Translations under genes and position numbers: made by a program
DNA from: Schmidtea polychroa
Taxonomy: Eukaryota
Direction: 5' to 3'
Length of the DNA: 64,000 nucleotides
NCBI GenBank assembly: GCA_044892525.1
Contig: CM097885.1
Location: 35,900,001-35,964,000 of the forward strand
In this document: in pieces, positions 1 through 64,000 of the stretch
How the letters are laid out: each line of letters begins with the position of its first letter
How positions within the stretch are numbered: the stretch's first letter is position 1
Notes under the pieces: model-generated
Told to the model about the DNA's origin: nothing
Seen by the model: the letters and a program-made list of their open reading frames with translations, nothing else
The model's database searches: none

Positions 1-195
1 ATATTCATCATCTACTTCATAATCCATCATTGAAACCAAAACCAATTCTTCCAAATTCAAATTCAAACCTTCCACCAAATTTCGTCGATAAAAACAAACC
101 CAAATCTTATTCTACCAAACAATAATCGAATTAAAATTACAATATCAAATAAAAAATTCACCATTAAACCTATGACAACCACCGAGCTTCCATTG

Positions 196-340
196 CTCGC
201 GTCTGTGTGCGCACACCATGAATATTCGGTCTAACCAGACCGCGCACACAGACGCGATAGAAAAACCACACCCACAACTATATGCGTCTGTGTGCGCCCA
301 CAGCCAACAACACAAGGATAGTAAAAGGCGCACACAGACC
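196..340. repeat. Two adjacent GC-rich hairpins (GCGTCTGTGTGCGC...GCGCACACAGAC), an interspersed repeat
   Basis: Inverted repeats at 198-256 and 285-339. A near-identical copy of the first lies at 33889-33955. Confidence 0.8.
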
Positions 341-358
341 CGAACATCGAATTAAACA

Positions 359-383
359 ATTATTATTATTATTTTTATTATTA

Positions 384-466
<83 letters not shown>

Positions 467-489
467 TTTATTATTATTATTATTATTAA

Positions 490-577
<88 letters not shown>

Positions 578-590
578 TTATTATTATTAG
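359..590. repeat. (TTA)n microsatellite
   Basis: Directly visible. Confidence 0.95.
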
Positions 591-8551
<7,961 letters not shown>

Positions 8552-8891
8552 TTTCCATTGTGATCCTACTTCCTTCTTTTGTCTTGTGTTTATTGTTTTT
8601 TGCTTTAATGTATTTATTTGTGAAGATTAATTATTGATTAATTCTTTTTCTGTTCCGAACACTGCGATTGTTTTGTATATAGAATTGTTTTCATTTTTTA
8701 TTATCTATATTTGTCCCATTAATATTTTGTTAGTTAATATCGATATTGCCCATAATACTTTATTGATAATATTTTCAGATGAGTATCGATTTATTATGTG
8801 AAATATAGATGATATTTTATTGGTTTAAATATTTGCATTCTTTTTTATTGATTTTACTATTTAGGTGCAAGAATATTGATCTCGTTACAGG

Positions 8892-10288
8892 TGATGGGTT
8901 ATAGAGTTGGTGATAATTTAATGTTACTCTGACTCCAAACATGTCTTTATACGATTCACAAATAACACTTGACAACAGAAATCGGACCATAAGTCAAATT
9001 TCCCCCCTTTTTTGATCAATGGTAAAATTTCCCCCAATAAAAGAATAATAAATAATTAATTAAATAATTTTTATTATTATTTTTAAAAAATATTTTTTTT
9101 TCAAAGTTCCCGCCAACGAAAATTATTCATCTATAGCTCATTTTAAAGCTCAATCCAAGACCTTTCGAATGAGCCATATATCTTGTTATTACGATTATTA
9201 TTTCTAAAGATATTATTATTATTAGTATTAATCTATATACTCCGAGTCTATCCGACAAAATATTCTGTCCCCCTATGGGTAATGCTCACAAGGGTACTGC
9301 TCACGCTCAACAACTCACAAGGGTATTATTAAACAAATCAACATTGTATTATTATTACAAAGTTTTATTATTATTATTATTATTAGTATATTTTTTAATT
9401 TTTAAATTTATTAAATTAATAAAATTTATTTAATTAAAATCAATGGTCAAATTTCCCCCTGGGGGGAAATTTGACTTATGATCCCAGAAATCTTTATTGA
9501 TAATTACAAATAACTTTCACTTTACACTGACAATAAATTCAACACTTTGCTTGGTGACTATACAATGCTTATTACAACACTCAGTGAGAAATAGCACTTG
9601 CGTATAACACCGGATTAAAAGATCACAAATTACTGATTGGTTTATCGACTGGGACTTTGAGATGGTAGTTTTCTCTGAGCTTCACAAATTTATTCAAGTA
9701 ACTTCTTTTCGTTTAATTTTTCAACTACTTTTATTCAACAATTATTCTTCACAATCATTTCTCCGACAACGTTTTGTCCGACGTAATCTAATTATTCTCC
9801 AATAATTTTATCTCTCAAATTGTCTTAATTTCGCGTCACTTTTTGTCTCTAATTTTGTCTCTGCTAGTTTTTTTTATATAGTTTGCTTATATTGTGACAC
9901 TCAGGATAATCAAGTATTTTTCCACTTTCTTTCTCCTGCTTTCCCCGACTGTTCCATTTTTATCTCTGACGGCTGTCAAGTTATTTTTCCTTTGTTGTTT
10001 GACCGCCTTTTCCCAGCAATTCTACTATCATTGACAAGCTGTCAAGATGAGAGTATTGTTGTTTTTCCTATTTTCCCAATTTCGAAATTACTTTTCCTTT
10101 TTGTACTAATTATTTAGTACTGACCTTTGTTTTTATTTTAATTTCTTTTGTTTCCTTCCTCTTTCTCATTTCTTTTTGCTTCCGCTTTCTTTTCTGAGTT
10201 CCCACCGATCGTTCCGTTTGTCATGATGATCTTTACCCAGGTAATTTTATTTATTTATTTCTAAATTGTTATTTAGGTATCCTCAATA
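8892..10288. mobile_element. Solo LTR (copy A) interrupted by a MITE
   Basis: TGATGG...CCTCAATA ends with a 4-bp TSD CAGG (8888-8891 and 10289-10292). Colinear with solo LTR 34281-35305. Confidence 0.85.
8984..9484. mobile_element. 501-bp MITE, Merlin-like (GG termini, 8-bp TSD)
   Basis: TIR GGA(C/T)CATAAGTCAAATTTCCCCC and perfect TSD CAGAAATC (8976-8983 and 9485-9492). The empty site is visible in LTR copy B at about 34367-34374. Confidence 0.85.
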
Positions 10289-11000
10289 CAGGGAAGATTG
10301 ATTGAAATCGTGTTCAATATTATTTATATTCTATTTATTGCCCATAGTAGCCAGAACTGAAATATCCGACATCTGGAAAGCTAGGCTAAGAGAATTGAGA
10401 GCTCTTGGAAATTACATTTGTCATTATTTACATTTCGAAAAGATCAAAAAAAATATTAGGTTAGAGAAAAAGAAATCCATTTTCATGTTCATTTTGATGC
10501 TTTGTTTAATATGGTTACAAGAAACGCCGTACTATCGCAAATGCAATAGCAGCAATCGATGTTTTTCCCCAAATTGTAAATACATTAGAAAAACTTCTAC
10601 AAAAGCAAGAAAATATCACGAATTGAAAGAAAAAACAAAAATGAAAATTCAAAAACGATCGTTTTCAAAACTAAAATTAATTGAAAATTGTCTACAATAT
10701 CACTGGAAAGACTTTTTGGATTAGAAATATTGTCGATTGAAAATGTAACAGCCAAAACAATTGATTACAATGATATAATTGTTGACTACCAACAAAAGAA
10801 CTAGAAAAATTAATTAAAATCAACAGAAATGAATACAATAAAGTTTAAAAAAAATTTTTAATGTCTGCACAGTGAGTAGGTAGATAGTGGCCCACCGCAG
10901 CAATGACCCCCCCCCCGGGGGGGGGGGGGGTCATTGCTGCAACTTTTTTTTGCTGCAACTCACATTTTTTGCTGCAACTTTTGATTTCGCAATTTTTCAG

Positions 11001-12340
11001 ACTATAGTGAAGGGGTCTCGATGGTCCTGGGATTTTCAATACAAAAAATTTTTTTCTATACAAAAATCCGACTACCACTAAAAAAGCCAAGGATTTATCA
11101 CACTATAGTGAGAGGGTCTCGATGGTCCTGGGATTTTCAATACAAAAAATTTTTTTCTATACAAAAATCCTACTACCACTAAAAAAGCCAAGGATTTTTC
11201 AGACTATAGTGAGGTGGGTCTCCTTGGTCCTGGAATTTTCAATACAAATAAAATTTTTTCAATAGAAAATTCGACTATCAATAAAAAAGCATGGATTTTT
11301 CTAGTTCAATTAAGGTGGGTCTCCTTGGTCCTGAGAAAAAGGTGGTCTACACTAAAAAACGTGGTCCTGAGAATTTCAATACAAAAAGGCAGTATACACT
11401 AAAAAAGAGTGGCAATTTAAGATCTCAGGATATTTTCAATAGAAAAAGGCGGTCTTCAATAAAAAAGCATGGTAATTTAAGGTCTCAGGATATTTTCAAT
11501 ACAAAAAGGCAGTATACACTAAAAAAGAGTGGCAATTTAAGGTCTCAGGATATTTTCAATAGAAAAAGGTGGTCTTCAATAAAAAAGCATGGTAATTTAA
11601 GGTCTCAGGATATTTTCAATAGAAAAAGGTGGTCTACACTAAAAAAGAGTGGCAATTTAAGGTCTCAGGATATTTTCAATACAAAAATCCGATTATCAAT
11701 AAAAAGCATGGATTTTTCTAGGCCAATTAATGCGGGTCTCCTTGGTCCTGAGAAAAAGGTGGTCTACACTAAAAAACGTGGTAAATTTTTTCAATTAAAG
11801 TAAATTATGGTTCTAAAAATTAAATTAAAGTAAATTATGGTCCAAATTTTTAAATTAAAGTAAATTATGGGTCTAAAAATTGAATTAAAGTAAATTATGG
11901 GCTAAGATTTTTGAATTAAAGTAAATTATGGTTCAAATTTTTCAATAACAGTAAATTTAGGTTCTAAAATATTAAATTACAGTAAATTATGGTCCAAATT
12001 TTTCAATTACAGTTAATTATGGTCCTAAAAAATTAAATTAAAGTAAATTATGGTTCTAAAAATTAAATTAAAGTAAATAATGGTCCTAAAAAATTAAATT
12101 AAAGTAAATAATGGTCCTAAAAAATTAAATTACAGTAAATTATGGTCCAAATTTTTAAATTACAGTAAATTATGGTCTAAAAATTAAATTAAAGTAAATT
12201 ATGGTTCAAATTTTTAAATTAAAGTAATGAATGGGCTCAAATAACTAAATTAAGGTTCTAAAAAATTAAATTAAAGTTAATTAAGGTCCAAATTTTAAAA
12301 TTAAGTAATCAATGGTCAAAAATTTTAAATTAAAGTTAAA
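11001..12340. repeat. Subterminal tandem arrays of the left arm (about 101-bp, 60-bp and about 31-bp units), mirrored at about 25200-26790
   Basis: actatagtg recurs at 11001, 11102 and 11203. 60-bp units alternate as A/B variants at about 11370-11690. AATTAAAGTAAATTATGG units at about 11780-12340. Confidence 0.9.
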
Positions 12341-12654
12341 TAAGTAAATTAAAGTAATAATTTTTAAATAAGTAATGTAATAAGTAAATTAAAGTAAGAT
12401 TTTAAAATTTATTAACAAAAAGTTGAAATAATAGAAGGTGTTTGAGAATTGAAATTTTTTAATGAAAATTTTTATGAAATAATTTTTTAAGTAATTTTTA
12501 ATAGAAATTTTTATGGAATAATTTTTTAAGTTAATTTTTAATGGAAATTTTTATGAAATATTTTTCAATGATAATTTTAGATGGAAATTTTTAAGATAAT
12601 TTTTAATGAAAATTTCTATGAAATATTTTTCAAAGACAAATTTTAATAATAATT

Positions 12655-13430
12655 CAACAACAAACCAACAACTTAGTACCAACAACCAGTAACTTATGAA
12701 CATGTATTAACAATCAGATACCTACAACTAGTTACTAACAACCTGCTACCAAGTACTTACAATCAGTTACCTGCTACCAAATACTTTCAACATGATACCA
12801 CGTACTAAATAACTCTCAAACAACCAGATACTTACAACCAATTACCAGATACCAAGTACCTACAACTAGTTACTAACAACTAGTTACCTGATACTAAGTA
12901 TCTACAACCATCTAACAAGTACTAACAACCAAAAACAAGCAACCAACTAGGTACCAAGTACTAACAACCGACAACAACTAACTACCACCTACCAAGTACC
13001 TACAACCACATACTAACCACTAGGTACTAGATACCAAGTACATACAACCAACATCAACCTGTTACTAAGCATTATTAACCACCTACCAAGTACCTACAAC
13101 CACCTACCCATTAACTAGTTACTAAGTACTATCAACCAACTAGGTACTAGATACCAAGTACTAACAACCAACAACAACCAGGTACTAATCATTAATTACC
13201 AATTACTAAGTACCTACAACCATCTACCAAGTACATACAACCAAGTACTAAGTACCTACAACCGACTAGCTACCACCTACCAAGTACCACCAACAACGAG
13301 ATACCTACAACTAGATACTAACAACTAGGTACCAGATACCTACTACTCACAGCCGTCAACAACCAGGTACTAAGCATCATCAACCAAGTAATAACAACTA
13401 GATACCTAGTACTTACAACCAGATGACCAC
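12655..13430. repeat. Strand-asymmetric C/A-rich degenerate satellite (ACCAAGTACCTACA-like), mirrored at about 24110-24885
   Basis: Directly visible. Related patches occur at 14020-14150 and 14560-14895. Confidence 0.85.
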
Positions 13431-13954
13431 ATGAAATTATTGGTTAAATAAGTAAATTAATGTCTAATTTTAAAATTAAGTAATCAATGGTCTAAAATAT
13501 TAAAGTTAAAGTCAATTTAAGATGAAAGTTTTCTGGGATTTTCAATGTTAATTTTAGATGCAAATCTTCGTCAATTAATCAATGACCACATAAAATTATT
13601 AGTTAAATATGAAAATAAGGGTTATAATTAGTTGTTTAGTAAATTATGGTGTAAAATTAAGAAATAAAGAATAATTAGGTAAATTAAGGATAAATTAAGG
13701 AAAATTAAGGTTCAAAATTTAAAATTAAGTAACCAATGGTTCAAATTTTAAATTAAAGCTAAATAAGTAAATTAAAGTAAGATTTTTAAATTTATTATCA
13801 AAAGATTGAATAACCACCAACTTTTTTGAGAAATGTAATTTTTAATGAAAATTTAAATGGAAATTTTTTTTAAGTTAATTTTAAATGTAAAATTTTTTAA
13901 GTTAATTTTAATGAAATAATTTTTTAAGTTAATTTTTTAATGGAAATTTTAATG

Positions 13955-14015
<61 letters not shown>

Positions 14016-17000
14016 TCAACAGTTCCCAACAATCGGTTACTAAATATTTTTAACTAGATGCTAACAAATACTTTGAACATGATACCACGTACTAACTAAC
14101 TCTCAAACAACCAGATACCTACAACTAGTTACTAACAACCAACTAAGTATTCTTTATTGTATTTTATGAAATGTTTTTAAATTAATTTTTTATCTGTCTT
14201 TAAAAATATGTTTAATTACAATCAATAGAAAACCTTTTCAAAATGTCTAAATTTAACAAACATGTTGACTTTCATCAAAAAACCACAACTCAATCACTTT
14301 AAAACACCACGTGAAATTCAAAATAATTTAAATTACAATGAAATACTAATGAATTCTAATTTACAAAAACATCTTCTTTTAAATGATAACTTATTATTGC
14401 AAAGTAAAAATCACATTCAATAAATACTTATTGTTGATCAGTTTTATTATATATACTCTGAGTTTATCCGACAGGATGTTTTGACCCCCTAAGGGTACTG
14501 GTCGTAAGGGTACTGGTCGTAAGGGTATTAGTCGTAAAGGTACTGGTCGTAAGGCTATTGGTAACACTCAACCACCACCTACTCATTAATTAACTACCAT
14601 GTACTAACAACCAGGTCTCAAACAACTAAATACTAAACACTTACAACCCACAACAACCAGCTACTAAGCATTATCAACCTACAACTATATAACAACACTG
14701 TACCAGCTACCAAATACAAGATACCAAGTACCAACAATCAACTAACCACACATAAAAATAATAGCAATTAAATACAAAATATTCTTCATCACATACACTA
14801 TCTTCTTATCAAAATCTAAAAAGTCAATCAGATACCAACTACCAACTACCAAGTACTAACAACCAACTACCTACAACCAACAACTATGTACTAACAAATT
14901 GATCTTTAAAAGAAAAATACTCATCACTTGAAAAATTAGATGGAAAATTAATTGAACTCAAGACATCAATAACTTGGTAAAAATTGATTAAATAATTGCA
15001 AAAATTTAAATTTACTCAAAATAAATATCATAAAAATTTAATTAATAGACAAGAAAGAATTCTATTCATTAATCATCCAGTAAATAAAAAAATACTGATC
15101 ATTCAAGTTGAATCAACTAAGATAATAAATTAATAAGATAAGATTTAGTAGATAATTGATTTAGATTGAATAAATTAATTGAAATAAAATTAATTTTAAT
15201 TATTTTTTTTTAAAAATAATACATGTACTCAAATTGATTGACTGAATGCTCAAAATATTCAAAAATCAGTATAAATTCATTAAAATTATCAATGTCATCA
15301 ATCTACAATAAAAATAATTATCATTAAATTCCAAAAGAGACTAGAAAACTAACAAACCAGAAAATTCATTCAAATGACAATAATTGGTATATTCAAGCGA
15401 ATTCTCTAATAAAATCATCTAAAAAGAATCATTTCGCCTGAAATATCTCTATTTTTAAAGATTAGTATCTTATCGATAAGTACTTGTTAAATATCATATA
15501 TTCACCTCAAACTAACAAGATTCCTTAAAATCCCTTAAATGACTATATTTCTACCCTTAATTCATATTATTACAAATAATTCATTAAAATCATCTAAAAA
15601 GCATCAAATATCCCTGAAATACCTCTATCTTTAAAGATTGGTATCTTATCGATAAGTACCCGTAAAAGGTCATATATTCCCCTCAGATTAATAAGATTGC
15701 TTAAAATCCCCTTTAAATGACTATAATTCTAACTTTAATTCCTATTATCATACATATTTCACTATTGATAAAACCAGTTATAATTAAATTTTTGTTAATC
15801 ACTGTAAATTTTTGTAAATTACTGTACCCGAAATTTAAAATAAATATAACCCATTGAAAGATTAAATTTATCCATTCAATAAAATATATTTATTCAAATG
15901 GTCAACTTTTGTCGTTGTCCACCTAAATAAAGATAAAAATAATTTAAAGTTGATATCAATCCCAATTATCTGTAAAGATTTCATTATCAAAACCAAGTAA
16001 ATCGATCATTATCCATACTTAATAAAACATTGTTCTAAATTAATTTACTGTGCATTAATCACAACCTAATAAAACAATATAATTATTATTGATTCATAAC
16101 TAATGTATTGACATTTCCCTTAAAACATTGATATTTTACCAACATTTCCCTTTCAATGATATATTCCCATCTTAACCCATCCTTCATTAAATTAAATCGA
16201 CTATATCTCCCTTACAATGATTTATTCCCATCTAAACCCATCTCTCATTAAATTTAATCGACTATATCTCCCTTAAAAGATCATATTTTCCCATCTTAAC
16301 CGATCTCTCATTTAAGTCAATCGACTATATCTCCCTTACAATGATATATTCCCATCTTAACCCATCCCTCATTAAATTTAACCGACTATATCCCCTCAAA
16401 AGATCATATTTTCCCCACCTTATCCGATCTCTCATTAAATCTAACCGACAATATCCCATCTTATCCGATCTCTCACCAAATATTTCTACCCTTTTAAACA
16501 TCTAACCGAATATATCCTTCAATTCTATCCACTTGAATCCTCCTTTAATTCACTCAATCCTCTTAAAATCCTTAGAGAACTTCAAAAATATGACTTAATT
16601 GTTACAGACACCAAATATTCTTCCATTGAAATAATTTAGTAGCTATGTAGTAAGAGTTCACTAAAAGATCAAAAATCAATATTTTCTACAAATATTTACC
16701 ATCAAATACTGGAGATGAAAAATATTGTTTGATTATAATTCTTCATCGATTCAACCAATCATTTTCAAGCAATAACAGCAAACTAAATTTCTGTATATCC
16801 TACAATAATTATCAAGTAAATTTTAAGTTATTGATAAAGTTAACTAGTTTCTTAGCTCATGTTTTTTAAAGTTCATCAATGAGTAAATATTCTTAGAAAA
16901 TTATTGAAAAAATTATTTAGTGAAATATATTACAAACTTATCATTAAAAATTTATTCTATCACTTGAAATTAATTATTATTTAAAAACTATTCAATAAAA

Positions 17001-20000
17001 TACCACTAATTATCAAGAAATTAATTAAATTTATCAATTAAATTTATCACCATTATAACTTTTAATCAGTCAACATGAAATTCTTAGAAAATTATTCAAT
17101 ATCCTCATCAAAATTTATTCTATCACTTGATTATTGTAAAAACTCTAATTATTAACCTCATTAAAAATAAATTTTTATTTAAAAACAAGTCAATAAAAAT
17201 ACATCCAATTATCAAGAAATTAATTAAATTTACCTTAGAATTAGCATTAAATTACAGATATTCACAAAAAATTAGGGATATTCACAAAAATGATAGAAAT
17301 CTGCAAAAATAATAGAAATTCACAAAAAACGATAAAAATTCACAAAAATGATAGATATCCACAAAAATTACAGATAATCACAAAAATTACGGAAAATAAT
17401 AGAAATCCGCAAAAATAATAGAAATTCACAAAAAACGATAAAAATTCACAATAAAAAAACGATAAAAATTCACAAAAATTATAGAAATTTACTTGAATAT
17501 TTACTAAACCATCAACTCTAAAAATTATCAATGAATGCCTTAAACCTCAAATTTGTCTAAATAATTATTTAATAAAAGCATTAAATACCTTTACGACTAA
17601 TACACTTACGACATGTTGAATGTGAGTAGTACCCTTGTGAGCAATACCCATAGGGGGACAGAATATTTTGTCGGATAAACTCAGAGTATATATTAATTAA
17701 CTCATTCAAATTTTTCATTGAATTAGTCAAATTATCATAAATTTCGATAAAAATTCTAAAGTGGTAAGCAATGAAAAGAGAAATATTCTTTAAACTTTGA
17801 TAAAATTAACAATGAAAGGGGTAAGAATCTTCATTAAAGTGAGGAAATTATTCATTACTCGATGATAAATTCAAATGGGTGAAAATAATTGGTAGAATAA
17901 TTTATTAATGGATCATTGAATGTGCTGGGAAGGTTGATAAGAATGGAAGTATATTAATTGAATTTATTTAAAATTATTTCATAAAATTCATAAATTTAAT
18001 AAAAAAAAAATCTTAAAAGAAATATCTGTGGGGAATAATTAATGGAAAATCATAAGAATATAGGTGAATAATTAATGGAAAATTGGGGGATATAAGTGAA
18101 TAATTAATGGAAAATTGGGGGATATAAGTGAATAATTAATGGAAAATCGAGGGGATACAAATGAAAAATCCTGTGGATACAAATGATTAAATAATGGAAG
18201 ATTGAGAGTCGTGGGAATATAAGTGAGAAGGATATGTAATTTAAACTATTTTATTACATAACAAGCCGTGAATAGTATTTTACCAACATTTTTAAAGTAT
18301 GTAATTTAATTTTAATTTTATTTTTAAATTGTACATATTTTGAATATCATTCTATTGTTTAATTTCGATAATAAGTATAAAAAGTCTATAATGATTAATA
18401 AATTAATATCTTGTTAACATTTACCAGAGAATTTTAAAAAACTTTACTTAAAATTTAGTGAAGTATTTAATTTTGATTGTACTTTATAAGACATATATTT
18501 GAGTATTAACTTATTTTGATTGAAGTATCACATTCAATATTATGATGATTTTTTTTTTCTAAATTGAAATATTTTAGTGTAAAATAGTTAATTTGATAAT
18601 AAATAGAATACAATGTTAAAGGACTTTTTGAAAAAAAAGTTAGTTTCTACTGCCTAATCAATAAGTTTAAAAAGTTTAGAACTGTTAATAAATCAATTTC
18701 TTATTCGCATTTACATATAAAATTTTTATTTTTAAATTAAAGTATTAAATTGATGATTTAATTTTAATTGTATTTGAATGATACATTTAATTTACTTTGA
18801 TTGAAAGGAGTAATATAATTCATATTATGATATTTGTTTTCGAAATATTTAGTGTAGAATAGTAAATTTAATAATATATAGCTATTATTACAAGTATTTA
18901 TTCAACAAAAAAAAAACTTTATTTCTATTGTCTTATTCCATCAATAAGATTAAGTCTATATCTGGTAAAAAAAATTTTCTGATTTACATTTATTTAAAAA
19001 AGCTTTACTTATAAAATTTATATTTTTAAAATTTAATTTTGATTATATTTTCTAAGACTTATATTTGAATATTTAACTTATTTTGAATGAAAAGGGTAAT
19101 GTATATATTATTATCTTTTATGATAATTTTTTTTGAAATACATAATACAAATTAAAAAATTTTAGTAATAATTTGCAATTATTTTAGTCAAAAATTAAAA
19201 AAAAGACCTATTCCATATTTCTTAATCAAATACCATTCACAGCTTGTTATATAATAAAATAGCCGCGGATTGTTATGTAATAAAATAGTTTAAATTACAT
19301 ATCCTTCTCACTTATATTCCCACGATTCTCAATCTTCCATTAATTAATCATTTGTATCCACAGGATTTTTCATTTGTATCCCCTCGATTTTCCATTAATT
19401 ATTCACTTATATCCCCCAATTTTCCATTAATTATTCACTTATATCCCCCAATTTTCCATTAATTATTCACCTATATTCTTATGATTTTCCATTAATTATT
19501 CCCCACAGATATTTCTTTTAAGATTTTTTTTTATTAAATTTATGAATTTTATGAAATAATTTTAAATAAATTCAATTAATATACTTCCATTCTTATCAAC
19601 CTTCCCAGCACATTCAATGATCCATTAATAAATTATTCTACCAATTATTTTCACCCATTTGAATTTATCATCGAGTAATGAATAATTTCCTCACTTTAAT
19701 GAAGATTCTTACCCCTTTCATTGTTAATTTTATCAAAGTTTAAAGAATATTTCTCTTTTCATTGCTTACCACTTTAGAATTTTTATCGAAATTTATGATA
19801 ATTTGACTAATTCAATGAAAAATTTGAATGAGTTAATTAATATATACTCTGAGTTTATCCGACAAAATATTCTGTCCCCCTATGGGTATTGCTCACAAGG
19901 GTACTACTCACATTCAACATGTCGTAAGTGTATTAGTCGTAAAGGTATTTAATGCTTTTATTAAATAATTATTTAGACAAATTTGAGGTTTAAGGCATTC

Positions 20001-23000
20001 ATTGATAATTTTTAGAGTTGATGGTTTAGTAAATATTCAAGTAAATTTCTATAATTTTTGTGAATTTTTATCGTTTTTTTATTGTGAATTTTTATCGTTT
20101 TTTGTGAATTTCTATTATTTTTGCGGATTTCTATTATTTTCCGTAATTTTTGTGATTATCTGTAATTTTTGTGGATATCTATCATTTTTGTGAATTTTTA
20201 TCGTTTTTTGTGAATTTCTATTATTTTTGCAGATTTCTATCATTTTTGTGAATATCCCTAATTTTTTGTGAATATCTGTAATTTAATGCTAATTCTAAGG
20301 TAAATTTAATTAATTTCTTGATAATTGGATGTATTTTTATTGACTTGTTTTTAAATAAAAATTTATTTTTAATGAGGTTAATAATTAGAGTTTTTACAAT
20401 AATCAAGTGATAGAATAAATTTTGATGAGGATATTGAATAATTTTCTAAGAATTTCATGTTGACTGATTAAAAGTTATAATGGTGATAAATTTAATTGAT
20501 AAATTTAATTAATTTCTTGATAATTAGTGGTATTTTATTGAATAGTTTTTAAATAATAATTAATTTCAAGTGATAGAATAAATTTTTAATGATAAGTTTG
20601 TAATATATTTCACTAAATAATTTTTTCAATAATTTTCTAAGAATATTTACTCATTGATGAACTTTAAAAAACATGAGCTAAGAAACTAGTTAACTTTATC
20701 AATAACTTAAAATTTACTTGATAATTATTGTAGGATATACAGAAATTTAGTTTGCTGTTATTGCTTGAAAATGATTGGTTGAATCGATGAAGAATTATAA
20801 TCAAACAATATATTTCATCTCCAGTATTTGATGGTAAATATTTGTAGAAAATATTGATTTTTGATCTTTTAGTGAACTCTTACTACATAGCTACTAAATT
20901 ATTTCAATGGAAGAATATTTGGTGTCTGTAACAATTAAGTCATATTTTTGAAGTTCTCTAAGGATTTTAAGAGGATTGAGTGAATTAAAGGAGGATTCAA
21001 GTGGATAGAATTGAAGGATATATTCGGTTAGATGTTTAAAAGGGTAGAAATATTTGGTGAGAGATCGGATAAGATGGGATATTGTCGGTTAGATTTAATG
21101 AGAGATCGGATAAGGTGGGGAAAATATGATCTTTTGAGGGGATATAGTCGGTTAAATTTAATGAGGGATGGGTTAAGATGGGAATATATCATTGTAAGGG
21201 AGATATAGTCGATTGACTTAAATGAGAGATCGGTTAAGATGGGAAAATATGATCTTTTAAGGGAGATATAGTCGATTAAATTTAATGAGAGATGGGTTTA
21301 GATGGGAATAAATCATTGTAAGGGAGATATAGTCGATTTAATTTAATGAAGGATGGGTTAAGATGGGAATATATCATTGAAAGGGAAATGTTGGTAAAAT
21401 ATCAATGTTTTAAGGGAAATGTCAATACATTAGTTATGAATCAATAATAATTATATTGTTTTATTAGGTTGTGATTAATGCACAGTAAATTAATTTAGAA
21501 CAATGTTTTATTAAGTATGGATAATGATCGATTTACTTGGTTTTGATAATGAAATCTTTACAGATAATTGGGATTGATATCAACTTTAAATTATTTTTAT
21601 CTTTATTTAGGTGGACAACGACAAAAGTTGACCATTTGAATAAATATATTTTATTGAATGGATAAATTTAATCTTTCAATGGGTTATATTTATTTTAAAT
21701 TTCGGGTACAGTAATTTACAAAAATTTACAGTGATTAACAAAAATTTAATTATAACTGGTTTTATCAATAGTGAAATATGTATGATAATAGGAATTAAAG
21801 TTAGAATTATAGTCATTTAAAGGGGATTTTAAGCAATCTTATTAATCTGAGGGGAATATATGACCTTTTACGGGTACTTATCGATAAGATACCAATCTTT
21901 AAAGATAGAGGTATTTCAGGGATATTTGATGCTTTTTAGATGATTTTAATGAATTATTTGTAATAATATGAATTAAGGGTAGAAATATAGTCATTTAAGG
22001 GATTTTAAGGAATCTTGTTAGTTTGAGGTGAATATATGATATTTAACAAGTACTTATCGATAAGATACTAATCTTTAAAAATAGAGATATTTCAGGCGAA
22101 ATGATTCTTTTTAGATGATTTTATTAGAGAATTCGCTTGAATATACCAATTATTGTCATTTGAATGAATTTTCTGGTTTGTTAGTTTTCTAGTCTCTTTT
22201 GGAATTTAATGATAATTATTTTTATTGTAGATTGATGACATTGATAATTTTAATGAATTTATACTGATTTTTGAATATTTTGAGCATTCAGTCAATCAAT
22301 TTGAGTACATGTATTATTTTTAAAAAAAAATAATTAAAATTAATTTTATTTCAATTAATTTATTCAATCTAAATCAATTATCTACTAAATCTTATCTTAT
22401 TAATTTATTATCTTAGTTGATTCAACTTGAATGATCAGTATTTTTTTATTTACTGGATGATTAATGAATAGAATTCTTTCTTGTCTATTAATTAAATTTT
22501 TATGATATTTATTTTGAGTAAATTTAAATTTTTGCAATTATTTAATCAATTTTTACCAAGTTATTGATGTCTTGAGTTCAATTAATTTTCCATCTAATTT
22601 TTCAAGTGATGAGTATTTTTCTTTTAAAGATCAATTTGTTAGTACATAGTTGTTGGTTGTAGGTAGTTGGTTGTTAGTACTTGGTAGTTGGTAGTTGGTA
22701 TCTGATTGACTTTTTAGATTTTGATAAGAAGATAGTGTATGTGATGAAGAATATTTTGTATTTAATTGCTATTATTTTTATGTGTGGTTAGTTGATTGTT
22801 GGTACTTGGTATCTTGTATTTGGTAGCTGGTACAGTGTTGTTATATAGTTGTAGGTTGATAATGCTTAGTAGCTGGTTGTTGTGGGTTGTAAGTGTTTAG
22901 TATTTAGTTGTTTGAGACCTGGTTGTTAGTACATGGTAGTTAATTAATGAGTAGGTGGTGGTTGAGTGTTACCAATAGCCTTACGACCAGTACCTTTACG

Positions 23001-23532
23001 ACTAATACCCTTACGACCAGTACCCTTACGACCAGTACCCTTACGACCAGTGCCCTTAGGGGGTCAAAACATCCTGTCGGATAAACTCAGAGTATATATA
23101 ATAAAACTGATCAACAATAAGTATTTATTGAATGTGATTTTTACTTTGCAATAATAAGTTATCATTTAAAAGAAGATGTTTTTGTAAATTAGAATTCATT
23201 AGTATTTCATTGTAATTTAAATTATTTTGAATTTCACGTGGTGTTTTAAAGTGATTGAGTTGTGGTTTTTTGATGAAAGTCAACATGTTTGTTAAATTTA
23301 GACATTTTGAAAAGGTTTTCTATTGATTGTAATTAAACATATTTTTAAAGACAGATAAAAAATTAATTTAAAAACATTTCATAAAATACAATAAAGAATA
23401 CTTAGTTGGTTGTTAGTAACTAGTTGTAGGTATCTGGTTGTTTGAGAGTTAGTTAGTACGTGGTATCATGTTCAAAGTATTTGTTAGCATCTAGTTAAAA
23501 ATATTTAGTAACCGATTGTTGGGAACTGTTGA

Positions 23533-23584
<52 letters not shown>

Positions 23585-25556
23585 CATTAAAATTTCCATT
23601 AAAAAATTAACTTAAAAAATTATTTCATTAAAATTAACTTAAAAAATTTTACATTTAAAATTAACTTAAAAAAAATTTCCATTTAAATTTTCATTAAAAA
23701 TTACATTTCTCAAAAAAGTTGGTGGTTATTCAATCTTTTGATAATAAATTTAAAAATCTTACTTTAATTTACTTATTTAGCTTTAATTTAAAATTTGAAC
23801 CATTGGTTACTTAATTTTAAATTTTGAACCTTAATTTTCCTTAATTTATCCTTAATTTACCTAATTATTCTTTATTTCTTAATTTTACACCATAATTTAC
23901 TAAACAACTAATTATAACCCTTATTTTCATATTTAACTAATAATTTCATGTGGTCATTGATTAATTGACGAAGATTTGCATCTAAAATTAACATTGAAAA
24001 TCCCAGAAAACTTTCATCTTAAATTGACTTTAACTTTAATATTTTAGACCATTGATTACTTAATTTTAAAATTAGACATTAATTTACTTATTTAACCAAT
24101 AATTTCATGTGGTCATCTGGTTGTAAGTACTAGGTATCTAGTTGTTATTACTTGGTTGATGATGCTTAGTACCTGGTTGTTGACGGCTGTGAGTAGTAGG
24201 TATCTGGTACCTAGTTGTTAGTATCTAGTTGTAGGTATCTCGTTGTTGGTGGTACTTGGTAGGTGGTAGCTAGTCGGTTGTAGGTACTTAGTACTTGGTT
24301 GTATGTACTTGGTAGATGGTTGTAGGTACTTAGTAATTGGTAATTAATGATTAGTACCTGGTTGTTGTTGGTTGTTAGTACTTGGTATCTAGTACCTAGT
24401 TGGTTGATAGTACTTAGTAACTAGTTAATGGGTAGGTGGTTGTAGGTACTTGGTAGGTGGTTAATAATGCTTAGTAACAGGTTGATGTTGGTTGTATGTA
24501 CTTGGTATCTAGTACCTAGTGGTTAGTATGTGGTTGTAGGTACTTGGTAGGTGGTAGTTAGTTGTTGTCGGTTGTTAGTACTTGGTACCTAGTTGGTTGC
24601 TTGTTTTTGGTTGTTAGTACTTGTTAGATGGTTGTAGATACTTAGTATCAGGTAACTAGTTGTTAGTAACTAGTTGTAGGTACTTGGTATCTGGTAATTG
24701 GTTGTAAGTATCTGGTTGTTTGAGAGTTATTTAGTACGTGGTATCATGTTGAAAGTATTTGGTAGCAGGTAACTGATTGTAAGTACTTGGTAGCAGGTTG
24801 TTAGTAACTAGTTGTAGGTATCTGATTGTTAATACATGTTCATAAGTTACTGGTTGTTGGTACTAAGTTGTTGGTTTGTTGTTGAATTATTATTAAAATT
24901 TGTCTTTGAAAAATATTTCATAGAAATTTTCATTAAAAATTATCTTAAAAATTTCCATCTAAAATTATCATTGAAAAATATTTCATAAAAATTTCCATTA
25001 AAAATTAACTTAAAAAATTATTCCATAAAAATTTCTATTAAAAATTACTTAAAAAATTATTTCATAAAAATTTTCATTAAAAAATTTCAATTCTCAAACA
25101 CCTTCTATTATTTCAACTTTTTGTTAATAAATTTTAAAATCTTACTTTAATTTACTTATTACATTACTTATTTAAAAATTATTACTTTAATTTACTTATT
25201 TAACTTTAATTTAAAATTTTTGACCATTGATTACTTAATTTTAAAATTTGGACCTTAATTAACTTTAATTTAATTTTTTAGAACCTTAATTTAGTTATTT
25301 GAGCCCATTCATTACTTTAATTTAAAAATTTGAACCATAATTTACTTTAATTTAATTTTTAGACCATAATTTACTGTAATTTAAAAATTTGGACCATAAT
25401 TTACTGTAATTTAATTTTTTAGGACCATTATTTACTTTAATTTAATTTTTTAGGACCATTATTTACTTTAATTTAATTTTTAGAACCATAATTTACTTTA
25501 ATTTAATTTTTTAGGACCATAATTAACTGTAATTGAAAAATTTGGACCATAATTTA

Positions 25557-25772
25557 CCGTATTTTAGCGCATATAACGCGCACGGTATCTGATTACAATA
25601 AACAATAAAACCGATGGTAGAGTTACTGTCACATCATAAAAATATTTCCACTGGCAATGCCGCCACGTGTAAAATATAAATCATAAAGCGCGCACCCACA
25701 GATACCGCGCATGGGGGGTGCACGGTTTGTAAAAATGCGTATAACGTGCGCGTTATATGCGCTAAAATACGG
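25557..25772. mobile_element. 216-bp Tc1/mariner(pogo)-type MITE inserted in the right arm only
   Basis: TA|CCGTATTTTAGCGCATATAACGCGCACG...CGTGCGCGTTATATGCGCTAAAATACGG|TA. The empty TA site is at 11983-11984 in the left arm. Confidence 0.95.
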
Positions 25773-27892
25773 TACTGTAATTTAATATTTTAGAACCTAA
25801 ATTTACTGTTATTGAAAAATTTGAACCATAATTTACTTTAATTCAAAAATCTTAGCCCATAATTTACTTTAATTCAATTTTTAGACCCATAATTTACTTT
25901 AATTTAAAAATTTGGACCATAATTTACTTTAATTTAATTTTTTAGAACCAAAATTTACTTTAATTTAATTTTTAGAACCATAATTTACTTTAATTGAAAA
26001 AATTTACCACGTTTTTTAGTGTAGACCACCTTTTTCTCAGGACCAAGGAGACCCGCATTAATTGGCCTAGAAAAATCCATGCTTTTTATTGATAATCGGA
26101 TTTTTGTATTGAAAATATCCTGAGACCTTAAATTGCCACTCTTTTTTAGTGTAGACCACCTTTTTCTATTGAAAATATCCTGAGACCTTAAATTACCATG
26201 CTTTTTTATTGAAGACCACCTTTTTCTATTGAAAATATCCTGAGACCTTAAATTGCCACTCTTTTTTAGTGTATACTGCCTTTTTGTATTGAAAATATCC
26301 TGAGACCTTAAATTACCATGCTTTTTTATTGAAGACCGCCTTTTTCTATTGAAAATATCCTGAGACCTTAAATTGCCACTCTTTTTTAGTGTATACTGCC
26401 TTTTCGTATTGAAATTCTCAGGACCACGTTTTTTAGTGTAGACCACCTTTTTCTCAGGACCAAGGAGACCCACCTTAATTGAACTAGAAAAATCCATGCT
26501 TTTTTATTGATAGTCGAATTTTCTATTGAAAAAATTTTATTTGTATTGAAAATTCCAGGACCAAGGAGACCCACCTCACTATAGTCTGAAAAATCCTTCG
26601 CTTTTTTAGTGGTAGTAGGATTTTTGTATAGAAAAAAATTTTTTGTATAGAAAATCCCAGGACCATCGAGACCCTCTCACTATAGTGTGATAAATCCTTG
26701 GCTTTTTTAGTGGTAGTCGGATTTTTGTATAGAAAAAAATTTTTTGTATTGAAAATCCCAGGACCATCGAGACCCCTTCACTATAGTCTGAAAAATTGCG
26801 TAATCAAAAGTTGCAGCAAAAAAAAGTTGCAGCAACCCCCCCCCCCCCGGGGGGGGGGTCATTGCTGCGGTGGGCCACTATCTACCTACTACAGTGCCCC
26901 CAAAAATTACAGCACGAATTACTAATTCCTAAATATCATTTTTATTAACGGTTGGTGAGTGTTCACTTTTATAGTGAGTTATAGAAAAATGGGGTCTTTT
27001 TATAAACCCAACCACTTTCTTAAAGTTTTCGAGAAAATCATTGTTTTATTGTATTATCTGCTATGAAAATACATTCGAAAACATTTTTGAAACTAATTTA
27101 TCAGCAAAAGGGTAATATTTTTGTTCTTTCTAATATAAATAGAAGTCAATTTATTGAATATTACGGTTATAGATAATATTTATAGTGTATTTATCATAAT
27201 ATGTGAGAAGAATTCATTGAAAATTTTAATTTTGTCCTGCAGTAAATCATGTATGATCTTCTCGGTGGGATATACCATAGTGCCTTATTGTGAATGAAAT
27301 TGTTCCTTCATATATTACTTTTATAATTATTTTTGACATAATCCTATTCTATTATTAAAAGGCTTAAACTAAAATAGTAGATTTGTCATATTTCTGGACC
27401 TCACTTGGAAAAATGTTCAAGAGCCATTGCTAGAATAATTTATACTTCTGTACAAGAATGAAAAAAAACGTTCAGAATAAGGGCGTGTTGTAGTTTTATC
27501 ATCATTTTTAGACTTCAACAGATATTTCAAACAGGCTGGGAAATTCTAAATCATCTAAATATTTTTCTTTTATCTTTCCTTCTTTATAATTAATTTTGTT
27601 TTAAAAATAATATTAAAATGGAACTAAATAATTAGTCACTAAGTTCTTGGGTGTAACCATTCAGAAAAAATCTTTTTTGATATTTTAAAATTACTTTGCA
27701 ATTAATAGTATTTATATGTGTAATGTAGACATACATTGAAACAAAATTGTAAATAATATTATGATAACAAATTTTTTTGAAATTTAGTCTAAAAACGAAT
27801 TAGTTAAAACTACATTTAAATGAAAGAAATATATTAAAGATTATAATTCAATATAAAATTATTCTTCTCTCAATCTTCCGGGGTCTCATTAA

Positions 27893-28145
27893 CACTAGAT
27901 TTACTGATATTATTACTGGCATTTGACGGGTGTCAGTAAATAGGTATATAGTATATACTATATATATACTATATACAACACATTTCCGCTAAACTAAAAG
28001 AGCGACAAAAAAGGATAGTGATATATTCGCGTATCATTGTATCATTAATAACCAACATTTAAAAAATGGAAAAAATAATATTTCTCTTATTATTTTAATT
28101 TTTAAAATTGAATCCGTCAAATTGATGGGTTCCGTAAATCTAGTG
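27893..28145. mobile_element. piggyBac-like MITE
   Basis: TTAA|CACTAGATTTAC...GTAAATCTAGTG|TTAA. Confidence 0.8.
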
Positions 28146-31100
28146 TTAACCGTGTTACGAATCAACCAGGGTAACAAAAAATTTGAATATATTTTCAATA
28201 ATTTTTAAAATATTATTTATTTATGTAATAACAACTAATAGAAAATAAAACTGCCAAAAATTGAACAATGAACAAATATACTACTTGCTTTCGTATTTTA
28301 AATAAAATTATCATTGGTTTCTTTTCCAAACTTGGCCGAAAAATGTATTCAACACAAAAATATTTCATATCATTAGGTGTAATAAGATTAAATAACAATA
28401 TGTGAAAAGATCTTTTCACGAAAAGTAAACTATCACTGTCAAGATAATCAATCAAACATGCAGGCCTTCATACATATTAATTATAAACATTAACATAACA
28501 TAATATAGGGGACATGATAATCAAATATCCCCGTACAAGTACAAATTTAATAATTACACTACACTGTAGTGACTACAGACTATACGCATATTTGTTGTAA
28601 AATAATAAAAAAATTAATTTTTAATTTTTTAAAAATACTTATCGGAGAAAGTTGTCAAAAGTAATTAATATAATAAAAAATATAAGACCCAAAATTTACT
28701 CCAGCTGAATTTAAATGGAAAAAAGAACCATTGAATTTGTTTCCCATTTTTTGGATATAAATTTGATAAAAGATATCATATTTTTCTGAAAACAAAATCG
28801 CTGTCAACTGATTTGAATGAATTCATTAATTAACAGCTAGGCGGGTCGGACTGGCAAATTTTAACAAATCCGTATGTTGATGGTCCAATGAATTTAAAAC
28901 CGAACATTTTCATCCGACTTCATTATTAATTGTTTGTTTACATGACATGAAAGTGAAATTTTATCCTTCTGTTTGTTTTAATAACAACTGATTTCACTAT
29001 CTCATTTAATCTAAAAAACAAGAGAAAAATAATATTATTTAAATTAAACAAAAACTCTGATTTAAATCCGAAATGAACACCAAATACCAAGCTTGTCGGT
29101 AAATTCTTCAATTCAAAATAGTTTCATCAACTTTCTATATTTATTTTTATATTGGAATTATAGAAACTTTGTGATCAACTTAAAATTCTAAATTTAGTAT
29201 CTTAATTAGATGACCGTTTGAGGGTAACCTAAACTCTAAATAATATTTCAACCGTCGGTATCGACTTTAGCAAAAAAAAGCAAAGCTGATTTATTTTATG
29301 TTCTTAAAAAATTAAAATCAAAGTTTTATTTCTAAAATATCATTGTGTTAGTTCAAAATGTTCTCATAAAAATTGTAGGAAGTTAAATCCTAAAATTACC
29401 GTGAACACCTTGATTTTGTTGAATAAAATTGTCTATAATACAAGTTGGTGCGCAAATTAATAAATGGTTCGTCATTTGTCAGCATTTTTTTTTCAAATTA
29501 GGAATTTACAAAATTTGAATAGTTTTTTAAAATTTAATTTAAATTTTAATAATTTTTAATTTAAATTTACTTTTTAAACATTGTTCTCCAACTATTTTAA
29601 TTTTATTTACATTTTATTTACGTTTTATTTACATTTTATTTACATGACGATTATTCATAAAATAATGTTTTTAGGTTTCTATTTCACTTTGTAAGTTTTT
29701 CTATCCATTTTTTTGTAAATTTAAAATTTTTAACCGTTTAAATTCGTCCTCATAATTTACTATTTTATCTCTTTATTTTCTCAACAACTTTTATTTTTTT
29801 AATTGAATTGAGCAATTTATTCGGCATTGCATTTTACCATATTCTAATAGCCAATAATTTAGTTGTAATAAATTTAAATAAATTTAATTTAAATTTAATT
29901 TTAAACATGATATATTTTAAATATTTTATTTAATATGCCCGAGGCACAGCCTAAATAAAAATTTTAAATTTTTTGGAAATTTCTAAATAAAATATATTAT
30001 GATAAAAAAATTTCTATTTCAGAGTTTTCCCGTTAAAAATTAGTTCCTATCCATAAAACTTACTGTCCAAAAATAAGTCTTAATGTTTAGTAATAAAATA
30101 TATTCAAGTGGTTTTAAAATTTTCACTTGTATATCTCATATATGCTGAATTATTCATTTAAATTTCAAATAACTTGTTTAAGCAAAATCTTTTCATTTAG
30201 TTTATTTACTCCTAAAGTTATTGTCTAATTCTACAAAAAGGTTGTCTTAATTCTTAAAAATTTGAAATTATTTATACTACTGACAAGTACTAGTAATAAG
30301 TCAATGGCTTAGTTCATCAGTAAAATTTATAATTTGATTTTAACCATTGATCTAAATTAAAACAGAAGCAAGAAATAGATTATGCGCGACAAATGATATG
30401 CGAGTTGCACTGGCCAAGACAAAGCCAAACCTAGAAGCTCTAGTTCTGGAAAAACGCCTGCAATCGTCGCATTAAAATTGTTATTTAACTTTTACGATGT
30501 AATATTTTCTCAATATATATGTTTTATTTGCTATACCTTTTTTATTTTTATTATTAGGGGTCCGCAAGCTATCTAACAATTTTTAAAGGGACCGCCTCGC
30601 AGAAAATTTCAAAGAATTTGAGAACCGCTGATCTAAAATATTTTTCATCTATATGACAATCGCTTAATACATTTTTGAATAATAATAATTTTGATTAATA
30701 ACGCTAGATGTAAAATTGTAAGTTTTATGTACCGAAATGGTTTTTGTCCTTCGCGTTAATTCGAGTCTTGAACTTTTCGTCAATTTCTGCTATAAATTTC
30801 TATCTCTCGCGTTATACTCGAGTATCTATGGTAATTACAAGTTAGCCGAAAATTTTGAATTTCCTTTAGATTTAGTGAAGATTTATTTTTAAGTTAACTA
30901 GATAGCTTATGGCTTTCATTTTTTTGTTACCAAGTTAAATTTTTACTGTATAATTAATAAGATTAAAAAATAATTAACATAAATCTTTATTGGTGACATA
31001 TAGCTACAAATGTGAGGGCCGGAACAATTAACATTAATGAAACAGACAGGCATTAATACATAAAATTTATAAGGAATTGCATAATGTATCCAATTCCACT

Positions 31101-31506
31101 CGATAAAATTTTGTACATTAAAAAAAATCAATAAATTTTATAATATTAGCAACGCACTAATTTACCTGTATGTTGAAAATCTTGTTAAACTTGATAACAT
31201 TTTCATTATAGGATTCGAACTTGGTCAGAAAAATAAATTAATACAAAAACGTACGAAAATTGCGATAAAATTTGTCATTGCGTTTGATAGTAACCATGAA
31301 ATTATAATTTTTGTAAAAAAAATATTAAATCAAGAATTTTCACATTATAATTTGTAAACACAAATAAATCTTCATATTATTTTTTATTTTTTACTAATAA
31401 TTAATTTACTTAATTATTTTTCAAATTAAGTTAAAATTTTTAATTTAAAAAATATTTTTCTATTTTAATTAATCCTTAACACAATATTTGTACATAAACT
31501 TAATCT

Positions 31507-31942
31507 AGTACCCCGTCAAAAGGGCGCTGATAATACGGCCCCGACATAAAGGCCACCGCCAATAGGACCACGTAGATAAACATATTTGTACGTAGAAAAG
31601 AAAGATATTATATGTATGTTGATTTCAAAACGACGTCATCCGTGACTTTTTAGGCGTCAACTGTTAAATCCCAAAAGAAGGCCTACCTATCTCTGGTACA
31701 AACGATTTGAATTGTTTAAAATAGGTTCTATACATTTTTATTACAGATGCATATAGTACCATGGAATGGTTTTGGCGGGGGAGCAGCTGGCATTTCATAA
31801 GGACCAGGAGAGGCAGGAATAGTAAATTTGGTACGAATTCGATCAATCTTGTCAGTTTTGCCAAGGGGTATTTTGTTAGAGGCCCTTTTGACGGGGTCTT
31901 TTTGTCGGGACCGTAATATCGGAGCCCTTTTGACGGGTCACC
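31507..31942. mobile_element. MITE with imperfect TIRs and short subterminal repeats (Mutator/Merlin-like)
   Basis: AGTACCCCGTCAAAAGGG...CCCTTTTGACGGGTCACC. The flanks cttaatct and tttaattt could be a degenerate TSD. Confidence 0.65.
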
Positions 31943-32681
31943 TTTAATTTGTTGTTAAATAAAGAAACCAAATGCTATGTTGACTTGTGGATAAGCATCC
32001 GTACTGTTACTTGAGAGTTAAAATCGAGCTCACTGGCACAGATATATGATACAACTATGAAATTGAGATATTTACTTATTTTATTACCTCATAATTACAA
32101 TTGTTGATAATTGGTTAACACATTGACAACCGATCGGAGAGATCTACCCGTTAGGCACAGATTGGATTATTTTCAAGAGATTTGTAACAAATTCTGATGT
32201 CTATTCCTCACTTCACTCCTTTGCTCAAAGAGTAAAATAGATTTGAAAATGTCACTAGTTGTCGCTTGTAAAAAATACGCCATGGCTAGCTCATAATTAG
32301 GTGCAATTCGTTCGGTCGGTTATATGTTAATATAAGAAATTAAGAAGAATATATTTTTTGAATAAAATCAAACACATTTAAAATTTGCAAAAAAATTTAA
32401 AAAAAAATTAATTTCTATTAATAATATTTTTTAACTTCTATTTATTATTTTTTTACAAATCGAAATGAAAACCTTTTTTACAGAAAGCAATTTATAATTA
32501 AACAATTCGTTACTAAAATCCACAATAAATATTGAAAAGGATTAAATTTTCATTTGCAACATTTTTTATTTGCATTTGCCGTTGAGAAATTAATATAAAC
32601 CTGCAAGAATTGTAAATGTTGGGGTTATAATATTGGAATTATTTTAAAACAAAATTGAATGAAAACCTATTGAAATAGAGA

Positions 32682-34215
32682 TAGAGTTGCCAACTCCCAC
32701 AACCTCGAACCCGGGAGATTATAAAATTGCGAACAGTATAACGCTGAAGAAATAATATAACAGGTGATTTTTCACTATTTTGGTTTACACATGTTAGTGA
32801 TTTTAACTATATGATGACTAATACCATAAAGATTTAAACAAAACAATAGTTTTTACATATTACATTTTACATATTTTACATTTTAAAAGTGAAAAAAACC
32901 TGACAGTGACAGACTAATAACGTGAGTAAGAAGAAAAACATAAAATCGCTCGCCGCGAACAAACAACTTAAACTTCCGGTGACTGTGAGCAAAAATAAAT
33001 CTTGACTATCTGATTCAACTGAATAAACATCGAAACAGTTTTATTACAATCAACATCATCAGTTGTCTTTGGATATAGTTCAGCCTCCAATTGCTTTCCA
33101 CCAACTGCAACAGCTCGATGTCCAGCTACGAAGCCACTGGGATCAGTTTTGAATAATAACGGTTTGTCCATTTCAACATCATACGATAATGCTATCATTG
33201 AACAACCTAATGGTCGCATCTCAGCCGATTGGGTATAGAGCTGATTAATATCCGCCATACAACGACATATTATATCACAAGGCATTTCATATCCAATTTT
33301 AGATTTAAATCGAGCTGCTTCCATTTGTGCACGATATACTTGAGGTCGACAATCAGGGATCATACCAGTCATACCACCTGCAGTACTTTCAGTGATATTA
33401 AACAATCTTGTAGCTGAACTCTTCTCAATCATTTTATCTGGAACTTCTCTTTTTGCAACAATATGCACCACACAATTAATTTTCCTAGCAATGAGTATCT
33501 CCCCAATCCAAATTTTATGTTTATCGTTAAATCTGAAACGCTTCATTTTATCATTTAGAATAATGTTCTGGTAAATCGTTTGAACATAGAAAACACCGAT
33601 TTTGCTTATGTAACTTTCAGTATAAGCATCATCTGCCAATCTGAGTAATAAACAAGATTTTCCAACAACAGAATCTCCAATTAATAGAAGCTTGAATAAA
33701 TAGTCATACTCTGGATTCATTTAATTATTGTCAACGTTCCGGTTTCGATAAACAGATAAACAATTATAATTACAAAGCATTTACAATTCCAGAAATTTCC
33801 GCAAAACATAAAAAATCCATTGATTTAGAAAAACAAAATCTCTAAAAAACTAATATAAAACTTACAAATTAACAGTAAAAGACCTACTTCTCGCGTCTGT
33901 GTGCGCACACCAACAAGAATCGGTCTAACCAGACCGCGCACACAGACACGATAGAAAAATCACCAAACTAACTGCCGGTCAGAGGCAATCCCCCTCTGAC
34001 TGGTCGAAACACTATCATTATTTTAGAGAAATCAAATAAAAGTTAAAACGTCTAAAACTGCACTTTTTTCTTGAAATATTGTAAAATATTCTAAAAACGG
34101 AAAGACGGCAGATTTATATCCCCCTTACATACCCGGGTCATAGTTAACCGGGAGACGGGAGACGAAAGCCGATTCCGGGAGACTCCCGGCAAAAACGGGA
34201 GAGTTGGCCAGCCTA
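32682..34215. mobile_element. Non-autonomous hAT element carrying captured host coding sequence (Pack-TIR-like)
   Basis: TIRs TAGAGTTGCCAACTCCC and GGGAGAGTTGGCCAGCCTA, an 8-bp TSD AATAGAGA/AATATAGA (7/8), and subterminal CCGGGAGA repeats at both ends. Confidence 0.75.
32968..33720 (-). CDS. Intronless chimeric ORF (250 aa): Rab1 N-terminus fused in frame to a proteasome subunit alpha type-6 core
   Basis: aa 1-43 [43 protein letters not shown] match Rab1. aa about 79-216 (VPDK...[20 protein letters not shown]...GYEMPCD...[12 protein letters not shown]...KTDPSG) match PSMA6. Probably a retro-derived pseudogene or chimera. Confidence 0.85.
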
Positions 34216-34280
34216 AATATAGACGTTGAAATGTGATGGAGAAATTCAATGGAAGCAAGCTAAACAAAAGTGTATAATTG

Positions 34281-35305
34281 TGTTGGTTTATTGAGTTGGT
34301 GATAAATTTAAATGTTACTCTGACTCCAAACGTGTCTTTATACTATCCACAGATAACACTTAACAACAGAAATCTTTATTGATAATTACAAAGAAACTTT
34401 CTCTTTACACTGACAATCAATACAATACTCTGCTTGGTGATTATACAATGCTTATTACAACTCTCGGTGAGAAATAGCACTTGCGTATAACACCGGATTA
34501 AAAGATTACAAATTACTGATTGGTTTATCAACTGGGACTTTGGGCCGGTTGTTTGCTCTGACCTTCTTCACAAATTTATTTAAATACTCAAGTAATTTTT
34601 CGTTTTTTTTCACTAATTCTATTCTTCAACTCTTCGCCAATAATTATTCTCCACAATCGTTTTCTTTACAATTATTTTTCACAATTTTTTTTCCAACAAC
34701 ATTTCGTCCAACGTTGTCTAATTTTCTCCAATAATTTTATCTCTCAAATTGTTTTCCAAAAATTCTCAATTTCGCGTCACTTTTTGTCTCAATTTGTCTC
34801 TCATGTTTCGTCTATATTTCGCGTCACTCTTTGTCTCTAATTTTGTCTGATTTTGTCTCTGATAGTTTCTCTTTATATAGTTTGCTTATATTGTGGCACT
34901 CAAGTCAATTAAGTGTTTTTCCACTTTCTTTCTCCTGCCTTTCCAAACTGTTCAATTTTTATCTCTGACGGCTGTCAAGATAGTTTCCTTTTTACCTTTT
35001 TTGTTCAACCGCCTTCTCCCTGTCAATTACGTTTACACTGGCAAGCTGTCAAGATAAGAATATTGTTGTTTTTCTTTTTTCCCGATTTCGAAATTCCTTT
35101 TCCTTTTTGTACTAATTACCTTAATTACCTTGGTTTTTATTTTCTTATTTAATTTCTTTTGTTTCATTCCTCTTTCTCATTTCTCATTTCTTTTTACTTC
35201 GTTTTCTTTTCTGAGTTCCCATAGACCGTCCCGTTTGTCATGATGATCTTTCCCCAGGTAATTTTATTTGTTTATTTAGAAATTGTTATTTAGGTATCCT
35301 CAACA
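34281..35305. mobile_element. Solo LTR (copy B), 1025 bp
   Basis: TGTTG...CAACA ends with a 4-bp TSD ATTG (34277-34280 and 35306-35309). Same family as 8892-10288. Confidence 0.9.
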
Positions 35306-35725
35306 ATTGGATATAAAAAGTATTGAAATTTTACTTAAGTGAAAATCAACAAATGATCAATTTTTCGAATGAGGCTGGTAAATGGGTCAGAGGTAGAAGA
35401 GATAATTGTGAATCACGTGAAAGGAATAATTTTTGTCGCAAGGTACATATAGAAGAGTATGCAAAACACAAGATTTAAAAGAAAATCCCACTGTGTAAAC
35501 AAATTGCCAAAGAAATAAATTTCCATTTCGGGGACTATTATCGTGACAACAGGATCAATGGATGTAAAATTAATTCTGATGAACAATTATTCACGTTCAT
35601 TTTTAGAAGGCACCCGACGGATTTGCTATGAGAAGATTAATTCAAAATTAAAACAAAATTAGGAAATATGTTTTTACCTTAGGTAAAAGAAATTCTAAAT
35701 TTAACATTTTTATTATGTAGTAGAG

Positions 35726-37640
35726 CACTATTTCCCAAACCTTTGACATCCGTGTACCTCTTCCATAACTTTCGTTACTTTGACTTTATATTTTCCTTAT
35801 TTAGTACATGAATAACATGATAATAAACGAAAATTAAAATTCATTCATTATAAAGTATAAATAAAATGAATAATAGTTATATTATAAACAGCACTCATAA
35901 TAAACGAGAAGGATGAAATGGTTCATCACAATTTGGTTCCCTTGTTGGTAATTTTAATCTGAGACGCGGTTGCTTTTTTCACTTAATACTTATAAAAGAT
36001 ATGAATTTGGACAAAGCAAAATGTATTTCAGGACTTCCTCCATTAAAACTGGATAGACATGTTGCCTTTGCAACCAGGATGGTACTAAAGTATGTTCCTT
36101 ATGTTTATCTTTCAAGAATTCTTTGAAGCTAATTCCAACAATTGCTCTTTTTCTCATGCGATAATCCGTCTGGTGTGTATGTTTATATATTATGTTTATA
36201 TATTATGTTTGTATATTATGTTTGTATATTATGTTTATATATTATGTTTATATATTATGTTTATATATTATGTTTATATATTATGTTTATATATTATGTT
36301 TGTATATTATGTTTATTTATTACCCATTCAATATTTTGGTTTAAATCAGTAAAATAGTTTTCAGGCCCGCTTGTAGAATCTCTAAATGCTGTGTTATACA
36401 TTTCAGAGTTTTTATCATCTGAACTTGTTATACACTCACAAAGAGAGAGAAACGAATCTCCTTCTCCATTACCATCTCTCTTTTGGGAGAAAAATAATTT
36501 TGCCATGGTAGCGTTCACTTAAACTTGATTATGAAACAGTGAAACTTCTTTACCTTGTAACGATAAGTTGAGATAATTTAAAACAGAGAATATATCTGCT
36601 AAGTATACCAATTTAGAGAGCCCTTTTCAGTCATTAAAGCAGTTTCATAGCTCCTATCAATCATTAAGAAAAACTTGAAATTCATCTCTAAGTTCAAATA
36701 ATCGGTTTTGAATTTTCCTTTAAAATAGCCAACGAACATCGGTTGTGAGAGAGAAGCTGAGAATAACTACTTTCCATTTCTTGATACATTTACGAAAAGA
36801 TCGTGCCATCAAAGGACGGCCTTTAATGTAATTATTGATTTTCACGCTTTCATCCAGAACCTTTTGTAGCACATCTGGTATATTGGGTGTTGCCAAACCC
36901 TCACTATGTTTGCAACAATGTGTAGATATGACATTCTGAATTCTTGAAACCAGTCCTTTATTAATTACGACCATACCTTTTGCTCTATCTGTGCTTTATC
37001 TATCTATATCTATTCCAATCAATTTTGTTTTCTTGCATAAATTTATTCATAACATTAAAAATATCTTTTCTGTTGTTTGACCTGATAAAGGCTACGAAAA
37101 TAAAACGTCGTCATAAAGATTTTGATCTTTTCGTATCTAATAAATGCCATAAGATTTGCAGTGGACTTATCGACATGTAATGCATAATGACGACTCTAAA
37201 AAGCTTAGACAAAAACATATATTTTACATTATCAGACATATCAATGATTCGTCGATGAACTGTATTATTTTTGAAGGAAAATTGGTCAAAAGTTTGTTTT
37301 GCCTTATCTCCTATCATTACTTCTGACCTTATATTGACTACGGGCGAGATTAAAGTTTCGCCAATCGTCTCCGCTGCGCCGCATCTTACAATTAAAATCA
37401 GTACACGATTTAAAATGTCTAGGGTTTTTTGATTGTATCTCCCGTTAAGCTCCGAATTACCTTTCGAGACTGATTTTTAAACCGATTAGATTATTTTTTT
37501 ACTGGTTGTGGTTTGTCTCAAAATGCCGCTTTAAGTTTCACACTTTGATTTGTTAGATTTTCAGAATAAATGACGCAAGAGAATCCACGAGAATCCAAAT
37601 TTAAGATACTCTTTGTCGTACTTGCTAGTTTGTGTGTGTG
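35726..37640 (-). mobile_element. Decayed hAT (Buster/Charlie, ZBED8/SCAND3-like) transposase
   Basis: Minus-strand fragments include THCCKHSEGLA (resembling HCxxHREALA), KINNYIKGRPL...DVRWL and NNTVHRRIIDMS. A terminus-like CACTATTTCCCAAACC lies at about 35726, and a 13-bp tandem array at 36178-36315. Confidence 0.75.
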
Positions 37641-38036
37641 TGTGAGAGAGAGGCGTGGAGAGAGAGACGGAGAGGGAGAGACGGAGAGAGAGAGAGACGG
37701 AGAGAGAGGAAAAACAATTTATGATTAAAAACGAAGGCTTAAATAAACAAATCTAACTCTGATCTAAACTTTATTCAACATATCGACAAAGTTTTCAAGA
37801 ATTATTTACATATAAAAACGATTATTTAATGTATTTTTAATTCAATATTTTACTAATTTTACACAAGCTTGACTGTATTGCACGTTTTATTTCAATTTTC
37901 CTGCTTTATTAGTACTTTGAAAAATTAACGCTAATATTTTGAGGAAGCGATCAGAGTGAAAAATCTTTCATTATTCGAATTATTTTTCATATTGCATTAT
38001 CTCACTTTATTGTTAATCATTTAAAATTGTGTAAGT

Positions 38037-38908
38037 CAGAGTCCGCAACCTTTTCTCACCCGCGGCACACCTAAAGACTTAAAAAAATTTCGCGGCACAC
38101 CACAAACAAAATTTTTTAAAAATTTACGTGATAAGAAATGCACAAACAGAAAATGTATTTTTTTTATTTGAGAAATTTATTATTGCCGTTAACAACTATT
38201 TTTTATTTATAACTATAACTAATATGAACAATCACTAATGAGATACCTGGGCTTGTTTTAAGGAACATAATAGTTTTATATTGGGTTCAATATTTGAAAG
38301 AGCAACTCGAAGTTCTTGGTCAAGGCCCTTCAAGCACGACCGCTTATCATTTTTTATTAAAACTAGAGTTGAAAAATTTCTTCACATATGTACGTGGTTG
38401 AAAATGGGAGCAGAACTTCAATAGCCTTTTCGGAAATTCGAGGATATTCTTCCTTAACCGCAATCCAAAACGTATCCAATGGAACGTCGGAAAATTTTAT
38501 TTTTAGCGTCCCATCGTTCCTCAAGTCAAAAAATTCGTCTCGAATTTGAAGGGAAAGAGCTACTGTAAAATTTTCGGCATTCGCTGAAAAAGGATTTCGA
38601 ATCCAATCGTATTGGTCTGTATTAATTATGTGAAAGTATTGGTGAAATTTCTGTTGTAGCAATGTTAAATGTTGTTCGACCAAACGCAATATGATCTGCT
38701 TGTTTTTCCTGCTTGTGCAATCCTTCCAATCGTCTGGTTGGTTCTTTGGTACATTTCTAGTGATCCTTGTTGTAACTCCGATTGCCAAAGATCAAGTTTC
38801 TGTTTGAACCCGTTCAATTTGTCGGAACATGTCAACAAATTTTAAATTAAACCCTATATTTTTTCTCGGGTAGGCATTGCGTCGCGGCACACCGGTTGCG
38901 GAGCTCTG
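38037..38908 (-). mobile_element. Internally deleted Buster-type hAT element
   Basis: TIRs CAGAGTCCGCAACC and GGTTGCGGAGCTCTG, TSD GTGTAAGT/GTGTAGGT. ORF 38363-38788 contains WIRNPF...FWIAVKEEYP...LLPFSTTYICE (hAT dimerisation region). Confidence 0.9.
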
Positions 38909-39001
38909 GTGTAGGTCACCAAACTTATTTTTACCTGTTACTATCTTTTATTTACTCGTTTTTTATGCACTTTACTATTCTTAGACATTGTGTACTGCAT
39001 C

Positions 39002-39708
39002 CAGTGCAGGATTTACGTATAGGCTATACAGGCTATAGCCTAGGGCCCTTGCTTTCTTAGGGCCCCAAAAAGTGTCCGAATGAGAAATTGTCATTTCGAC
39101 TTAAATATACTGCAGCATTATTTTTCCTACTGCCGCATGTCTGAAACGTCCCATACTCTTCATCTAATTCTTTTAGGACGTCAATTAGAAGAACAAAGGC
39201 AAAGCGCTATTGTGCCTAGGGTTTGTTTAGCCAAAATTATGACTAATTTCGACAGCTTCTGAATTTAAAACAACAATGACTCAAGATAAATTATGTTCAC
39301 TCAGTATCATGTGTGTAGAAAGTGACAAACTACGCAGTTTATTATTCGATGATGTACTCAGTGACTTTGCTCAGGCAAAGGCAAGAAAGAAAATATTTTA
39401 GTTTAATATAATTCCTTAATTCTCATAGTATGTTTCAAGAGATAAGCCTTTGTAAATAAGCCTTTGTAAATTGTTTTTTTAAAAGATCTTTTGCGTCTTT
39501 TTATCAGAGTTTGCATTTTTAAGTTTGTTATGAATAAAAATGATTTTAAATTAAAGATTTATTATTTCACTATCTATACTTCTTAATTGTAATTCAGTTT
39601 ATCCCTCTAGGTATCCGAAAATAATATTTGGCGCTGAGATATGATATCTGGTCTTATAAAGGGCCCCATATTTCAAATAGCCTAGGGCCTTATCAGATCT
39701 AAATCCGG
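39002..39708 (+). mobile_element. Deleted hAT (Tip100/ZMYM1-like) element
   Basis: Ends CAGTGCAGGATTTA...TAAATCCGG with TAGCCTAGGGCC subterminal repeats. 39270-39401 encodes TMTQDKLCSLSIMCVE...FAQAKARKKIF*. Confidence 0.7.
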
Positions 39709-40905
39709 AGGTTCATTTCATAAATTATTATTTACTATTACTTTTTGTATTTAGTATTGCCAAGGAAGAATTGGCCTTGAAACTCGTCGGGTCTAAATCA
39801 GATCGAGCGTGTATGGGCTAGATTACAAGACAACCTATTTAAAATACCCAAACCATGCAATAGAGAGAAGATGATCATCTTTATACAGTATGAATGGAAC
39901 GAAAGTAACCCGAAGAAAGTCAATCTGTTAACGGATTTATTTGGCAGACGAATATAAAACGAATAAAAGTACAAAAAATACTAACCGTTTGCTTTTACAA
40001 AGTGAAATCCATGTCTATTGTATCTTTTCTGAAGAAATTTCCGTAGTAATTATTTCTCATAAGAAAAAAATATGAGAAGAAACTTTTCAGCCACCCTGTA
40101 TTTATACTTGTTCTCTTCTTTAGGGGGTTTTAGTGTTAGAGACCATTTTCTGTTTCTATTTATTTTTCATATATTTTTGCAGTGTTTTTTCAAATGTTTT
40201 CTGTAGGGTCTAATAAAAAATCAATAAATAAATGAATTTCCATAAATCATATTTTATGATTTTGTGATTTTAGAAATTATTTTCATAATTTTAAAATCGT
40301 CTCTCTCTAGCATCACTCAAGGTATTGGAACTTAGAAAGATATATATTATTTCCTTGATAAACAAGTTCAAAGTAGTCATAAATTGTTATAAATTATCGT
40401 ATCCACAGGATGTTTTGAAGCCACTGTCTCCAAAAACTGATCATTAAAACGTTCGTAATGAAGAAGTACACATCCTGTTTACAGGTTTATACACAAAACA
40501 CCTCTAAATGTGATAATTAGCTTATCTTAATGAACAATCTTTTACCTCAGTTTCATATGAATATTGTTGAAATTCATTTCTTTAATTAATGTTAATAAAA
40601 TTTAATACAAAAAATTTCATTTAACCCAACTTTTTTTTTATTAAAACGCGAAACATTTCTCATCCAATAAAAAGTTTTCGGGTAAATGAACGAATGACAG
40701 AATTCGAATTTTACCATTGAATATTTAAAAGGTCATTTGCAAAAATAGTAATCTCTGCAAATCTTATTAAATTTTATTGTTAATCTAAAATCTATTATTC
40801 TGTTTTAAATATTAGGTGTATGTAATATAAAAATAATATTAAAAATTTGGAGAGATATTTTTCGAACTTCAACATGAATTTCACCATTTTCGTTGTCCTC
40901 GGAAA

Positions 40906-44688
<3,783 letters not shown>

Positions 44689-45761
44689 TAGATATCTTTT
44701 TGTTTTAATAATTTGGAGTTGGCGGTTTTTGAAATTAATTAAAACTTGTTATTTATAAATTCTTTGATTAAATATATATTATTAGTTTCAAGATTTTTTC
44801 TGCGAAATTTAAAGATGGATTTAAAGATGAATTTAACTACAGAAAGGAAAGAAAGATTATGTTTATTCATCGCATTTTTTTATCAAATCATTTTCTCTAA
44901 TGGATGACATTTTTCGTTTACTATTCTGATACTATTTTTTGTATTTTTTGTACACAATAAATTTCACAAAAATCTTGAGAAGATTCATAAAATTTGGCAT
45001 TATATCCAAAAATATTCCTGTTCTAGATGGGCATTATCAGATGTACGGATAAAAACATTTATTTGGATAATTATTAAATAGTTTTGATAATGGAACATTT
45101 TTTAATATTTCTCAAATTATTTTGTTAATTTTATTTACACTAAAATTCCACACATTTTATAAATTCTACTCTACATCTTTATTTTATTTTGAAGAGAGAT
45201 ATTTTGTTATTTGTTGTAATTAAAAAGATTGTTATTCAGGAAACCTCAACAATAATATTTTTTTTTAAATTATTTTAAAAAATTCCCTTTCTTTATCTGT
45301 ATAATTCAATGGGAAAACTGGCAAATTCGTCTGGATTTAGTTTCATATTCAAATCTATTTAATTAAAAAATTAAAATTTTGGTAAGTTTTATTAGAATTT
45401 ACCTGTATCGAATGCGCAGTTTTTGTGATTAATTTAAACAAATTCAATATATTTTTACATTTAAATATCAGAATAAAAAATTGAAAAAAATTATTTAAGT
45501 AATTTTCTTTCTTAAAAATTCTGGATTTTTTTTTCTCTCTTGAATAAAGTTGAGAGTAGGAATAAAATTTTCTAAAAACCGGAAATGTAGTCCATTGAAA
45601 CAAGTCAGTAATTCGATATCACAGCGGAAAACCAATTCTTGAATACGTCATTTTAAAGGTCAGATGGCTTTTGCTCACATAAATTTAGTATTTAATTGTA
45701 TTACTGATAAATAATATTCAATTGTATTTTTATTGAATCAAAATTACAGACTGATAAAATT

Positions 45762-59348
<13,587 letters not shown>

Positions 59349-59846
59349 GTAGGTCTTTGAAAACTATTTTTTATATTTACAATTCTATATTTATTTATTT
59401 CAAAAAATGATTCCTTTGTATAGATTTTAAATTGATAATTTAAATCAAAGAATTTCTAATTTTTATTTTCTTCCATAAACCTTGTTTATTTTACAGTTTC
59501 ATATTTCTTAAAGATTATGAAAAAATTTGGTCTTGGTATATTTGAAATAGTCTCATTCACAACTAATTGCACTTCTCACTTATCAGTGTTGTGACAATGC
59601 AAGAATTTATTTTGTTTTTATAAAATATTACCAAACGTTCTAAAATCCTATATGAAATCGAAATGTTAACCAATTTATTCTCAAAGATATATGAAATACA
59701 GTCGGTTAAATCTGTCTCGTATATATTCCAAAAGTAAAAAATTCTATTCCATTTTTCAAATTTACCTACATAACAAAATTAGTGATGCCAGATTCATGCC
59801 TGGCTCAGGCCACAATAAATATAATAATAATAATAATAATAATATA

Positions 59847-59970
<124 letters not shown>

Positions 59971-60586
59971 TAATACCGACAAGGATTATCTTATAGTCGA
60001 AATTTTTTCATTTATATTAAATATAATATTCGCAGCAAAATGCTTAAATCGAGGGTGACCAACCCGAATCGCTTGGTGTGCTAAAAAAATATATTTTGAA
60101 GCACATATAAAAAATTAAAAATATTTATTAAAACTATTTTATTAGCCTTCAGTTAATGTGACACTTACTTTTCTACTGTATTTTTCCTAGCATATTGATT
60201 ATGCATTTGTTACATTTCATTAATAAAATTTTTGACTTTTTAGAAGAAGTGCATCGCAATTAATTGGTCGCATTTTCGTCAAGCAAACTGCTTCGGCATT
60301 TTTTTACTACCTTTAACTTTGAAAAAAATGATTCAAACCGATATGTCATTCCAAAAACTGCTGTAATGTACATGGCTAATCGTTTTAATTTTTATATTTT
60401 TATCCTCGATGATATATTTCTGATGTACGAGCTTATTATTACTATCAAACAAACACTTCAAATCTAAACTCAATTTTAGCTTTATTAATTCCATTTGCAA
60501 ATTTTTAGGCGTCGATTAAACTTCAATATTAAAAGGAGTTGAGAATATTTTGAACAATTCCTCATATTTTTGCAAATATGAAAATC

Positions 60587-61490
60587 AGTAGGGTAACATG
60601 TGGACCCAGGAACAAAGAACTATTATATAATCGATGACGTCACAGTGGAAATTACTACAAATCCTTTACCCCCGGGGTGTTTTTTTGAATTTTTTAAAAA
60701 AATTATGTAACAAAGACATGATACGTTACAAATGAATATTACACAACAAAGATATATTACGTAACAAATACATATTACACAACAATTACATATTACATAA
60801 CAAAAACATATTACATAAACAAAGTCATATTATGCAATAAATACATATTACGTAACAAATTCATTAAGTTAAAAAGCCCTATTATGTAACAAAGACATTT
60901 TAACAAAGACATAAATTTAAATAAAGGACTATTACATAACAAAGACATTTTCACAAAGACACATAACTCATCATACTTTTTAAATATATTACGTTGCGGT
61001 ATTTTAAACTTTAAATATATTTTAAAAACTTATTTTGACGCTAAAGTTGACATAAAGTTTTAGTAGGGTAACATGTGGACCCGGGAACAAATAACTATTG
61101 CGTAATCGATGACGTCACAAACGAAATTATGTCATACCTTTACCCGGGGTTTTTTAGAATAAAAAATTAAAAATACATAACAAAGAAATATCACATTACA
61201 AAGATATATTATGTAACAAAATATTTTACGTAGCAAAGGAATATTACATAACAAAGACATTTTACACAACAAAGACATATTACATAACAAAGACATATTA
61301 CATAACAAAGTTATATTACATAACAAAGGCATATTACACAACAAAGACATTTTAGCAAAGACATAAATTTAAACAAAGGACTATTATGTAACAAAGAAAC
61401 ATGACTCATCATACTTTTTAAATATATTACGTTGCGGTATTTTAAAATTTAAATATATTTTAAAAACTTATTTTGACGCTAAAGTTGACA
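60587..61490. repeat. Two tandem units of about 430-475 bp, each with an internal array of about 18-20 bp (TATTACATAACAAAGACA)
   Basis: AGTAGGGTAACATGTGGACC at 60587 and 61062. Each unit ends TTTTGACGCTAAAGTTGACA. Confidence 0.85.
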
Positions 61491-62090
61491 GAATAAAATT
61501 ATTGCACATACTTTGCATTATTATTATTATTATCATATATAATCTGAGTTTATCCGACAAGATATTCTGTCCCCCTAAGAGTAATGGCCACAAAGGTACT
61601 ACTCACAAAGGTACTACTCACAAAGGTACTGCTCACAAAGGTACTGCTAAAAATATTCAAGGCAAAACTTTAACATATTATTACACACACACACACAATG
61701 TATAAAAAATATTATTTAGTGTCCTAGCGGGCACATGGTTTTGATCATGCAAAATGTTAGTGTTCCTATCATTATATTATATTGTCCGATGGCTCATTTT
61801 AAACCCCACTGCAAGACCCTTTCAATGAGCTATAGATATATTTATTATCATTATTACTTTTAAAGATATTAATAATTGAGGACCAGCATCTTTTTCAAAG
61901 TTAAATTATTATTATTTTTGAAAATATTATTAGTGTTCTAGCGGGCACATGGTTTTGGTCATGCAACAAGTTAGTGTTCCCATCATCCGATTTTATTATA
62001 CAATCGCTCATCTTAAATCCTAGTGCAAGATCTATCTAATGATATATAAATATCATTATTATCTTAAGATATTAACCCCCGCGCGAAAGA

Positions 62091-62209
<119 letters not shown>

Positions 62210-62407
62210 GATATACTCCGAGTTTATCCGACAAGATATTCTGTCCTCCTATGGGTACTGCTCACGAAGTTACTGCTAAAATATTCAAGGCAAAACTTTA
62301 ACAAAGAAATTCTAAATATTATGCTTTAAATATACACTCAAACTAAAATTTATTAACACATTCACATTCATCATCTCCACATTTCATAACATTTTCAACA
62401 ACATGAT

Positions 62408-62709
62408 CTATACAATCGTTATATACACGCGGTCAGTATCCGTAAATTCCTCCATAGGTTCATCAATTTCTTGAATGCTTTCCTCATCATCTTGAGTGTT
62501 TTCTTCATCAGTTTCATCAAATCCCGAATCTTCACTCTCTGCTACCCAGTCTATATTTAATGCATTTGTAACAGATAATATATCATTCATTTTCACACCA
62601 GATATTTCTGCTAATTTTCCCAATAAAAAGTTTATTACAAATTCTAAATATTAAATAATTCGATAAGTAACTAATCATATTAACCTTTTTCTGTAGTCAT
62701 TATTAGCAT
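62408..62709 (-). pseudogene. Small acidic protein gene with a 41-nt intron (62644-62684), probably frameshifted near its 3' end
   Basis: ATG at 62709, exon 1 MLIMTTEK, and a GT...AG intron restoring the frame into ORF 62408-62623. An alternative frame continues YNDCIDHVVENVMKCGDDECECVNKF*. Confidence 0.5.
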
Positions 62710-62828
62710 TTTAAAACTATAGTGTATATTTGTTTACAGAATGTCTTTGTTAAATTTTTTGTATTAGTATAGAAAATAAGTGAAAAACAAATATGACTAA
62801 ATACATTTATTAAATACATCATCATTTA

Positions 62829-63248
62829 TTAAAATATCTGTGAAAGTCTAGCAGACATAATTTTCCAAATTGGAGAATACACATCATTATTATCAACTTT
62901 ATATCCTTGGATTGCAATTGTTATATACCAATTTTCATTTTCTTTGAAGCTGATTTCATCAACGGAATCATAAAATCTTGCATATCGGTTGTTGAAAAAT
63001 GCATGTTGATTACATGATAGATTCGTATTCAACCGTTTAAAAACCTCATCAATAGATTTAATATCTATCATTGAAAGTGTGCCGGATACGAATTGAAATT
63101 GAGTAGGAATTAGCTTGATCGGTGACACCAATTTCATATTGATTTCTTCTTTTAAAAAATACATTTTGTAGTTGTGGAACATTTGAACAGGTTGTACAAG
63201 TTCTGGAACAACTTTTGGATTTTCAGTGCTTGAAAATTTCTTTGTCAT
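62829..63248 (-). CDS. Intronless 139-aa protein of unknown function with a compact viral/TE-style gene structure
   Basis: Open 139 codons of non-repetitive sequence in very AT-rich DNA. TATAAAA lies about 35-40 bp upstream, a CCAAT box at about 63311, and the stop codon overlaps AATAAA. Confidence 0.6.
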   Translation of the reverse strand: MTKKFSSTENPKVVPELVQPVQMFHNYKMYFLKEEINMKLVSPIKLIPTQFQFVSGTLSMIDIKSIDEVFKRLNTNLSCNQHAFFNNRYARFYDSVDEISFKENENWYITIAIQGYKVDNNDVYSPIWKIMSARLSQIF

Positions 63249-63469
63249 CTCGAATTATGATTAAAATGAAATGGTACAAGGTTTTTATACCTATGACTAT
63301 TGTTTTTCATCCAATCAGATTGCAGCATGTCTTTGTTTTAATTGCATTCAAATTGCATTGATATTGTATTGGCACATGTTTTACATTATTAAAATTATTA
63401 TTATTAATAATATTATTTCTATTACTATTTACTAAAAAAGACAAAACAAAAAATAGTTAAACATAAAGA

Positions 63470-63728
63470 TTTATTTGGATAAAATTTGACAAAAATAATA
63501 TTTGCGAAGTGTCTTTACCAAAGACCATTCGACATATCTCTGGTAGCGGAAATCGCAACAGCTACATCCCAAAATGCAAGGGTATTCTGCTTCCACTTCC
63601 TTCATTGTTCTTCCAATCTACACATCCCAGAGAAATGTATTGATAATATCAAAAATCCAGATTCTTGTTTCATTGTAAATTAAATCTGGGATTATTGCAA
63701 CATCTCGATCTTTGAGAATATCATACAT
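63470..63728 (-). pseudogene. Small ORF with one internal stop (MYDILKDRDVAIIPDLIYNETRIWIFDIINTFLWDV*IGRTMKEVEAEYPCILGCSCCDFRYQRYVEWSLVKTLRKYYFCQILSK*)
   Basis: The frame stays open on both sides of a single TAG. The final stop overlaps AATAAA, as in the neighbouring gene. Confidence 0.45.
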
Positions 63729-64000
63729 TTAATAAAAATACAATCTTTCCAGTATTATTGCATGATATTCATCTGTAAATAATAATATGATAAATACAAT
63801 TAATATTAAAATTTGCCATAATGTTTATGTTCTTTCATGGCTGCTATAGCTGAACTTTGAATATTGTACATGGTTTAAAAATGATAACTAAACCCAAAAC
63901 ATTTTGTTATAAATAATCATCATTTAATAAGATTTCGACCAATCAGAATCATGCATTTCAATTGCACTGAATTTGCAATGATAAATAATTAATTAAGTGA

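Follow-up and report, generated by a model that had tools for sequence, protein, structure and literature searches.

The window, a 64,000-nucleotide stretch of Schmidtea polychroa DNA, contains a fold-back element of 16,016 bp (positions 10875 to 26890), in which two inverted arms flank an A+T-rich spacer (Table 1). The coordinates, termini and perfect 6-bp target site duplication reported in the initial annotation were all as described, the spacer put at about 1 kb measured 997 bp, and the inverted-repeat share put at about 94% was computed as 93.8%. The near-identical inverted arms were likewise recovered, but not their lengths of 7,390 and 7,621 bp, each arm being 4 bp longer by BLAST. In a global alignment reaching position 18257, the arms are set apart by 9 substitutions plus 7 indels (4, 19, 31, 218, 9, 15, and 1 bp), the largest indel corresponding to a separate MITE that we take to be of the Tc1/mariner type. 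The spacer is composed of decayed direct duplications of ~290 bp and is conserved between copies. At the insertion site, no empty-site paralogue was found, as the two copies of the right-flank repeat stop short of crossing the insertion point, and a Transib-like end has no partner end within the window. One short-read contig from sample X1, possibly the source sample of the sequence, crosses the left junction with just 29 letters inside the element, short of the 31-letter rule, while a contig match from X2 ends at 10868 with 57 letters unplaced, a weak hint of another allele.

Table 1. Features of the fold-back element and its immediate borders (positions within the window)
Feature	Positions	Strand	Basis
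Left target site duplication, 6 bp, ACAGTG	10869..10874		Direct sequence reading
Left arm, 7,394 bp	10875..18268	+	BLAST
Terminal motif AGTAGGTAGATAG, common to autonomous Polintons; putative protein-priming and integrase end	10875..10887	+	
Helper-shared end zone with 101-, 60-, and 30/61-bp tandem arrays	10875..12653	+	
Subterminal G+C hairpin, 20-bp stem, z = -7.0	10897..10940	+	
Fortuitous open frame within 60-bp repeats, not conserved, not a gene	11285..11803	+	
Non-coding filler with internal copy of subterminal repeat module	12654..18268	+	
Spacer (loop), 997 bp, A+T-rich	18269..19265		
Right arm, 7,625 bp, inverted copy of left arm	19266..26890	-	BLAST
MITE, 216 bp, TA duplication, right arm only; young multi-copy family	25557..25772		
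Right target site duplication, 6 bp, ACAGTG	26891..26896		Direct sequence reading

No real gene was found in the element. A frame scan and a tblastn search with 11 proteins from gene-bearing Polintons of the same genome (here called helpers) bear out the claimed absence of any real ORF, and the pPolB, integrase, capsid, ATPase, and protease of autonomous Polintons are not encoded (no tblastn match, no long ORF). The only stop-free frame of at least 100 codons is the one listed in Table 1, together with its mirror image; this 170-codon frame was rejected as a gene since it is not conserved among ends, an ATG frame of at least 100 codons occurring in the 60-bp repeat zone of just 7 among 52 ends from the family and the helpers, and a Pfam search with it returned a single hit, under the cut-off. 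Degraded helper genes in the arm were rejected for want of any tblastn signal, and a search of the element against Rfam gave nothing at gathering scores. No open frame in the spacer exceeds 53 codons, about what chance would give (shuffle median, 50), and a gene in the loop was rejected, with no conserved ORF across 10 of 10 spacers.

The ends of the element (AGTAGGTAG...) are identical to those of gene-bearing Polintons in the same genome. AG(T)...(A)CT termini with a short repeated motif, a Polinton hallmark proposed in the initial annotation, are present, although the exact repeat, AGTAGG, differs from the (AGT)2 described for vertebrate Mavericks in PMC8097293. Two full Polintons with the same termini measure 16,406 and 16,532 bp, each flanked by 6-bp duplications. 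Genes for pPolB, integrase, ATPase, and a double-jelly-roll capsid are present in the helper family, and the capsid model (pLDDT, 90.6) matched iridovirus and PBCV-1 capsids in Foldseek (E value, 1e-14); none of 11 helper ORFs could be recognised as a protease gene. Among six helper copies, the capsid frame is open in four and the ATPase frame in all six, while the integrase frame has a shared interruption with in-frame stops in 6 of 6. A small intron could account for this interruption; alternatively, the enzyme might come from a sister subfamily in which the integrase frame runs without a break (L090).

Helper homology of the element is confined to its outer ~1.78 kb; in the inner 5.6 kb and in the spacer, nothing corresponds to helper sequence except the internal copy of the subterminal repeat. 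Within the shared zone, the stem of the subterminal hairpin varies, and its two sides pair with each other in 70 of the 71 ends that could be scored, family and helpers together. Tandem arrays make up 52% of the whole arm and 42% of the filler, compared to 6% of flanking controls. The interior does not have the makeup of a deletion remnant of a helper. Derivation of the inner arm from a former polymerase-upstream region was also rejected, the only match being in one recombinant-looking polymerase-bearing fold-back. The initial annotation had described the element as a non-autonomous snap-back Polinton derivative; it is non-autonomous and Polinton-ended, but the idea of a simple folded helper piece needs amending because the match to helpers covers no more than the outer ~1.78 kb.

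The element belongs to a family and is no artefact. Exact matches number 550 for one end motif and 239 for the arm-spacer junction; the loop is common to hundreds of loci, and inverted arms were found at 10 of 10 spacer loci examined. From 33 end pairs, 31 besides that of the element were checked for duplications, exact 6-bp ones being present in 26, and 21 were read through. These 21, picked by terminus alone, comprise 17 gene-less elements and 4 Polintons of 16.3 to 17.8 kb. Complete copies occupy unrelated sites with differing duplications and have no coding capacity, while two copies (L088/L089 and L127) have mirrored flanks in place of a duplication. The termini thus recur both with other 6-bp duplications and with Polinton genes, against one of the outcomes set beforehand as refuting the initial interpretation. 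The proposal that the element is about the size of one Polinton genome also held up: complete copies average 15.9 ± 0.8 kb (n = 18) versus 16.8 ± 0.5 kb for helpers (n = 6), and the element itself falls inside the Polinton range of 13 to 25 kb. Gene-free, it shares ends, insertion scar, and length with Polintons and is probably a satellite that borrows their enzymes. No described family of this kind was found in the literature searched.

We compared arms within and between 20 copies. Identity of 400-bp windows reached 99% or more in 63% of 659 comparisons within a copy versus 5% of 23,541 comparisons between copies, and the nearest neighbour copy changes along an arm, such that arms are patchworks between copies. 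Helper end tracts of 250 bp are 99 to 100% identical to gene-less copies, and exact prefixes common to helpers and gene-less copies extend up to 323 bp. Since about 6 of the 20 copies have largely discordant arms and intact duplications, arm correction is not obligatory. Chromosomal gene conversion could be an alternative source of both the arm matching and the patchworks.

Plain snap-backs are seen among polymerase-bearing relatives. Four polymerase-bearing fold-backs (15.5, 16.0, 12.6, and 7.4 kb) were found, all with exact duplications. The shortest turns exactly at a hairpin with a 7-bp stem, a single case, and among the unfolded pPolB copies listed, 9 of 9 have this hairpin; the arrangement in this relative fits a helper end that primed on itself and was copied in reverse. 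New turning points are also seen in some gene-less copies, and two short junctions tested were each single-copy.

The helper end zone on both sides, the 6-bp duplication, the hundreds of relatives, and the tract-wise sharing of ends with helpers are all direct observations. Together with the comparisons above, they lead us to favor, at a probability of roughly 0.7, a gene-less satellite of a Polinton/Maverick family of the same genome that would be copied via the helper polymerase. Helper integrase would release and insert the element, and extrachromosomal copying by the helper's protein-primed polymerase would start at the ends of the element and proceed with strand displacement. The displaced strand could fold into a 7.4-kb stem and a 1-kb loop, rebuilding a double-stranded origin and permitting correction of one arm against the other, and displaced strands of different copies and helpers might pair or switch template to give patchwork arms. 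The fold-back shape may arise repeatedly when a nascent strand self-primes at a short hairpin, with an interior presumably grown by tandem duplication and not from helper genes.

Alternatively, the element might be a Polinton-ended foldback transposon moved by integrase-only cut-and-paste, like a giant MITE, with gene conversion equalising and shuffling the arms and one founder setting the length of 16 kb. Ends, duplications, and copy number fit this explanation equally well, there is no compensation between segment lengths (see below), and modular, repeat-rich arms are also found, with no polymerase involved, in foldbacks of other superfamilies, as described in PMC4079207. We nonetheless regard it as unlikely. 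The two terminal 30-mers are concordant in 30 of 33 pairs (4.2 after shuffling), and they match within a copy even if its arms diverge further in. Moreover, there are polymerase-bearing snap-backs with clean duplications, one of which folds at a natural hairpin, and these suggest events that took place while the DNA was being copied and had yet to insert. Retrovirus-type integrases join free linear ends, which also counts against integrase-only movement.

Formation of the palindrome in place, by chromosomal rearrangement of an inserted Polinton that was never mobile as such, would account for the two copies with mirrored flanks and for the single-copy state of both short junctions. It is refuted for the main family, and very improbable for this element, by the 239 identical arm-spacer junctions, the inverted arms at every spacer locus examined, the different duplications of complete copies at unrelated sites, and an arm interior made of something other than Polinton coding sequence; some short, one-off derivatives may have formed in this way. 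A foldback of another superfamily (Mutator-type FB or Tetris, or P-type Galileo) merely resembling a Polinton at its ends would share the long modular arms with internal tandem repeats described in PMC4079207, yet we find this still harder to credit, as the duplication is 6 bp and not 8 to 10 bp, the partners bounded by these ends are Polintons and not Mutator or P elements, and the first 1.78 kb is Polinton-homologous, locally 99 to 100% identical between family and helpers. An assembly artefact from fold-back long reads can practically be dismissed: arm-spacer-arm is unspanned among short-read contigs, but contigs from four public runs cover arms and spacer, the arms differ by the MITE and other indels, the flanks are direct duplications and not mirror images, and the loop recurs at hundreds of loci.

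Beyond copying by the helper polymerase, the family may, more speculatively, be an inherited satellite that depends on the capsid of an endogenous animal DNA virus, gene-less and repeat-padded to helper length, which would be stably packaged only at unit length, move between cells, co-replicate and recombine with its helper, and outnumber it. We consider this possible rather than likely. In its favor are filler that probably arose by duplication, the closeness of complete-copy and helper lengths, the open capsid and ATPase frames of helpers, and the fact that neither of two short forms tested ever amplified while the unit-length junction did. Against it, the six arm segments show no length compensation (total variance, 493,316 versus a sum of 520,890; p = 0.29) in 37 of 40 arms, 3 having been dropped for missing anchors and the arms not being independent; copies of 7.4 to 13 kb also carry exact duplications, and one 16-kb founder could account for the length. 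If the packaged-satellite reading were true, the length distribution would be indirect evidence for Polinton particles in Schmidtea polychroa.

Non-autonomous elements usually shrink, and this 16-kb element has not. Polinton copying and particle formation in animals have so far been inferred, not observed, and according to PMC8097293 particles have not been seen. A gene-less palindromic satellite of unit length separates cis signals from genes, narrowing the former to the outer 1.8 kb and a covarying hairpin, and the family would record products of template switching and arm correction. It also offers a probe far commoner than the helper for free or packaged DNA. The cited surveys that demand polymerase and integrase are blind to such families, and short-read assemblies would fragment them.

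Compared to Polintons/Mavericks, the element has the same 6-bp duplication, AG...CT ends, and total length (vertebrate mean, 16,862 ± 1,678 bp, as given in PMC8097293), and an end zone in common with Polintons of its own genome. Unlike them, it is gene-less, its inverted repeats of 7.4 and 7.6 kb lie beyond the reported 46 to 1,447 bp (vertebrates) or 100 to 1,500 bp (PMC8097293; bioRxiv 10.1101/2023.08.22.554363), and the gene-less family exceeds its helper 17 to 4 in a sample picked by terminus. Butterfly polintons described in bioRxiv 10.1101/2025.02.07.637071 include still-amplifying forms without polB and others with gene-bearing inverted repeats of ~2 kb; they resemble the element in amplification without a polymerase of their own, in Polinton ends, and in longer-than-usual inverted repeats, but they retain most of their genes, along with LINE or LTR cargo, whereas the element is gene-less and 94% inverted repeat. 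With the snap-back and copy-back defective viral genomes described in PMC13506859, it shares a near-fully palindromic form, retention of the ends only, recurrent fold-backs, and a probable dependence on a helper; it differs in being integrated, inherited, and of helper length, with a non-helper interior. FB, Tetris, and Galileo, as described in PMC4079207, share its long modular arms, tandem subrepeats, and non-coding middle; however, the element's arms are four times longer than the Tetris maximum of 1,735 bp, and in place of an 8- to 10-bp duplication and a DDE transposase partner it has a 6-bp duplication and a partner that is self-synthesising and encodes a capsid.

The fold-back structure described in the initial annotation, two inverted arms around a spacer of about 1 kb bounded by a perfect 6-bp ACAGTG target site duplication, is real, and its parts are located in the table. 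Inverted repeat makes up 93.8% of the element, close to the 94% first proposed, and the reported lack of any real ORF held in that open-frame checks, tblastn with proteins of the helper (a gene-bearing Polinton/Maverick of the same genome with the same ends), Rfam, and Pfam revealed no gene. Nine substitutions and seven indels separate the two arms, and the largest indel is a 216-bp MITE flanked by a TA duplication. Since this MITE lies in the right arm and its copies are nearly identical (~100% in 40 of 40 scored, from 304 candidates in the genome), it probably arrived after the arms were last equalized. The flanks hold older dispersed repeats at 26930-27630 (49 matches) and, as a 75% pair, at 9485-10286 and 34367-35303. 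Elsewhere in the window are a broken LTR retrotransposon (41434-44653, +) with zinc knuckle, reverse transcriptase, RNase H, and integrase in shifted frames; an open frame (32971-33720, -) that combines a proteasome-subunit domain with a Ras-like N-terminal stretch; and a two-block array of 18-bp units (60700-61354).

Features of the fold-back element (window positions) and of the helper Polinton at locus L073
Feature	Position	Strand	Remarks
Element	10875-26890		16,016 bp; flanked by two ACAGTG copies
Left arm	10875-18268		inverted repeat
Right arm	19266-26890		inverted repeat
Spacer			997 bp, between arms
TBP-like protein	L073:3255-3731	-	PF00352, E 3e-16; frame open in 5/6 helper copies
Small Adeno_PX-like ORF	L073:4607-4933	+	adenovirus protein X (mu core)-like stretch at Pfam cut-off
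Integrase with interruption	L073:5003-6148	+	short A+T-rich interruption; both halves largely open
Two adjoining ORFs	L073:6157-7182, 7175-8191	+	341 and 338 codons

In the 781-Mb assembly, where the window occupies G000:C1:35900001-35964000, a degenerate 30-letter end pattern had 550 exact matches (a lower bound, as other end variants exist; reversed control, 0), and the arm-spacer junction matched 239 times at ≤1 mismatch, some copies counted twice (control, 0). Among the matches listed, the first 100 ends gave 33 facing pairs, assigned by hand, with a median length of 16,330 bp (20 at 14.0 to 18.6 kb, 6 shorter, 7 longer): the window copy, 21 read through (one with a 1.1-kb gap), 10 seen at their ends only, and 1 left out. 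Exact 6-bp duplications flank 19 of the 21 and 7 of the 10, with a different 6-mer at every such pair (26 of 31 pairs besides the window copy), in line with the further copies that the initial annotation proposed to look for. Ten more copies were picked by their spacers; both ends lay within 10 kb in seven, six of which had matching 6-mers, one in an AAT run. Two end pairs with exact duplications, seen at the ends only, span about twice the unit length (33.5 kb at G000:C1:2877368-2910893 and 33.4 kb at C1:25758942-25792374) and may be nested insertions or dimers. At G000:C1:213.93-213.95 Mb (L005, L014, and L015), three termini with a 4,019-bp period each adjoin sequence matching the helper integrase gene at its interruption, and at G000:C1:130489720-130489959 two termini stand back to back with zero host DNA between them.

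Autonomous partners with the same ends were also found: the helper genes are present in 4 of the 21 pairs read through, and the other 17 have no genes. Two ends adjoining pPolB (protein-primed DNA polymerase B) matches bound two elements (16,406 and 16,532 bp) that have exact 6-bp duplications at their flanks and inverted repeats of ~1.2 to 1.6 kb. The annotated helper encodes a 1,419-codon pPolB, an A32-type ATPase, an integrase with chromodomain, and TBP-like and Adeno_PX-like ORFs; no protease was recognized among its ORFs. The predicted model of a 407-residue protein (pLDDT 90.6) matches double-jelly-roll capsids (E ~1e-14). The ATPase frame is open in all six helper copies, that of pPolB in five, and that of the capsid in four; any frame truncated at the edge of the fetched sequence was scored as not open. 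All six share the integrase interruption with in-frame stops, possibly a small intron; the frame is uninterrupted in a sister-subfamily copy, L090. The 341- and 338-codon ORFs match the same sister-subfamily gene and therefore look like a tandem duplicate; Atlas placed one near Preplasmiviricota proteins.

The proposal of a Polinton snap-back derivative stands for the ends, which are those of the helper, but not for the interior beyond arm position 1,779, which is not folded helper sequence. Helper homology is limited to positions 1 to 1,779 (~73 to 83% for the element) plus a second occurrence of the subterminal repeat inside the arm at ~2,570 to 3,140. The shared zone is 84% tandem arrays, compared with 42% for the remaining arm and 6% for two flanking controls, and the spacer is a decayed direct duplication of ~290 bp (67 to 73% identity); the interior was thus probably enlarged by duplication. 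A hairpin with a 20-bp stem begins 22 bases from the element end (z = -7.0). The stem was scorable in 71 of 82 family and helper ends, occurs in three variants (27, 24, and 19), and pairs on both sides in 70 of the 71, which may reflect structural selection or repeated self-correction; related copies do not count as independent events.

In 20 gene-less copies, identity of ≥99% was reached by 63% of 659 400-bp windows compared between arms of one copy (median, 99.75%) and by 5% of 23,541 compared between copies (median, 92.2%). Nearest neighbors switch along the arm, including in the element, and in ~6 of the 20 the arms are largely discordant although the duplications are intact. Terminal 30-mers fall into 12 variants, and the variant is the same at both ends in 30 of 33 pairs, whereas shuffling gives 4.2 such pairs (at most 14 in 100,000 shuffles). 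Gene-less copies and helpers share end tracts at up to 99 to 100% identity. All five facing pPolB pairs fetched are fold-backs, four with recognizable ends and exact duplications (15,493, 15,994, 12,591, and 7,403 bp). The 7.4-kb one turns within pPolB at a hairpin (7-bp stem, 5-base loop) that all nine unfolded pPolB copies listed also have; this single case behaves as self-priming would predict. New turning points are likewise seen in some gene-less copies. In one pPolB-bearing fold-back (L079/L080), which sits within a divergent pPolB gene, the center is occupied by a ~300-bp mini-element bearing two termini; this fold-back also contains a piece of gene-less arm.

The sequences themselves show the helper ends, the 6-bp scars, the copy number, the matching of arms, the patchworks, and the recurrent fold-backs. 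For the mechanism we favor, at a probability of roughly 70%, a single model in which the helper integrase would release and insert the gene-less element, protein-primed strand displacement would copy it, displaced strands would refold into giant hairpins that restore an origin and use one arm as the template to correct its partner, and co-replicating molecules would exchange sequence. Refolded displaced strands have a precedent in the adenovirus-type panhandle model. The main rival, cut-and-paste by integrase alone with chromosomal gene conversion matching the arms, is considerably less probable. Contigs from four public runs cover both the arms and the spacer, but no contig extends across the whole element, and support at its junctions fell below the tool threshold. 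An assembly artifact is nevertheless disfavored because the flank duplications are direct, the arms are asymmetric, and the loop is common to other copies. A helper deletion remnant is ruled out, since the arm mostly lacks a helper match and is tandem-rich and the spacer is duplicated.

Complete gene-less copies (both arms and spacer, n = 18) average 15,893 bp (SD 804) and helpers (n = 6) 16,786 bp (SD 545); the set left out a 20.9-kb copy with an unread center and a 16.7-kb pair lacking a duplication, and spacer-picked fetches could not reveal copies >20 kb. Maverick size has been argued in PMC8097293 to be constrained by analogy with adenovirus capsids. Duplicated filler favors a length constraint, as do the junctions of short forms, single-copy in 2 of 2 tested versus 239 for the main junction. 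Against it count the lack of length compensation between arm segments (p = 0.29), exact duplications on 7.4- to 13.3-kb copies, and possible common descent from one 16-kb founder, and packaging of unit-length copies seems rather unlikely.

Kapitonov and Jurka reportedly mentioned non-autonomous Polintons in 2006, so earlier cataloguing is possible. The main-text passages of the literature searched do not describe a gene-less, unit-length palindromic Polinton family (PMC8097293, PMC6431247, PMC11414722, PMC4079207, PMC13506859, 10.1101/2023.08.22.554363, and 10.1101/2025.02.07.637071). The nearest precedent in those passages is polB-less polintons that amplify, from a source that also describes 2-kb gene-bearing repeats (10.1101/2025.02.07.637071). 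The element differs from autonomous Polintons in its lack of genes and its repeat length and from classical foldbacks in its duplication; functionally it resembles a snap-back defective genome or a giant MITE of a Polinton.

Follow-up and report, generated by a model that had tools for sequence, protein, structure and literature searches.

Introduction

Retrotransposons of the BEL/Pao group, in which the Flow superfamily contains two planarian families, encode Gag (DUF1759), reverse transcriptase (RT), Pao peptidase A17/RNase H and DUF5641 within a single open reading frame (ORF), and possess long terminal repeats (LTRs), a primer site, a polypurine tract and target duplications of 5-6 bp, according to the general account of the group (PMC3118150). 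The family described below shares all of these features, but differs from the elements presented there in that its LTRs contain exchangeable mosaics of host mRNAs, its ORF starts in the LTR and ubiquitin is placed ahead of Gag; the word "ubiquitin" occurs 0 times in the main text of that account.

The capture of host mRNAs by retrotransposons has been described as LTR-mediated retroposition (Tan et al. 2016, PMC5131818; maize Bs1 is cited there). Both there and here, the captured pieces are partial, spliced and in sense-strand orientation, derive from several parents and are often in frame, and the median microhomology of 6 bp reported there compares with 6-7 nt at our joints. In the cases set out by Tan et al., the retrocopy takes the place of a portion of the internal ORFs, whereas in the present family the cargo is located in both LTRs, is duplicated with each insertion, is kept in solo LTRs and is carried by autonomous elements without disabling them. 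Host-derived sequence is also found in the LTRs of the Cassandra, Helenus and Ajax TRIMs, which are described as non-coding miniature elements with one fixed small-RNA promoter (PMC10886601; bioRxiv 10.1101/2023.07.14.548913). The present cargo, in contrast, codes for protein, differs between copies and shares the frame of gag. A start codon inside the LTR is known from yeast Ty1. As in our family, pairing of the tRNA-Met primer in Ty1 takes place within translated gag, in that case after a 53-nt 5′ UTR (PMC5454406). The Ty1 LTR contains only a short stretch of the element's own gag and is not known to have host cargo or ubiquitin. An N-terminally truncated ubiquitin captured into the polyprotein of cytopathic pestiviruses directs cleavage by host ubiquitin hydrolases (PMC8310069); this is an RNA virus in which cleavage was experimentally tested, whereas here it is predicted from Gly-Gly ends. 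Finally, animal Pack-TIRs hold host sequence between the ends of a terminal inverted repeat (TIR) transposon, are mostly single-copy and, in the survey describing them, were filled with genomic DNA (PMC8277862), unlike the independent LTR insertion with its own duplication reported here.

The combination of an LTR mosaic with a ubiquitin-Gag fusion was not described in the literature covered, which included PMC3118150, PMC6431247 and PMC11410931, subscription journals, Repbase reports and supplements being beyond its scope. A protein search for ubiquitin-Gag BEL proteins elsewhere was dominated by ubiquitin repeats, and none of its 88 matches lists PF03564 or PF05380.

The locus analyzed here lies in a stretch of 64,000 nucleotides from Schmidtea polychroa (assembly GCA_044892525.1, contig CM097885.1, positions 35,900,001 to 35,964,000), hereafter the window. 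An earlier note had interpreted it as a Pack-hAT, that is, as a hAT transposon that had captured two fused housekeeping mRNAs. We find instead that its ORF is very probably the stranded front end of a frame that runs from LTR to gag and that complete family members likely translate within their Gag(-Pol) polyprotein; the ORF is now left in a solo BEL/Pao LTR inside a hAT-type MITE. The coordinates of the features involved are collected in Table 1.

Table 1. Features of the nested locus (positions within the window; strand "." where none applies).
Feature	Positions	Strand	Basis or detail
MITE left target duplication, 8 bp	32674..32681	.	7/8 match to 34216-34223; from sequence
hAT-type MITE left arm, TIR at 32682	32682..33010	+	in 18/19 other copies the left arm joins the right arm directly
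250-codon ORF	32968..33720	-	236 codons + 2 nt within the LTR, gag read-through register
LTR target duplication, copy 1, 5 bp	33006..33010	.	direct repeat with 34012-34016
Solo LTR, 1001 bp, TG..CA, BEL/Pao retrotransposon family	33011..34011	-	copy comparison, ends, duplication
LTR tail, including AATAAA at 33040-33045	33011..33078	-	sequence and junction comparison
PSMA6 CDS nt 152-528 (about aa 51-176)	33079..33455	-	covers parent intron 2; parent G000:C1:117275317-117276192
Gene X piece (third host gene), native frame, 45-nt in-frame deletion	33444..33601	-	parent G000:C2:126.33 Mb (L160)
Rab1 5′ UTR (about 50 nt) and CDS nt 1-124	33597..33770	-	covers parent introns 1 and 2; parent G000:C2:3000324-3001220
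Conserved LTR head, common to different cargo types, two stem-loops	33860..34011	-	fold z = -4.7
LTR target duplication, copy 2, 5 bp	34012..34016	.	direct repeat with 33006-33010
hAT-type MITE right arm, TIR end at 34215	34017..34215	+	MITE copy comparison
MITE right target duplication, 8 bp	34216..34223	.	from sequence

A Solo LTR Nested in a hAT-Type MITE

The outer element is a non-coding MITE of ~520 bp, with short imperfect TIRs and an 8-bp duplication (AATAGAGA/AATATAGA) whose copies agree at seven positions, as the earlier note had seen. The hAT label is our assumption from the TIR and the 8-bp duplication, which we take to be hallmarks of hAT. The MITE is present in many copies: all 40 scored candidates matched when its arms were used as a genome query, and the 8-bp duplication is exact in all 3 copies with both ends called. 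In 18 of the 19 other fetched copies a single CTATC stands between the arms, the remaining one having a truncated left arm, and LTR DNA is found inside none of the 19.

Contrary to what had been supposed, the cargo is not directly bounded by the TIR element. Nested between its arms is a separate element with TG..CA ends and its own 5-bp target duplication, one copy of which is formed by the last 5 nt of the MITE left arm. A genome search with the whole 1581-nt stretch gave 71 matches, with 40 of 3023 candidates scored; apart from the window locus, the matches from these 40 span only about 33005-34023, and most have their ends at 33011 and 34011. MITE arms are present at 0 of 29 other fetched LTR loci, and other LTR copies are flanked by 5- or 6-bp direct repeats of their own. 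Because the LTR has its own ends and duplication, occurs elsewhere without MITE arms and is missing from other MITE copies, it inserted into the MITE. At the window locus, one LTR lies within a target duplication and adjoins neither a primer site nor a polypurine tract, which identifies it as a solo LTR.

The proposal that a DNA transposon captured and carries the fused genes draws on the position of the ORF between TIRs and a near-perfect 8-bp duplication. The independent ends of the cargo, the lack of hAT arms at its other loci and the empty MITE copies all speak against this origin, and the cargo is, besides, spliced; the Pack-TIR survey regarded copies of multi-exon genes that lack introns as retroduplicates and left them out (PMC8277862). 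We therefore reject it, leaving it a practically negligible probability: the cargo was not captured by the TIR element and does not move with it, the vehicle being the BEL/Pao LTR and the hAT MITE only its landing site.

The BEL/Pao Family of the LTR

The first 20 nt of the LTR have 880 exact matches in the genome, against 0 for a control. Among 91 LTRs with a called end, a 5-6-bp duplication was found in 54, a primer site in 13 and a polypurine tract in 9; duplications of this size are typical of BEL/Pao. The conserved LTR head contains a longer stem-loop at about 33893-33948, and none of 200 shuffles folded as stably as the head itself. Paired heads flank gag and protease, with a polypurine tract ahead of the 3′ LTR and LTR pairs 96-99.8% identical, and other paired heads flank a pol that carries stops and is linked to the head type of the window. 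In a sister lineage, each of three copies has a single ORF, 2121-2238 codons long and beginning in the 5′ LTR, with matches to ubiquitin, DUF1759, RVT_1, Peptidase_A17 and DUF5641 (integrase region). At the family level, the domain order is thus that of BEL/Pao (Gag DUF1759, protease, RT, Pao peptidase A17/RNase H, integrase region), in combination with paired direct TG..CA LTRs, a primer-binding site, a polypurine tract and the 5-6-bp duplication. Judged by these domains and ends, the family is BEL/Pao, and its sequence organization indicates that it would work like LTR-mediated retroposition, with the cargo in the LTR fused ahead of ubiquitin-Gag. The primer site is complementary to a tandem tRNA-Met array; tRNA-Met genes lie in a 454-bp tandem array at G000:C1:79.33 Mb (L233), and their 3′ motif is found 1228 times in the genome.

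The copies that are autonomous and have intact ORFs come from the diverged sister lineage, whose gag-pol is 32-53% identical in amino acids to that of the lineage linked to the LTR head of the window; the LTR stem-loop, the primer site and PSMA6-type cargo are common to both. A comparison of L099, L104 and L107 with L101 and L134 displays these two lineages and their common cargo types, and hints that LTRs may have been exchanged between them. No complete two-LTR element with the exact Rab1-X-PSMA6 cargo was found among the family copies examined. This cargo type is nevertheless tied to BEL pol by one Rab1-X-PSMA6 LTR (L010) that is placed directly after a BEL integrase end (93% to L134) and a polypurine tract. 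Next to this LTR, an intron-less 479-codon frame, by eye similar to the 26S proteasome ATPase subunit Rpt2 and possibly a retrogene, was noticed at G000:C2:about 136.149-136.151 Mb on the reverse strand (L034).

Several further observations concern the family as a whole. At G000:C1:74.02 Mb (L044), the 3′ LTR again precedes a primer site, ubiquitins and gag, forming a tandem array with common LTRs. Insertions are often located in (TAA)n/(TA)n microsatellites (16/60 sampled heads under a strict rule; flanks L173-L232 and L002-L030). A family 5′ LTR at G000:C1:15.57-15.59 Mb (L038-L039) is interrupted by an element of roughly 14 kb. This element has long inverted ends, its frames resemble a polymerase and a packaging ATPase, and by eye it looks like a Polinton/Maverick; similar frames occur near C1:27.68 Mb. 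The window itself begins, at 1-358 on the reverse strand, with another LTR from this family group, truncated by the window edge to its 5′ part and 97% identical to that of the autonomous sister lineage.

Spliced Host mRNAs as LTR Cargo

The proposal that spliced housekeeping mRNAs had been captured and fused in frame holds. The parental genes were mapped and are unlinked; Rab1 has 5 introns, PSMA6 has 3, and gene X contains an intron of 53 nt. The cargo is derived from RNA, since the window copy extends over introns 1 and 2 of Rab1 and intron 2 of PSMA6 and lacks them, and sister copies extend over the intron of gene X. In the window copy, the position of the latter intron falls inside the 45-nt deletion, which is absent from other copies; the sister copies hold the spliced form, which is also found in a contig of two sequencing runs presumed to be RNA. 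Simple duplication of adjacent intron-less parents is rejected, the parents being at different sites and containing introns. Both cargo joints show microhomology between the parents, of 6 and 7 nt and in codon phase, with a chance per random position pair of 0.0035 and 0.0012, respectively. Intron loss together with junction microhomology is characteristic of LTR-mediated retrocopies.

The composition of the mosaic departs in part from the two genes and a linker of the earlier reading. Rab1 and PSMA6 were correctly recognized, matching ORF residues 1-49 and 79-216, respectively, but the linker derives from a third host gene, and the PSMA6-derived DNA is shorter than the 33073-33486 then assigned to it. 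The gene X piece is identical to its parent at 148 of 158 aligned nt, and the X and PSMA6 pieces are both 94% identical to their parents. The closest named relatives of the window PSMA6 are flatworm proteins, and searches for its parent with PF10584 and with the whole protein were dominated by LTR copies, yet pointed to the parent. For gene X, neither exon has a Pfam match; in the protein atlas it falls next to unnamed clusters at 0.91-0.92, ubiquitin-like clusters scoring under 0.9, and a ubiquitin-like fold or N-terminal domain is only a lead.

Cargo varies widely between copies. Gene X is carried by 21 LTR copies. In many others, Rab1 extends further, to nt 332-343, before it meets PSMA6 at the same position 152, and in yet others PSMA6 starts at nt 36-57. 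The scored PSMA6 fragments without introns number at least 150 in the genome. Of 26 long LTR frames in a sample drawn by head motif, 18 match host families (Proteasome in 15, but also Ras, DSPc and SelR), 7 match none and 1 has a weak unrelated match, while Cpn60_TCP1 and Adaptin_N cargo is present in other family copies. Contigs of three sequencing runs presumed to be RNA cover the Rab1, X and PSMA6 pieces, with loose ends that run into parent sequences; among the pieces listed, which are contigs and not reads, no chimeric junction is bridged.

The Frame from LTR to Gag

The uninterrupted, intronless 250-codon ORF announced by the earlier note is present. Its ATG stands 710 nt from the LTR end, and the frame runs on past this end into the target duplication and MITE DNA, which supply its last 14 residues and its stop. 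The final CA of the LTR forms the first two bases of a codon that reads CAT in complete elements, where one frame leads from the LTR through the tRNA-Met primer site and an AT-rich leader into one or two ubiquitins, gag and protease, and in some further into RT, RNase H and integrase. The ubiquitins end in Gly-Gly (LRGG, LAGG, LCGG).

The gag register is shared by 131 of 162 cargo pieces and by 25 of 29 distinct 3′ junction classes (91 LTRs). Chance microhomology between coding sequences is in phase in 45-55% of cases, a baseline above one third; taken at 0.5, 25 of 29 classes would have a probability of about 5e-5, a figure to be read with the shared ancestry of the classes in mind. An additional sample of 60 heads was selected by head motif alone from the first 100 listed matches, minus a tandem cluster and the loci already fetched, and 26 of the 60 gave no callable LTR end. 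In the 34 that did, the gag frame is open for 100 or more codons in 25 and the other two frames in 0 and 1, although the shared tail makes the frames non-independent. Beyond the LTR, 11 of 14 primer-site junctions are open into ubiquitin/gag, through leaders of several lengths and 55-82% AT. In six open leader variants the gag frame contains no stop, against 2-12 in the remaining frames (shuffle probabilities 0-0.029, the variants having been picked among the open ones), and a deletion variant (L134) retained the frame through the leader. An intron in the leader downstream of the primer site is not favored, as the frame is open throughout and a GT is absent in some variants.

An alternative reading accepts the same LTR origin but supposes that the LTR frame is not translated into Gag, which would start after the primer site, the in-frame pattern arising from phase-biased microhomology and shared ancestry. 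The high in-phase baseline is in line with this, as are the in-frame ATGs present in most leaders downstream of the primer site and the weak purge of stops and frameshifts in the cargo described below. Left unexplained, however, are the register of the non-coding LTR tail, kept in 25 of the 29 classes, and the open frame across the primer site and across AT-rich leaders of different sizes, that of L134 included; a start after the primer site is, accordingly, unlikely, and translation from the LTR into Gag remains the preferred reading.

Near-Neutral Drift of the Cargo

In 79 PSMA6 pieces, private changes comprise 154 nonsynonymous, 44 synonymous and 9 stops, giving an omega of about 0.95, while for shared changes omega is 0.6-0.8. 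Shared stops are weakly depleted (0 seen versus 2.9 expected, P 0.048, and only for changes in 5 or more copies), and among shared indels 7 shift the frame and 4 keep it, a noisy count. The PSMA6 cargo thus drifts almost neutrally, and the dN/dS comparison suggested earlier gives no sign of purifying selection on the protein such as a functional retrogene would show. The Rab1 ATG was seen in 28 LTRs, of which 19 keep the register; the frame is fully open in 11 and broken in 17.

These results bear on the suggestion that the locus is a nascent chimeric host gene, acting, for instance, as a dominant-negative Rab1 or a proteasome decoy. An intact frame of 250 codons with a native Rab1 5′ UTR, an ATG and a polyA signal would suit such a gene. 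Yet it would encode just 41 aa of Rab1 and a truncated PSMA6 evolving at an omega near 1, its polyA signal lies upstream of the stop codon, its intactness is shared with the other open Rab1-ATG LTRs, and its frame is accounted for by gag read-through. The GDSVVGKS P-loop and the switch-I Thr to Lys change pointed out earlier are indeed in the sequence. They are private to the window copy, the P-loop Gly being kept in 21 of 22 and the switch-I Thr in 23 of 24 LTRs in which the motif was found, and a functional meaning for them is rejected, so conserved residues are mutated in precisely the copy proposed as a gene. We consider a functional host gene highly improbable; the mosaic probably arises as a side effect of the way in which the element produces its proteins, and the locus itself is most likely an inert leftover of the LTR-to-gag frame.

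Proposed Origin and Implications

In the model that we favor, the reverse transcriptase, in the course of copying the LTR portion of the RNA, would switch templates to host mRNAs packaged alongside it, by analogy with the retroposition described in PMC5131818, and the cargo would sit in a long R region. Capture may have been stepwise, with PSMA6 first, Rab1 then replacing its 5′ part and gene X finally placed over the middle of Rab1, because other LTRs join the longer Rab1 to PSMA6 nt 152 and others have PSMA6 starting further upstream. With Gag translation starting at the LTR ATG, as the model supposes, it is mainly captures in frame that would continue to spread, whatever the peptide, and selection would act on the frame and not on the peptide. 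Host deubiquitinases are predicted to cut the cargo from Gag at the Gly-Gly of ubiquitin, as in the pestiviral polyprotein (PMC8310069), and the N-terminal peptide would then be free to vary. Recombination between the two LTRs would have left the solo copy, now without a gag to read into.

A more far-reaching idea, which we put forward tentatively and think rather doubtful, is that the LTR is an evolved capture-and-display module, common to two diverged BEL lineages, in which a translated repeat and a ubiquitin spacer permit cost-free swaps of housekeeping mRNA pieces and the cargo benefits the element. If so, the cargo may make small-RNA silencing costly to the host, or seed hundreds of promoter-ATG-mosaic-polyA cassettes genome-wide.

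The family itself illustrates a route to exon shuffling: its mRNA mosaics are housed within the LTR, and each insertion or solo LTR scatters an ATG-to-polyA chimeric frame. As a natural experiment, it also allows template switching to be followed over numerous independent junctions whose parents are known. The window locus contributes a mosaic of three genes, each traced to its parent, together with a clear empty-site control. In addition, piRNAs directed at the family are predicted to conflict with essential genes of the animal, and the copies pose a practical hazard for annotation, RNAi and read mapping of the Rab1, PSMA6, CCT and DUSP genes in this genome.

Other Features of the Window

Three further features of the window were noted. 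A second small inverted-repeat element, probably another MITE, lies at 31506-31940, with 43-nt arms that are 86% complementary and 340 nt apart. Positions 41400-44700 (+) contain a broken gypsy-like gag-pol remnant in which a zinc knuckle, RT and integrase-like stretches can be made out by eye. Finally, the same repetitive frame of 172 codons is found at 11285-11800 (+) and 25988-26503 (-), in opposite orientation and about 14 kb apart, which suggests a large inverted-repeat element or a duplication.
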